Source of the DNA: Gammaproteobacteria bacterium
GTDB taxonomy: Bacteria; Pseudomonadota; Gammaproteobacteria; Eutrophobiales; Eutrophobiaceae
NCBI GenBank assembly: GCA_965116495.1
Contig: OZ220696.1
Coordinates: 2,464,001-2,528,000 of the forward strand
Direction: 5' to 3'
Length of the DNA: 64,000 bases
The position numbers and the translations under genes are program-made. Below the pieces are notes generated by a model that was not told where the DNA came from, made no database searches, and saw nothing but the letters and a program-made list of their open reading frames with translations. Of this stretch, positions 1 through 64,000 are shown one piece after another; position 1 is the first letter of the stretch; each line of letters opens with the position of its first letter.

Positions 1-743
1 TTGGCGCCCACCGCAGAAGCGGTTGCCCGTATGGCTGTGGGATTGCCGGTTAATTGCGCCAACTGTTTATAGGAAATAAGACTGCCCTCCGGGACCCTGA
101 GCAGTGCGCGCCAGACGTTTACCTGGAAATTCGTCCCCTTGACCAGCAGGTTAAAGTCAGCCTGGCGCCCGTCCTGCAGCCGGGTACGCGGGTTGAAAAT
201 CCTGTCAGCGGTGGCTGCGGTACGTTGCGGCTCATGGAAAATCTGTGCGGCAGGCCAGCGCATCCCGAGGCTGTTTACTTCCCGGCCGAGTATCTCCTCT
301 GATCCGAATGCCAGTTCACAGATACCTTTATCGGTAAGCGCCAGCAACATCATCCCGAACGGACTGCGATGAATGCCGTGATATATCTTCAAACCACTGC
401 CGAACTGCTTGTATTGGCCGGGAGTAACGGCTTCGACGGCAACGAACTGCTCATGCAGCCTACCCGGCCCGGATAACCCCAGGTCGAGCGCCGCATCAAG
501 AACAGCGGCCGATTTATCCAGTAGTTGCTTGGCGTGCTGCACGGTCAGAAACTCCAGGTAACGCTTGGGACTGACCCCCACCCAGGCCTTGAATTTCCTC
601 TGGAAATGCCAGGGACTCAATCCGGCGTGCGATGCGATTTGCTCAAGAGAGGGCTGCTGCCTGGCGTTATCCCGGATAAAGGCTATCGCCCTGGCAATAC
701 ACTCGTAATCACCTGCCGGACCAGAAGGGGAAACGATTTTCAT
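1..743 (-). CDS. Ada-like bifunctional AraC-HTH regulator / methylated-DNA--protein-cysteine methyltransferase (runs off the left edge)
   Basis: Not in the ORF track. Manual translation from ATG 743: MKIVSPSGPAGDYECIARAIAFIRDNARQQPSLEQIASHAGLSPWHFQRKF...SPFGMMLLALTDKGICELAF...KGTNFQVNVWRALLRVPEGSLISYKQLA, an AraC HTH followed by an Ogt domain. Confidence 0.9.
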   Translation of the reverse strand, partial: MKIVSPSGPAGDYECIARAIAFIRDNARQQPSLEQIASHAGLSPWHFQRKFKAWVGVSPKRYLEFLTVQHAKQLLDKSAAVLDAALDLGLSGPGRLHEQFVAVEAVTPGQYKQFGSGLKIYHGIHRSPFGMMLLALTDKGICELAFGSEEILGREVNSLGMRWPAAQIFHEPQRTAATADRIFNPRTRLQDGRQADFNLLVKGTNFQVNVWRALLRVPEGSLISYKQLAQLTGNPTAIRATASAVGA

Positions 744-800
744 GGAACAAGTATAAGCTAATCACTCATCCCATCCACCCGAATCTTGCTGTTTGATTCC

Positions 801-860
801 GTGTCCGGGGATGGATTTCAAATCCGTCAACATCGAGATCAATGGTAATCCCGGGACACC
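801..860. repeat. Degenerate REP-like palindrome
   Basis: GGGGATGGATTTCAAATCCGTC resembles GGGACGGAATTCAATTCCGTCCC at 61563. It is flanked by GTGTCCGGG...CCCGGGACAC. Confidence 0.45.
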
Positions 861-977
861 CATAAAATTATGGCATACGGCTGGAATCGTATATTAACTT
901 CAAATTGACGATTTCTCCTTGTTTCTTAATAAAAAGTAAGGCATTATGGCTTTTTGTAATGAAAAAGAGGGGTTGCC

Positions 978-1220
978 ATGATTGAATCTGCTATTACCAG
1001 CAAAGGCCAGACAACTCTTCCCAAAGTTGTTAGGGATGCTCTTGGAGTACAGGCCGGAGACCGGGTGCGCTACGTCATTATTGATGACGAGGTGCGGATA
1101 TTGCCGGTTTGTCCGATCAACAGGTTGTTTGGCGTGTTGCAGCATACCGGTCCTGCCGTCACGCTGGAGGAGATGGCGCAGGCTGTAATCAGCGGGGCCT
1201 GCGAAAATGATCGGGCTTGA
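978..1220 (+). CDS. AbrB/MazE/SpoVT-family antitoxin
   Basis: ITSKGQTTLPKVVRDALGVQAGDRV motif; GAGGGG RBS; overlaps the downstream PIN gene. Confidence 0.9.
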   Translation: MIESAITSKGQTTLPKVVRDALGVQAGDRVRYVIIDDEVRILPVCPINRLFGVLQHTGPAVTLEEMAQAVISGACENDRA

Positions 1221-1611
1221 TACCAACGTCCTGGTTCGCTACCTGGTACGCGACGATGCGGAGCAGGCGGAAGCTGCCCGGGCATTGCTGGAGTCACTCA
1301 CTGTTGAACGTCCCGGCTTCGTGTGCCGCGAGGTTACAGTCGAACTTGTCTGGGTGCTGGAACGGTCATACAAACAATCTCGTGACCGGATCGCGACAGT
1401 ATTGGAACAACTGGTAGCAACCGACAATCTGGTAGTCGAGGCTGCTGCTGATGTGATACGCGCGGCTTTCCGTTACCGTTCGGAAGTCGCAGGTTTTGCC
1501 GACCTGATGATTCTGGCCGCCATCGAACGCTCAGAAGCGTACCCTCTTTATACCTTCGACCAGAAGGCAGCACGACTTGAAGGGGTTGAACTGTTGGAGG
1601 ATACCCGTTAA
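1207..1611 (+). CDS. PIN-domain toxin (VapC family)
   Basis: MIGLDTNVLVRYL start; conserved acidic residues in ELVWVL, FADLMI and YTFD. Confidence 0.92.
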   Translation: MIGLDTNVLVRYLVRDDAEQAEAARALLESLTVERPGFVCREVTVELVWVLERSYKQSRDRIATVLEQLVATDNLVVEAAADVIRAAFRYRSEVAGFADLMILAAIERSEAYPLYTFDQKAARLEGVELLEDTR

Positions 1612-1735
1612 AGATGAGGTGGAAAAAAATATGAAGGAGGCTATTGAATTTCACTTGGAAGGATTGGCAATGGAAAAGCAGGAAATACCGGAACCGCACA
1701 GCTACCCGAACTATCTTGAAGTATCTGCCGGCTAA
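1610..1735 (+). pseudogene. C-terminal remnant of a HicB-family antitoxin
   Basis: Manual translation KDEVEKNMKEAIEFHLEGLAMEKQEIPEPHSYPNYLEVSAG*. EAIEFHLEGL...IPEP is typical of HicB; the N-terminus is missing. Confidence 0.7.
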
Positions 1736-1753
1736 TTAACCTCTACCCTCTGT

Positions 1754-2236
1754 CTATAATGACAATTCTACCTCACTAAGAAGAATCCCATCTTCATCAG
1801 CGTAGAGACAGTCCCCCGGCGTAAAGGTCGCGTCGGCAAAATTCAGGATGACATCCCGCTCCCCAGCACCCTTCTTGACACTGCGCCTGGGGTTTGTCCC
1901 CAGGGCTTTTATGCCTATGGGTAAGGTTGCGACAACGGCGGAATCACGTATACACCCGTACACAATCAGGCCGGCCCAGCCATTCTTCATACCCATTTCC
2001 GCCAGCATGTCTCCTACCAGGGCACAGCGATTTGAGGCGCTGCCGTCAACAACCAGCACGCGACCCCTGCCGGGTTCTTCCAGGGCCGCCCGCACCAGGG
2101 AGTTGTCTTCGAGACACTTCACCGTTGAAATGGGGCCGAAAAAATGCGTCTTTCCTCCGAAGTTCTGCAGGAAGGCGTTGACCACCTGTACCTTTCCTTC
2201 ATGTTCATCGTAGAGGTCTGCTGTCGAGAATGTCAT
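1754..2236 (-). CDS. rraA: RraA-family protein (ribonuclease E regulator / HMG aldolase-like)
   Basis: STADLYD, VKCLEDNSLV, VLVVDG, ALVGDMLA, GCIRD and YADEDG motifs. Confidence 0.92.
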   Translation of the reverse strand: MTFSTADLYDEHEGKVQVVNAFLQNFGGKTHFFGPISTVKCLEDNSLVRAALEEPGRGRVLVVDGSASNRCALVGDMLAEMGMKNGWAGLIVYGCIRDSAVVATLPIGIKALGTNPRRSVKKGAGERDVILNFADATFTPGDCLYADEDGILLSEVELSL

Positions 2237-3618
2237 TCCTGCCGCCTGTTATGCTTCCAACCACTTACGATCATGCTTTCCCGCTTGCTCATTGCCAGCG
2301 CATCGGCTTCCACGTCCTTGGAGACCGTGGCGCCGGCGGCTATGGTGGCGCCGTCGTTAATCCTGAGGGGGGCGATGAGTTCGGTATTGGAACCGATAAA
2401 CACGTCATCCCCGATGATCGTTTTATGTTTCTCGACCCCGTCGTAGTTGCAGGTGATCGTCCCGGCGCCGACGTTGACCCGTTCACCCACCTCGCTGTCG
2501 CCGATATAGCTGAGGTGGCTGGCCTTGGATCCTCGTCCTATGTCCGATTGTTTTATCTCGACAAAATTGCCGATATGTACGTCTTCGTCAAGTCTTGCAC
2601 CGGGGCGTATCCTGGCAAACGGGCCAATTCTGTTTCGTTTGCCGATAACGGCATTATCGATAACGCAATTTGCGGAAATTGTCGCCGCCTCACCGATATG
2701 TGCATCACGGATGACACAGTTAGGTCCGATAGAGGCATGATTTGCGATACTGACTTCACCTTCGATGACTACGTTTATGTCTATGAAGACGTCCTCACCG
2801 GTTTCCAGATCGCCGCGCAGGTCGAACCGGCCCGGGTCGGCCAGGGTCACGCCCTGTTTCATGAGCGCCCGCGCTTGTAAAAATTGGCAATGTCTTTCCA
2901 GCTCGGCTAACTGGGCCCGGTCATTCACCCCTTTTATCTCCATAACCGAAGCCGGGCTGGTGGATCGAACGTCGATCTCTTCATTCACGGCGTGCCCGAC
3001 AATATCCGTCAGCAGGTATTCCTCCTGCGCGTTGTCATCGGTCAACATGTTCAGCCATTTTTTCAGAAGGTCAGCGCGTACCACCATCATCCCGGTATTG
3101 ATCTCGCGTAGCAGTTTCTCCTGATCATCGGCATCCTTCTCCTCGACAATTCTGAGGATTTGGTCTGTCTTATCTCGCACTATCCGGCCGTAGCCGGTCG
3201 GATCATCAAGATGCGAGGTCAGGATGCTGAACCCGCTTTCACCGGCCAATTCTACAAGAGTCGCCAGGGTATACTCGGTAATCAGCGGAACATCGCCGTA
3301 GAGCACGATAACGTGATGTGAGCCGGGAATGGAATCCATGACCTGCAATACCGCATGGCCTGTCCCCAGTTGCCGTTCCTGCCTGACCCAGCGGGCGTCG
3401 AACGTTTCATGCTCCTCGCGCACCTGGTCGCCCTCATACCCGTAGACGATATAGATTTCATCACAGGACAGGAGGCCGGCAGTATGATACACGTGTGCCA
3501 GCAGGGTTTTTCCGGCCAGGTTGTGCATCACCTTCGGCAGGGAAGAGCGCATGCGCTTGCCTTTTCCGGCGGCAAGGATAACGGCGCTCAGGGGATGCAA
3601 TGGGGTCAGGTCGCACAT
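2233..3618 (-). CDS. glmU: Bifunctional UDP-GlcNAc pyrophosphorylase / GlcN-1-P acetyltransferase
   Basis: VILAAGKGKRMRSSLPKV, QLGTGHA, hexapeptide repeats, GAGTITCNYDG; lies downstream of atpC. The start (ATG 3618 or TTG 3600) is inside a repeat arm. Confidence 0.97.
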   Translation of the reverse strand: MCDLTPLHPLSAVILAAGKGKRMRSSLPKVMHNLAGKTLLAHVYHTAGLLSCDEIYIVYGYEGDQVREEHETFDARWVRQERQLGTGHAVLQVMDSIPGSHHVIVLYGDVPLITEYTLATLVELAGESGFSILTSHLDDPTGYGRIVRDKTDQILRIVEEKDADDQEKLLREINTGMMVVRADLLKKWLNMLTDDNAQEEYLLTDIVGHAVNEEIDVRSTSPASVMEIKGVNDRAQLAELERHCQFLQARALMKQGVTLADPGRFDLRGDLETGEDVFIDINVVIEGEVSIANHASIGPNCVIRDAHIGEAATISANCVIDNAVIGKRNRIGPFARIRPGARLDEDVHIGNFVEIKQSDIGRGSKASHLSYIGDSEVGERVNVGAGTITCNYDGVEKHKTIIGDDVFIGSNTELIAPLRINDGATIAAGATVSKDVEADALAMSKRESMIVSGWKHNRRQE

Positions 3619-3698
3619 TGCACATACAGTGCGTAACGGAAACAGATTTTAACTCTGCTCCCTGTGGATGTGCAATGTGCGACCTGACCCCATTGCAT
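3595..3698. repeat. MITE/REP-like element with perfect 31-bp inverted arms (family A)
   Basis: ATGCAATGGGGTCAGGTCGCACATTGCACAT (3595-3625) and its exact reverse complement (3668-3698), with a 42-bp spacer. Single arms recur near 34549 and 61607. Confidence 0.9.
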
Positions 3699-3700
3699 GC

Positions 3701-4126
3701 TCAACTGCGTCCGGTGCGTTTACGCATCCTGCGGATAGCCTGCAGTTGCGCTACGGCTTCCGCGTTCTTTGCCAGGGCCATTGCATAATCTATATTCACA
3801 TCGCGGTCGTGCAGCTCGCGTTCCGCCTCTTCGCTGGCCCTGAGTACCGCTGCCTCGTCCAGGTCCTCGGCGCGCATGGCCGTATCCGAGAGAACAGTTA
3901 CCACATCCGGTTGCACCTCCAGCATTCCGCCGGAGACATAAAAGCCTTCCTCCTCGCCGTTGTCCTGTTTGATGCGGACTTCTCCCGGGGCAAGTTGGGT
4001 GACCAGTGGCGTATGGCCTGGTGCGATGCCCACTTCACCCAGTATTGCCGGGACAAAGACCATTTGCGCCTCACCGGAAAAGATTTCCTTTTCCGCGCTG
4101 ACGATATCAACGTGTATGGTAGCCAT
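3701..4126 (-). CDS. atpC: ATP synthase F1 epsilon subunit
   Basis: IHVDIVSAEKEIFSG...GEVGIAPGHTPL...VSGGMLEVQP; position in operon. Confidence 0.97.
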   Translation of the reverse strand: MATIHVDIVSAEKEIFSGEAQMVFVPAILGEVGIAPGHTPLVTQLAPGEVRIKQDNGEEEGFYVSGGMLEVQPDVVTVLSDTAMRAEDLDEAAVLRASEEAERELHDRDVNIDYAMALAKNAEAVAQLQAIRRMRKRTGRS

Positions 4127-4139
4127 GATCAGCTATAGT

Positions 4140-5573
<1,434 letters not shown>

Positions 5574-5579
5574 TTATAT

Positions 5580-5728
5580 ATCCGCAGATGACGCAGATTA
5601 CCGCAGATTACTTTTATTTATTCTTTAGTTTCGCATCCAGGCTGATTAGCGTGCTATCGACTTAGCATAGGAAATAAATTAAATAACTATCTTTATTTCA
5701 TCTGCGTTAATCTGCGTCATCTGCGGAT
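5580..5728. repeat. ~149-bp element with ATCCGCAGAT-type terminal inverted repeats (family B), copy 1
   Basis: ATCCGCAGATGACGCAGATTACCGCAGAT...ATCTGCGTTAATCTGCGTCATCTGCGGAT. Near-identical to 6619-6765 and abuts the atpG stop. Confidence 0.9.
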
Positions 5729-6591
5729 TACACCGCCGCTGCGCCGCCCACTATCTCGGAGATTTCCTGGGTGATCGCGGCCTGGCGCGCCTTGTTATAA
5801 ATCAATTGCAATTCATCAATCAGGGTACCGGCGTTATCGGAAGCGCTCTTCATGGCAACCATGCGGGCCGCCTGTTCACAGGCAATATTTTCCACTACCT
5901 CCTGGTAAATGAGGGATTCCACGTAGCGTTGCAATAACTGGTCGAGCACCTCTTTGGCATCGGGCTCATAGATGTAATCCCAGTAATGCTTCACTTCATC
6001 GTCACCCAGGGAACGGATCGGGATAAGCTGTTCCACCGTCGGTTTCTGTGTCATGGAATTGATGAACTGGTTGGACACAATATACAGCTCATCGACTTTC
6101 TGTTCCTGGTAGGCATCCAGCATCACTTTGATGGCGCCGATCAAGATATCCAGTCCGGGCGAATCGCCGATATGCGTCGTCTGGGCAACGATATTTGCGC
6201 CCAGCCGGCGGAAATAGCCCACTGCCTTGTTGCCTATGATACTGAGGTCAACAGCGACCCCGGCGTCATCCCATTCCTTCATCTTTCCCAGCACTTCCCG
6301 GAACAGGTTTGAGTTCAGTCCGCCACAGAGTCCTCGATCGGTTGAGATGATCACCAGTCCGATACGTTTGACCTCCTCCCGGGGAATGAGATACGGGTGC
6401 TTGTATTCAGGGTTGGCCGCGCCCAGGTGCGTTATTACGTTGCGAATTTTTTCGGCATAGGGCCGCGCCGCGCGCATGCGCTCCTGTGCCTTGCGCATTT
6501 TGCTGGCGGCGACCATCTCCATCGCCTTGGTGATCTTCTGTGTGTTTTTTACACTGGCGATCTTGGTGCGGATTTCTTTACCTACTGCCAT
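5728..6591 (-). CDS. atpG: ATP synthase F1 gamma subunit
   Basis: [23 protein letters not shown] and [17 protein letters not shown]. Confidence 0.99.
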
Positions 6592-6618
6592 TCGTTTTCT
6601 TCAGTTTCAGATTGTTTC

Positions 6619-6765
6619 ATCCGCAGATTACGCAGATTACCGCAGATTATTTTTATTTATTCTTTAGTTTCGCATCCAGGCTGATTGACGTGCTATCGAC
6701 TCAGCATAAGAAATTGTGAATAACAATCTTTATTTCATCTGCGCTAATCTGCGTCATCTGCGGAT
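6619..6765. repeat. Family B element, copy 2
   Basis: Direct repeat of 5580-5728, including the interior (TTTATTTATTCTTTAGTTTCGCATCCAGGCTGATT...). Confidence 0.9.
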
Positions 6766-6775
6766 ATTCTCAATC

Positions 6776-8317
6776 TTACCAGGTGTGGTTCTTCCTGAAT
6801 TCTTCCAGGCTGTCTTTCAATGCGGACGCCACCTCGTCGGTGTACTCCGGCTTTTCCTGAATTTGGGCCATGAGTTCCTTGCGTTCGCTGTGCATGAAAT
6901 TGTGCAGCGCCGCTTCAAAATCGCCGACCTTTTCCAGTTCCACGTCATCCACGTAGCCGTTCTCCACCGCATACAGGCTCACGGCGATCCCCGCCACGCT
7001 CAGCGGGGAATACTGTTTCTGTTTCATCAACTCCATCACCCGCTGGCCGCGCTCCAGCTGCTTGCGGGTCGTCTCGTCGAGATCGGAGGCAAACTGGGCA
7101 AAAGCGGCCAGTTCACGGTACTGGGCCAGGGCCAGGCGGATACCCCCGCCCAGCTTCTTGATGATCTTGGTCTGGGCCGCCCCGCCTACCCGTGATACGG
7201 ACAATCCTGCATTAATTGCTGGCCGAAATCCGGAGTTGAACAGGTCCGTCTCCAGGTATATCTGGCCATCGGTGATGGAAATCACGTTGGTAGGTACGAA
7301 TGCGGAGACATCACCCGCCTGGGTTTCGATAATGGGCAGGGCCGTGAGCGACCCGGTCTTCCCCTTGACTTTACCGTCCGTCAGCTTCTCGACGGCTTCC
7401 TCATTCAGGCGCGAGGCCCGCTCCAGCAAGCGTGAATGCAGGTAGAACACATCCCCCGGATAGGCTTCGCGTCCCGGCGGGCGTCGCAACAGCAGCGATA
7501 CCTGGCGATAAGCCCAGGCCTGCTTGGTCAAATCGTCATAAATGATCAGGGCGTCTTCCCCGCGATCACGGAAATATTCGCCCATCGCACAACCGGAATA
7601 AGGCGCGATATACTGCATGGCTGCCGAGTCGGAGGCAGTGGCCGCCACCACGATGGTGTGCTCCATGGCGCCGTGCTCCTCCAGTTTACGTATCACGACG
7701 TTAACGGAGGAGGCCTTCTGGCCTATCGCCACGTAGATGCATTTTACCCCGGTACCCTTCTGGTTGATGATGGTATCTATCGCTACCGCAGTCTTGCCGG
7801 TCTGCCTGTCGCCTATGATCAACTCGCGCTGGCCGCGGCCGATGGGCACCATCGAGTCAATGGATTTCAGACCGGTCTGAACCGGTTGCGAGACGGATAC
7901 TCTCTGGATGACGCCGGGGGCAATCTTTTCGATGGGAGAGCTGTCACCGGCGTTTATCTCCCCCTTGCCGTCAATGGGATTCCCCAGGGAATCAACTACG
8001 CGCCCCAGCAGCGCTTCGCCGACCGGGACCTCCAGGATGCGCTTGGTACACCTGGCGGTGTCACCCTCGGAAATATGCTCGTAGTTCCCCAGGACAACGG
8101 CGCCGACTGAATCCCGCTCCAGGTTAAGCGCCAACCCGTAGGTGTTGCCGGGAAACTCGATCATCTCACCCTGCATGGCGTCACTCAGGCCATGGATTCG
8201 GGCGATCCCGTCGGACAGGCTGACGACGGTGCCTTCCGTGCGCGCATCGGTGTCCAGGTCAAAGTCCTGTATCTTCTTTTTTATCAGTTCACTGATTTCT
8301 GTTGCACTGATTGACAT
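6776..8317 (-). CDS. atpA: ATP synthase F1 alpha subunit
   Basis: GDRQTGKT and [21 protein letters not shown]. Confidence 0.99.
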
Positions 8318-8395
8318 CGTTATTCCTCATTTTCTATCTGTATTCATCTGCGGCGGAGCCTTTCTGAAGTCAACACCAATTTTCTAATACCCATT

Positions 8396-8485
8396 CGTCA
8401 TTCCTGCGAAAGTTTATCCCTGCGAAAGCAGGGACCAGAATCCAGTAAAACAACCTTTGGATTCCGGGCCAAGCCCGGAATGACG
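8396..8485. repeat. GTCATTCC...GGAATGAC palindromic element (family C), copy 1
   Basis: CGTCATTCCTGCG...GAATCCAG...TGGATTCCGGGCCAAGCCCGGAATGACG; a related inverted copy lies at 61371-61553. Confidence 0.8.
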
Positions 8486-8522
8486 GCAGGTATATCAGCC
8501 GACTTTGAAATGTTTTCTGTCT

Positions 8523-9059
8523 TCAAAGGACCAGCTCATTGCGCAATTCGGCCAGCCTGCCGCGCAGCGATGCGTCAATAATCGAATCGCCGGCGCGGAT
8601 AACGGCGCCGCCGATCAGCGACTCGTCAACCGAAGTCCTGATGTTTACCTGCTTGCCCAGGCGTCCTGAAATTATGCCGGCAATGCTGTCCTGCTGCTGC
8701 CGGTCCAGCGGATATGCCGTCACAATCTCCACCTCCACTTTGCCCTCTGCGGCTGCCCGCATCTGTTCGTACTGATCCTTGATAGCGGCTGTGTATTGCA
8801 ACCGGCCCGCCTGAACCAGTACCTTTACCAGGTTGCGGCCGGGACCGGAAAGTCCGTCGCCACACACATCAAGGACAAGGTCCTGCAGCTGTTGGCGGCT
8901 GACTTTAGGATTGGTTATCAGTTGGCGCATATCCTTGTCGGAAGCAACCAGGCCCAGTAATCCAAGCATGGCCGACCATTCCTCTACCCGGCCCGTCTCC
9001 TGGGCCAGCTCGAACACGGCGGTGGCATACGGCCTGGCAATAGTAGAGGTTTCGAGCAT
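8523..9059 (-). CDS. atpH: ATP synthase delta subunit
   Basis: TIARPYATAVFELA...SLIGGAVIRAGDSIIDAS. Confidence 0.97.
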   Translation of the reverse strand: MLETSTIARPYATAVFELAQETGRVEEWSAMLGLLGLVASDKDMRQLITNPKVSRQQLQDLVLDVCGDGLSGPGRNLVKVLVQAGRLQYTAAIKDQYEQMRAAAEGKVEVEIVTAYPLDRQQQDSIAGIISGRLGKQVNIRTSVDESLIGGAVIRAGDSIIDASLRGRLAELRNELVL

Positions 9060-9068
9060 CTGTGGAGC

Positions 9069-9539
9069 TTATAATTCTGCGCCTAAACCGGCCAACAATT
9101 CGTCATGCGCGTGTTTGTCGACTTCACGCATAAGGACCCGTTCGGCGCCGGCCAGCGCCAGCACGGCCACTTCCTGCCGCAACTGGTCCCTGGCCTGGGT
9201 GCGTTCCCGTTCAATCTCGGCATGGGCCGCCTCAATCAACCTGTCGCCTTCCACCCTGGCTGCCTGTTTCGCCTCTTCCAGTATCTCATCCCCGCGCTTT
9301 TGCGCCTGGGCAATGATTTCATTGGCGTGCTGCTTACCCTCGTCGACCAGTTCCGACAAGCGCTGGTCCGCTTCCACCAGTTTATTCTGTCCGGCTTCGG
9401 CAGCGGCCAGGCCGTCGGCTATGCGCTTCTCGCGCTCCTGCAAGGCATTGATGATCGGCGGCCAGATATATTTCATACAGAACCAGACGAAAATCAATAA
9501 CGATATCGCCTGACCTATCAGTGTCAGGTTAATATTCAT
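9069..9539 (-). CDS. atpF: ATP synthase F0 subunit b
   Basis: MNINLTLIGQAISLLIFVWFCMKYIWPP followed by a coiled coil; 156 aa. Confidence 0.97.
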   Translation of the reverse strand: MNINLTLIGQAISLLIFVWFCMKYIWPPIINALQEREKRIADGLAAAEAGQNKLVEADQRLSELVDEGKQHANEIIAQAQKRGDEILEEAKQAARVEGDRLIEAAHAEIERERTQARDQLRQEVAVLALAGAERVLMREVDKHAHDELLAGLGAEL

Positions 9540-9542
9540 TCG

Positions 9543-9860
<318 letters not shown>

Positions 9861-9868
9861 TTAATAAG

Positions 9869-11120
<1,252 letters not shown>

Positions 11121-11316
11121 CTCCCGTTAGAGAAGCAAGTCAATGTAAGTCTGCCCTGGGATCGGACCGTTCAGTCGTTGATTTTTTCCACGGCAAGGGG
11201 CAAAGGGTGGGATTATAAATATCTTGTCAAATTAAATCAAACGTTGCATTGCACAAAATTATTTCCATAAACCCATTCTTGATAGGCTTTTCCCGATTTA
11301 TTAGACTGAACCGACC

Positions 11317-11643
11317 ATGTCTCAAATCCTGAAGAATCTGCCCGTGGGCAGTTATGCCGTCGTTTTCCCGTCCATCAGCACCGGCGTCGATGAAGAGGGC
11401 CATGAAAAAATGCTTGCTGAGTTGTACGGCCGTGTCCAGGAAATAGAGGGTTTCCTGGGCCTGGAATCCGCCTCAGACAGTCCATTCAAACTGGCTGTTG
11501 CCTATTTTGATTCGCTTGAGTCCATAAATGCCTGGAGACAAAACAGCGAGCACATTGCTGCCAAGAACAAGGCCCGTTCCACCTGGCTGGAAGACTGGCA
11601 GATAAGAATTTGCAGAATTGAGGAAACTTACGGCAAGTCGTAA
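11317..11643 (+). CDS. Antibiotic biosynthesis monooxygenase (ABM) domain protein
   Basis: YAVVF...GFLGLESA...YFDSLESINAWRQNSEH..A...W pattern. Confidence 0.85.
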   Translation: MSQILKNLPVGSYAVVFPSISTGVDEEGHEKMLAELYGRVQEIEGFLGLESASDSPFKLAVAYFDSLESINAWRQNSEHIAAKNKARSTWLEDWQIRICRIEETYGKS

Positions 11644-11665
11644 GAGTAATAAACCAGGAGGCAGG

Positions 11666-12850
11666 TCAGGCTAAGCCTCGTTCCTTCATCAGTCGACGGT
11701 GATGCAGCAGCGGCGGCAAGAGCAACAGGTAGGCAACAAAAAATAATACAATGCCGGCCCAAAGAATTCGGGAATAATCACCTTCCAGTAACAAGGTGGC
11801 GGCACCCGCCGGACCAATAGCCAACCCCGACATCTGGGCAGCAACAGCATAGTGCACCACCCGGCCTGTTCGCTCGAAGCTCGCCATGGAGGCCAATAAA
11901 AGAGGGTGACACATATTCCAGGCTAAGCAGTAGATACATACGGCTAGCGCATACATCAACGCAGAGAACTGACCAACTAATATGAGAAGAATCATTCCCC
12001 CTCCCGGCACGCCGATAGTCAGCAGTGAAGTTCTACCCAAACGGTGCGCCGCGACCGCTACAATTAGAGCGCCAACGATGCCGGATAATTGCGACAGGAA
12101 CAGACCATTAGCCACTTCCTGTTCATTAATTCCGGCATTGAGGCCAATAAGGAATAAATAAGCCCAGGTGCCGCCAATCGCCAGGAAATAAATGAACATG
12201 GCAAACACGGCCGCAACCCGCAAACCCATACTGATATCTACGGAGTCCGCTTCAGCAGGCTGGTGCTCTTCTCCTGATTCCGGCATGTGACGCAGGCAAA
12301 ACCAACCACCCGCAGCGAAAACCGCAAAGAAAACAATAATTCCTTCAAGACCTATGGTTGCCAACGCAGCAGGCATCACCCACAGGCTGAATGCGGAGTA
12401 AATCAGAACACCAATGATCAAATATCCAAGATTTCGATCCGGAAATCTGGTCAAACCCATAACAGTGAAAGTCAGCGAGATCAGCCCCCCGGATCCCAGG
12501 CCCACGAAGAAACGTGACAGGCCGAATGTTGTCAAATCATTGGCAGTCAGAGAGGCCAGGTTGCCTCCTACAAACAGTATTAATGAAACGTTCAGAAACT
12601 TTACCCAGTTAAACCGGGGAGCCCAAAAAGCCAGGAAGACCGAGGTTGCTGCAATACCCCAGACTTCCGTTGAAGCAATAATGCCCGCCTGTTGTTCACT
12701 GAAGCCGAGAGATTCCACCATGCCCTGAACAAAACCGGGCTGCACGATAAACACTGCTGCACCGATAACCGCGAGATAAATGGTAGAGAGAATGGAACGG
12801 GTACTGTTGACATCCACTGCAAGGTGGGAATTATGGAAGACTGCGTTCAT
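11666..12850 (-). CDS. MFS transporter
   Basis: 394 aa with about 12 hydrophobic segments; SRFFVGLGSG motif. Confidence 0.85.
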   Translation of the reverse strand: MNAVFHNSHLAVDVNSTRSILSTIYLAVIGAAVFIVQPGFVQGMVESLGFSEQQAGIIASTEVWGIAATSVFLAFWAPRFNWVKFLNVSLILFVGGNLASLTANDLTTFGLSRFFVGLGSGGLISLTFTVMGLTRFPDRNLGYLIIGVLIYSAFSLWVMPAALATIGLEGIIVFFAVFAAGGWFCLRHMPESGEEHQPAEADSVDISMGLRVAAVFAMFIYFLAIGGTWAYLFLIGLNAGINEQEVANGLFLSQLSGIVGALIVAVAAHRLGRTSLLTIGVPGGGMILLILVGQFSALMYALAVCIYCLAWNMCHPLLLASMASFERTGRVVHYAVAAQMSGLAIGPAGAATLLLEGDYSRILWAGIVLFFVAYLLLLPPLLHHRRLMKERGLA

Positions 12851-13538
12851 TATAATGCTTGATGCCCACCCCTGGTTTTGCTGTTTTCAGAACGGCGCTA
12901 TTTTCAACGACTACCTGACCATTCACCAGAACGTACGGAATACCGGTGGAGGGCCGGGCCGGCGTTTCAAGTGTCGCATTGTCGCGCACCGGTTCAGGGT
13001 CAAAGATGGTGATGTCGGCATCCATACCCTGTTGTATGCGGCCCTTGTAGCGCATCTGGGGAACGCCGTTTTCCTCCAGAAACCGGGCCTGGTAGAGGCT
13101 TAACTTTGCCAGCAGTTCCGGCCAGCTCATCAGGTTTTCTTCGCGGTTAAGTCTCAGTACCCTTGCATGCGCGCCGGTCGTACGCGGGTGGGCGCCATTT
13201 TCCAGGTCCAGCGCGGTGGTCACGCCATCCCTGGCCAGCATGCGCTGGTTGAGCGGGAGGTCGGGGGCATGCACATGTGTATCGATAAATCCGGGGGCCA
13301 CGATCTTCCCCCGGGCATTTATAGTGCGTTGCGCTGTTATCTTTTCACCGGTGATGGTTGCGATTTTGCCGTTCCGGATGCCGATGTTGCGCTGCGCATC
13401 CAGTCTGGTTTCCGGATCGATAACCCGGCCGTTATTGATGGCAATCTCATAGACCACGGGGGATGAAGCCTGGTTCTGCGCGGCAAAGGCGATTAAAGGA
13501 ATGCAAAGAGCCAGAGCTGCTGACTTTGTCAAGACCAT
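12831..13538 (-). pseudogene. Internally deleted secreted amidohydrolase (D-aminoacylase/D-glutamate deacylase-like)
   Basis: Signal peptide and N-terminal part (GRVIDPET, VAPGFIDTHVH, DGVTTALDLE) join directly to the C-terminal part (HPRTTG, KGRIQQGMDADITIFDP, VLVNG). About 235 aa, roughly half the usual length. Confidence 0.75.
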
Positions 13539-13567
13539 TTTACTGCCGCAGAAAGAGGACGATTTCG

Positions 13568-14263
13568 TCAGGCGGCCGCCCTGAGCTCGCATCGGATCGC
13601 TTCTTCGATCTCTGCTTTTTCGCGATCATAGTCCTTTGCCAATTCAGCGACCGTCTCACCGGCTTTGTATCTTTCAGCAATAACTTCGGTGGCAAGTCCC
13701 GTTCCGGTAATAACCGGCCGTCCTGCAGATAAGGTCGGGTCAATGACTACCATGGCCGGAGCCTCATTAATATTGCTGCGTGTGAAAGGATAGAGTTTTA
13801 TGGGAATTCCTTGGCTATCTCGTTCGATACGACGTAGAGCGGCCTCGATTATGTCTCGCATTGCCAATTGCCCTGCACTGCTGATATTAACCAACTTTCC
13901 GTATTGTTCAATGAACAGGTCAAGCCCATCTGTTTGAAGCTGCTTACTAATCAGTGGATACAATTTATCGAATATATCCCGCGTGTTTTCTCGAAGATAG
14001 TCAATGGCGCGCCGAACTTTGGGCATCGGTACCGCGTGTTTACGACGGATGGCTGCGAGCACATGAAGTTCGACGAGATTGTGAAACGAATATGCTAAAG
14101 GATTAGTATCCGCCACCTTTATCAGGGCCGGGGAAAAATCTTTGCCGGCAGCCCAATATCGGACCGTCGACCTGGGTAGATTCAGGTAGTGCGCGACCTC
14201 GGCAGCGGAGTACGCCGGAAGTTCACGAAGATTGGATCGTGTGTTGTTTGCTTGCTTCACCAT
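13568..14263 (-). CDS. HTH + DUF433 protein (VapB45-like antitoxin)
   Basis: N-terminal YSAAEVAHYLNLPRSTVRYW; C-terminal VIDPTLSAGRPVITGTG...IAERYKAGETVAELAKDY. Confidence 0.88.
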   Translation of the reverse strand: MVKQANNTRSNLRELPAYSAAEVAHYLNLPRSTVRYWAAGKDFSPALIKVADTNPLAYSFHNLVELHVLAAIRRKHAVPMPKVRRAIDYLRENTRDIFDKLYPLISKQLQTDGLDLFIEQYGKLVNISSAGQLAMRDIIEAALRRIERDSQGIPIKLYPFTRSNINEAPAMVVIDPTLSAGRPVITGTGLATEVIAERYKAGETVAELAKDYDREKAEIEEAIRCELRAAA

Positions 14264-14366
14264 GAGGTTCTCTCGCTGGCAAAGTTTAGCATGAATTATA
14301 AGGTTACCGTTTTGAAACTATGTTGTTTTTCCAATGAATGTCGTGGACGACGTCAAGATTATTCTG

Positions 14367-14412
14367 ATGTTCCTGGAGGGGGAATAGAAGCGGTTTTGTA
14401 ACTGCTTGTTAT
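14367..14412 (-). other. att-like site, left: IHF-like box plus tRNA-3'-like core
   Basis: Minus strand reads ATAACAAGCAGTTA-N8-CTTCTATTCCCCCTCCAGGAACAT; an inverted counterpart lies at 17188-17234. Confidence 0.55.
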
Positions 14413-14563
14413 TGCAGAACAATGTTTTCTTTTATCTAGGTTGCCCAACGATTTCCACAACATTGATGAGTTTTATTAGGTCCTACAAGGCATGTTTCAA
14501 ACTAACGAGGTTCCAGAATCCCCGCGACAAATATGTACAAAGAGCAAGGTTACACTTCTTAAT

Positions 14564-15682
14564 TTATCCAAAAAAATCCTTTAGGTCACATGCCTTACCA
14601 AATGCTTCAATTTTCCATTCGCTTTGCGAAGCCGCTGTTTTACGTAGTCGAATCTTACCGGGGGATATATTTACATTTCTTAGCGTAGCACCAGTATTAT
14701 CTATAGTTTTTTCTACGGCTCTAACTCTCAGTTTTTTGGGTCTGCGAACAGAATTATGACTAGAAGTAGTTATATATGCGTTAGAGGTTAATGATAGTAT
14801 TCGTGACGCATCTTCCCTAGTTGGTATCTCACGACCACCTAATCGCCAGGGTGTAAGCAATGCAATCGGTTCTTTTTTTAACAGTTCTCTCCATACTCGG
14901 TCCACATGTGCATTCTTGGAGCCATGATGTGGAATCTTGAATACAGAAGCCTCACATTTCGGTTTTTCTTCTGCATCTAGTATTTGTAACCACCCAGTTT
15001 TTTCCATATCTGAGCCGAGTAGAATAGCGGTTTTATTGACAATAAATAACAAAACAACTGCCGCTTGGTTAGGTGTTAAGGTTGGAATATGTCTTTTTGT
15101 TTCTCCTACTAGTGGAATAAGCTGGCCTACTGTTTGTAGAAACAAATCGAATACTGAATCGGAAGGAGAAAGAGACCAGATCTCGCAATCATATTTATTG
15201 AAAATTCGACGGTTAGCCAAAGCATGAATAGGTTTAGTACTCTTTTCATGAAGTAAATTAAACACCTGATATAGTTCCTGCATACCGGAGCGAGTAGTTG
15301 ACATCGAGCGGTTCTCGACTGCTCCAATCATCGCTAGAAATTCTTGCTCACACAAAGCGGCTGAACAACAGAAATTTGCTTCAGAACAAGTTTCTACAAG
15401 CTTTCCCATACCACGTATATGATCATCATGCCAGTGAGTAGCAATGATGAGACGTACATCCTTCGCGGGGTCTACACCTAAACTGCGGAGGTAGGACAAT
15501 GCAACTGGTATTTTTTTCTTGTCAAGACAAGAATCGATAATTACCCAATTGCAATTCCCGATATGTAAGATTATGCATTCTCCATAACCTGGCCCGGCCA
15601 GCGTTAATTCTATCTGATCAGGTTTGGGAGGAGTTATTTCTTCAGTCAGTCTTTGATTGACTCTACTATTCCCTGTGCCCAT
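14564..15682 (-). CDS. ComEC/Rec2-type metallo-beta-lactamase-fold hydrolase (probable nuclease)
   Basis: GYGECII, IIDSC, ATHWHDDHIRG (HxHxDH), LLGSDME and KIPHHGS; AT-rich. Confidence 0.88.
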   Translation of the reverse strand: MGTGNSRVNQRLTEEITPPKPDQIELTLAGPGYGECIILHIGNCNWVIIDSCLDKKKIPVALSYLRSLGVDPAKDVRLIIATHWHDDHIRGMGKLVETCSEANFCCSAALCEQEFLAMIGAVENRSMSTTRSGMQELYQVFNLLHEKSTKPIHALANRRIFNKYDCEIWSLSPSDSVFDLFLQTVGQLIPLVGETKRHIPTLTPNQAAVVLLFIVNKTAILLGSDMEKTGWLQILDAEEKPKCEASVFKIPHHGSKNAHVDRVWRELLKKEPIALLTPWRLGGREIPTREDASRILSLTSNAYITTSSHNSVRRPKKLRVRAVEKTIDNTGATLRNVNISPGKIRLRKTAASQSEWKIEAFGKACDLKDFFG

Positions 15683-16242
15683 TCTTTTCCTTCAGATATA
15701 TCCCAAGTGCTCATCAAAGGTAGATCGCGAAAGACTATTTGTGATACTCGTCGTTTATTGCCACTTGCTAAGTTCTCATAACCGATTACCCAACGAAAAA
15801 TACTTCCCGGGCAAATACGTTTGTGATCGTTTTCAGCTATTTCTTCCAAAGGAATTGTAGCTTCCTCATCTTCTTGAGTAGCTCCAGCAGTGAGATCCAC
15901 TAACCTAGCGGTAAATTCATCCCCGGTTATTTCCAGGACATAACCTTCCCATTCTTGAAGTGCATGAAATGAGTTAGATGGCTCACTCCGCAAACCTCTC
16001 GCCTTGGCAGGGAAATTAATAACAGGATTTTCTTCATAAATGGGCCACCTAGAATTCAGACCACTGTCAAAAGATTTATACATACTGTCAGTATCACGTA
16101 CTATCGGGCGCCTATGTTCCAGCACACTACCAATTCCTTCTAGATGTTTCTTATTTAATGACATGTAGGAGTAATCGTAGATGCTAGACGAATCTTGGAA
16201 TTCATTGCTAGAAAGGTCAGGCACAGTTAGGAAAAAGTACAT
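15646..16242 (-). CDS. Hypothetical protein (low-complexity N half, beta-rich C domain)
   Basis: GGAG RBS overlaps the upstream stop; LQEWEGYVLEITGDEFTARLVDL...GSIFRWVIGY; overlaps the MBL gene by 37 bp. Confidence 0.75.
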   Translation of the reverse strand: MYFFLTVPDLSSNEFQDSSSIYDYSYMSLNKKHLEGIGSVLEHRRPIVRDTDSMYKSFDSGLNSRWPIYEENPVINFPAKARGLRSEPSNSFHALQEWEGYVLEITGDEFTARLVDLTAGATQEDEEATIPLEEIAENDHKRICPGSIFRWVIGYENLASGNKRRVSQIVFRDLPLMSTWDISEGKEWAQGIVESIKD

Positions 16243-16250
16243 ATCTACTC

Positions 16251-16940
16251 CTATGTCAAAGACATTACGTGATCAATAATTTTATCTGATCGCTTTAAAG
16301 ATTCATCAAAATTCAACTCTAGCAATTTTATAATTTCGCTGGAAATTGCCTGACTATCCTGGTTCTCAAATTCGTAATGGTCATTAACTTTAATTGCTAC
16401 CCCTACACGTTCTTCTTCAATTTCACTCGATGGTCCTACAGTTACATTTATTTTCCCACCGCGTGGCCTGCCCTCTGGGTCTACCTGTGTCATAGTAAGA
16501 GAAGTCATTCCGCTAGGCGCGTCACCGAGTTCAATTTCTTTTCCCCAATCTCCCCATGGTTCAATAGGAGACAATAGTCTACCGAGTTGCATTCGTTTAT
16601 CAAAGTTCCACAAACAATAATGTACATCATAGTTTATCCCTATAGCTCTGAGTGGTGTATGGGGCAGCTTTTCTCGAAAAATACGTACAGTTAAATCACA
16701 CAAACGGACATAGGGAGATTGAGTCGTACCCAGTATAAATCTATCAGGATGAACCTCTAGATTAATCCAGTCTGCATTGAAAGATGTGAGCTGTCCATGG
16801 GCAATTTCCAATCTTGCGTTTTTCGCGATACTTTCAGGAATAAGTTGATTCCAGCCAAACCACGACGGTGTGAAGATAGAAGGGTTAAAACTACCCAGCA
16901 TAACAAGCGTCACAGAGGAATATTGGGGGTCAACCCTCAT
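16251..16940 (-). CDS. Hypothetical protein, TIGR04255-like
   Basis: GSFNPSIFTPSWF, HTPLRAIGIN and C-terminal NDHYE motifs. The family assignment is from recall, not a search. Confidence 0.6.
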   Translation of the reverse strand: MRVDPQYSSVTLVMLGSFNPSIFTPSWFGWNQLIPESIAKNARLEIAHGQLTSFNADWINLEVHPDRFILGTTQSPYVRLCDLTVRIFREKLPHTPLRAIGINYDVHYCLWNFDKRMQLGRLLSPIEPWGDWGKEIELGDAPSGMTSLTMTQVDPEGRPRGGKINVTVGPSSEIEEERVGVAIKVNDHYEFENQDSQAISSEIIKLLELNFDESLKRSDKIIDHVMSLT

Positions 16941-17187
16941 TTTGCGAATATTTCTTCTTAGAACACTATTTGCGGAGCATACATATCAATAAACTAAAAC
17001 AAGATGATACCACACACTATTGCGGAACATTTGAGAGTCATCTACCAAGGATGCGATATTAGCACCCATATTTCTCTTCTTGCAAACCCCAATCAACCAC
17101 ATAGTTATGTTTATAAGGTGACTTATTCATCCATATACTATTGAAATAATGTTGGGAAGATTATATCTTAATGTTAAGAACTGAATG

Positions 17188-17234
17188 ATATCAATAAGTT
17201 ATTTGGTATCTTCTATTCCCTCTCCCAGCACCAT
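17188..17234 (+). other. att-like site, right: IHF consensus plus tRNA 3'-end fragment
   Basis: TATCAATAAGTTA matches WATCAANNNNTTR exactly and is followed by TTCTATTCCCTCTCCCAGCACCA (T-arm/acceptor-like, CCA end, tRNA-Leu-like). It marks the AT-rich to GC-rich transition. Confidence 0.65.
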
Positions 17235-17303
17235 ATCCCAACTGTTCTACCTTGGCATCCTCATGAATCACCCTTCACCGGACTCTACTTTAATTGACAG
17301 AGT

Positions 17304-17345
17304 CGCCACGCTTTTCAACTAGGCGGAGTCCTGGTGGCTTTTTTA
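17304..17345 (+). terminator. Possible intrinsic terminator
   Basis: GCCAC...GTGGC followed by a T-run; long, imperfect stem. Confidence 0.3.
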
Positions 17346-17357
17346 CTGGATTCCTGG

Positions 17358-18443
17358 CTACCTTACCGGCAAGGTCAGCGCCGGCACCTGGGGGTTGGTC
17401 TGACCGGCCTGCAGGTCAAACAGTTGACGTAACAGCATGAATGTGGATTTGGATTCCAGGTCGGTATCTTCGATATAAAACCAGTTCCCCCGGTAGTGGG
17501 TGGCTATGTAGGCGTTTTCCGGCCGTTCGTCGCTGGTGTGTATCTTGAACAAGCGTCCTGCGGGGGTTTCATTCCAGTCGAATCTTCCACCATCTTCAGT
17601 CCTGGTGACCGTCACGAGTTCGTGGTGGTGACTGGACGGCGCCTCGACGTTGTGTGACAGATAATACAGCAGGCCCGAGATGGATCGGGGACGCACGGTC
17701 CACTGGGTATTGTCCATATTCAGAAAATCCGTATTCAGGGTGAATTCATCCTTGCCGCGGTCGAGTTCCAGCAATCTGTAGACCTGATCAATCTGATGTT
17801 TGTAGACATTATTATCTCTGACAAGCTTGATAACGATACTTCCCTCTTCGTTTGTGCCGATTTCAATGAGCTGGTTTTTCTGTAACGCGTGCAGTGCGTC
17901 CATCAGGTCACCGAATTCTTCATGGTCCGGCTCCTGTGCAGGTGTCGGTCCTGACGCATTGGGCGCGTTGTAAAGATTATTCATCCTTTCAAAACACAAT
18001 CCGAACACCCGGCTGATATTCCAGCCCGATTGCGTCAGTACCAGGATGGCCTCCAGTTGCAGGGGGCTGAGGATACTCTTGAGCAGGTCTTCGCCCCGCA
18101 GCGGCGTGTAACTGATGGTCGGTTTGTCGGTATAGGCAACCCCCACGCCGGGGCTCAGGGTATCGCCGCTGCCGAGGTTTACATCAGAGTTCAGCCCTGC
18201 GTTTGCGCCCAGGGACAGACTGGCCGTTACGCTGCCTATTTCCAGGAAAAAAGTCACATCACGGTAGCGCATGCGCACCAGGTTCTGCAGCATCTGCTCG
18301 TTGATCGAGGCGATGATGGCCTCGTTATAGGCGGGGTGGGTACGTGCGAGAGCCTGCGGGCCGAATGCCGACTGGCAGCCGGACAGCATCGCAACCAATG
18401 TCAGTAAAAGGAAAGTGTATGTGATTTGATAGCGCATAAACAT
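17358..18443 (-). CDS. Putative lipoprotein of unknown function
   Basis: Hydrophobic signal plus lipobox LSGC; start reassigned to ATG 18443 or 18437. Confidence 0.75.
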   Translation of the reverse strand: MFMRYQITYTFLLLTLVAMLSGCQSAFGPQALARTHPAYNEAIIASINEQMLQNLVRMRYRDVTFFLEIGSVTASLSLGANAGLNSDVNLGSGDTLSPGVGVAYTDKPTISYTPLRGEDLLKSILSPLQLEAILVLTQSGWNISRVFGLCFERMNNLYNAPNASGPTPAQEPDHEEFGDLMDALHALQKNQLIEIGTNEEGSIVIKLVRDNNVYKHQIDQVYRLLELDRGKDEFTLNTDFLNMDNTQWTVRPRSISGLLYYLSHNVEAPSSHHHELVTVTRTEDGGRFDWNETPAGRLFKIHTSDERPENAYIATHYRGNWFYIEDTDLESKSTFMLLRQLFDLQAGQTNPQVPALTLPVR

Positions 18444-18530
18444 AAGAGCGGGCATTTTACCGGATAGTGATTGAGACGTGAAGGTGATCCTGGTTCCCAG
18501 TTGCCGACAAGACAAGGTATAATCAATTCA

Positions 18531-19898
18531 ATGAATAAAACCGTAACAAACACCTCCGGCTGGCAGGCACTCGACAGCGCCCACCACCTGCATCCCTTTT
18601 CCGACACAAAGGCACTGGCACAGGAAGGTTGCCGGGTGATTACCCGCGCAGACGGGATTTATATCTGGGACTCGGACGGGAACCGCCTGCTGGACGGCAT
18701 GGCCGGTCTGTGGTGCGTCAACATTGGCTACGGTCGCAAGGAACTGGCCGATGCGGCCTATCGGCAAATGCTTGAACTGCCTTATTACAATAATTTCTTC
18801 AAGACTTCTGTGCCCTCAGCAATCGAACTGGCAGGGTTGCTGGCGGAGGTCACTGCGCCGCATTTGAATCATGTTTTTTTTACCAACTCCGGTTCCGAGG
18901 CCAACGATACGGTGTTCAGGCTGGTGCGGCGCTACTGGGACCTGGCCGGCAAACCCGGGAAGGAAGTGATCATCAGCCGCGACCACGCCTACCACGGCAG
19001 CACCATAGCAGCCGCCAGTCTTGGCGGGATGAAGCCGATGCACGAACAGGGCCACTTGCCTATACCCGGTATCAGGCATATCGCTCCGCCCTACTGGTAT
19101 CGGGACGGGGGTGATCTGTCCCCGGAGGAATTCGGCAGGGCGAGCGCGCGCCTGCTGGAGGAAGAAATCAACTCATTGGGGGCGGACCGGGTCGCCGCCT
19201 TTATCGGTGAGCCGATCCAGTGCGCCGGCGGTTTGATCGTGCCGCCGCAGAGCTATTGGCCGGAAATTCAGCGCATCTGTAATGAATACGACGTCCTGTT
19301 GGTCGCGGACGAAGTGATCTGCGGTTTCGGCCGTCTCGGCGAATGGTTCGGTTCCGACTATTACCGCCTGCAACCCGACCTGACGCCGATAGCCAAGGGC
19401 CTGTCGTCCGGCTACCTGCCCATCGGCGGCGTAATGGTGGGGGACCGGGTAGCTGATCTGTTTATCGGGGAAGGCGAAGAGTTCGCTCACGGGTTCACCT
19501 ACTCCGGCCATCCCGCTGCCTGTGCGGTAGCCCTGGCCAATATCGCCATCATGCGGGATGAGAAAATCGTCGAAAACGTCAGAGACAACACGGGACCCTA
19601 TCTTGAACAGTGCTGGAACGAACTCGCGGAACATCCCCTGGTAGGCGAGACGAGGGGCGTCGGTTTCCTGCGGGGACTGGAACTGGTAAAGAACAAACAA
19701 GCGCGGGAGTTTTTTGACCCCGTCGGCAAGGTCGGACAGATCTGCCGTGAAATCTGTTTCAATAACGGCTTGATCATGCGCGCCGTACGGGACACCATGG
19801 TCGTCTCGCCACCCCTGATCATGACGAGGGAGCAGATTGACGAACTTATTGAACTGGTCAACCAATGCCTGGACCTGACCGCAAGAGAACTGAGCTGA
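18531..19898 (+). CDS. Class III PLP aminotransferase (SpuC-like putrescine/omega-amine:pyruvate transaminase)
   Basis: LDGMAGLWCVNIGYGR, NSGSEAND, AYHG, DEVICGFGR, AKGLSSGYLP and HGFTYSGHP; ATG at 18531. Confidence 0.92.
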   Translation: MNKTVTNTSGWQALDSAHHLHPFSDTKALAQEGCRVITRADGIYIWDSDGNRLLDGMAGLWCVNIGYGRKELADAAYRQMLELPYYNNFFKTSVPSAIELAGLLAEVTAPHLNHVFFTNSGSEANDTVFRLVRRYWDLAGKPGKEVIISRDHAYHGSTIAAASLGGMKPMHEQGHLPIPGIRHIAPPYWYRDGGDLSPEEFGRASARLLEEEINSLGADRVAAFIGEPIQCAGGLIVPPQSYWPEIQRICNEYDVLLVADEVICGFGRLGEWFGSDYYRLQPDLTPIAKGLSSGYLPIGGVMVGDRVADLFIGEGEEFAHGFTYSGHPAACAVALANIAIMRDEKIVENVRDNTGPYLEQCWNELAEHPLVGETRGVGFLRGLELVKNKQAREFFDPVGKVGQICREICFNNGLIMRAVRDTMVVSPPLIMTREQIDELIELVNQCLDLTARELS

Positions 19899-19921
19899 TA
19901 TGAGGCGTACTGGAGGGTAAC

Positions 19922-21757
19922 ATGAGCTGGCAAGGTCAAATACTACGGGTCAACCTGACCGATCTGAGCTGTGCTATCGAACCGCTGAACGAGGAATGGG
20001 CGCAATCCTACCTCGGACAGCGCGGACTGGGCACCAAGTACCTGTATGAAGAGATAGACCCCGGGGTCGACCCGGTGTCTCCCGAGAATAAATTAATCTT
20101 TGCTACCGGCCCGCTGACCGGCACCATGGCCTCAACCGGGGGGCGCTTTTCCGTCATTACCAAGGGCGCATTGACGAATGCCATCGCCTGCTCCAATTCC
20201 GGCGGCCAGTTCGGCGCCGAACTGAAGCTGGCCGGGTATGACCTGCTGATCCTGGAGGGCAAGGCGCCGCACCCCGTTTACCTGCATATCGAAAACGAGC
20301 GGGTCAACCTGCTTCCTGCTTCCCACTTGTGGGGCAGGAGCGTCTGGGAGACTGAAACGACCATAAAGCAGGACCACAATGACCCGCTCATCCACGTCGC
20401 CTCGGTCGGGCCCAGCGCCGAGTACGGTTGCCGGTTTGCCTGTGTGGTCAACGACATGCACCGGGCCGCCGGCCGCTCGGGCGTAGGTACGGTAATGGGA
20501 TCGAAACACCTGAAGGCTATTGCCGTCAGGGGCACAAAAGGTCTCAGCGTGTCTGACCCGGAGGCATTCATGCAGGTGGCGATGAGCACCGCACAAGCCA
20601 TGCGTGAAGACGACGGGCGCAAAGCCTTGACCAACGAAGGCACCATCAGCATGATGGATACGACCAACGTCTACGGCACACTGCCCACCCGAAATTTCCG
20701 CGAGGTCCAGTTCGAAGGCGCCGACAAGATCGGCATGAGCGCGATGAAGGAGGCCAACGAGAACGGCCACGCCAACCTTGTCACAAACAGCGCCTGCTTC
20801 GGCTGTACTATCGGCTGCGGCAGGGTCTGCCACATCGACCCGGAGCATTTTTCCGTCAAGGACAAACCGCAATATCATGGCGCCTCCGGCGGTCTCGAAT
20901 ACGAAACGGCCTACGCCCTGGGCTCCGGTGTGGGCGTAGACGACATCGACGCAGCCACCTATGCCGGATTCCTCTGCAACGAATACGGTATGGACCCCAT
21001 CACCCTGGGCGGTTCCATCGCCGCGGCCATGGAATTATTCGATATCGGCGCGATTGATGAAGCGGTGACCGGCGGCATCAAACTGGAATTCGGTTCAGCC
21101 GAGGCCTTGTGCGCAATGACGGAGGCTGTTGCCAGGGGAGAAGGGTTCGGCCGGGACGTCGGTATGGGATCGAAGTTGTTGTGTGAAAAGTATGGCCATC
21201 CCGAACTTTCCATGTCGGTCAAGGGCCAGGAATTCGCCGCCTATGACGGACGCAGCATGCAGGGTATGGGACTGGGATATGCTACCAGCAACCGGGGCGC
21301 CTGCCATTTGCGCGCCGGTCCTTACGAGGATGATTTCACTACCCTGGAAACCGCCGGCAAGGCACAGGTGGTTAAGGAAACACAGGACTTTATAGCCACA
21401 GTCGATTCCAGCGGCTTATGCCTGTTCTCCGGTTTCGCCGGCTTTTCCGAGGAACTCGTTGCCGAACACATCAACGCCGCCTGCAAGGGGGAATGGGACC
21501 ATGCCCGTTTGCAGGAAACCGGGGAGCGCATCTGGAACCTGGAACGGCAATTCAACCTGGCTGCCGGTTTGACCCGCAAGGATGACACCCTGCCGCCCAG
21601 GATACTTACCGAACCGGCTCCCAGCGGCGTCGGCAAGGGATTGGTGTGCAAGCTGGACGAGATGCTGCCGAATTATTACAATCTGCGCGGCTGGGATGAG
21701 GACGGCGTGCCTGCTCCAGAAACCCTGGAACGGCTCGGGCTTTCAGGCAGCAGGTAG
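19922..21757 (+). CDS. Aldehyde:ferredoxin oxidoreductase (AOR family, tungstopterin)
   Basis: MSWQGQILRVNL, SNSGGQFG, AAGRSGVG, CFGCTIGC, EYET, NRGACH and DDTLPPR. Confidence 0.93.
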   Translation: MSWQGQILRVNLTDLSCAIEPLNEEWAQSYLGQRGLGTKYLYEEIDPGVDPVSPENKLIFATGPLTGTMASTGGRFSVITKGALTNAIACSNSGGQFGAELKLAGYDLLILEGKAPHPVYLHIENERVNLLPASHLWGRSVWETETTIKQDHNDPLIHVASVGPSAEYGCRFACVVNDMHRAAGRSGVGTVMGSKHLKAIAVRGTKGLSVSDPEAFMQVAMSTAQAMREDDGRKALTNEGTISMMDTTNVYGTLPTRNFREVQFEGADKIGMSAMKEANENGHANLVTNSACFGCTIGCGRVCHIDPEHFSVKDKPQYHGASGGLEYETAYALGSGVGVDDIDAATYAGFLCNEYGMDPITLGGSIAAAMELFDIGAIDEAVTGGIKLEFGSAEALCAMTEAVARGEGFGRDVGMGSKLLCEKYGHPELSMSVKGQEFAAYDGRSMQGMGLGYATSNRGACHLRAGPYEDDFTTLETAGKAQVVKETQDFIATVDSSGLCLFSGFAGFSEELVAEHINAACKGEWDHARLQETGERIWNLERQFNLAAGLTRKDDTLPPRILTEPAPSGVGKGLVCKLDEMLPNYYNLRGWDEDGVPAPETLERLGLSGSR

Positions 21758-21844
21758 CATGCCAGCGGTATCAGCGGAGAGGAACGTCTGAGAAAATCCC
21801 AAGGCAAGGACATTTCCGATCTAATCCAGAAAATGCGCTGGGCC

Positions 21845-22027
21845 GGCCACGGCGTCAACGTCACCCACCTGGCCGGCCAGGTCGTGGCCGATGCTAGCGC
21901 CGGCACTTATGAACGGTTCGACGTTTTCGAGAAGGTGAAGCACTACCGTATCCCCGGCGGTCAGTGGGTCGGCAACCAACTGCTTGCCCTGGGGATGATC
22001 TATTTTCGGCTGTTGGATCTCCTTTAA
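21845..22027 (+). pseudogene. C-terminal remnant of a PuuB/OrdL-like FAD oxidoreductase
   Basis: GHGVNVTHLAGQVVADA...RFDVF...IPGG...LALGMIYFRLLDLL*, with no upstream FAD-binding domain. Confidence 0.7.
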
Positions 22028-22127
22028 GGGACCGCCCGGCCCCATCCGGCGAATGCCAGCCATTGCAATCGTTATTTGTAGTTGATTTTGCTTGTCATAT
22101 CGTCACTTATCGGGTATTTTTGACGAC

Positions 22128-23276
22128 ATGGTGTACCAAAGAATTACCAGACTACCAAGCCGCAGTTTCTTCCTGTTCGGTGTGCGAGGCGTTGGCAAGA
22201 GCTCATGGGTGCGTGTAACGCTTCCAAACGCACTACGCTTTGACCTGTTGGATGAAGCGCTATATCACGACCTCCTGGCTGACCCGTCGCTGTTTCGAGA
22301 ATTGGTTTCCACCGTTTCACATGGTGATTGGGTTGTCATCGATGAGGTACAGCGCATTCCTGCGCTGTTGAATGAGGTGCATCGACTGATAGAGGAACGC
22401 GGCCTGCGCTTTGCCCTGCTCGGCTCCAGCGCACGAAAACTCAAAACCGCGGGCACAAACCTGCTGGCCGGGCGGGCAAATCGTAAAGCCATGTACCCGC
22501 TGGTTGCGCAAGAACTCAGCACCGATTTCATCCTGGAAGACGTGCTCAGGTACGGCAGCATCCCCCTGGTCTGGACTGCGGACAACCGTCGTGAAGTCCT
22601 GGAAAGCTATACTCAACTATACCTGAGGGAAGAAATTCGCGCGGAAGCCATAGTCCGCAACTTGTCCGGTTTCGTTCGTTTCCTGCCCATTGCCGCGTTG
22701 CTTCACGGGCAGACCGTTAATGTAACGGGCATCGCCCGGGATGCCGGGGTAGCGCGCACTACCGTTACCGGCTACCTGGAGGTTCTTGAAGACACCTTGC
22801 TCACTTGGCGCCTGCCCGCTTTCGAAGCCAAACTGCGGGTGCGTGAACGACGACGCCCAAAACTCTACTGGGTCGACTCCGGCCTGGTGCGAGCCGTGAA
22901 ACGCCAGTTCGGACCCGTGTCAGTGGAGGAACGCGGCGCCCTGTTCGAGGGCTGGGTTCTCAGTCTGTTGCGCGCCCACGCGGAAGAGCAATCGGTATTT
23001 GACACAATTCATTACTGGGCGCCGGCAGAATCGAACACTGAGGTCGATTTCCTGCTCAGCCGGGATACCGAATACCTCGCCATCGAGGTCAAAGCGGCAA
23101 GACGGTATAACACTGTCTTACTCAAGGGGTTACGCGCCATTAATGACCTGCCACACCTGGTCCGCCGTATTCTCATCTACGACGGCGCGCGCGTCTTCCG
23201 TACCGAGGACGGTATTGACGTGTGGCCGGTAAAACAATTGCTCGAAGCGTTGCAAACAGATGCGCTTTGGCCCTGA
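22128..23276 (+). CDS. AAA_14 ATPase + DUF4143 (PD-(D/E)xK-like) protein
   Basis: GVRGVGKS, IDEVQR, LGSS, LAGRA, KLYWVDSG, GALFE and EVDF...AIEVK. Confidence 0.9.
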   Translation: MVYQRITRLPSRSFFLFGVRGVGKSSWVRVTLPNALRFDLLDEALYHDLLADPSLFRELVSTVSHGDWVVIDEVQRIPALLNEVHRLIEERGLRFALLGSSARKLKTAGTNLLAGRANRKAMYPLVAQELSTDFILEDVLRYGSIPLVWTADNRREVLESYTQLYLREEIRAEAIVRNLSGFVRFLPIAALLHGQTVNVTGIARDAGVARTTVTGYLEVLEDTLLTWRLPAFEAKLRVRERRRPKLYWVDSGLVRAVKRQFGPVSVEERGALFEGWVLSLLRAHAEEQSVFDTIHYWAPAESNTEVDFLLSRDTEYLAIEVKAARRYNTVLLKGLRAINDLPHLVRRILIYDGARVFRTEDGIDVWPVKQLLEALQTDALWP

Positions 23277-23337
23277 AGCCGGAGCAATACCTGGACACCA
23301 TTGACCGGGGTGGCGCTGTATTAGCTGTCCCTAATAC

Positions 23338-24279
23338 TCATTTGGAAGCATAGAGATAAAGCATCTCCAGCGCCAGGCTGGCGCCGGCCAGGGAGGTGAT
23401 CTCCCCCACGTCATAATCAGGCGCTACCTCAACAACGTCCATGCCGACCAGGTTGATCCCGGCGAGGCCGCGCAGGATCTGCTGGGCCTGGTGGGTGGAC
23501 AGGCCGCCGATCACCGGCGTACCCGTTCCGGGGGCATAGCAGGGGTCCAGGCAGTCGATATCGAAGGTGAGGTAACAGGCTTGCTCACCAACGACCTTCC
23601 GTATCTCGTCGATGACGGCGTCACAACCGTGCTCGTGTACCCAGGGCGCCTTCAACTGGTTGAATCCCCAGGATTCCTTGTTGAAGGTACGCAATCCCAC
23701 CTGTATGGATTGTTCCGGATTGAGGATGCCCTCTTTTACGGCGTGGTAGAACATGGTGCCGTGGTCTACCCGGCCGTCGTCACCCTCCCAGGTGTCCGAA
23801 TGGGCATCGAAGTGGATCAACGACAGCGGTCCGTATTTTTCCGCATGGGCCTGGAGAATGGGCCAGGTAATAAAGTGATCGCCGCCAAGCGACAATACCG
23901 CCACGTCCTCGGAAATGATTTCGGTTATATGCTCCCGGATATCAGCGGGAATGGTTTCCGGGAAACCGCGGTTGAATTCACAATCACCGTAATCGACGAC
24001 AGCCAGTTTATCGAAGGCGTTGAAACCCCAGTCATCCAGCCTGGTCCAACTCAACTGTGTGGAAGCCTGGCGTATGGAACGCGGGCCGAACCTGGCCCCG
24101 GGCCGGTTTGACGTGGCCGTATCCAGCGGTATGCCCGTAACCGCCACATCGACGCCTGCAAGGTCGCAGGAGTACTTGCGCCGCATGAAGCTCAGGACGC
24201 CGCTGTACATCGGTTCGCTACGGGTGCCGCGCAGGTCCTCCCGGTGAATGGCCTGGTCGATAAAATAATCTTCAGTCAT
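23338..24279 (-). CDS. speB: Agmatinase (ureohydrolase family)
   Basis: RPGARFGP, GGDH, HFDAHSD, DIDCLDP, APGTGTP and DVVEVAP. Confidence 0.9.
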   Translation of the reverse strand: MTEDYFIDQAIHREDLRGTRSEPMYSGVLSFMRRKYSCDLAGVDVAVTGIPLDTATSNRPGARFGPRSIRQASTQLSWTRLDDWGFNAFDKLAVVDYGDCEFNRGFPETIPADIREHITEIISEDVAVLSLGGDHFITWPILQAHAEKYGPLSLIHFDAHSDTWEGDDGRVDHGTMFYHAVKEGILNPEQSIQVGLRTFNKESWGFNQLKAPWVHEHGCDAVIDEIRKVVGEQACYLTFDIDCLDPCYAPGTGTPVIGGLSTHQAQQILRGLAGINLVGMDVVEVAPDYDVGEITSLAGASLALEMLYLYASK

Positions 24280-24926
24280 GGTTCATCTCTGATTGGCGCC
24301 TCCACTGCACAATGGCGGCAATGGCTTACATGGGTGCACGGCTCCTTGGCGTGCCTGACAATCAATGCATGATACTCATTATACAGCCTGTGGTCGGCAG
24401 GAAGACAGGATTCGAACATCCGCCGCAACGTTTCATAGTCTTCCCTGCCCCGGATCAGCTCCAGCCCGGTTAACAGGCGGCGGGTGTAGGTGTCGATAAC
24501 GAATACCGGGCGGTCAAAGGCATAGAGCAGGATGTCATCAGCCGTCTCAGGCCCTACGCCGTTGATTGACAGCAACGCCTGTCTGAGCCTGCCGGTGTCC
24601 CATTGAGCTACGGCGTCCAGGCCACCCTGTGAATGTAACCACCCGCACAGGTTCTGCAGGCGTTGCGCCTTTACGTTGAAGAAACCGGAGGATTTGATCA
24701 GTTCGGCCAATTCATCCCGGGGTAACGCAACAATCCTGCCCAACTCAAGCGCGCCGGCATCTTTCAGTCCTGTTATTGCCTTTTCGACATTCTTCCAACT
24801 GGTGTTCTGGGTGAGTACTGCGCCGACGATCACCTCGAAAGCGGATTCTGCCGGCCACCAGTGCTGCGGCCCGTAACTATCCAGCAGTCGATCGTACAAC
24901 GCGGCCAATTTGTCGCAGGAGATCAT
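24276..24926 (-). CDS. Endonuclease III-like HhH-GPD protein
   Basis: GPQHWWP, GAVLTQNTSW, GVGPETADDILLY and VIDTY; Cys-rich tail. Confidence 0.9.
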   Translation of the reverse strand: MISCDKLAALYDRLLDSYGPQHWWPAESAFEVIVGAVLTQNTSWKNVEKAITGLKDAGALELGRIVALPRDELAELIKSSGFFNVKAQRLQNLCGWLHSQGGLDAVAQWDTGRLRQALLSINGVGPETADDILLYAFDRPVFVIDTYTRRLLTGLELIRGREDYETLRRMFESCLPADHRLYNEYHALIVRHAKEPCTHVSHCRHCAVEAPIRDEP

Positions 24927-24955
24927 TTGTTATATTTTAACCAGTGAAAACAGCC

Positions 24956-24981
24956 GGGGACAGATTAATAAATCTGTCCCC
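24956..24981. repeat. GGGGACAGA-N-TCTGTCCCC palindrome (family D)
   Basis: GGGGACAGATTAATAAATCTGTCCCC; similar hairpins at 33627-33674 and 61563-61585. Confidence 0.8.
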
Positions 24982-24991
24982 AATACCAGGT

Positions 24992-25021
24992 ATCCTGTAT
25001 ATCCTGTCCATCCATGTTAAA
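24992..25021. repeat. 30-bp ATCCTGTATATCCTGTCCATC repeat
   Basis: Its reverse complement matches 31104-31133 with one mismatch; it contains the gluQ ATG. Confidence 0.8.
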
Positions 25022-25901
25022 CACGTCTTATATCGGGCGCTTTGCCCCTACTCCCAGCGGCCCGCTCCATTTCGGCTCCATCGTCGCAGCGCTGGCAAGT
25101 TATCTTGACGCCCGCCATAACGGCGGCAAGTGGTTGTTGCGGATTGAGGATATCGATACGCCACGGGTGCGAGCGGGGGCGGACCGGCAAATCATCAATA
25201 CCCTGGAAATCCTCGGCCTTGAGTGGGACGGCGCTATCTTTTACCAGAGCAGGCGCCTGGACCAATATCAAGATGCGTTGACAAAGCTTGCACATAACGA
25301 CCTGTTGTACCGTTGCTGCTGCCCCAGGAAGATTACCAAAGGCAAGCCATACCCAGGCACGTGCAGAAAGCGCACAAACCATGACGAAAAACCCTATTCC
25401 ATGCGAGTAAGAATACTGGATAGGTCAATTAGTTATGCAGATGTAATTCAAGGCCAAATGACAGGACGGTTGAACGAACTGACCGGAGATTTCATCCTGC
25501 GCCGTTCGGACGGGTTGATTGCCTATAACCTGGCCGTGGCCATTGACGATGCCGCGCAGGATATCACCCGCGTTGTACGCGGTTCGGATCTGCTCGACAC
25601 CACCTTCAACCAGATTTACCTGCAATCTGTCCTGAACCTGCCTACGCCGGAATATGCTCACCACCCGCTCGTGGTTGATGGCGCGGGGAAGAAAATCAGC
25701 AAACAGGATGGGGCGACGGACGTACTGACCGGAATCTCTCCCGAAGAAGTGCTGCTGCGCGCGTTACGCTTCCTGGGACAGGCGCCAGATCCAGAACTGT
25801 CATATGCCGAAAAGCGTGACATCCTCGCCTGGGCAATCACCCGTTGGAGAATTGATGCAGTCAGCACTTCGTCTACGGGCCAAGCACGCCTACAGGAATA
25901 A
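25014..25901 (+). CDS. gluQ: tRNA glutamyl-Q(34) synthetase
   Basis: YIGRFAPTPSGPLHFGS, LRIEDID, CxC...YxGxC, VVRGSDL and KISKQ; no anticodon-binding domain. Confidence 0.93.
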   Translation: MLNTSYIGRFAPTPSGPLHFGSIVAALASYLDARHNGGKWLLRIEDIDTPRVRAGADRQIINTLEILGLEWDGAIFYQSRRLDQYQDALTKLAHNDLLYRCCCPRKITKGKPYPGTCRKRTNHDEKPYSMRVRILDRSISYADVIQGQMTGRLNELTGDFILRRSDGLIAYNLAVAIDDAAQDITRVVRGSDLLDTTFNQIYLQSVLNLPTPEYAHHPLVVDGAGKKISKQDGATDVLTGISPEEVLLRALRFLGQAPDPELSYAEKRDILAWAITRWRIDAVSTSSTGQARLQE

Positions 25902-27120
25902 CCGCAATACCATCCTCCCGCCGGTATGCATAGCCGGAACTTACAATTACGCCCAGGGTCCCCGGGTTTCCACATTTGGCCAGGTCGAGACGAGTACGAA
26001 ATTTCAGTAAATTGGCAGCAGCTTCGTCTACCTGACCGACCCCCAGTTTGACCTCGAATGCACACCATTCTCCATTTCTGCGTTGTACGATTGTATCCAC
26101 TTCAAGACCGGTGTTGTCGCGGTAATGATAGACATCAGCGTCGGCCGCGCGCGCATAAATATTGAGTTCCCTGAAGACCAGAGATTCAAACAACTGGCCC
26201 AGCAGGTTCAGGTCCAGTAACAGACGCTCCGGATTTGCCCGGAGCGCTGCAACCGCAAGGGACGGGTCGACGAAATGACGTTTAACCGAAGCGCGCTGGG
26301 AAGACTTGGAGCGTAAGTGAGTCGGCCATGCCGGCTGTTCCTCGCAAACCATGAGCCGGACCAGGGCCGACAGGTAGTCCCGGACGGTATCATCGTTCAG
26401 CGGTCCGTCCGCGCCGCCTGCATCGGCAGCGATCGTCCGGGCGCTGACCTCTGTGGCTACGTTACGCGCCAACGAGCGAATAACCCTGGTTACTTTATCT
26501 GGATCTCGCCGGACGCCATCCACCCGCCTGATATCAAGTCGTTGAATCTCCTCCAGGTAGTCCCGCTGTGCCCTCAGACTTGCATCGAGTTGCAGGTTCA
26601 GGTTGCCGGGCCAACCGCCCCGGCATAACTGTTCGGTAATATCGCTTAGCTTATGTCCTGGATCTGCACAGCCCGAAAAGCGTCCGGCAAACAAATCGAG
26701 CAGGGATATTTCTGCAGAGGAAAATCCGGTTTCTGTCAGGCTCATTGTGCGTAACCGGAGGCGCGAAATCCTGCCCGCACCGGTATGGCGCGTGATGTCA
26801 TCGGCGGGTACGGCTGAACCGGTGAGTATGAACTGTCCGGCTTGCTGGCGTTGATCGGCCATCCGCCGGACATGATTCCAGATGGCAGGCTCGACCTGCC
26901 ATTCATCAATCAACCTGGGTGTCTCCCCCGCAAGTACCAGCGCAGGGTCAACGGCTATGGTTCGACGTGCATTTTCATCCACATCCAACAGGACTTCACT
27001 TTTGGCGACTTGTCTTGCCGTAGCCGTTTTGCCGCAGGCTTTGGGACCTTCAATGACGACAATGCCGGCCGACTCCAACCGCTCAGTAAGCTCACTATCC
27101 GCAATTCTGGGGTAATACAT
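25873..27120 (-). CDS. AAA_14 ATPase + DUF4143 protein
   Basis: EGPKACGKT, LIDEWQ, FILTGS, HTGAGR, KRHFVDPSL and EVD...AFEVK. Confidence 0.9.
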   Translation of the reverse strand: MYYPRIADSELTERLESAGIVVIEGPKACGKTATARQVAKSEVLLDVDENARRTIAVDPALVLAGETPRLIDEWQVEPAIWNHVRRMADQRQQAGQFILTGSAVPADDITRHTGAGRISRLRLRTMSLTETGFSSAEISLLDLFAGRFSGCADPGHKLSDITEQLCRGGWPGNLNLQLDASLRAQRDYLEEIQRLDIRRVDGVRRDPDKVTRVIRSLARNVATEVSARTIAADAGGADGPLNDDTVRDYLSALVRLMVCEEQPAWPTHLRSKSSQRASVKRHFVDPSLAVAALRANPERLLLDLNLLGQLFESLVFRELNIYARAADADVYHYRDNTGLEVDTIVQRRNGEWCAFEVKLGVGQVDEAAANLLKFRTRLDLAKCGNPGTLGVIVSSGYAYRREDGIAVIPVGVLGP

Positions 27121-27179
27121 GTAGTTTCACCTGACAGGTCGATCCTGCTGTTTCAACATTTTCGACAGTATATACACTA

Positions 27180-27268
27180 TATAACCGGGCATTTGTAACA
27201 ATTATAACCGGGTATTTGTAACGATTTCAACCGGGTATTTGTATTGTATTAAACCGGGCATTTGTAAT
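27180..27268. repeat. Four-copy tandem repeat, 23-bp period
   Basis: Core AACCGGGYATTTGTA at 27183, 27206, 27229 and 27252. Confidence 0.9.
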
Positions 27269-27354
27269 AGTTTTATGAGAGGAGTTGACAACATTTCTTT
27301 CACTACTTTCCTGAAGCTGTCAATATAATATATGTCTGTCAGTTATCGGAACAT

Positions 27355-27537
27355 ATGCGAGTAACCATTATCGGAGGCGGGGTGACAGGAGTTACAACCG
27401 CTTACTACCTGCAGCAACACGGGGCTGAGGTCACAGTCCTGGAGCGGAGTCACGGCGCCGGGCTGGAAACCAGTTTCGGCAACGGCGGCGGTCTGACCGC
27501 AGGCGTTGTTAGAACTTGCCGGCCAACATGTGTATAG
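27355..27537 (+). pseudogene. N-terminal remnant of a D-amino acid dehydrogenase (DadA-like)
   Basis: MRVTIIGGGVTGVTTAYYL...VTVLER...ETSFGNGG; similarity ends at about 50 aa. Confidence 0.8.
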
Positions 27538-27569
27538 TAATTCAACAGTCCTGATGACGGAAAACAGAC

Positions 27570-29915
27570 ATGCACGCACAAGCCGAACCACTGCATAAAC
27601 TGGTCCCGGTAACCTCCCACTGGGGGAATTACCTGGCCGAGGTCGCCGGCGACAGGCTGGTGGCGATCCATCCCTACGCCACCGACCCCGACCCTACGCC
27701 GATCGGCCAATCGTTACTGAACGCCCAGGATGAGGATGTACGCGTCCTCCAGCCGATGATCCGGCAGGGATACCTGGAACAGCGCCACAACAGCGACGGG
27801 GCGCGGCGCGGCATCGACCCGTTTGTGCCGGTGGCCTGGGATACGGCGCTTGATATGGCTGCCGATGCCATTCAGCGGGTGCGGCAGGAATTCGGCAACG
27901 AGGCCATTTACGGCGGATCGTACGGCTGGGCCAGCGCCGGCCGTTTCCACCATGCCACCAGCCAGGTGCACCGTTTTCTCAACACGGCCGGCGGCTATAC
28001 CCGTTCCGTTAACAGTTACTCTGTCGCTGCGGCCGAGGTCATCATGACCCACGTGCTGGGCACGAATTTTTATGACCTGATGATGCAGGCGCCCACCGTC
28101 GAAGACATCACAAAACACACCAGGCTGGTGGTGTGTTTCGGCGGTATTGCCATGAAGAATACCCAGATCATGGCCGGGGGCCTGGGTGCGCACACGGCCA
28201 AAGATCAATTGCAGGGCCTGAAACAGGCCGGAGTCAGGTTCGTGAACGTCAGCCCGGTAAAGGACGACATGGCGGATTATCTTGATGCCGACTGGTGGCC
28301 GTGCCGGCCCAACAGCGACGTTGCCGTCATGCTCGGCATCGCCCACACCCTGGTGGCGAACAACCTCCAGGACAAGCGCTTTCTCGATACTTACTGCACG
28401 GGGTTTGAACGCTTCCTGCCCTACCTGGTGGGCGCTGAGGACGGGATCGTCAAAGATGCCGGGTGGGCGGCGCAGTTGGCCGGGATACCTGCGGAAAAAA
28501 TCGAGGAAACCGCAAGACAGATGGCGGCAGAACGCTGCCTGATCGGTATAAGCTGGTCTCTGCAACGCAGCGAGTTCGGTGAACAGTCCTACTGGATGGC
28601 GACGCTGCTGAGCGCCATGCTGGGCTACGTGGGCCTGCCCGGGGCCGGTGTCGCCTATGGCTACGGCTCCGTCCACAATATCGGTTTTGCCGGCCGGCGC
28701 CTGCCCAATTACAAGACCGCGGCATTGCCGCAGGGAGAGAATGCCGTAACCGCGTTTATCCCGGTGGCCAGGATCTCGGACATGCTGTTGAACCCGGGAG
28801 AGCAGTTTGCATACAACGGACAGACGCTCACCTATCCCGACATCAGGCTTGTCTACTGGGCGGGCGGCAACCCGTTCCATCATCACCAGGATTTGAACCG
28901 CCTGCGCAGGGCCTGGGCCAGGCCCGAAACCATTGTAGTCAACGAGCCATTCTGGACGGCTACCGCGCGCCATGCCGATATAGTATTTCCCTCAACCACC
29001 GCACTGGAGCGCAATGATATCTGCATCAATCCGTACGATTGCCATCTCGCCCCCATGCCCCGCGCCCTGCCGCCTCTCGGCCAGTCGAAAAACGATTACG
29101 ATATCTTCGCCGGGTTAGCGAAACGGCTTGGTTCGGAGCAGGAATTTACCGAAGGCAGGGACGAAATGGACTGGGTCAGGCACCTGTATGGCAAAACCAG
29201 GGAAGCGGCGGCAGACCTGCATGTGTCATTGCCGGAATTTGATGAATTCTGGCATGGCCGGCAAATCACGGTAGAGGAACAGATCCCGGACCGTGTATAT
29301 ATCCTGGAGAAATTCCGTACGGACCCGGAAACAAACCCGTTACGAACACCCTCCGGCAGGATCGAACTGTATTCGGAAAAGATCGCCGGCTTCAACTACG
29401 ACGACTGCGCAGGCCATCCAAGGTGGTACGACCGGCAGGAATGGCTGGGCGCCGGGAGAGCGGAGGTCTACCCGCTCCATTTAATCTCCAACCAGCCGAA
29501 GACCCGGTTACACAGCCAATACGACCATGGCGTAACCAGCCGCAACGCCAAACTCAAGGGGCGGGCGCCGGCCAGGATGAACCCGAACGATGCGGCAGTA
29601 CGGGATATCAGGGATGGCGACGTCATCCGTTTGTTCAACGACCGCGGTGCGTGCCTGGCCGGGGTCGTCCTCACGGAAAACTTGCGTCCGGGCGTGATCG
29701 AACTGGAAACCGGGGCCTGGTACGACCCACAGGACCCGACCGATCCGATGTCCCTCGAGGTACACGGCAATCCCAATGCCTTGACGCGCGATGCCGGCAC
29801 CTCGAAACTGGCCCAGGGGCCTTCGGCACACAGTTGCCTGGTCGAGGTGGAGAAATATATCGGCGAATTACCTGAAATCCGAGTGTTTTCGCAACCGCCG
29901 GTAGTTGGCGTATGA
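27570..29915 (+). CDS. DMSO-reductase-family molybdoenzyme (BisC/TorZ-like), cytoplasmic
   Basis: SHWG, SYGWASAGRFHHA, NSYS, WAGGNPFHHHQD and RLHSQ; no Tat signal peptide. Confidence 0.92.
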   Translation: MHAQAEPLHKLVPVTSHWGNYLAEVAGDRLVAIHPYATDPDPTPIGQSLLNAQDEDVRVLQPMIRQGYLEQRHNSDGARRGIDPFVPVAWDTALDMAADAIQRVRQEFGNEAIYGGSYGWASAGRFHHATSQVHRFLNTAGGYTRSVNSYSVAAAEVIMTHVLGTNFYDLMMQAPTVEDITKHTRLVVCFGGIAMKNTQIMAGGLGAHTAKDQLQGLKQAGVRFVNVSPVKDDMADYLDADWWPCRPNSDVAVMLGIAHTLVANNLQDKRFLDTYCTGFERFLPYLVGAEDGIVKDAGWAAQLAGIPAEKIEETARQMAAERCLIGISWSLQRSEFGEQSYWMATLLSAMLGYVGLPGAGVAYGYGSVHNIGFAGRRLPNYKTAALPQGENAVTAFIPVARISDMLLNPGEQFAYNGQTLTYPDIRLVYWAGGNPFHHHQDLNRLRRAWARPETIVVNEPFWTATARHADIVFPSTTALERNDICINPYDCHLAPMPRALPPLGQSKNDYDIFAGLAKRLGSEQEFTEGRDEMDWVRHLYGKTREAAADLHVSLPEFDEFWHGRQITVEEQIPDRVYILEKFRTDPETNPLRTPSGRIELYSEKIAGFNYDDCAGHPRWYDRQEWLGAGRAEVYPLHLISNQPKTRLHSQYDHGVTSRNAKLKGRAPARMNPNDAAVRDIRDGDVIRLFNDRGACLAGVVLTENLRPGVIELETGAWYDPQDPTDPMSLEVHGNPNALTRDAGTSKLAQGPSAHSCLVEVEKYIGELPEIRVFSQPPVVGV

Positions 29916-31096
29916 GTGATAAAATAGTCATTGCGGGTATGGCCCGGACACCCCAGGGGGGGTTGCAGGGAGACCTGTCAGCCGTGCCGGCCCCGCAGTT
30001 GGGCGCAGTTGCCGTCAAGGCTGCACTGGGCAGTGCAGGAGTTAATCCGGCAGAAGTGGACGAGACCATTATGGGCTGCGTGTTACCTGCCGGCCTGCGC
30101 CAGGCCCCGGCGCGCCAGGCATCCATAGGCGCAGGTATCCCGGCCAGCACAGGTTGTACCACCGTCAACAAGATGTGCGGATCGGCCATGAAGGCCGTGA
30201 TGCTGGGTTATGACGCCATCCGGGCAGGTTCGGCGGACTGTATCGTCGCGGGCGGGATGGAGAGCATGAGCAATGCGCCGTACCTGGTACTCAAGGCCCG
30301 CAGCGGGTTGCGCCTGGGGCATGGGGAGATGGTGGACCATATGTTCTTCGACGGACTGGAAGACGCGTACGACCAGGGCAAACTGATGGGGTCGTTCGCG
30401 GAAGACTGTGCGAGCAAATACGGTTTTACCCGGGAAATGCAGGATGCCTATGCAATAGAATCGCTGGTGCGCGCCCAGCGCGCAATCAGGGAAGGAAGAT
30501 TCAAGGAAGAAATCGAACCGGTCGTAGTCAAAACGCGCAAAGGTGAAACCACCATTGATACCGACGAGCAGCCGGGCAAAGCCCGGATCGACAAAATCCC
30601 CACACTGAAACCGGCATTCGCCAAAAACGGCACCGTGACCCCGGCCAATTCCAGTTCCATATCCGACGGCGCGGCAGCAGTGGTTTTGCTCAGGGAGAGT
30701 GATGCAGTATCCCGCAGTTTAAAACCGTTGGCGGTTTTGCATGCGCATTCCACCCATGCCCAGGAGCCCGGCTGGTTCACCACGGCGCCGGTGGGCGCAA
30801 TCAGAAAAGTGCTGGAAAAAACCGGCTGGGCGGTGGCTGACGTAGACCTGTTTGAGGTAAACGAGGCGTTTGCCGTCGTCGCCATGGCGGCCATGCACGA
30901 TTTGCAGATCCCCCACGACAAACTGAACGTGAACGGCGGCGCCTGCGCCCTGGGTCACCCTGTCGGCGCCTCGGGAGCGAGAATCATGGTTACCCTGATT
31001 GCGGCCCTGAAGGACCGCGGATTAAAACGCGGCGTAGCCGGCCTGTGCATAGGCGGCGGCGAAGCGACGGCGGTAGCCCTGGAACTGCTTTCATAG
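29912..31096 (+). CDS. Acetyl-CoA C-acyltransferase (thiolase)
   Basis: NKMCGS, NEAF, GHPVGASG and CIGGGE. Confidence 0.95.
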   Translation: MSDKIVIAGMARTPQGGLQGDLSAVPAPQLGAVAVKAALGSAGVNPAEVDETIMGCVLPAGLRQAPARQASIGAGIPASTGCTTVNKMCGSAMKAVMLGYDAIRAGSADCIVAGGMESMSNAPYLVLKARSGLRLGHGEMVDHMFFDGLEDAYDQGKLMGSFAEDCASKYGFTREMQDAYAIESLVRAQRAIREGRFKEEIEPVVVKTRKGETTIDTDEQPGKARIDKIPTLKPAFAKNGTVTPANSSSISDGAAAVVLLRESDAVSRSLKPLAVLHAHSTHAQEPGWFTTAPVGAIRKVLEKTGWAVADVDLFEVNEAFAVVAMAAMHDLQIPHDKLNVNGGACALGHPVGASGARIMVTLIAALKDRGLKRGVAGLCIGGGEATAVALELLS

Positions 31097-31103
31097 ACAG
31101 GGA

Positions 31104-31303
31104 TTTAACATCGATGGACAGGATATACAGGATTAATCCGCAGATTACGCAGATTAACGCAGATGAAAGATAATCTTTTTGTTTTTCTCTGTGTACTCTG
31201 GAGCTCTCTGTAGCTTTCATCTTTTCCCGTTTAACCGCAGAGGCCACAAAGAACACGGAGTTGAATAAATTTTCATCTGCGTTAATCTGCGTAATCTGCG
31301 GAT
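31104..31303. repeat. Composite repeat cluster: 30-bp repeat plus family B element, copy 3
   Basis: TTTAACATCGATGGACAGGATATACAGGAT, then ATCCGCAGATTACGCAGATTAACGCAGAT (31136)...ATCTGCGTTAATCTGCGTAATCTGCGGAT (31303), with a different interior from copies 1 and 2. Confidence 0.85.
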
Positions 31304-32190
31304 TAATCTTTAATCTGCGGACTGAAATGCTGCACCAGCAGTCCCCCGACAATCAATACCAGACCCATAATGGTCGCAACGGCAATTGCCTCCCCGAGAA
31401 TCCGGCTGATGAAGATCAGCGATATGAACGGCGACAGGAAAATCAGCGTGCTCACTTTCGCCGTAGCCTCCGACAACCGTAATGCGGCGAGCCAGAGGAT
31501 ATAGGTAAAGCCCATCTCAAACAGCCCCACGTAAACGCCGGCCAGAATACCGCGCACACCCAGGGAGATTGGGTCTGACAGGAACCAGCAGGCAACCGCG
31601 ACAAACGGGATGCTGAACAGGAAGCTGACGAACAGGCCGAGTACGGGGTCAATGTGGTCTTTTGTCTTAAGCAACCAGTAAAACGCCCAGATAACCGTAC
31701 TGCCAAGCGCCAGAAAAATTCCTATTGTGCTCAATTCCCCCGCCGGGAACTGCGCGCCGCTGAAACAGATGACCATGACGCCGGAGTAACAGATAACGGT
31801 GGCGGCGTAATCAAACCGGGTGATCCTGTGCTTCAGGATGGGCGCGGACAGCAGCATCAGCGTGATCGCCCAGGTGTAGTTCAACGCCTGGGCCACCTGT
31901 GCCGGCAGCAGGTCGTAGGCCCTGAACAGGACCAGGTAATAACAGAACGGGTTCATTATCCCGAGACAGGCCAACCGCAGGTAATCCCGTTTGTCCAGGT
32001 TCGCCAGAAATTTTATCCTGCCTGTCACCAGTACTACCAGCGCAAGGCACAAAGTCGCCGTCACGCTTGCAACCAGCAACAACTGGAACACATCCAGGTA
32101 GCGCAGGGATATCTTGAATGCAGTCGCAACCGTGGACCACAGCAACACCGCGCTCAGCGCGAACAGGTACGCCTTATGCTGATTGGTCAA
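31303..32190 (-). CDS. DMT/EamA-family transporter
   Basis: 295 aa with about 10 TM segments; AVLLWSTVATAFK and LIFLSP. Confidence 0.9.
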   Translation of the reverse strand: MTNQHKAYLFALSAVLLWSTVATAFKISLRYLDVFQLLLVASVTATLCLALVVLVTGRIKFLANLDKRDYLRLACLGIMNPFCYYLVLFRAYDLLPAQVAQALNYTWAITLMLLSAPILKHRITRFDYAATVICYSGVMVICFSGAQFPAGELSTIGIFLALGSTVIWAFYWLLKTKDHIDPVLGLFVSFLFSIPFVAVACWFLSDPISLGVRGILAGVYVGLFEMGFTYILWLAALRLSEATAKVSTLIFLSPFISLIFISRILGEAIAVATIMGLVLIVGGLLVQHFSPQIKD

Positions 32191-32192
32191 GG

Positions 32193-32957
32193 TCAGCGTG
32201 GCGGCATCCTGATACCGCCGTCGATACGGATGGTTTCCGCGTTGATATAGTCGTTTTCGATAATGAATAGGGCCAGGCGGGCAACCTCGTCGGGACTGCC
32301 CAGACGTTTGGGGAAGAGAACGGAGGCCTCCAGGGACTGGATGACCTCGTCACCCAGGCCGTCGAAAATGGGCGTGTGAATGATCCCCGGCGCGATGGTG
32401 TTGACCCTGATGCCGAGGCCGGCCAGATCCCGGGCGACAGGGACCGTCATGCCGGCTATCCCGCCTTTGCTGGCGCTGTATGCGGCCTGGCCGACCTGCC
32501 CTTCAAAAGCGGCAACGGATGCGGTATTGATTATCACGCCGCGCCCGCCGTGTTCGTCGAAAGGCTCGTTTTCAGCCATCTGTGCGGCGGCCAGGCGCAG
32601 GACGTTGAACGTGCCGCTCAGGTTGACGCGGATTACCTTGTTGTATAAATCCAGAGAATGCGGTCCGTCCCTCCCGAGAGTCCTGACGGCCACAGCGATC
32701 CCGGCAAAGTTGCAGCATATGTGCAGCGCCCCGAAGCCGGCTACCGTGTTGCCGATGGCGCCGCTCACTGCGTCCTCATCCGCCACATCAACATGCTGGT
32801 ACAGAACCCGGTCATGCCCGGCAATCCCGGCATCCTGAATTTCATTCAGGTCGAATACGGCAACGCCAGCGCCTGCGTCAAGAAGTCTTTTTACCGTTGC
32901 CAGGCCCAGTCCGGATGCGCCGCCGGTGACTATCGCTGATTTGCCTGGAATATCCAT
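32193..32957 (-). CDS. SDR, 3-hydroxyacyl-CoA dehydrogenase type 2-like
   Basis: TGGASGLG, NTASVAAFEGQVGQAAYSASKGG and IRIDGGIRM. Confidence 0.92.
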   Translation of the reverse strand: MDIPGKSAIVTGGASGLGLATVKRLLDAGAGVAVFDLNEIQDAGIAGHDRVLYQHVDVADEDAVSGAIGNTVAGFGALHICCNFAGIAVAVRTLGRDGPHSLDLYNKVIRVNLSGTFNVLRLAAAQMAENEPFDEHGGRGVIINTASVAAFEGQVGQAAYSASKGGIAGMTVPVARDLAGLGIRVNTIAPGIIHTPIFDGLGDEVIQSLEASVLFPKRLGSPDEVARLALFIIENDYINAETIRIDGGIRMPPR

Positions 32958-32961
32958 GATA

Positions 32962-33360
32962 TTAATAGCATTGAATATTAATTGTTCTGTCTGACCGGGT
33001 TATATCCTTCAAAGCTGCGTCACAGGTAACAAGAGTGGCTGGAAGTATTTTTGCCAGCGCGACATAAGCAGCATCATACACAGTCAGGTTATTCCGGTAT
33101 TGCCATATAGTTGCTATGAACGGTTCATGGGCATAGCGGATAACATCAAACTGTAACCAGTAATTTATCAGAGCTTGCGCTTGTGCCTCTGATATAGCGC
33201 CTTTCAATACATATCTTCGGAGTGTATGAACAATTTCCAAGTCAATAAGGTGTGGAACGTGCAGAGTTACTCGCTGATTAGTGATTTCCCTGGCAATCAA
33301 CTTGCCTGTAGCAGTATTCAGCAACATTTCAAGCGCTGCTGAAGCATCCAGAACAATCAA
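32962..33360 (-). CDS. PIN-domain toxin (VapC family)
   Basis: MIVLDASA, IDLE, TVYDAAYVALA and LVTCD. Confidence 0.92.
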   Translation of the reverse strand: MIVLDASAALEMLLNTATGKLIAREITNQRVTLHVPHLIDLEIVHTLRRYVLKGAISEAQAQALINYWLQFDVIRYAHEPFIATIWQYRNNLTVYDAAYVALAKILPATLVTCDAALKDITRSDRTINIQCY

Positions 33361-33587
33361 TGAGATGATCTATCCTCTCGTATCATTTCAGCCGGAGATG
33401 GATCTAACTTTTGTTCAGGCTGGGATGCAATTTGAGCCAGTATTTCTTCCATGCTTGGTCGCTCCAGAACCTTCCTGATTTCACGCAAGATGTATTGGGA
33501 CATGGAGGTTCCTTCCAACGCTGCTCGCGCCTTTAATTGCCGGTGCAGTTTATCCGGGACGTTACGAATTTGAATCATGGTCGACAT
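33357..33587 (-). CDS. FitA-like ribbon-helix-helix antitoxin
   Basis: IQIRNVPDKLHRQLKARAA; 4-bp overlap with the toxin gene. Confidence 0.9.
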   Translation of the reverse strand: MSTMIQIRNVPDKLHRQLKARAALEGTSMSQYILREIRKVLERPSMEEILAQIASQPEQKLDPSPAEMIREDRSSH

Positions 33588-33593
33588 AAAACC

Positions 33594-33622
33594 AGTATGA
33601 ATTCATGTGCGCTTCATGTCAA
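33594..33622 (-). promoter_or_regulatory. Sigma70 promoter of the TA operon (leaderless)
   Basis: TTGACA-17 bp-CATACT, ending 6 nt before the ATG; TTCATGT direct repeats in the spacer may be an operator. Confidence 0.75.
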
Positions 33623-33626
33623 GATA

Positions 33627-33674
33627 TGTGTGAATATTGGGGACAGAATTAACTCTGTCCCCAATATTCACACA
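33627..33674. repeat. Family D hairpin with a perfect 21-bp stem
   Basis: TGTGTGAATATTGGGGACAGA-ATTAAC-TCTGTCCCCAATATTCACACA. Confidence 0.9.
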
Positions 33675-33764
33675 GAAAATGCCGGTTTCATTGCGCACCT
33701 GAAGACATTCACGACCAGCTTTCTATAGTAAACTACTATTATAACGCATTGAGGAGACTCTGAA

Positions 33765-34550
33765 ATGGCTACCACTGCACGAGTACTGATCGAAGAACCC
33801 ATCCTGCTTACCGAGGTAAATGCCGGTATAGCGACCCTGACCTTGAACCGGCCCGGTCAATACAATGCCTTGTCCGAAGACATGTTGCTCGCGCTGCAGG
33901 AAGCCCTGGATGACATCGCCGGAGATGATACGGTCCGCGTAGTCGTCATCGCGGCAAACGGCAAGGCATTTTGTGCCGGGCATGACCTCAAGGAAATGCG
34001 TTCCAGTGAAGACCGGGCCTTTCACCAGGCGTTGTTTGACCGCTGCGGTACGGTCATGCAGACCATCAATAAACTGCCGCAACCTGTCATCGCAAAGGTG
34101 CAGGGCGTTGCCACTGCCGCAGGCTGCCAGTTTGTGGCGCAGTGCGACCTGGCGGTCGCCGCGGAGACCGCCCGCTTTGCCGTGTCCGGCATCAACGTGG
34201 GCTTGTTCTGCTCCACGCCGGCAGTGCCTCTGAGCCGCAACATGCAGCGCAAGCAGGCCATGCAGATGTTGCTGACCGGCGATTTTATCGACGCCCATAG
34301 CGCAAAACAGTTCGGCCTGGTCAATGAGGTTGTGTCCCCGGAAGAACTGGATACGGCCGTCTCATCCATGGCGGAAAAAATCGCGGCCAAATCCGCATTG
34401 GCCGTCAACCTCGGCAAGAAAATGTTCTATCAGCAGGCGAACATGGATTTAAGCGCTGCTTACGAGTTTGCCGGCGAACGCATGACCTGCAACATGGACA
34501 GCGAGGATGCCCGGGAAGGGATAGACGCATTTATCGAGAAACGCGCTTAA
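33765..34550 (+). CDS. Enoyl-CoA hydratase/isomerase
   Basis: LTLNRP, AFCAGHDLKE, AAGCQ, GLFCSTP and EGIDAFIEKR. Confidence 0.93.
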   Translation: MATTARVLIEEPILLTEVNAGIATLTLNRPGQYNALSEDMLLALQEALDDIAGDDTVRVVVIAANGKAFCAGHDLKEMRSSEDRAFHQALFDRCGTVMQTINKLPQPVIAKVQGVATAAGCQFVAQCDLAVAAETARFAVSGINVGLFCSTPAVPLSRNMQRKQAMQMLLTGDFIDAHSAKQFGLVNEVVSPEELDTAVSSMAEKIAAKSALAVNLGKKMFYQQANMDLSAAYEFAGERMTCNMDSEDAREGIDAFIEKRA

Positions 34551-34574
34551 TGGGGTCAGGTCGCACATTGCACA
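34549..34574. repeat. Family A single arm
   Basis: AATGGGGTCAGGTCGCACATTGCACA, identical to 3599-3624. Confidence 0.9.
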
Positions 34575-34654
34575 AGGCATCCGAGGTACTGAGCAAGCGC
34601 AGTGATGCGGATCACCCGTTCCAGGCTCACTCGTAAGCGTAGCATCAGAGTAAT

Positions 34655-34686
34655 AAAAAACCCCGGTACAAGCCGGGGTTTTTTTG
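34655..34686. terminator. Bidirectional intrinsic terminator
   Basis: AAAAAACCCCGG-TACAAG-CCGGGGTTTTTTT between convergent genes. Confidence 0.88.
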
Positions 34687-34713
34687 TTCTGTGTGAGATA
34701 TGCGGGTTACCAA

Positions 34714-34902
34714 TCAGGACCTGCCGGTGAAACCTTCAAACAATCCCTCCAGGCGGGCCATACGTTCTGTTAATTTGGCAATACGCTCGCTTAATTCGGC
34801 AAACTGCTCATCTATGGTAGATAGCCTTGGCACAATAAGGCCGGCCACAACCGCGCCCGTTCCAACGATGGTAATTATGATAGTTATCAGTTCGTAATTC
34901 AT
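34714..34902 (-). CDS. Small single-TM coiled-coil protein
   Basis: GGAG RBS; hydrophobic N-terminal helix followed by heptads ending ERMARLEGLFEG. Confidence 0.7.
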   Translation of the reverse strand: MNYELITIIITIVGTGAVVAGLIVPRLSTIDEQFAELSERIAKLTERMARLEGLFEGFTGRS

Positions 34903-35163
34903 TACTTATCTCCGTATGTATCATTTCGTCATTGAGGTTTCCAGGGAGCCTTCGGTCAAGCCGGAACTTCCTTGATTACCCCTTCAGTCTAGCCACCTCA
35001 GCCATGTCGTGTCAATACCAATTTACCAATTTACCGCACACAAAGTCTGGCTGGTCAGGAAGCGCCTGATAAGGACTCCTGCTTGCCTTTCCCCGATTAC
35101 CGAACACTTTACGTAAGGTTGTACCCATAAGTGATTAATTTGTCATTTGTCCATTCCAAATTC

Positions 35164-35172
35164 TGCTACAAT
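35164..35172 (+). promoter_or_regulatory. Candidate extended -10 promoter for the leader ORF and giant gene
   Basis: TGCTACAAT (TGnTAnAAT). Confidence 0.4.
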
Positions 35173-35205
35173 TGGAACGATAACAATTATTACAGGTTCA
35201 CCGAA

Positions 35206-35442
35206 ATGATGGGCTTCTTGTCATTGAACTCCCTGTTCCACCGCCACCCGGACATGTTTGCCCCAAACATGTTTGCTGTCGCGCAGAAGTTCAACGCCGA
35301 CGGCGTGGTCTGTTCCCCCCCCCCCCCCCCCCCCCCCCACATACAACCAGAATATAAGCAGTTACGCCCGCGTAATCACCGACTACCCACCCGGGTGGGG
35401 CATGTCCCGGACGCATTAATGGCGCTTGATCCGGCGTCATAG
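35206..35442 (+). CDS. Putative polyproline leader ORF (start uncertain: ATG 35206, 35254 or 35269)
   Basis: ...MFAVAQKFNADGVVCSPPPPPPPHIQP...DPAS*; the stop overlaps AGGTG just before the giant gene ATG. Confidence 0.45.
   Translation: MMGFLSLNSLFHRHPDMFAPNMFAVAQKFNADGVVCSPPPPPPPHIQPEYKQLRPRNHRLPTRVGHVPDALMALDPAS
35315..35338 (+). repeat. C24 homopolymer
   Basis: 24 consecutive C residues. Confidence 0.95.
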
Positions 35443-35452
35443 GTGTCAGCAG

Positions 35453-38400
35453 ATGACTGCCCGCATCATGGGTGTTGGTTTCCTTAAAACTTTTTGCGCG
35501 CTTGTGCGTGCGTTTACTGGCCGCAGCGGTGGTTTGTTATTGGCGGTGTTACTGGCGGTGTTATTGGCTGCGTTGCCACTACAGGCGGTGGCTCAGACCC
35601 AAGGGGTTTCTATCTCGGCAAACCCGTCTACATTCGGCCAGGTCTCGATTACAGAAGGGGAAGATGTGACCTTTACCGTAAGCAGGACAGGGGACAATTC
35701 AGATGCACTGACCGTGAATTACCAGATCACCGGTGGTGGCGGGCCTGCGAACCTACAACCAGAGCGTGCAGGGGAGGGAGACTATACCTCCATCCCCACT
35801 TCTTATGAATTTCTCGCGGGGAGCTCCGCATCCCATGAGTTTACCGTAACAGCGGTGAATGACGAGGTTTACGAACCACGGCAGTATTTCACGTTAACAG
35901 CATCGGGTTCTTATCGGGATGGAACCGATGCTGTTAGTTTCAGTGAGGAAGTTGTAGTCAGAATCACCGAGAACGATGAAAGGTATCTCACCCTCTCGCC
36001 TGTTTCGGACTCTGCCGTGGGAATGAAGAATCCGGAGTTCATGGCAAAGGAAGGAGGCATAACAAACGGGAAAAATGAACTGACGATCAGCCTCAACGAG
36101 CCGCTTCCCTACGACTTGAATATTGCTTACACCGTCGGCGACGATCCCCACACAACCGCATCGGTTAAAGACTTCACGATGGCCGACGGCACAGCGACAA
36201 TACCTAATGGTGACACGTCCGTCACCATCGACATCGGCATCGGAGATGATGACCTGGTCGAACCCACCGAGTACTTCACCTTGGGGTTTCGCACTCCTGG
36301 CTACAATGACCCGGGCAACGCGTTAGGGACGTTCAACCCGGTCAATTTTCAGGACAGCAAGCTCACATCACAGCCGCTCTCAGTCTCCATCATGGATAAC
36401 GACACAAAGGACATGGGAGGTGTCGTTTACCTGCGTGGAGAAGGGGGAGGAGGTATTACGGGGTTTCCAAGCACGAGGAAGACTCTTACAGAAGGCCAGA
36501 GCACAACCATTACCGCGGAAATAGCTGGCGCGGCCCCAACCAGCGATATCCAGATTCCCCTCAAAGTTACAGAGTTTCCGAGCGACGAGGTAACGTCGTC
36601 TGACTACAGTATTCCCGGTTCCATCACTATCAAGATGGGCGACAAAACCGGCGCGGTCACGCTGAAAACCGTAGATGACATGGAGGACGAGCGATACCGC
36701 GAGCTGCTGGTCGTGGAAATCAATGAGATGGGCACGAATTTACCAACTGGCTACGAAAAGGGAGACCGCAGCAAGTACGAAGTCATCATCCTGGACAACG
36801 ACGAGACCCCGGTCAGCCTGCAGAGTCTGAGCCGTACCGCTTTGACGGAAGCCAGGGGCAGCGGCACCCATACGGCAACGTTCCAGCTTCGTATCGACCG
36901 CAGGCCCAAAGCAGACCCGATGGCAACACCACTGTTCACCGGCGCGGCTACCGATGAAGGCGATGCGAAGCTCGTTCTGGGATACACGGGGAAGGCGACG
37001 CGTGGCAGCACCGCCGACTACACATCAACCGCCGATACTTTCGTGATTCACAAGAGCCCCGCCGCGCTTCCCACCAATTGTATGCCCGACGGCGAGGCGG
37101 TGAAGTGCACGGTGACGCTCAATGTCAGAGACGACAACTTGTACGAGGGAGGGGTCGGCACAACCGAAGACGTGAAGATCAATCTCGATACCGGGAATAG
37201 CAGCTTCAACGACGGTTTAAAGAAGCCTACGCGCCTCAGCCTGACGATCGAGGACAACGACGAGCAGCCGATGCTTTCCGTCGGTGACTTATCTGCGGTT
37301 GAGGGCGGCAAGCTCGCTTTCAAGGTGAAGCGCACCGGCGCAATGGAGAACAGGTTGTCGGTACGGGCGGCCACGGCCAATGACGGGACTGATGGGGCAA
37401 ATCGCGCGGTGGCCAATTCGGACTACAGGACCCGCTCAGAGACGCTGAAGTTCGCAAAAGACGATAGGGAGCAGACTTTCGAGGTTACAACGACCCAGGA
37501 CGTCATCGACGAGATGGACGAAACTTTCCTGGTGAAGCTGAGCGATGCCAAAGACACGGGAGGTGAGCCCAAACCCGGCATTGAGGACGACACGGCCGTC
37601 GGCACCATCACCGACAATGACGACGCGCCCACGGCACTCACCATATCGGTGGATACCGACACCAGCACCGACGGCGGCCAGGACACCATCGCCGAAGCCG
37701 CGGACAAGACCACGGTTAGCGTCACTGCCACCATCACCAGCGACACGCGCTTCGCCGACGCTCGGACCGTGACCGTCACCGTGGGCAAAGATGGGGACGG
37801 CGCCGTCGAGGGTACGGACTACAATGAGGTGGCTGGTACTATCCAAATCACCATCCCGGCAACACAGAAAAGCGGTACCGGCATGTTTGATCTGATGCCG
37901 GTTAACGACAAGATTGACGATGACGACGAGAAGATAAGCGTCGAAGGCGAACTCGGCACCATGACGGTCACCCATGCCGCCATCACGATCACCGACGACG
38001 ACGCCCGCGGCATCACCGTATCGGAGGAAACGCTGACCATCCATGAGGCGGACGACACGAACACCGAAGATAAGGAACACGAGGGCACCTACAACGTGGC
38101 CCTCACCAGCCAACCAGAAGGAGGCGCAGTAACGGTCAATATAAAAAGCGAAGGTCCGAAAGTAGCCACGGTGGACCCGCCCAGCCTGATGTTTACCACG
38201 GCCAACTGGGAGACGGCGCAGACGGTGACCGTGACCGCCGAGAACGACACCATCGACGATACCGGCGACCAGAAGACCACCACCATCACCCACACGGTCA
38301 GCGCCGCAGACACGGATTACAAGGACGAAACAGTTGACGATGTGGCAGTCACCGTCACCGATGATGACGAGGCGCCCATGGCGCTCACGCTCACGGTGGA

Positions 38401-41400
38401 CACCGACACCAGTACCGGCGGCGACCAGAACACAATCGGTGAGGGCGATGACGCACCCACGGTGCGGATCACCGCCACGCTTGACGGCGACACCCAATTT
38501 GCCACCGCCAAGACCATCACCATCACCGTAGGCGATTCCGGCAAGGACACCGCCACCGAGGGAACCGGCGGCGACTACAACACCGTAGCGGAATTCGATA
38601 TCACCCTGCCCGCCGGCGCTGAGAGCGTCTACCACGATCTGGAACTCACCCTGAATGACGACAGTGTGGACGAGGCCAATGAGGAGACCGTCACCGTGAC
38701 GGGCGCGCTCACCGGAGCGACGGTGAAAGGCACGACCTTCACCATTGAAGACAACGACGCCACGCCCACCGTCACTCTGGTGCTGACTCCGGCATCGATC
38801 AACGAGAGTGGCGCCACCAACGCCAGCACGGTAACGGCCACCATGGACGGGACATCCAGCGAAGCCGTGACGCTCACGGTGTCCGCCACGCCGGTCAGCC
38901 CCGCGGCCACGGGCGATCTCACCCTCAGCGACAACAAAACACTGACGATCCCGGCCAACACGCAGGCCAGCACCGGGGTCGTGACCATCGCCGCGGTCGA
39001 TAACGACGTGGACGCCGCGAACAAGACCGTCACCGTTGCCGCCACCGCCACCGGCGGCAACGCGCTGGTGCAGGCGCCGGGGAGCCAGACCCTCACGATT
39101 ACCGACGACGACACCCGCGGCATCACCGTGTCGAAGGCGACGCTGACGCTGGATGAGGAAGACAACGCGGCCACCATGGAGACGGACGAGCACCAGGACA
39201 CCTATACCGTGGTTCTCGACAGCGAACCCTCGGGCGGGACGGTAACGATAGGGGTTGCCAGTGGCGATACGACTATCGCCGGAGTTGCTCCGGCGACCCT
39301 CGAGTTCACCGCCTCCACCTGGGATAATCCGCAAACGGTCACCGTGACCGCTGTTCCCGACGGTATCGACAATCCGAATGACCGGCGCACTGCGGCTATT
39401 ACCCATACCGTGACCGCCACGGGGACGGATTACGACGGCGCAACGGCGAGCGGTGTGATGGTCACGGTCAACGACGACGATGGCGCGCCGACGCTGTCCA
39501 TCAACAGTCCATCCGTGACCGAGGTGGACAGCGACGCCACGGCGACGCTCACCTTCACAGTGCGGCTGACCCCGGCAAGCGGCAACACGGTGACCGTGGA
39601 CTACGCGGACGCCGGAACCGGCACCGCAACCTCGGGCCGCACGGACTACGCGACCCTGGCCGGCGGTACGCTGACCTTCTCTGCCGGCGATACCAGCGAG
39701 ACCGTGGAGGTCACGGTGAGCGGCGATGACATCGATGAACCCGACGAGACGGTGGTCGTGCGCCTGTCCTCGCCTTCCAATGCCACGTTGACGGACGGCG
39801 CCACCACGCTGGACGGCACCGGAACCATCAATGACAACGACCCCACGCCCACGGTTTCCGTCGCCGACGCCGCGGCGGTGTCCGAGGGCGACGTGGCGGC
39901 CCCCAATCCTGCCAACAACATGACCTTCACCGTCACACTCTCGGCGGTCAGCGGCCTAGACGTGACGGTGCCCTACACCTTGAGCGGCACGGCCACGGCG
40001 GGTACCGACTACACCGAGCCCGACCCGCGCTCCGTGACGATCGCCGCGGGGACGACGCGGGCGGACATCGCAATCCCCGTGGCCGGCGATGAGGTGGACG
40101 AGGAAAACGAAACGATTACGGTCACGCTGGGCGCGCCGACAAACGCCACGGTCTCGACTGCCGAAGGCGCGGGCGCCGCCAGCGGGACGATCACGGATGA
40201 CGATACCCGCGGCGTTAGCGTCACTCCCACCACATTGACCGTGGCCGAAGCGGACAACGCGGGCACCGAGGCCACCAGGGAGGACCAGGAAGCCTACAAG
40301 GTAGTGCTCACAAGCCAGCCCACCGGCGCGGTAACGGTCAACCTGAAAAGCGGCGACGAGTCCGTGGCCAGGATCAATACGGCGAGCCTGGTTTTCGGCG
40401 CCGGCAACTGGAATACGGAACGCACGGTGACCGTCACCGGCCAGGCCGACGTCATCGACAACACCGGCGACGAGCGCGCCACCACCATCGCCCACACGGT
40501 GAGCGCCGCGGGGACGGATTACGCCGACGAAACCGCCGAGGGCGTGGCGGTGACGGTGACCGATGATGACGCCGCCCCCAGTGGCATCACGCTCACGGCG
40601 AATCCCGACTCGGTAACGGAGAACGGCGGCGCCAAAACCATCACCGTCACTGCCGCCGTGAACGGCATGACCCGCTACGCCCAGGCCAGGACCGTGTCGG
40701 TGAGCGTCGGCGGCGGTACGGCCATCTCCGGTACGGACTACACGGCCGTGGAAAGTTTCGACATCACCATAGGCGCGGGCGAGGACGACGCAAGCAACAC
40801 CTTTACGCTCACCCCGGACAATGACGTGCTGGCCGAGGGTAACGAGACCATCAACGTTACGGGAACCCTGTCCGGTATCACGATCAGGCCTGATGAGATC
40901 ATCCTTACGGACAATGACGCGGCGCCGAGCGGCATCACGTTGAGCGTGGACACCAACGGCGCCGAGGACGGCACGCCGAGCACGGTGGGAGAGGACGCCG
41001 GGGGCACGGTGGTTACGGTAACGGCCACGGTGAACGGCACGACGCGCTACGTGGACGCGAAAACCGTGGCGGTGAGCGTGGCGGACGGCACCGCGGAATC
41101 ACCCGCCGACTATGCGGCGGTGAGCGGCTTCAACATCACCATCGCCGCGGGCGCGGCCAGCCACACCGGCAGTTTCACCGTGACGCCGGTGGACGACGAC
41201 CTCGACGAGGCCAACGAGACAATCAACGTAACCGGTACGCTGAGCAGCGTCACGATCACCGGCGCGACAGTGACCTTCACGGACAACGACGACCCGGTGA
41301 GCTTCTCGATCGCCGATGCGGAGGCCACCGAGGGCGGCAAGGTGGAGTTCACCGTGAGCCGCGCAGGGGCCGGGGACAACATAGCGGAGGTGAAGGTGAC

Positions 41401-44400
41401 CACCGCCACGGACAGCGGCGACGGAGTGAATGCCGCCGATGCGGACGACTACACCGCCATCGCCACGGCACAGACGGTGAACTTTGCCAAGGGCGTCGCC
41501 AGTCAGACGGTGGAGGTGCAGACCACCCAGGACGACCTGTTCGAGACGGACGAGACGTTCAAGGCGGTGTTGAGCGCCCCGGCGCTTGGGGAGAACGACC
41601 CCGGCACCGGGGTCAGCATTGAGACGGGCAAGGGCACGGCCACCGGCACGATCAAGAACGACGACACCCAGCCCTCGTTCGCCGTGGCCGATGCCAGTGC
41701 CGCGGAGGGGAACGGCATCACCTTCACGGTGACCCGTTCCGGGGCGATGGACAACGCGGTGTCGGTGAAGTGGAACACCAAGCCGGACACCGGGGCGGGG
41801 GCGGCCGCGGCCACGGACTACACGCCGGTCACAACGCCGACGACGCTGAACTTCGCCAGGGGCGCGAGCAGCCGGACCTTCACGGTCGCCACCACCGAGG
41901 ACGTGCTGGCCGAGGGCAACGAGACCTTCCTGGTGGAGCTGACCGGCGCGGTGGGCGGCACGATTACCACCGCCGAGGCCACCGGCACCATCAATGACGA
42001 TGACGCCGCCCCCACCGGCATCACGTTGTCGGTGGATGCGGACACCGGTACGATGGGAACCCAGACCTCCCTGGCCGAGGAAGGCGGCGTCAAGACGGTG
42101 CGGGTCACGGCCACCATCAACGGCGCCACGCGCTTTGCCACCGCGCAGACGGTTACGGTAACGGTGGGCAAGAACGGCGACTCCGCCACGGAAGGCACGG
42201 ACTATTCCAACGTAGCGGCGCAGAGCATCGAAATCCCCATCGGCGCGGCCAGCGCCTACGTGGAATTCCCGCTCACGCCCACCACCGACGTGTTGTCCGA
42301 GGGAAGCGAGACCATCAGCGTGGACGGCACGCTCACCGGCGTCACGTTCACAAACTCCGCCATCACCATCACGGACGACGACGACGCGCCCAGCGCCATC
42401 ACCTTGTCGGTGGATGCGGACACCGCCACGATGGGAACCCAGACCTCCCTGGCCGAGGAAGGCGGCGTCAAGACGGTGCGGGTTACGGCCACCATCGACG
42501 GCGCCACGCGCTTTGCCACCGCGCAGACGGTTACGGTAACGGTGGGCAAGGACGGCGACTCCGCGACGGCGGGCACGGACTACGCCACGGTGGACGAGCA
42601 GAGCATCGAAATCCCCATCGGAGACGCCAGCGCCTCCGTGGAATTCATGCTCACGCCCACCACCGACGTGCTGTTCGAGGGCAGCGAGACCATAAGCCTG
42701 GACGGCACGCTCACCGGCGTCGCGTTCACCAATACCGCCATCACCATCACGGACGACGACGCGGCGCCCAGCGCGATTACGTTGTCGGTGGACACCAACG
42801 CCGGAGGGGACGGCACGCCGACCACTTTGGCCGAGGGCGCCACGGCCACCACGGTGCGAGTCACCGCAACCATCACCAGCGCCACGCGCTTTGCCACCGA
42901 GCAAACGGTCAAGGTAAAGGTGGGCAAGGACGGCGACTCCGCCACGGAAGGCACGGACTACGCGCTGGTGGCGGACCAGAACATCAAGATCCCCGCGGGC
43001 GCGGCAAGCGCCTATGTGGACTTTCCCCTCACACCCACGCACGACATCCTCGACGAGCCGGATGAGACCATCAGCGTGGACGGCGAGCTGACCGGCGTTA
43101 CGTTTACCGCGGCCACCATCACTATCAACGACGATGACGATGCGCCGGAATTCATTACCCTGGCCGTGGACACCAACGCCGGCGGGAACGGCACGCCGAC
43201 CAGTGTGGGCGAGGAAGCCGGGGCCACCACGGTGCGGGTCACCGCCACCATCACCAGCGCCACGCGCTTTTCGGCCAACCAGCCGGTCACATTCGAAGTG
43301 GGCAAGTCGGCGGACTCCGCCACGGAAGACACGGACTACACCGAGGTCGGCACCCTCACCATCACGATTGACGGGGGTGACGCCAGTGGTTACGTGGACT
43401 TTACCCTCACGCCCACCTCCGATGTGCTCGACGAGCCGAACGAGACCATCAGCGTGCATGGCACGCAAGCCGACATCACGTTTACCGACGCCACCATCAC
43501 CATCACCGACGATGACGCGGCCCCCAGCGGCATCACGCTCAGCGTGGACACCAACGGGTCGACCGCGGGCACGCCGAGCACGGTGGCCGAGGACGCCGGG
43601 GCCACGGTGGTGACGGTCACGGCCACGGTGAACGGCACGACCCGTTACGTGGACGCCAAGACCGTGGTGGTCAGCGTGGCGGACGACACCGCGGCATCAC
43701 CCGCCGACTATGCGGCGGTGACCGACTTCAACATCACCATCGCCGCGGGCGCGGCCAGCCACACCGGCAGCTTCACCGTGACGCCGGTGGACGACGATTT
43801 GGACGAGTCCGACGAGATGATTGACGTCACAGGTACGCTCACCGGCATCACGATCACCCCCGCGACGGTAACGCTTACCGACACCGACGCCCCGGTGAGC
43901 TTCTCGATTGCCGATGCCGAGGCTACCGAGGGCGGCAAGGTCACCTTCACGGTGAGCCGCAAAGGGGCCGAAGACAACGTGGCGGAGGTGAAGGTGGCGA
44001 CTGCGGCGGATTCGGGCGAGGACGTCAATGCCGCCGATGCGGACGACTACACCGCCATCACCACGGCGCAGACATTGAACTTTGCCAAGGACGTTACCAG
44101 CCAGACGGTGGAGGTGCAGACCACGCAGGACGACCTGTTCGAGCCGGACGAGACGTTCCGGGCGGTGCTGAGCGCCCCGGCGCTTGGGGAGGACGACCCC
44201 GGCACCGGGGTGAGCATTGAGACGGGCAAGGGCACGGCCACCGGCACGATCAAGAACGACGACACCGAGCCGTCGTTCGCCGTGGCCGATGCCAGCGCGT
44301 CGGAGGGCGATGCCATCACCTTCACGGTGACCCGCAGCGGGGCCATGGACAACGCGGTGTCGGTGAAGTGGAACACCAAGGCGGACTCCAGCGCTGATGC

Positions 44401-47400
44401 GAACGCGGCATTTGCCAGCGACTACACCCCAGTAACGACGGCGCAGACGCTGACCTTCGCCAAGGGCGTGGGCCGCCAGACCTTCGCGGTCGCCACCACC
44501 GAGGACACCCTGCACGAGGGCGCCGAGACCTTCCTGGTGGAGCTGACCGGCGCGGTGGGCGGCACGATTGCCACCGCCGAGGCCACCGGCACCATCACCG
44601 ACGATGACGCGGCGCCCAGCGGCATCACGCTGACAGTGGCGCCGGCCACGGTCGGCGAGGAGGACGGTAAGACCAAAATCACGGTGACCGCCACGGTGAA
44701 CGGCACGACCCGTTACGTGGACGCCAAGACCGTGACGGTGAGCGTGGGCGGCGGCACGACCATTTCGGGCACCGACTACGGCGCGGTGGAGAACTTCGAC
44801 ATCGCCATCGCCGCGGGCGACACCAGCAAAGCGGGCACCTTCGACCTGACGCCCACCGACGATGACCTGCACGAGGGCAACGAGACGATTGACGTTACCG
44901 GTACCTCGGGCGCACTCACCATCACCAAGGCTTCGATCACCCTTGAAGACGACGACGTTCAACCCTCGTTTGCGGTGGCCGACGCGAGCGCGGCGGAGGG
45001 TGATGCGATCACCTTTACGGTCACTCGGTCCGGCGCCATGGACAACGCGGTGTCGGTGAAGTGGAACACCAAGGCGGACTCCAGCGATGGGGCGAACGCG
45101 GCATCAGCCACCGACTACACCGAGATGACCACGGCGACGAAGCTGGATTTCGCCAAGGGCGTGAGCAGCCAGAGCTTCACCGTCGCCACCACCGAGGACA
45201 CGCTGAACGAGGCCGACGAGACCTTCCTGATAGAACTGACCGAGCCGGTTGGCGCCACGATTACCGACGCCGAGGCCACCGGCACCATCACCAACGACGA
45301 CGCGGCCCCGACCACCCTCACGCTCGCCGTCGATGCCGACAACGACACCGAGAACGTTCAGTCCTCGCTCGCCGAGAACGGCGGCGCGAAGACCGTCAAG
45401 GTCACCGCCACGCTCGGCGGCTCGACCCAGTTCGACGTTGACAAGACCTTGACGCTGATCGTCGGCGACGACGATGACAGCGCCACCGAAGGCACGGACT
45501 ACACGAACGTCGCCGACGTCACCCTCACCATCCCCGCCGGCGACCAGGACGTTGAGCACACTTTCACCCTCACGCCCACCGACGACGCCTTCAACGAGGC
45601 GAGCGAGACCATCTCCTTCGACGCCACTCTCGCCAGCGTCATGGTTACCGGCGCCAGTATCACGCTGACCAGCGACGACGCCGCACCGGCGATCACGCTC
45701 ACTGTCGATGCCGACAAGGACACCGACAACGTGCAGACATCCCTCGCCGAGGACGGCGGCATGAAGACCGTGCGGGTGACCGCGGCGCTCGACGGCACCA
45801 CCCGCCTCGAAGCCGCCGCGGATCTCACGCTGGCCGTCGGCAAGAGCAGCGACAGCGCGGTGGAAGGCACCGACTACACCACCGTCGCCGACCGGACCAT
45901 CACCATCGGCGCCGGAGTCGCCAGCGTCACAGACGATTTCACGCTCACACCCACCGATGACGACTTGTATGAAGGCAGCGAAACGATCAGCCTGGACGGG
46001 ACGCTGACCGGCGTGGCGGTGACGGACACTTCGATTACGCTCACCGACGACGACACCCAGCCGTCGTTTGCGGTGGCCGATGCGAGTGCGGCGGAGGGCG
46101 ACGCCATTACCTTCACGGTGACCCGCAGCGGTGCGATGGACAATGTGGTGTCGGTGAAGTGGAACACCAAGGCGGCGACCGGAGCAGGCGCGGCGGCTAC
46201 CACCGACTACACCGCGATGACCGCGGCGACGAAGCTGGATTTCGCCAAGGGCGTGGGCACTCAGACCTTCGCGGTCGCCACCACCGAGGATGTGCTGGAC
46301 GAGGGCAACGAGACCTTCCTGGTGGAGCTGACCGAGCCGGTCGGCGCCATCATCAGTGATGCCGAGGCCACCGGCACCATCAATGACGATGACGCGGCCC
46401 CCAGCGGCATCACGCTCAGCGTGGACACCAACGGCGCCGAGGACGGCACGCCGAGCACGGTGGCCGAGGACGCCGGGGCCACGGTGGTCACGGTGACGGC
46501 CACGGTGAACGGCACCACGCGCTACGTGGACGCCAAGACCGTGGCGGTGAGCGTGGATGACGGCACAGCCGCCTCCCCGGCGGACTATGCCGAGGTGAGC
46601 GGCTTCAACATCACCATCGCCGCGGGCGCGGCCAGCCACACCGGCAGCTTCACCGTGACGCCGGTGGACGACGACCTCGACGAGCCCAACGAGACGATTG
46701 GCGTCACAGGCACGCTGACGGACGTCACGATTACCGGCGCCACGGTCACCCTCACCGACACCGACGCCCCGGTGAGTTTCTCGATTGCCGATGCCGAGGC
46801 CACCGAGGGCGGCAAGGTCACCTTCACGGTGAGCCGCAAAGGGGCCGGTGACAACGTAGCGTCGGTGAAGGTTGCAACCGCGGCGGACTCGGGTGACGGC
46901 GTTAAAGCCGCCGATGCGGACGACTACACCGCCATCACCACGGCGCAGACGTTGAACTTTGCCGCCGGGACCACCAGCCAGACGGTGGAGGTGCAGACCA
47001 CCCAGGACGACCTATTCGAGACGGACGAGACGTTCCGGGCGGTCCTGAGCGCCCCGGCGCTGGCCGATGGGGACCCCGGCACCGGGGTAACCATCGAGAC
47101 AGGCAAGGGCACGGCCACCGGCACCATCAAGAACGACGACACCGAGCCGTCGTTCGCCGTGGCCGACGCGAGCGCATCGGAGGGCGATGCCATCACCTTC
47201 ACGGTGACCCGCAGCGGCGCGATGGACAACGCGGTGTCGGTGAAGTGGAACACCAAGGCGGACTCCAGCGAGGGGGCGAACGCGGCCTCGGCCAGCGACT
47301 ACACCGCGGTGACGATGGCGACGACACTGACCTTCGCCAAGGGCGTGGGCCGCCAGACCTTCGCGGTCGCCACCACCGAGGATGTGCTGGACGAGGGCGC

Positions 47401-50400
47401 CGAGACCTTCCTGGTGGAGCTGACCGGGGCGGTCGGCGCCACGATTGCCACCGCCGAGGCCACCGGCACCATCACCGACGATGACGCGGCCCCCAGCGGC
47501 ATCACGTTGAGCGTGGACACCAACGGCGCCGAGGACGGCACGCCGAGCACGGTGGCGGAGGACGCCGGGGCCACGGTGGTCACGGTCACGGCCACGGTGA
47601 ACGGCACGACGCGCTACGTGGACGCCAAGACCGTGGTGGTCAGCGTGGATGACGACACCGCGGCAGCGCCCGCCGACTATGCCGCGGTGACCGACTTCAA
47701 CATCACCATCGCCGCGGGCGCCGCCAGCCAGACCGGCAGCTTCACCGTGACGCCGGTGGACGACGATTTGGACGAGTCCGACGAGATGATTGACGTCACA
47801 GGCACGCTGACGGACGTCACGATTACCGGCGCCACGGTCACCCTCACCGACACCGACGCCCCGGTGAGCTTCTCGATTGCCGATGCGGAAGCTACCGAGG
47901 GCGGTAAGGTCACCTTTACGGTGAGCCGCGGCGGGGCTGAAGACAACGTGGCGTCGGTGAAGGTTGCAACCGCGGCGGACTCGGGTGACGGCGTTAAAGC
48001 CGCGGGCACGGACGATTACACCGCCATTTCCCCGGCGCAGACGTTGAACTTTGCCAAGGGCGTTACCAGCCAGACGGTGGAGGTGCAGACCACCCAGGAC
48101 GACCTGTTCGAGCCGGACGAGACGTTCCGGGCGGTCCTGAGCGCCCCGGCCCTGGCGGAGAACGACCCCGGCACCGGGGTAACCATCGAGACGGGCAAGG
48201 GCACGGCCGTCGGCACCATCAAGAACGACGACACCGAGCCGTCGTTCGCCGTGGCCGATGCCAGCGCGTCGGAGGGCGATGCCATCACCTTCACGGTGAC
48301 CCGCAGCGGGGCCATGGACAACGCGGTGTCGGTGAAGTGGAACACCAAGGCGGACTCCAGCGCTGATGCGAACGCGGCATTTGCCAGCGACTACACCCCA
48401 GTAACGACGGCGCAGACGCTGACCTTCGCCAAGGGCGTGGGCCGCCAGACCTTCGCGGTCGCCACCACCGAGGACACCCTGCACGAGGGCAACGAGACCT
48501 TCCTGGTGGAGCTGACCGGCGCGGTCGGCGCCACGATTGCCACGGCCCAGGCCACCGGCACCATCAATGACGACGATGCCGCCCCCACCGGCATCACGTT
48601 GACGGTGTCGCCGACCACGGTCGGGGAGGAGGACGGCGAGACCGAGATCACGGTGACCGCCACGGTGAACGGCACGACGCGTTACGTGGACGCGAAGACG
48701 GTGACAGTGAGCGTCGGCGGCGGCACGGCGACATCGGACACGGACTACGATGCCGTGGCGAACTTCGACATCGTCATCGCCGCGGGCGATGCAAGCAAAG
48801 CGGGCACCTTCGACCTGACGCCGACGCAGGACGATCTGCACGAGGGCAGCGAGACGATCAACCTGGACGGGACGGTGACGGGCGTGACGGTGACGGACGT
48901 ATCGCTCACGCTGACCGACGACGACGGCCAGCCCTCGTTTGCGGTGGCCGACGCGAGCGCGTCGGAGGGCGATGTGATCACCTTTACGGTGACCCGTTCC
49001 GGCGCCATGGACAACGCGGTGTCGGTGAAGTGGAACACCAAGGCGGACTCCAGCGATGGGGCGAACGCGGCATCAGCCACCGACTACACCGAGATGACCA
49101 CGGCGACGAAGCTGGATTTCGCCAGCGGCGCGAGCAGCCAGACCTTCACGGTCGCCACCACCGAGGACACGCTGAACGAGGCCGACGAGACCTTCCTGAT
49201 AGAGCTGACCGAGCCGGTTGGCGCCACGATTACCGACGCCGAGGCCACCGGCACCATCACCAACGACGACGCGGCCCCCACCACCCTCACGCTCGCCGTC
49301 GATGCCGACAACGACACCGAGAATGTTCAGTCCTCGCTCGCCGAGAACGGCGGCGCGAAGACCGTCAAGGTCACCGCCACGCTCGGCGGCTCGACCCAGT
49401 TCGACGTTGACAAGACCTTGACGCTGATCGTCGGCGACGACGATGACAGCGCCACCGAAGGCACGGACTACACGAACGTCGCCGACGTCACCCTCACCAT
49501 CCCCGCCGGCGACCAGGACGTTGAGCACACTTTCACCCTCACGCCCACCGACGACGCCTTCAACGAGGCGAGCGAGACCATCTCCTTCGACGCCACTCTC
49601 GCCAGCGTCATGGTTACCGGCGCCAGTATCACGCTGACCAGCGACGACGCCGCACCGGCGATCACGCTCACTGTCGATGCCGACAAGGACACCGACAACG
49701 TGCAGACATCCCTCGCCGAGGACGGCGGCATGAAGACCGTGCGGGTGACCGCGGCGCTCGACGGCACCACCCGCCTCGAAGCCGCCGCGGATCTCACGCT
49801 GGCCGTCGGCAAGAGCAGCGACAGCGCGGTGGAAGGCACCGACTACACCACCGTCGCCGACCGGACCATCACCATCGGCGCCGGAGTCGCCAGCGTCATA
49901 CACGATTTCACACTCACGCCTACCAACGACGACATAGACGAGCCCAATGAGGGCATCAGTATTGAAGGCACGCTGACCGGCGTCACTGTCACCGGGACGG
50001 CCATCACTCTCACCGACGACGAGGTCACGCCCACGGTCACCCTGGCGTTGACGCCAACCGCCATTGACGAGTCCGGCGACGACAATGCGACCACGGTGAC
50101 CGCAACCCTGAGCGGCGCATCGAGCCAGGCGGTGACCCTGACCGTCGCGGCTACGGCCGTGTCGCCGGCGGCCGCGGGCGACTTCACCCTCAGCGGCACG
50201 ACCCTGACGATTGCGGCGGGTGTGACCACCAGCACGGGCACGGTGACCATCACGGCGGTGGACAACGATGTGGATGCGGCCAACAAGACCGTCACCGTCT
50301 CGGCCACTGCGACCGGCGGCAACGGCATCGCCAGCCCGGGCAACGCGACGCTGACGATTACCGACGACGATGAGCGCGGCGTGACGGTGGCGGGCGACCC

Positions 50401-53400
50401 CTTGAGCATGGACGAGGCGGATAACGCGGGGACAGCGGGCACCCGCGAGGACCAGGACAGTTACACGGTGGTGCTGGACAGCGAGCCGACCGACGACGTA
50501 CGCATTGACCTCACTGCGCCGGCCATGGTGACGCTGAGCGCAACAAGCCTCACCTTCACCCCGTCGAACTGGGACCAGGCGCAGACGGTGACGGCGACGG
50601 CGGTGGACGACGCCATCGACAATGCCGGCGATGCGCGCGCCGGCAACATCGAGCACGCGGTGGTGGCGGGCTCGTCGGACTACACCGGCGTCGCGGCGGC
50701 GGACGTGGCGGTGACCGTGAACGACAATGACGGCACGCCGACGGTCACCCTGGCGTTGACGCCAACCGCCATTGACGAGTCCGGCGACGACAATGCGACC
50801 ACGGTGACCGCAACCCTGAGCGGCGCATCGAGCCAGGCGGTGACCCTGACCGTCGCGGCTACGGCCGTGTCGCCGGCGGCCGCGGGCGACTTCACCCTCA
50901 GCGGCACGACCCTGACGATTGCGGCGGGTGTGACCACCAGCACGGGCACGGTGACCATCACGGCGGTGGACAACGATGTGGATGCGGCCAACAAGACCGT
51001 CACCGTCTCGGCCACTGCGACCGGCGGCAACGGCATCGCCAGCCCGGGCAACGCGACGCTGACGATTACCGACGACGATGAGCGCGGCGTGACGGTGGCG
51101 GGCGACCCCTTGAGCATGGACGAGGCGGATAACGCGGGGACAGCGGGCACCCGCGAGGACCAGGACAGTTACACGGTGGTGCTGGACAGCGAGCCGACCG
51201 ACGACGTACGCATTGACCTCACTGCGCCGGCCATGGTGACGCTGAGCGCAACAAGCCTCACCTTCACCCCGTCGAACTGGGACCAGGCGCAGACGGTGAC
51301 GGCGACGGCGGTGGACGACGCCATCGACAATGCCGGCGATGCGCGCGCCGGCAACATCGAGCACGCGGTGGTGGCGGGCTCGTCGGACTACACCGGCGTC
51401 GCGGCGGCGGACGTGGCGGTGACCGTGAACGACAATGACGGCACGCCGACGGTGAGGCTGGCGTTGACGCCAACCGCCATTGACGAGTCCGGCGACGACA
51501 ATGCGACCACGGTGACCGCAACCCTGAGCGGCGCATCGAGCCAGGCGGTGACCCTGACCGTCGCGGCTACGGCCGTGTCGCCGGCGGCCGCGGGCGACTT
51601 CACCCTCAGCGGCACGACCCTGACGATTGCGGCGGGTGTGACCACCAGCACGGGCACGGTGACCATCACGGCGGTGGACAACGATGTGGATGCGGCCAAC
51701 AAGACCGTCACCGTCTCGGCCACTGCGACCGGCGGCAACGGCATCGCCAGCCCGGGCAACGCGACGCTGACGATTACCGACGACGATGAGCGCGGCGTGA
51801 CGGTGGCGGGCGACCCCTTGAGCATGGACGAGGCGGATAACGCGGGGACAGCGGGCACCCGCGAGGACCAGGACAGTTACACGGTGGTGCTGGACAGCGA
51901 GCCGACCGACGACGTACGCATTGACCTCACTGCGCCGGCCATGGTGACGCTGAGCGCAACAAGCCTCACCTTCACCCCGTCGAACTGGGACCAGGCGCAG
52001 ACGGTGACGGCGACGGCGGTGGACGACGCCATCGACAATGCCGGCGATGCGCGCGCCGGCAACATCGAGCACGCGGTGGTGGCGGGCTCGTCGGACTACA
52101 CCGGCGTCGCGGCGGCGGACGTGGCGGTGACCGTGAACGACAATGACGGCACGCCGACGGTGAGGCTGGCGTTGACGCCAACCGCCATTGACGAGTCCGG
52201 CGACGACAATGCGACCACGGTGACCGCAACCCTGAGCGGCGCATCGAGCCAGGCGGTGACCCTGACCGTCGCGGCTACGGCCGTGTCGCCGGCGGCCGCG
52301 GGCGACTTCACCCTCAGCGGCACGACCCTGACGATTGCGGCGGGTGTGACCACCAGCACGGGCACGGTGACCATCACGGCGGTGGACAACGATGTGGATG
52401 CGGCCAACAAGACCGTCACCGTCTCGGCCACTGCGACCGGCGGCAACGGCATCGCCAGCCCGGGCAACGCGACGCTGACGATTACCGACGACGATGAGCG
52501 CGGCGTGACGGTGGCGGGCGACCCCTTGAGCATGGACGAGGCGGATAACGCGGGGACAGCGGGCACCCGCGAGGACCAGGACAGTTACACGGTGGTGCTG
52601 GACAGCGAGCCGACCGACGACGTACGCATTGACCTCACTGCGCCGGCCATGGTGACGCTGAGCGCAACAAGCCTCACCTTCACCCCGTCGAACTGGGACC
52701 AGGCGCAGACGGTGACGGCGACGGCGGTGGACGACGCCATCGACAATGCCGGCGATGCGCGCGCCGGCAACATCGAGCACGCGGTGGTGGCGGGCTCGTC
52801 GGACTACACCGGCGTCGCGGCGGCGGACGTGGCGGTGACCGTGAACGACAATGACGGCACGCCGACGGTCACCCTGGCGTTGACGCCAACCGCCATTGAC
52901 GAGTCCGGCGACGACAATGCGACCACGGTGACCGCAACCCTGAGCGGCGCATCGAGCCAGGCGGTGACCCTGACCGTCGCGGCTACGGCCGTGTCGCCGG
53001 CGGCCGCGGGCGACTTCACCCTCAGCGGCACGACCCTGACGATTGCGGCGGGTGTGACCACCAGCACGGGCACGGTGACCATCACGGCGGTGGACAACGA
53101 TGTGGATGCGGCCAACAAGACCGTCACCGTCTCGGCCACTGCGACCGGCGGCAACGGCATCGCCAGCCCGGGCAACGCGACGCTGACGATTACCGACGAC
53201 GATGAGCGCGGCGTGACGGTGGCGGGCGACCCCTTGAGCATGGACGAGGCGGATAACGCGGGGACAGCGGGCACCCGCGAGGACCAGGACAGTTACACGG
53301 TGGTGCTGGACAGCGAGCCGACCGACGACGTACGCATTGACCTCACTGCGCCGGCCATGGTGACGCTGAGCGCAACAAGCCTCACCTTCACCCCGTCGAA

Positions 53401-56400
53401 CTGGGACCAGGCGCAGACGGTGACGGCGACGGCGGTGGACGACGCCATCGACAATGCCGGCGATGCGCGCGCCGGCAACATCGAGCACGCGGTGGTGGCG
53501 GGCTCGTCGGACTACACCGGCGTCGCGGCGGCGGACGTGGCGGTGACCGTGAACGACAATGACGGCACGCCGACGGTCACCCTGGCGTTGACGCCAACCG
53601 CCATTGACGAGTCCGGCGACGACAATGCGACCACGGTGACCGCAACCCTGAGCGGCGCATCGAGCCAGGCGGTGACCCTGACCGTCGCGGCTACGGCCGT
53701 GTCGCCGGCGGCCGCGGGCGACTTCACCCTCAGCGGCACGACCCTGACGATTGCGGCGGGTGTGACCACCAGCACGGGCACGGTGACCATCACGGCGGTG
53801 GACAACGATGTGGATGCGGCCAACAAGACGGTGACGGTCTCGGCCACCGCCAGCGGTGGTGGCGTCGCCAACCCGGACAATCAGACCCTGACGATCAACG
53901 ACGACGAGGGCACGCCTACGGTCACCCTGGTGTTGACGCCCACCACCATCGACGAGAGCGGGGATGACAACGCCAGCACGGTGACGGCGATGCTGTCGGG
54001 CAAGTCGAGCGCGGCGGTGACGGTGACGGTCTCGGTGCCGAACGATGCCCCGGTCACGTTGAGCAACAACGCCGCGCTGAGCATTGCGGCGGGTGCGACC
54101 ACCAGCACCGGCGCGGTGACGATTACGGCGGTGGACAACGACGTGGACGCCCCGAACAAGACGGTGACGGTCTCGGCCACCGCCAGCGGCAGGGACGTCG
54201 CCAACCCGGCCAGTCAGACCCTGACCATCACCGACGATGACGCGGCGCCCGGCGGCATCACGCTCTCGGTTTCCCCCACTGCGGTGGGCGAGGAGGACGG
54301 CGAGACCGAAATCACGGTGACCGCCACCGTGAACGGCACCACGCGTTACGCGGACGCCAAAACGGTGACGGTGAGCGTGGGCGGCGGCACGGCGATTTCG
54401 GGCACGGACTACGACGCCGTGGCGAACTTCGACATTACCATCGCCGCGGGCGATGCGAGCAAAACCGGCACCTTCGACCTGACGCCCATCAACGACGTCC
54501 TGGACGAGGCGAACGAGACGATCAACGTAACGGGCACATCCGGCAGTCTGACCATCACCTCAACCACGGTCACCATCAACGACGATGACGACGCGCCCGG
54601 CGCAATCACGATTTCGGTGGACGCGGACACCGGCACGGACGGCACGCAAACAACCATCGCGGAGAACGGTGGCGGCAAGACCGTCAGGGTTACTGCAACC
54701 ATCACCGGCGAGACGAGGTTTGTCGAAGCCAAGACGGTGACGGTGGAGGTGGGCGCGGATGCCGACAGCGCCACGGAGGGCGCGGACTACACGACAGTGG
54801 CGCGCCGGAGCATCACCATCGATGCGGGGGCCGCGAGCGGATACGTGGAGTTCACGCTGACGCCGACGCAGGATGTGCTGCACGAGGGCAACGAGACGAT
54901 CAGCCTGGACGGGACACTGACGGGCGTGACGGTGACGGATGCCACGATCACGCTGACCGACGATGACGCGGCGCCCAGCGGCATCACGTTGATGGTATCG
55001 CCGACCACGGTCGGGGAGGGGGCCGGCGAGACCGAGATCACGGTGACCGCCACGGTGAACGGCACGACGCGTTACGTGGACGCGAAGACGGTGACAGTGA
55101 GCGTCGGCGGCGGCACGGCGACATCGGACACGGACTACGATGCCGTGGCGAACTTCGACATCGTCATCGCCGCGGGCGATGCAAGCAAAGCGGGCGCCTT
55201 CGACCTGACGCCGACGCAGGACGATCTGCACGAGGGCAGCGAGACGATCAACCTGGACGGGACGGTGACGGGCGTGACGGTGACGGACACCTCGCTCACT
55301 CTGACTGACGACGACGGTCAGCCCTCGTTTGCGGTGGCCGACGCCAGCGCGTCGGAGGGCGATGTGATCACCTTTACGGTGACCCGCTCCGGGGCGATGG
55401 ACAACGCGGTGTCCGTGAAGTGGAACACCAAGGCGGACACCGGGGCGGGAGCGGCGGCCACCACCGACTACAGCGCGATGACCACGGCGACGAAGCTGGA
55501 TTTCGCCAGCGGCGCGAGCAGCCAGACCTTCACGGTCGCCACCACCGAGGACACCCTGCACGAGGGCAACGAGACCTTCCTGGTGGAGTTGACCGAGCCG
55601 GTCGGCGGCATTATCAGCGATGCCGAAGCCACCGGCACCATCACCGACGACGACGCGGCCCCCACGGCGCTGACACTGTCGGTGGACGCGGATACGGGCA
55701 CGATGGGAACCCAGACCTCCCTGGCCGAGGATGGCGGCGCCAAGACGGTGCGGGTAACGGCCACGCTGGGCGGCAGCTCGACCTTCGCCGAGGCCAAGAC
55801 GGTGACGGTGGAGGTGGGTCCGGACGCCGACGGCGCGACGGAGGGGACGGACTACACGGAGGTGACGAGCAAGAGCATCACGATCAATGCGGGCTCCTTG
55901 AGCGGCTATGTGGATTTCACGCTCACGCCTACCGACGACGATATAGACGAGCCCAACGAGGGCATCAGCATAGAAGGCACGCTGACCGGCATCACCGTCG
56001 CCGGGACATCCATCACCCTCACGGACGACGAGGGCACGCCCACGGTCACCCTGGTGTTGACGCCAAGCACCATCAACGAGAGCGGGGATGACAACGCCAG
56101 CACGGTGACGGCGACCCTTTCGGGCGAGTCCAGCGCCGCGGTGACGGTGGAGGTCTCGGTGCCTAACACTGCCCCGGTCACGTTGAGCAACAACACAACC
56201 CTGACCATCGCGGCGGGCTCGAAGGCCAGCACCGGCGCGGTGACGATTACGGCGGTGGACAATGACGTGGACGCGCCGAATGCGTCGGTCGTGGTGTCGG
56301 GCGCGGCGTCGGGCGGCGGCGTTGCCGTTGCCAACCCGGAGAATCAGACGCTCACCATCACGGACGACGAGGGCACGCCCACCGTGACCCTGGTGTTGAC

Positions 56401-59400
56401 GCCAAGCACCATCAACGAGAGTGGCGGCACGAACTCGAGCACGGTGACGGCGACGCTGTCGGGCAAGTCCAACACGGCGGTGACCCTGACGGTGGCCGCG
56501 GCGGCGGGCGCCAACACCGCTGCGGGCGATTTCACGGTGAGCAACAACAAGACCCTGAAGATTGCGGCGGGTGCGACCACCAGCACCGGCGCGGTGAAGA
56601 TCACCGCGGTGAACAACAACGTGGATGCGCCGAACAAGAGTGTGACGGTCTCGGCCACTGCCAGCGGAGGCAGTGTGGCTAACCCGGACAACCAGACCCT
56701 GACGATCACCGACGATGACGCGGCACCCAGCGGCATCACGCTCTCGGTGTCGCCCGACACGCTGGGCGAGGGCGATGGATTGACCAGAATCACGGTGACC
56801 GCCACGGTGAACGGCAGCACGCGCTACGTGGACGCCAAAACGGTGACGGTCAGCGTCGGCAGCGGCACGGCGATAGCGGGCACGGACTTCGACGCCGTGT
56901 CGAACTTCGACATCACCATCGCCGCGGCCGGGGCCAGCCAGACCGGCACGTTCGACCTGACACCCACCGACGACGCCCTGCACGAGGAGGATGAGACGGT
57001 CGAAGTCACCGGAACCTCCGGCGCGCTGACCATTACCCCGGCCACGGTCACCATCACCGACAATGACGCCGCGGGGCCGGTGGGCACGGTCTCGCTCTCG
57101 GCAGAGCGCTACGAGGTGCTGGAGGGCGATTCGCTGTCGGTGACGGTCAACCTGTCCGAGTCGCCCGCCGCTGATACGGTGATTGAGTTGGAGGCGACCA
57201 GCCCGTCCGGCCACAGCGCGACACCCGGTACGGACTACGATGGCGCCGTGCAGACGGTCACGATCCGGGCGGGCGCAACCAGCGGGAAGGCGCGCATTGC
57301 GACCACACGCGACAACCGGAATGACCCCAACGAGACCTTCAAGCTGGCAATCCGGGCATCCGATCTGCCGGGCACCGTGACCCTCGGCTATCCTCACACG
57401 GCCGTCGTTACGATCCGCGAGCCTGTGAGTGGGATAACGCCCCCGGCAACGGCGACGGTGGTGTATGCCGGCAGAAACAGCCGGATCTCGATGCCCGTGC
57501 CGGCGGGTCTGAAAGGCCACGGAATCGATGTGGCCTTCTATTTCGATATAGGCCCCGGCACGGCCCGGGGCGGGGGCGATTGCAGGGAAGATGGAACGGA
57601 CCTGGTCGATTTTGGCCACTTTCCCTCCTTCCCTCCGGGGAACGTGAGAACCGGACCTGTGGTGCGCATCGTCGAGGACATCAATACCGACACGATCGAA
57701 TTGGAAGTCGAGTTGTGTAAGGGTTCCGTGGGCAAAACCTTCACTGCCACCTGGGACACCATCCAGTGGCTCGGCAACCCGGATCGCGGCTTCCCCGGCG
57801 TCAAGAGCAACCCATTCAACGCCGGCGCGGCCCATTGCACCTCGACCGCCCTGTGTTACACGAAGGTCACGATCGTGGATGACGCCCCCGACCCTGATCC
57901 CGAGGTCACGATTACGGGCGGCGACGATATCACCGAGGGCGGCGACGCCGTCTTCACCGTGCAGGCGACTCCGGCGCCGAAGTCGGACCTGGAGGTCACG
58001 CTGGCCATTGCCGACGACGCGGTGAGCGACTTTCTGGCGGATGGCGAGGAGGGATCGAAGACGGTCACCATCGCCGCGAGGAGCGACACGGCCACCTACA
58101 CGCTGGCGACAACGGATGACGGCCTTGAGGAGGCGGACGGCGGCGTGTCGGCCACGCTGGAGGCCGGAACCGGCTACGAGGTCGGCAGCCCGTCCACGGC
58201 GACCGTGGCGGTGGCCGACAACGACGATGAAGATGAAGATGACGCGCGGGCGACCGTCGTGCGCATCACCGCCGGCGCCGATATCACCGAAGGCGACGTC
58301 GCGCGCTTCACGCTGACAGGCGCCCCGGCGCCTGCGCAGGACATCACCGTCAACCTGCGCGTGACGCAAAGCGGCGCCTTCGCCGGTAACGGTGAACTTG
58401 GCGCACGCACCGTGACGCTCGGCGCGGACGCCACCGTCACCGTTGACATCCCGACCGTCGACGACTCGACGCTTGAAGACGACGGCAGCCTCACCATTAC
58501 CGTCGAACCGGGAACCGGCTACACCCTGCACGCAACAGACGCCAGCGCCAGCGTCGCGGTGGCCGACGACGAAGAGCCGTCCTTGCCGACGATCCATATT
58601 GACGATGTCGAGGCGCCGGAGGGCGAAGATCTGCATTTCACGTTCACGCTCTCCCATGCGGTGGATCACAGGGTGGATGTGTGGTGGGAGACCCGATTCG
58701 GGCCGAACCCCGACGACGACGAAAACGGCCACGGGCCGAGCTACGGGGAGGCGATCCCCCATGCGGACTTCGCCTACGCCGACAGCAAGGTGACCGTTTA
58801 CCCGGGGTCGACTTGGGGGGAATTCTGGGTTGAGACCTTCGATGACTCCCACGACGAGGGCCGGGAGCACTTCACCGTCGTGCTGACGGATGTAACGGGC
58901 GCCATCATCGCGGACGAACTGGCAGTCGGCACCATCGTCAATTCGGACCCGATGCCGGCGGCCTGGCTGGGCCGCTTCGGGCGCGCCGTGGCCGAGCAGG
59001 CGATCGAGGGCATCACCGAGCGCATTGAGGCCGCCGGCGCGCCCGGGCGCGCCACCGAGCTTGGCTTCCGCGGGACCATGGCGGGCAGCGCGTTCGGCAC
59101 TCAGCACGGCGGAAACGGCGACGCCGGCTCCGGGGCGGACGCTTGCCGCCGCGCCGAAACGCCGCAGACGCACCGCCCCCCCGACTGCGATACCAGCCGG
59201 CCGGTCGGCGACGCCGAGGCCAGGCGACAATTCGTGCGGATGCTGCTTGACAGCCGCTTCACCTATACCGGCGAAGCGGACGAGGCGGGCGGCGTGTTGG
59301 GCTATTGGGGCCGCGGCGCGCAAACCCGGTTCGACGGTGGCGACGGCAAATTGAACCTTGACGGCAAAGTTACCACAGCCATGCTCGGCGTGGACTACGC

Positions 59401-60487
59401 GAGAAATAACTGGCTGGTGGGCATGGCGCTCACGCAAAGCCTAAGCAGCGGCGGCTACCACCGTTCGGGCGCGGCCGGCCACCACCACCCGAGCGCGCCT
59501 GTCCAGGACGGCCCTGGAATGGATTCCGTAGCGGCTATCGTACCGGGCGCCGCGCTGATGGACGGCGCCATTGACACCACCCTCACGGCAGCGATCCCCT
59601 ACGCTTCCTGGCGTGTCTCCGAACGCCTGAGCCTTTGGGGCGCGGCGGGCTACGGCATGGGTGAGATGACGCTCGAACCAGGCGGTGGTGAGTCCCTGCG
59701 GGCCGGCATCGATTGGACGATGGCGGCAGCGGGACTGCGCGCCGACCTGTTCTCATCCGCCGGCGGTACGGAGCTCGCCCTGATCTCCGATGCGCTCCGG
59801 GCGGGTACCGGCTCCGACCGCATCGACGGCCTCGTGGCGACGCACTCCTCCGTAAGCCGCCTGCGCCTGGGCATTGAGGCCAGCCGGCTCTTCTCGCTAC
59901 CCGGCGGCGGCAGCTTCACGCCCAGCTTCGAGCTGGGCGCACGCCACGACGGCGGCAGCGCCGAGACCGGGTTCGGAGTGGAAGTAGGCGGCGGAATCGC
60001 CTGGACCGACCCCCGGTTTGGCCTCAAGCTCGACCTGCTGGGCCGCACGCTCATCTCCCATGAGGACGACGCCATAGGCGAGCGGGGCTTCTCGGCTTCC
60101 CTCGCCTTCGATCCGTGGCCGGACTCCGAGCAGGGTCTGGCGCTGACCTTGCGCCAGGACATCGGCGCCACCTCTAGCGGTGGACTGGAGGCACTGTTCA
60201 CCAACGATCCGCTCGCGCGGCGCACGTCGGGTTCCGACAGCAGCAGCCTGACCACCGAACTGGGCTACGGCACGCCGGTCCTGGGCGGGCGTTTCATCGG
60301 CGTTCCACACCTGGGCTACAGCTTGACCCGGAGTGGGAACGAGATCGGCCTCGGCTGGCGGCTGGCGCCCGCTAAGGAGGCCGGCGCCACCGACTTTACC
60401 GTGAAGGCGCTGGCCACCCGGGCCGAGAGCCTCCAGGGCGAGCCGGCGGAGCACCGCATCCGCATCGAAATCCAGGCGCGCTGGTAA
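35453..60487 (+). CDS. Giant Calx-beta/Ig-like repeat adhesin with a C-terminal autotransporter beta-barrel (~8,344 aa)
   Basis: Signal peptide ending AVA-Q; dozens of A-x-x-G-x-D-Y...D-D-x-x-x-E-x-x-E-T-F...G-T-I-x-D-D-D modules; C-terminal AWLGRFGR...GVDY...ELGARHDGG...IEIQARW barrel. Start reassigned to ATG 35453. Confidence 0.92.
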   Translation: MTARIMGVGFLKTFCALVRAFTGRSGGLLLAVLLAVLLAALPLQAVAQTQGVSISANPSTFGQVSITEGEDVTFTVSRTGDNSDALTVNYQITGGGGPANLQPERAGEGDYTSIPTSYEFLAGSSASHEFTVTAVNDEVYEPRQYFTLTASGSYRDGTDAVSFSEEVVVRITENDERYLTLSPVSDSAVGMKNPEFMAKEGGITNGKNELTISLNEPLPYDLNIAYTVGDDPHTTASVKDFTMADGTATIPNGDTSVTIDIGIGDDDLVEPTEYFTLGFRTPGYNDPGNALGTFNPVNFQDSKLTSQPLSVSIMDNDTKDMGGVVYLRGEGGGGITGFPSTRKTLTEGQSTTITAEIAGAAPTSDIQIPLKVTEFPSDEVTSSDYSIPGSITIKMGDKTGAVTLKTVDDMEDERYRELLVVEINEMGTNLPTGYEKGDRSKYEVIILDNDETPVSLQSLSRTALTEARGSGTHTATFQLRIDRRPKADPMATPLFTGAATDEGDAKLVLGYTGKATRGSTADYTSTADTFVIHKSPAALPTNCMPDGEAVKCTVTLNVRDDNLYEGGVGTTEDVKINLDTGNSSFNDGLKKPTRLSLTIEDNDEQPMLSVGDLSAVEGGKLAFKVKRTGAMENRLSVRAATANDGTDGANRAVANSDYRTRSETLKFAKDDREQTFEVTTTQDVIDEMDETFLVKLSDAKDTGGEPKPGIEDDTAVGTITDNDDAPTALTISVDTDTSTDGGQDTIAEAADKTTVSVTATITSDTRFADARTVTVTVGKDGDGAVEGTDYNEVAGTIQITIPATQKSGTGMFDLMPVNDKIDDDDEKISVEGELGTMTVTHAAITITDDDARGITVSEETLTIHEADDTNTEDKEHEGTYNVALTSQPEGGAVTVNIKSEGPKVATVDPPSLMFTTANWETAQTVTVTAENDTIDDTGDQKTTTITHTVSAADTDYKDETVDDVAVTVTDDDEAPMALTLTVDTDTSTGGDQNTIGEGDDAPTVRITATLDGDTQFATAKTITITVGDSGKDTATEGTGGDYNTVAEFDITLPAGAESVYHDLELTLNDDSVDEANEETVTVTGALTGATVKGTTFTIEDNDATPTVTLVLTPASINESGATNASTVTATMDGTSSEAVTLTVSATPVSPAATGDLTLSDNKTLTIPANTQASTGVVTIAAVDNDVDAANKTVTVAATATGGNALVQAPGSQTLTITDDDTRGITVSKATLTLDEEDNAATMETDEHQDTYTVVLDSEPSGGTVTIGVASGDTTIAGVAPATLEFTASTWDNPQTVTVTAVPDGIDNPNDRRTAAITHTVTATGTDYDGATASGVMVTVNDDDGAPTLSINSPSVTEVDSDATATLTFTVRLTPASGNTVTVDYADAGTGTATSGRTDYATLAGGTLTFSAGDTSETVEVTVSGDDIDEPDETVVVRLSSPSNATLTDGATTLDGTGTINDNDPTPTVSVADAAAVSEGDVAAPNPANNMTFTVTLSAVSGLDVTVPYTLSGTATAGTDYTEPDPRSVTIAAGTTRADIAIPVAGDEVDEENETITVTLGAPTNATVSTAEGAGAASGTITDDDTRGVSVTPTTLTVAEADNAGTEATREDQEAYKVVLTSQPTGAVTVNLKSGDESVARINTASLVFGAGNWNTERTVTVTGQADVIDNTGDERATTIAHTVSAAGTDYADETAEGVAVTVTDDDAAPSGITLTANPDSVTENGGAKTITVTAAVNGMTRYAQARTVSVSVGGGTAISGTDYTAVESFDITIGAGEDDASNTFTLTPDNDVLAEGNETINVTGTLSGITIRPDEIILTDNDAAPSGITLSVDTNGAEDGTPSTVGEDAGGTVVTVTATVNGTTRYVDAKTVAVSVADGTAESPADYAAVSGFNITIAAGAASHTGSFTVTPVDDDLDEANETINVTGTLSSVTITGATVTFTDNDDPVSFSIADAEATEGGKVEFTVSRAGAGDNIAEVKVTTATDSGDGVNAADADDYTAIATAQTVNFAKGVASQTVEVQTTQDDLFETDETFKAVLSAPALGENDPGTGVSIETGKGTATGTIKNDDTQPSFAVADASAAEGNGITFTVTRSGAMDNAVSVKWNTKPDTGAGAAAATDYTPVTTPTTLNFARGASSRTFTVATTEDVLAEGNETFLVELTGAVGGTITTAEATGTINDDDAAPTGITLSVDADTGTMGTQTSLAEEGGVKTVRVTATINGATRFATAQTVTVTVGKNGDSATEGTDYSNVAAQSIEIPIGAASAYVEFPLTPTTDVLSEGSETISVDGTLTGVTFTNSAITITDDDDAPSAITLSVDADTATMGTQTSLAEEGGVKTVRVTATIDGATRFATAQTVTVTVGKDGDSATAGTDYATVDEQSIEIPIGDASASVEFMLTPTTDVLFEGSETISLDGTLTGVAFTNTAITITDDDAAPSAITLSVDTNAGGDGTPTTLAEGATATTVRVTATITSATRFATEQTVKVKVGKDGDSATEGTDYALVADQNIKIPAGAASAYVDFPLTPTHDILDEPDETISVDGELTGVTFTAATITINDDDDAPEFITLAVDTNAGGNGTPTSVGEEAGATTVRVTATITSATRFSANQPVTFEVGKSADSATEDTDYTEVGTLTITIDGGDASGYVDFTLTPTSDVLDEPNETISVHGTQADITFTDATITITDDDAAPSGITLSVDTNGSTAGTPSTVAEDAGATVVTVTATVNGTTRYVDAKTVVVSVADDTAASPADYAAVTDFNITIAAGAASHTGSFTVTPVDDDLDESDEMIDVTGTLTGITITPATVTLTDTDAPVSFSIADAEATEGGKVTFTVSRKGAEDNVAEVKVATAADSGEDVNAADADDYTAITTAQTLNFAKDVTSQTVEVQTTQDDLFEPDETFRAVLSAPALGEDDPGTGVSIETGKGTATGTIKNDDTEPSFAVADASASEGDAITFTVTRSGAMDNAVSVKWNTKADSSADANAAFASDYTPVTTAQTLTFAKGVGRQTFAVATTEDTLHEGAETFLVELTGAVGGTIATAEATGTITDDDAAPSGITLTVAPATVGEEDGKTKITVTATVNGTTRYVDAKTVTVSVGGGTTISGTDYGAVENFDIAIAAGDTSKAGTFDLTPTDDDLHEGNETIDVTGTSGALTITKASITLEDDDVQPSFAVADASAAEGDAITFTVTRSGAMDNAVSVKWNTKADSSDGANAASATDYTEMTTATKLDFAKGVSSQSFTVATTEDTLNEADETFLIELTEPVGATITDAEATGTITNDDAAPTTLTLAVDADNDTENVQSSLAENGGAKTVKVTATLGGSTQFDVDKTLTLIVGDDDDSATEGTDYTNVADVTLTIPAGDQDVEHTFTLTPTDDAFNEASETISFDATLASVMVTGASITLTSDDAAPAITLTVDADKDTDNVQTSLAEDGGMKTVRVTAALDGTTRLEAAADLTLAVGKSSDSAVEGTDYTTVADRTITIGAGVASVTDDFTLTPTDDDLYEGSETISLDGTLTGVAVTDTSITLTDDDTQPSFAVADASAAEGDAITFTVTRSGAMDNVVSVKWNTKAATGAGAAATTDYTAMTAATKLDFAKGVGTQTFAVATTEDVLDEGNETFLVELTEPVGAIISDAEATGTINDDDAAPSGITLSVDTNGAEDGTPSTVAEDAGATVVTVTATVNGTTRYVDAKTVAVSVDDGTAASPADYAEVSGFNITIAAGAASHTGSFTVTPVDDDLDEPNETIGVTGTLTDVTITGATVTLTDTDAPVSFSIADAEATEGGKVTFTVSRKGAGDNVASVKVATAADSGDGVKAADADDYTAITTAQTLNFAAGTTSQTVEVQTTQDDLFETDETFRAVLSAPALADGDPGTGVTIETGKGTATGTIKNDDTEPSFAVADASASEGDAITFTVTRSGAMDNAVSVKWNTKADSSEGANAASASDYTAVTMATTLTFAKGVGRQTFAVATTEDVLDEGAETFLVELTGAVGATIATAEATGTITDDDAAPSGITLSVDTNGAEDGTPSTVAEDAGATVVTVTATVNGTTRYVDAKTVVVSVDDDTAAAPADYAAVTDFNITIAAGAASQTGSFTVTPVDDDLDESDEMIDVTGTLTDVTITGATVTLTDTDAPVSFSIADAEATEGGKVTFTVSRGGAEDNVASVKVATAADSGDGVKAAGTDDYTAISPAQTLNFAKGVTSQTVEVQTTQDDLFEPDETFRAVLSAPALAENDPGTGVTIETGKGTAVGTIKNDDTEPSFAVADASASEGDAITFTVTRSGAMDNAVSVKWNTKADSSADANAAFASDYTPVTTAQTLTFAKGVGRQTFAVATTEDTLHEGNETFLVELTGAVGATIATAQATGTINDDDAAPTGITLTVSPTTVGEEDGETEITVTATVNGTTRYVDAKTVTVSVGGGTATSDTDYDAVANFDIVIAAGDASKAGTFDLTPTQDDLHEGSETINLDGTVTGVTVTDVSLTLTDDDGQPSFAVADASASEGDVITFTVTRSGAMDNAVSVKWNTKADSSDGANAASATDYTEMTTATKLDFASGASSQTFTVATTEDTLNEADETFLIELTEPVGATITDAEATGTITNDDAAPTTLTLAVDADNDTENVQSSLAENGGAKTVKVTATLGGSTQFDVDKTLTLIVGDDDDSATEGTDYTNVADVTLTIPAGDQDVEHTFTLTPTDDAFNEASETISFDATLASVMVTGASITLTSDDAAPAITLTVDADKDTDNVQTSLAEDGGMKTVRVTAALDGTTRLEAAADLTLAVGKSSDSAVEGTDYTTVADRTITIGAGVASVIHDFTLTPTNDDIDEPNEGISIEGTLTGVTVTGTAITLTDDEVTPTVTLALTPTAIDESGDDNATTVTATLSGASSQAVTLTVAATAVSPAAAGDFTLSGTTLTIAAGVTTSTGTVTITAVDNDVDAANKTVTVSATATGGNGIASPGNATLTITDDDERGVTVAGDPLSMDEADNAGTAGTREDQDSYTVVLDSEPTDDVRIDLTAPAMVTLSATSLTFTPSNWDQAQTVTATAVDDAIDNAGDARAGNIEHAVVAGSSDYTGVAAADVAVTVNDNDGTPTVTLALTPTAIDESGDDNATTVTATLSGASSQAVTLTVAATAVSPAAAGDFTLSGTTLTIAAGVTTSTGTVTITAVDNDVDAANKTVTVSATATGGNGIASPGNATLTITDDDERGVTVAGDPLSMDEADNAGTAGTREDQDSYTVVLDSEPTDDVRIDLTAPAMVTLSATSLTFTPSNWDQAQTVTATAVDDAIDNAGDARAGNIEHAVVAGSSDYTGVAAADVAVTVNDNDGTPTVRLALTPTAIDESGDDNATTVTATLSGASSQAVTLTVAATAVSPAAAGDFTLSGTTLTIAAGVTTSTGTVTITAVDNDVDAANKTVTVSATATGGNGIASPGNATLTITDDDERGVTVAGDPLSMDEADNAGTAGTREDQDSYTVVLDSEPTDDVRIDLTAPAMVTLSATSLTFTPSNWDQAQTVTATAVDDAIDNAGDARAGNIEHAVVAGSSDYTGVAAADVAVTVNDNDGTPTVRLALTPTAIDESGDDNATTVTATLSGASSQAVTLTVAATAVSPAAAGDFTLSGTTLTIAAGVTTSTGTVTITAVDNDVDAANKTVTVSATATGGNGIASPGNATLTITDDDERGVTVAGDPLSMDEADNAGTAGTREDQDSYTVVLDSEPTDDVRIDLTAPAMVTLSATSLTFTPSNWDQAQTVTATAVDDAIDNAGDARAGNIEHAVVAGSSDYTGVAAADVAVTVNDNDGTPTVTLALTPTAIDESGDDNATTVTATLSGASSQAVTLTVAATAVSPAAAGDFTLSGTTLTIAAGVTTSTGTVTITAVDNDVDAANKTVTVSATATGGNGIASPGNATLTITDDDERGVTVAGDPLSMDEADNAGTAGTREDQDSYTVVLDSEPTDDVRIDLTAPAMVTLSATSLTFTPSNWDQAQTVTATAVDDAIDNAGDARAGNIEHAVVAGSSDYTGVAAADVAVTVNDNDGTPTVTLALTPTAIDESGDDNATTVTATLSGASSQAVTLTVAATAVSPAAAGDFTLSGTTLTIAAGVTTSTGTVTITAVDNDVDAANKTVTVSATASGGGVANPDNQTLTINDDEGTPTVTLVLTPTTIDESGDDNASTVTAMLSGKSSAAVTVTVSVPNDAPVTLSNNAALSIAAGATTSTGAVTITAVDNDVDAPNKTVTVSATASGRDVANPASQTLTITDDDAAPGGITLSVSPTAVGEEDGETEITVTATVNGTTRYADAKTVTVSVGGGTAISGTDYDAVANFDITIAAGDASKTGTFDLTPINDVLDEANETINVTGTSGSLTITSTTVTINDDDDAPGAITISVDADTGTDGTQTTIAENGGGKTVRVTATITGETRFVEAKTVTVEVGADADSATEGADYTTVARRSITIDAGAASGYVEFTLTPTQDVLHEGNETISLDGTLTGVTVTDATITLTDDDAAPSGITLMVSPTTVGEGAGETEITVTATVNGTTRYVDAKTVTVSVGGGTATSDTDYDAVANFDIVIAAGDASKAGAFDLTPTQDDLHEGSETINLDGTVTGVTVTDTSLTLTDDDGQPSFAVADASASEGDVITFTVTRSGAMDNAVSVKWNTKADTGAGAAATTDYSAMTTATKLDFASGASSQTFTVATTEDTLHEGNETFLVELTEPVGGIISDAEATGTITDDDAAPTALTLSVDADTGTMGTQTSLAEDGGAKTVRVTATLGGSSTFAEAKTVTVEVGPDADGATEGTDYTEVTSKSITINAGSLSGYVDFTLTPTDDDIDEPNEGISIEGTLTGITVAGTSITLTDDEGTPTVTLVLTPSTINESGDDNASTVTATLSGESSAAVTVEVSVPNTAPVTLSNNTTLTIAAGSKASTGAVTITAVDNDVDAPNASVVVSGAASGGGVAVANPENQTLTITDDEGTPTVTLVLTPSTINESGGTNSSTVTATLSGKSNTAVTLTVAAAAGANTAAGDFTVSNNKTLKIAAGATTSTGAVKITAVNNNVDAPNKSVTVSATASGGSVANPDNQTLTITDDDAAPSGITLSVSPDTLGEGDGLTRITVTATVNGSTRYVDAKTVTVSVGSGTAIAGTDFDAVSNFDITIAAAGASQTGTFDLTPTDDALHEEDETVEVTGTSGALTITPATVTITDNDAAGPVGTVSLSAERYEVLEGDSLSVTVNLSESPAADTVIELEATSPSGHSATPGTDYDGAVQTVTIRAGATSGKARIATTRDNRNDPNETFKLAIRASDLPGTVTLGYPHTAVVTIREPVSGITPPATATVVYAGRNSRISMPVPAGLKGHGIDVAFYFDIGPGTARGGGDCREDGTDLVDFGHFPSFPPGNVRTGPVVRIVEDINTDTIELEVELCKGSVGKTFTATWDTIQWLGNPDRGFPGVKSNPFNAGAAHCTSTALCYTKVTIVDDAPDPDPEVTITGGDDITEGGDAVFTVQATPAPKSDLEVTLAIADDAVSDFLADGEEGSKTVTIAARSDTATYTLATTDDGLEEADGGVSATLEAGTGYEVGSPSTATVAVADNDDEDEDDARATVVRITAGADITEGDVARFTLTGAPAPAQDITVNLRVTQSGAFAGNGELGARTVTLGADATVTVDIPTVDDSTLEDDGSLTITVEPGTGYTLHATDASASVAVADDEEPSLPTIHIDDVEAPEGEDLHFTFTLSHAVDHRVDVWWETRFGPNPDDDENGHGPSYGEAIPHADFAYADSKVTVYPGSTWGEFWVETFDDSHDEGREHFTVVLTDVTGAIIADELAVGTIVNSDPMPAAWLGRFGRAVAEQAIEGITERIEAAGAPGRATELGFRGTMAGSAFGTQHGGNGDAGSGADACRRAETPQTHRPPDCDTSRPVGDAEARRQFVRMLLDSRFTYTGEADEAGGVLGYWGRGAQTRFDGGDGKLNLDGKVTTAMLGVDYARNNWLVGMALTQSLSSGGYHRSGAAGHHHPSAPVQDGPGMDSVAAIVPGAALMDGAIDTTLTAAIPYASWRVSERLSLWGAAGYGMGEMTLEPGGGESLRAGIDWTMAAAGLRADLFSSAGGTELALISDALRAGTGSDRIDGLVATHSSVSRLRLGIEASRLFSLPGGGSFTPSFELGARHDGGSAETGFGVEVGGGIAWTDPRFGLKLDLLGRTLISHEDDAIGERGFSASLAFDPWPDSEQGLALTLRQDIGATSSGGLEALFTNDPLARRTSGSDSSSLTTELGYGTPVLGGRFIGVPHLGYSLTRSGNEIGLGWRLAPAKEAGATDFTVKALATRAESLQGEPAEHRIRIEIQARW
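50033..53829 (+). repeat. 708-bp (236-aa) near-perfect intragenic tandem repeat, about 5.4 copies
   Basis: Identical shadow ORFs begin at 50461, 51169, 51877, 52585 and 53293. Units appear to differ only at GTCACC versus GTGAGG. Confidence 0.97.
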
Positions 60488-60705
60488 GTTTCCGCCCGGA
60501 CGTTTCCCGACCTGCGGTGGATGAATACCTGCACCGGGCCATCCATAAGCTACTGGAAAAGTCCAAGCTTGAAGACGATGCTAAAAAAGCGACAAGCCAA
60601 CTGAAGGGCTATACTGCTGGCGGTCGGTAACCTGAAACGGGGTTTTCAGGGTCGACTGTGCTATAGTTTTCATTCTGAATATACAGTCAATTATAGGGGA
60701 CAACT

Positions 60706-60909
60706 ATGCAATCACAACAGATTGAGCATGTGTTTCAAAAACTCCAAGCCCTTGCGCCGAACCGCATTGATGAAGTAGAGGACTTCATCGATTTTCTGAG
60801 TCAACGGGATATAGATAGACATTTGACCAAAGCCGCCGCCACCGTGTCTGAATCACAATTGAATACACTATGGGACAATCCATACGATGCCGAGTACTGC
60901 AAATTGTAA
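60706..60909 (+). CDS. DUF2281-like antitoxin (orphan)
   Basis: LAPNRIDEVEDFIDFL...LWDNPYDAEY; AGGGG RBS. Confidence 0.7.
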   Translation: MQSQQIEHVFQKLQALAPNRIDEVEDFIDFLSQRDIDRHLTKAAATVSESQLNTLWDNPYDAEYCKL

Positions 60910-60985
60910 GTTTTTCTCACAACCGAGGTATCAAGTGAGAAATTCAGACTGTTATTTAGAGTATGAAGATTACAGAGATATTGCT

Positions 60986-61261
60986 ATGAAAACGCTCCCT
61001 GCAGAGGTGTCAAAGTACGCCACGACCCCTGAATTCACGGAAGAAACCATCCCTGGGAAACTGAAGAAATCCCACCGGACCAAGCATGAGACATGGGCAA
61101 AAATTGTGATTCTGGAAGGAACTTTACGATACCGCATTCTTGAGCCGGTGCTGGAAGAGGTCAATCTTTCTCGCAGCAACTATGGGGTCGTAGAGCCGGA
61201 GGTCCCGCATGAGGTCGAAACGATAGGGAAGGTGCGTTTTTATTTGGAATTTTATCGCTAG
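60986..61261 (+). CDS. DUF1971 (YeaR/TehB N-terminal-like) protein
   Basis: YATTPEFTEETIP...HRTK..TWAKIVILEG.L.Y...VEPEVPHEV...FYLEFY; start reassigned to ATG 60986. Confidence 0.85.
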   Translation: MKTLPAEVSKYATTPEFTEETIPGKLKKSHRTKHETWAKIVILEGTLRYRILEPVLEEVNLSRSNYGVVEPEVPHEVETIGKVRFYLEFYR

Positions 61262-61370
61262 TGTTTGACGACGATTAACTTGGCCGGTTCTTTCCTGGCG
61301 CTTATAATGTTCCCATAAAGAATGATCTATCAATCAGGCAGGGCTATCTCAAAGTCGGGATACGCCCCGC

Positions 61371-61553
61371 TGTCATTCCGGGCTTGATCCGGAATCCAAT
61401 GAAAACGTAATTTTTCATGAACAATGAATGATTGTTTGACTGGATTCCTGCCCCTGCTCAACGCCATACAGGGACAGGCTTGCGCAGGAATGACGGGTGG
61501 GAGATTTGAAAGCGGGTAATGACTTTGTGCAGGAATGACGGGTGGGAGATTTG
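61371..61553. repeat. Family C element, copy 2, with a duplicated right end
   Basis: GTCATTCCGGGCTTGATCCGGAATCCA...TGGATTCCTG...; GCAGGAATGACGGGTGGGAGATTTG occurs at 61484-61508 and 61529-61553. Confidence 0.8.
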
Positions 61554-61562
61554 GAATTATAC

Positions 61563-61632
61563 GGGACGGAATTCAATTCCGTCCCCTGTGAATATTCTCT
61601 TTACGTGTGCAATGTGCGACCTGACCCCATTA
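61563..61632. repeat. Family D hairpin plus family A arm
   Basis: GGGACGGAATTCAATTCCGTCCC followed by TGTGCAATGTGCGACCTGACCCCATT. Confidence 0.85.
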
Positions 61633-61653
61633 ACGCATTAAGCACGGAGAAGC

Positions 61654-62682
61654 CTGATTTATTCTGAGAATACATCCAGCTACGGCAATACCGTTGTCAG
61701 TATTTTCCAGGCGATAGAATCCTACGGTGTGGATGGCCATGCAGTATTGAGTGAGGTCGGCCTGGATTTACACCAGGTGAGCCAGCCACTTTACCGCGTA
61801 CCCGGCAATGCCATGGCCAGGCTGGTTATAGCCGCAGAATCCGTCACCGGTGACCCCTGTTTCTGTTTCAGGGTAGCCGGTTTCATCCACCCCACTACCT
61901 ACGGCGCGCTGGGATTTGCCCTGTATTCAAGTAACAATATCCGTGCATTTTGCGAACGCCTGTCCCGGTTTCATTCATTCATCACCACCAACCACGTTTG
62001 CCTCTTCGATGAAGCAGACAAGGAGCCGAAGCTGCTGATAAAACCGGCTGATACGACGATTGAGCAGCACGTTTATCGTTCCCTGGTGTCCGGCTATATG
62101 GCAGCGATGGTGCGGTTTTTACGCGAGATGAGCAGCCCGGACTTCTGCCCCGTCAGGATTGATATTGCCTGCCAGGCTCCTGTCGGCTGCGAGGCGATCT
62201 ACCGGGAGTATTTCAAGTCGAACGTGGTATTTTCAGCCGTTGACTATGCCCTGGTTTTCGATTTGAATGAAATTAACAAGCCGTTCCCCGCGGCAAATGC
62301 GGAATTGGCGCGGCAAAATGACCAGATCATGATGAAGATGCTGGCGGATACGGTAAAGGGAGACCTGATTATGCAAGTCAGGTCAAAGCTGGTGGAACTA
62401 TTGCCTTCGGGAGAGTGCAGCAAGGAAGATATTGCCAGGGAACTGTACATGAGTGTGCGTACATTACATAACAAGCTGGAACGAATGAATTCCAGTTACC
62501 AGCACGTGCTGGACGACACCCGGCGTGAACTGGCCGAGCAATATATGCAGCAACAGCAACGTTCAATCAGCGAGGTGGCTTATTTGCTGGGATTTTCCGA
62601 TTGCAGCAATTTCTCCCGGGCCTTCAAACGCTGGACCGGGGAGTCGCCAAGCCAGTTCCGTTCCGGAAATATAATCAACTGA
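61654..62682 (+). CDS. AraC-family transcriptional regulator
   Basis: C-terminal IARELYMSVRTLHNKL...ISEVAYLLGFSDCSNFSRAFKRWTGESPSQFR. The frame is open upstream of GTG 61729 to a CTG at 61654 preceded by GGAG. Confidence 0.9.
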   Translation: MIYSENTSSYGNTVVSIFQAIESYGVDGHAVLSEVGLDLHQVSQPLYRVPGNAMARLVIAAESVTGDPCFCFRVAGFIHPTTYGALGFALYSSNNIRAFCERLSRFHSFITTNHVCLFDEADKEPKLLIKPADTTIEQHVYRSLVSGYMAAMVRFLREMSSPDFCPVRIDIACQAPVGCEAIYREYFKSNVVFSAVDYALVFDLNEINKPFPAANAELARQNDQIMMKMLADTVKGDLIMQVRSKLVELLPSGECSKEDIARELYMSVRTLHNKLERMNSSYQHVLDDTRRELAEQYMQQQQRSISEVAYLLGFSDCSNFSRAFKRWTGESPSQFRSGNIIN

Positions 62683-62703
62683 ACCGCCCCAGGGAGCACC
62701 CAC

Positions 62704-64000
62704 ATGTTTATTCCAGAATTATCTCCCCGCCTGCTCAGGATGGCCGGTATTGTCCTGTTATTTTCCTGCCAGTATCTATCCGCCGCTGAAACACCGGCCC
62801 GGGTTTACATCAAGAGCGTCGATATCTTTGACGGCCGCAATGAAACGTTGAAAAAAAACCACAATGTGCTGGTGGAAGGAAACGTGATCAAATCAATTTC
62901 GGCCGGTGATGCCGGCGCACCGGATTCCGGCACGGCCGTTATCGACGGGGGCGGCAGGGTCATGTTACCGGGGCTGATCGATACCCATGGTCATCTTTCT
63001 ATCGTGGAAACCATGGATAAAATGAAGGACTGGAGCTGGGAGCGGATCGGCGTGTTGATGGGCAAACGGGCGGAAACGACATTGATGTGGGGCTTCACCA
63101 CCGTGCGCGACCTGGGCGGCCCGGTCATGGGCTTGAAGCAGAACATAGATGACGGCCTGGTGCCCGGCCCGCGCATATTTCCATCACTGGCATTCATTAC
63201 CCAGACCGGCGGTCATGGTGATTTTCGCGCCTGGACCGATCCCCATCCGCGCTGGTTTGATGAAACGGCGAACTGGGAAAGACTTGGATATTACCGTCTC
63301 GCAGATGGTGTTCCGGACGTACTTGCCTCGGTGCGGGAAAACCTGTCCAGGGGGGCAACCCAGATCAAGATTATGGGCAGCGGCGGTGTGGGCTCCGAAT
63401 ACGACCCCATAGACTCCGTACAGTACACCCTGGAAGAGCAGCAGGCAGCCGTGCGGGCGGCCGCGGACTGGGGTACGTACGTGGGCGCGCACCTGCACAA
63501 TGGTCCCGCGATCAAGCGGGCGCTGCAGGCAGGTTTGAAGAGCATCGATCACGGGTTCGGGATCGATGAGGAAGGCATGAAGATGCTGGTGTCGCAGGGC
63601 GCGTTCCTGAACACGCATTTTGCCTGGAACCACCTGGTGCTGGAAGCGGATTTCCTCAACGAGTTTCAACTGGCCAAGGCGCGCGAAGTGGTTTCCTGGT
63701 CGGACAACATGGTCAGGCTGGCAAAGGAATACAATCCCAAAATAACCTATTGTGTCGATGCTTTCGGACCCGATGAACTGTTTAACGCCCTGTACGCCAC
63801 GGAATTCAGGGCCCGGTCAGAACATTTCAGCCCGTTGGAGATCCTCAGGCAGGCAACCTCGGGTGCGGCTGAATTACTGGAGCAAAGCGGCAAGCGCAAT
63901 CCTTATCGTGACGGCAAGTTGGGCGTAATTGAAGAGGGCGCCTATGCAGACCTGTTGCTGGTGGATGGCGACCCGCTAGCGGATATCACGCTGTTATCCG
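62704..64000 (+). CDS. Secreted amidohydrolase-family protein (prolidase-like; runs off the right edge)
   Basis: Not in the ORF track. MFIPELSPRLLRMAGIVLLF...VIDGGGRVMLPGLIDTHGHL...GFTTVRDLGG...QTGGHGD...QIKIMGSGGV...GAYADLLLVDGDPL. Confidence 0.9.
   Translation, partial: MFIPELSPRLLRMAGIVLLFSCQYLSAAETPARVYIKSVDIFDGRNETLKKNHNVLVEGNVIKSISAGDAGAPDSGTAVIDGGGRVMLPGLIDTHGHLSIVETMDKMKDWSWERIGVLMGKRAETTLMWGFTTVRDLGGPVMGLKQNIDDGLVPGPRIFPSLAFITQTGGHGDFRAWTDPHPRWFDETANWERLGYYRLADGVPDVLASVRENLSRGATQIKIMGSGGVGSEYDPIDSVQYTLEEQQAAVRAAADWGTYVGAHLHNGPAIKRALQAGLKSIDHGFGIDEEGMKMLVSQGAFLNTHFAWNHLVLEADFLNEFQLAKAREVVSWSDNMVRLAKEYNPKITYCVDAFGPDELFNALYATEFRARSEHFSPLEILRQATSGAAELLEQSGKRNPYRDGKLGVIEEGAYADLLLVDGDPLADITLLS

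Follow-up and report, generated by a model that had tools for sequence, protein, structure and literature searches.

The Cargo Block and Its Two Ends

The window, a stretch of 64,000 nucleotides from the complete 4.34-Mb genome of a gammaproteobacterium (G000), holds a block of foreign DNA at about 14314–17344, carrying three minus-strand genes, none of them a recombinase and all three foreign to the host locus (Table 1). The operon stands between two motifs of opposite orientation that an earlier note had described and that are indeed present: a right 14-mer at 17188–17201 (+), followed by an 8-nt gap and a core from 17210, and a left 14-mer at 14412–14399 (−) with the same 8-nt gap. The two 14-mers are identical at 11 of 14 positions, and CTTCTATTCCC continues both. 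The motifs had been said roughly to delimit an AT-rich block; low GC does run between them (0.33–0.47 over 14401–17200, against about 0.55 for the genome), but the foreign DNA extends past both cores. A tRNA search of the window returned none, and the nine PF00589 matches in the genome all lie outside it, as expected from the claim that neither tRNA nor integrase is present.

Read outward, each site opens with a pair of arm repeats, followed by an IHF-type box and, 9 bp further, by TTCTATTCC; a 7-bp overlap then separates this from a second half-site. The box and the core of the earlier note are real, but the arm repeats, starting 72–73 bp before the core in both window sites, were overlooked, and each site is about 100 bp long. 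Across the genus the first half-site has the consensus TTC(G/T)ANTCC, and the box-to-core spacing of 9 bp is constant in all sites. The IHF consensus is WATCAANNNNTTR; the right box fits it exactly and the left box has one mismatch. The box between arms and core is a candidate IHF site. Three IHF/HU-family genes are present in G000.

Table 1. Features of the foreign block and its immediate flanks (window positions).
Feature	Position	Strand	Remark
HTH-DUF433 gene, separate insertion outside the cassette	13568..14263	−	marks left breakpoint near 14313
Outer tail of left site	14314..14364	−	first 20–35 bp recur at unrelated loci
Left core	14365..14389	−	likely secondary-site attR
Left core subdivision	C 14389–14381; overlap CCCTCCA 14380–14374; C′ 14373–14365	−	putative C/O/C′ split
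Left IHF-type box	14399..14411	−	9 bp before core, 1 mismatch
Left arm-type repeat pair	14445..14462	−	73 bp before core
Cargo gene 3, 372-aa metallo-beta-lactamase-fold hydrolase	14564..15682	−	HxHxDH motif
Cargo gene 2, 198 aa, without family	15646..16242	−	
Cargo gene 1, 229 aa	16251..16940	−	
Right arm-type repeat pair	17139..17155	+	72 bp before core; first repeat degenerate
Right IHF-type box	17189..17201	+	exact consensus, 9 bp before core
Right core	17211..17235	+	type of the attR of tRNA-Leu(CAA) islands in G001, G014, G020
Right core subdivision	C 17211–17219; overlap CTCTCCC 17220–17226 (= tRNA-Leu(CAA) 63–69); C′ 17227–17235	+	
Outer tail of right site to native flank	17236..17344	+	
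Putative lipoprotein gene, native flank	17358..18515	−	abuts atp operon in insert-free relatives

The motif occurs far above background. The pattern WAWCAA-N4-TTR-N9-TTCKANTCC, derived from sites of G000, has 45 exact matches in 16 of 23 genomes of the genus (6 in G000 and 39 in 15 of the 22 congeners) and none in 18 genomes outside it, while a control pattern was matched once across all 41. With 27 sites from genomes other than G000 as its training set, a weight matrix gave the window's two sites 46.3 and 47.6 bits; above 20 bits it found nine sites in G000 and none in the reversed genome (best 16.5). With scores this high and a reversed genome empty of sites, a chance origin of the motifs is dismissed. 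Of 94 distinct sites, 71 match a single-arm expression, compared with 10% of shuffled sequences, and in 69 of the 94 the overlap 7-mer equals positions 63–69 of one of nine tRNAs of G000. An Rfam scan of eight loci for non-coding RNA at the sites returned tRNA only.

Origin of the Two Ends

Compared by sequence, both window sites classify as attR-type ends such as those of the tRNA islands formed by P4-type tyrosine integrases in this genus, and the proposal that both ends look like attR holds, as arm, IHF box and core are laid out as in the islands. Sites in the genus carry the arm and IHF motifs and adjoin PF13356-type integrases; this domain occurs in the integrases behind tRNAs and was found in 10 of the 23 genomes. 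The arm repeat also stands upstream of integrase genes behind tRNAs in relatives (at +135 to +160, in 9 of 9 attL ends), and no attL arms were found near the window sites, the right outer tail included; that tail has no homolog among the fetched loci.

The right site shares 13 of 14 bases with tRNA-Leu(CAA) from position 63 onward, which supplies the tRNA that the earlier note had proposed to look for; in G000 this tRNA lies 628 kb from the window on the opposite strand. A site of the right-hand type closes tRNA-Leu(CAA) islands of 3.9 kb in G001 and 1.2 kb in G020, neither of which contains an integrase ORF, and in G014 the tRNA is followed by a 396-aa integrase and, 18 kb further, by a right-type attR. 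The left overlap, in turn, matches no tRNA of G000. Related sites of the left type have the overlaps CCCTCCA, CCTTCCA, CTTTCCA, TCCTCCA, CTCTCCA or CCCTCCG and non-tRNA tails, and six left-type arms cluster with the true Leu(CAA) attR of G001 (99/100, in a tree of 96 columns with many open forks). Left-type sites are likely attR ends stranded at secondary targets, to judge from these comparisons. The first 20–35 bp of the left tail reappear after the same core, with three arm types, at unrelated loci (G000 at C1:4032910, G001, G003, G016 and G022), so that the tail is not local target DNA. On the inner side, likeness of the left end to the ends of other elements breaks off at about 14464, beyond which the cargo differs.

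Several sources of the left end were considered and set aside. A foreign tRNA was sought with one pattern in 301 genomes of the class, without a match. The left tail reads as a short peptide with a stop in five copies; for a host gene end as target, no matching C-terminus was found in G000, and in the genus the pattern matched known copies of the site only. Outside G000 it had one match, with one mismatch, among 401 genomes of the class, and none in viral contigs, two metagenome scans or plasmids.

The suggestion that the sites are tRNA mimics recombining in the T-loop was not borne out, as identity with the tRNA begins after the T-loop, at position 63. In the 69 sites with a tRNA-type overlap, mismatches to the tRNA occur at position 57 in 59%, at 59 in 54% and at 62 in 48% of cases, and at positions 70–72 in 17, 9 and 19% (positions 63–69 match by construction). 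TTCTATT probably belongs to the element as its core site rather than mimicking a tRNA; TTCTATTCC would then be the element's own half-site, with strand exchange at tRNA positions 63–69. A near-perfect inverted repeat around the 7-mer at one site of G022 fits exchange at these positions. G000 itself holds no close integrase (best full-length match 54%), and an AlpA search of this genome gave no match. Dispersed 406-aa integrases were rejected as partners, since the left ends there adjoin REP-like hairpins and no site scored nearby; REP-like hairpins at the cassette ends were rejected as well, with none exact within 10–20 kb.

Same-Direction Arrays in Relatives

Units that lack an integrase and lie between direct att sites stand at tRNA-Leu(CAA) in G001 and G020, at tRNA-Leu(GAG) in G005 and G016, at tRNA-Phe in G001 and G016 and at tRNA-Thr(CGT) in G015 and G019. 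G018 and G020 have two blocks in common at 99.3–99.5% identity, which meet at one site in G020 and are separated in G018 by 2.9 kb bounded by sites; two cassettes of this insert (97–99% identical) stand 14 kb onward in G020, a genome in which a PF13356 search found no match. A block of 98.9% identity has its start at tRNA-Thr(CGT) in G000; in G010 it starts at an array site. G000 retains, behind one array site, an integrase stump of 56 aa with 86% identity to the Leu(CAA) enzyme. Judged by this site-bounded reordering in arrays 97–99.5% identical, same-direction sites work. Integrases 71–88% identical to the G014 enzyme are found at Leu(TAA), Leu(GAG), Thr(TGT), Arg(CCT) and Phe, a relatedness across several tRNAs that makes cross-use of sites plausible, and the cassettes were likely reordered by an integrase supplied in trans. 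The trans-mobilised cassette of the earlier note accordingly has a counterpart in the arrays of relatives but finds no support at the window pair.

Recurrence and Breakpoints of Outward Pairs

A pair census drew on 100 model matches (E up to about 0.008), with matches covering the box alone or the tRNA end alone dropped. Within 10 kb, neighbouring sites form 15 tandem, 6 outward and 1 inward pairs, and one more outward pair, 11 kb across, lies in G022, bringing the outward pairs to seven in six genomes. The arm pair starts at −72 to −74 in 13 of their 14 sites. The search for other cassettes proposed earlier was thus fruitful, with the same inverted arrangement recurring around unrelated cargo; the two overlap types of the window pair occur together in G019 too, around different cargo. 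Four outward pairs lie inside or beside larger islands (G015, G010 and two in G022), that of G015 within a tRNA-Leu(TAA) island directly behind the island's integrase. The other three (the window, G019 after thpR and G016 after dapD) occupy non-tRNA hotspots with no tRNA near and with a site about 0–200 bp from the end of the foreign DNA. As a fixed target, dapD or thpR was rejected, both being hotspots with differing inserts.

Excision of the lambda type requires attL and attR in direct orientation with matching overlaps. The overlaps are unlike within all seven outward pairs, and a search downstream of the 14 sites found attL-type arms at none, a loose match at +108 aside, compared with 9 of 9 tRNA-integrase ends; standard excision is therefore unlikely. 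The overlaps of the window pair agree at 0 of 7 positions in excision orientation and at 5 of 7 in inversion orientation.

If the motifs had served as ends, the breakpoints relative to empty-site relatives should coincide with them. In the window, sequence shared with relatives stops near 14313 and restarts near 17345, placing the breakpoints about 50 bp (left) and 110 bp (right) outside the cores. In six relatives no more than about 270 bp separate the lipoprotein gene from the atp upstream region, and in G001 the gene lies 91 bp from the DUF433 gene. Inserts in the atpI–lipoprotein gap differ between relatives; because the flanks of the block are hotspots, the empty-site comparison is coarse. 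Set against the empty promoter of G000 and G001, the left end in G019 falls at the boundary of overlap and C′, and its right end lies about 190 bp outside the core, with a degenerate promoter duplication. The earlier idea of inversion in place was pursued in contigs of four runs (two studies) across the region: none of the four contained a joint at either site or an inversion, contigs being apt to drop rare variants. A 5.2-kb minority contig (runs X1–X3) matches 14297–14413 with eight differences, and the match ends at the IHF box.

Relic Ends or a Working Unit

The window pair probably represents two relic attR ends standing back to back, a stranded piece of a composite island. The earlier note had offered this as one of two options, and it is the better fit; the other, movement or inversion through the pair itself, is not supported, given breakpoints off the cores, unlike overlaps, missing attL arms and the lack of a joint in the contigs of four runs. 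An integrase would bind the arm repeats and the TTC(G/T)ANTCC half-site while IHF bends the arm, with exchange across tRNA positions 63–69. Islands may then lose the integrase gene, keep their ends and pile up, as the integrase stump in G000 suggests. The left site would be the attR of a related element that entered a non-tRNA secondary target in reverse orientation, and loss of both attL/integrase halves would leave the operon between two attR ends. With ends from two elements in opposite orientation, the block would not excise or invert by a normal reaction; it might have reached the atp-side hotspot without cutting at the cores, for example by recombination via flanking genes. The reverse secondary insertion, the loss of the attL/integrase halves and the arrival at this hotspot are the least certain steps. 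A large chromosomal inversion between two tRNA islands was rejected as a source of the arrangement, the outer flanks of the block being adjacent in relatives; the rejection does not extend to G010.

The left end of G019 at the overlap boundary is the best evidence against relic ends. Outward pairs, moreover, are not rare, three of them lie away from tRNAs with a site close to where the foreign DNA stops, one pairing of overlap types is shared by the window and G019 around different cargo, and arm and IHF spacing are intact, which decay would soon erode. An attL remnant of either parent element is lacking in the block, which also counts against relics. In a rival reading the inverted pair would be a working unit, with a P4-type integrase supplied in trans moving the cassette to non-tRNA sites and the two arm-bearing sites acting in the manner of transposon ends. 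Tn916-type integrases tolerate unlike overlaps, the pairing of overlaps is equal in G000 and G019, a breakpoint of G019 falls at the core, and seven outward pairs enclose unrelated cargo. A czc block ends in the same arm and core in G000 and G022 (cargo 98.8% identical) with different sequence past the overlap, one core of G022 is nearly symmetric, and a single integrase clade serves six tRNA targets. We nevertheless consider a working unit unlikely, given the complete mismatch of the window overlaps in excision orientation, the other overlap types combined in other pairs, window breakpoints that lie outside the cores, a left tail recurring at unrelated loci that is hence not local target DNA, and the lack of such sites at the operon in all 80 other loci and in G006. 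A wider proposal, to which we give slightly less credence still, has one promiscuous P4-type clade running a genome-wide exchange of cassettes, in which the overlap and not the enzyme would select among at least nine tRNAs and secondary sites, cassettes would be shuffled as in an integron, and an inverted attR pair would be a transposon-like carrier of new operons, here of a three-gene nuclease system without a name, to non-tRNA hotspots.

Two independent secondary-site insertions in opposite directions could also have struck the same hotspot, one of them bringing the operon, with the inner halves deleted in place. The differing inserts of the atpI–lipoprotein gap suit this course, as does the minority contig, explicable as another element at this junction. 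It is improbable, however, for the tRNA-Leu 3′ end at the right is not native to the locus, nor is the left tail, and the block holds no int or attL remnant. Very improbable is an invertible switch, in which recombination between the inverted sites would flip the operon; the orientation of the sites and the likeness of their overlaps in inversion orientation would allow it, but attR by attR is no standard reaction, the strand-changing joint is absent from the contigs of four runs, and the sigma-70-like matches that precede the operon fall within the segment and are no more numerous than in shuffles.

Relation to Known Systems

Both the site type and integrase-less accretion are already known. 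As PMC2951348 describes it, IntS of KplE1, of the P4 family, uses arm- and core-type sites, IHF and an integrase promoter over attL, with a core of 16 nt. The genus sites resemble its attR in the arm and core sites, the IHF site, an integrase directly behind a tRNA with arm repeats upstream, and a duplicated tRNA 3′ end (16 bp in KplE1, positions 63–76 plus flank in the genus); the window, unlike such an attR, has two outward attR, one with a non-tRNA overlap, and no attL, tRNA or integrase (PMC2951348). Upstream of an island attR one would expect a tRNA and an attL in direct orientation, and the window block has neither.

Cis-mobilizable elements of the CIME kind, according to PMC5704250, have lost the integrase, keep their att sites and stack at tRNAs. 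In this respect they resemble the genus's arrays of same-direction sites at Leu(GAG), Thr(CGT), Phe and Arg(CCT), and the arrays of relatives fit the CIME definition and the accretion model. The window block shares with a CIME the absence of integrase and transfer genes, but in a CIME both attL and attR are retained, directly oriented, whereas the block has inverted attR and attR far from a tRNA (PMC5704250). The ssrA islands of Dehalococcoides, as PMC3146451 describes them, are likewise tandem and marked by repeats of the target 3′ end, 15 of them without an integration module; they depend on a serine recombinase and one target, in contrast to a tyrosine integrase clade with at least nine tRNA types and orphan sites in the genus. 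For ICEBs1, the tRNA-Leu-targeting tyrosine integrase accepts imperfect sites, and unlike 7-bp crossovers lower excision or destabilise circles; its integrase family and host are different ones, and the available excerpt of the report describes no inverted attR pair (PMC3715440).

Less usual are the scale and clarity of the arrangement in this genus: near-identical reordered arrays, integrases 71–88% alike at six tRNAs and recurring inverted attR pairs. A literature search covering titles, abstract openings and few subscription papers found nothing on inverted attR pairs or on the three-gene operon. Were the overlap alone to set the target, the clade would offer an integrase tool that can be retargeted, and a system in which to test the trans-mobilisation of CIMEs; were inverted attR ends to move DNA, lambda-type integrases would gain a new mode of action.

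The Cargo Operon

The 372-aa hydrolase is likely a nuclease, as suggested by weak profile matches to the MBL-fold nuclease effectors RTasMBL and LmuA (PADLOC) and 6A-MBL and Avs1a (NCBIfam), at E from 6e-14 to 1e-3. Its best NCBIfam score, however, is 28.6 bits against a cut-off of 220, far below what a known MBL anti-phage system would give, and a PADLOC search matched neither of the two partner proteins to any system. In the 198-aa protein the N-terminus is predicted to be disordered and the C-terminal part to form a beta domain, which gave weak matches to OB folds; a fold search returned nothing at E 0.001. For the 229-aa protein there was no HMM match; the nearest Atlas cluster is named TIGR04255 family, for which the literature search found no paper, and a confident model had no clear match among solved structures (best Z 7.8, the bar of the tool being 8). 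A defence role could not be read from the neighbourhood, which showed no enrichment (6 of 80 ORFs flanking 16 sampled loci, compared with 2 of 19 among controls from the window). That the operon serves a nuclease-based defence or stress function is a guess, to which we would give about an even chance.

Within the genus the hydrolase is found in 2 of 23 genomes. Among the best 80 of 491 loci elsewhere, no site exceeds 16 bits, and the operon thus spreads without these ends. All three genes stand together and in order in 77 of these 80 loci, in records from many phyla, which marks the operon as a strongly conserved, unnamed candidate system; several of the taxa that carry it are presumably sponge symbionts.

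Integrase Targets

Six different tRNAs serve as targets for integrases with 71–88% identity (loci L199–L224 and L306). The pair that sits at tRNA-Leu(TAA) is split between separate branches; these relationships suggest that targets are switched frequently. In a family of P4-type integrases of ~406 aa, the left end adjoins REP-like GGGGTCAG...CTGACCCC hairpins rather than a tRNA in three of four aligned copies. The 9-bp hairpin end occurs in 153 exact copies in the host genome (G000), vs. 14 in the reversed control. Copies of PF13356, a domain carried by the integrases behind tRNAs in this genus, are numerous in the genus relatives G015 and G022 (31 matches in the latter).

Cassette Arrays and Islands

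Low-GC gene sets lie between outward site pairs in three further genus genomes (see the table). The order of tRNA-type cassette arrays has changed between locus L068 (G018) and loci L069 and L070 (G020) at 97–99.5% identity, and reordered arrays are found at other loci as well. In the host genome, a possible 87-kb island behind tRNA-Thr(CGT) holds the stump of an integrase as well as two array sites. At the end of the tRNA-Leu(TAA) island of this genome lies an orphan site of the Leu(GAG) type, which includes 14 bp of the downstream flank of tRNA-Leu(GAG), a tRNA 867 kb away. Behind tRNA-Leu(TAA), three tyrosine recombinase matches stand side by side; they are apparently frameshifted, and the arrangement resembles a RIT element. 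Elsewhere, in two gammaproteobacterial records (L088 and L089), the three-gene operon begins ~200 bp past tRNA-Arg(CCG).

Surroundings of the Cassette

The gap between atpI and the cassette contains four separately inserted modules, which are found elsewhere or in different sets among relatives. The left cassette junction is also present in a 5.2-kb low-depth contig of sequencing run X1, with eight differences and one gap, and runs X2 and X3 show the same variants. Farther along the window lies an ORF of 8,353 aa in which GC is high and A skew is strong; its product is probably a giant repeat surface protein.

Coordinates of the features discussed (C1, host genome contig)
Feature	Position or locus	Genome
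Low-GC gene set, outward pair	L046:5961-11587	G019
Low-GC gene set, outward pair	L247:6224-14276	G016
Low-GC gene set, outward pair	L250:2076-5510	G015
~406-aa integrase family	L207, L220, L225	G008, G015
~406-aa integrase family	C1:488254-489321	G000
Further reordered arrays	L072, L062, L066, L261	
Possible tRNA-Thr(CGT) island	C1:1217040-1304704	G000
Integrase stump	C1:1220873-1221040	G000
Orphan Leu(GAG)-type site	C1:993352	G000
Tyrosine recombinase matches	C1:1008451-1011900	G000
Modules: 108-aa gene; MFS transporter; amidohydrolase shortened to 253 aa; HTH-DUF433	window 11317-14263	G000
Junction	window 14297-14413	G000
8,353-aa ORF	window 35426-60487 (+)	G000
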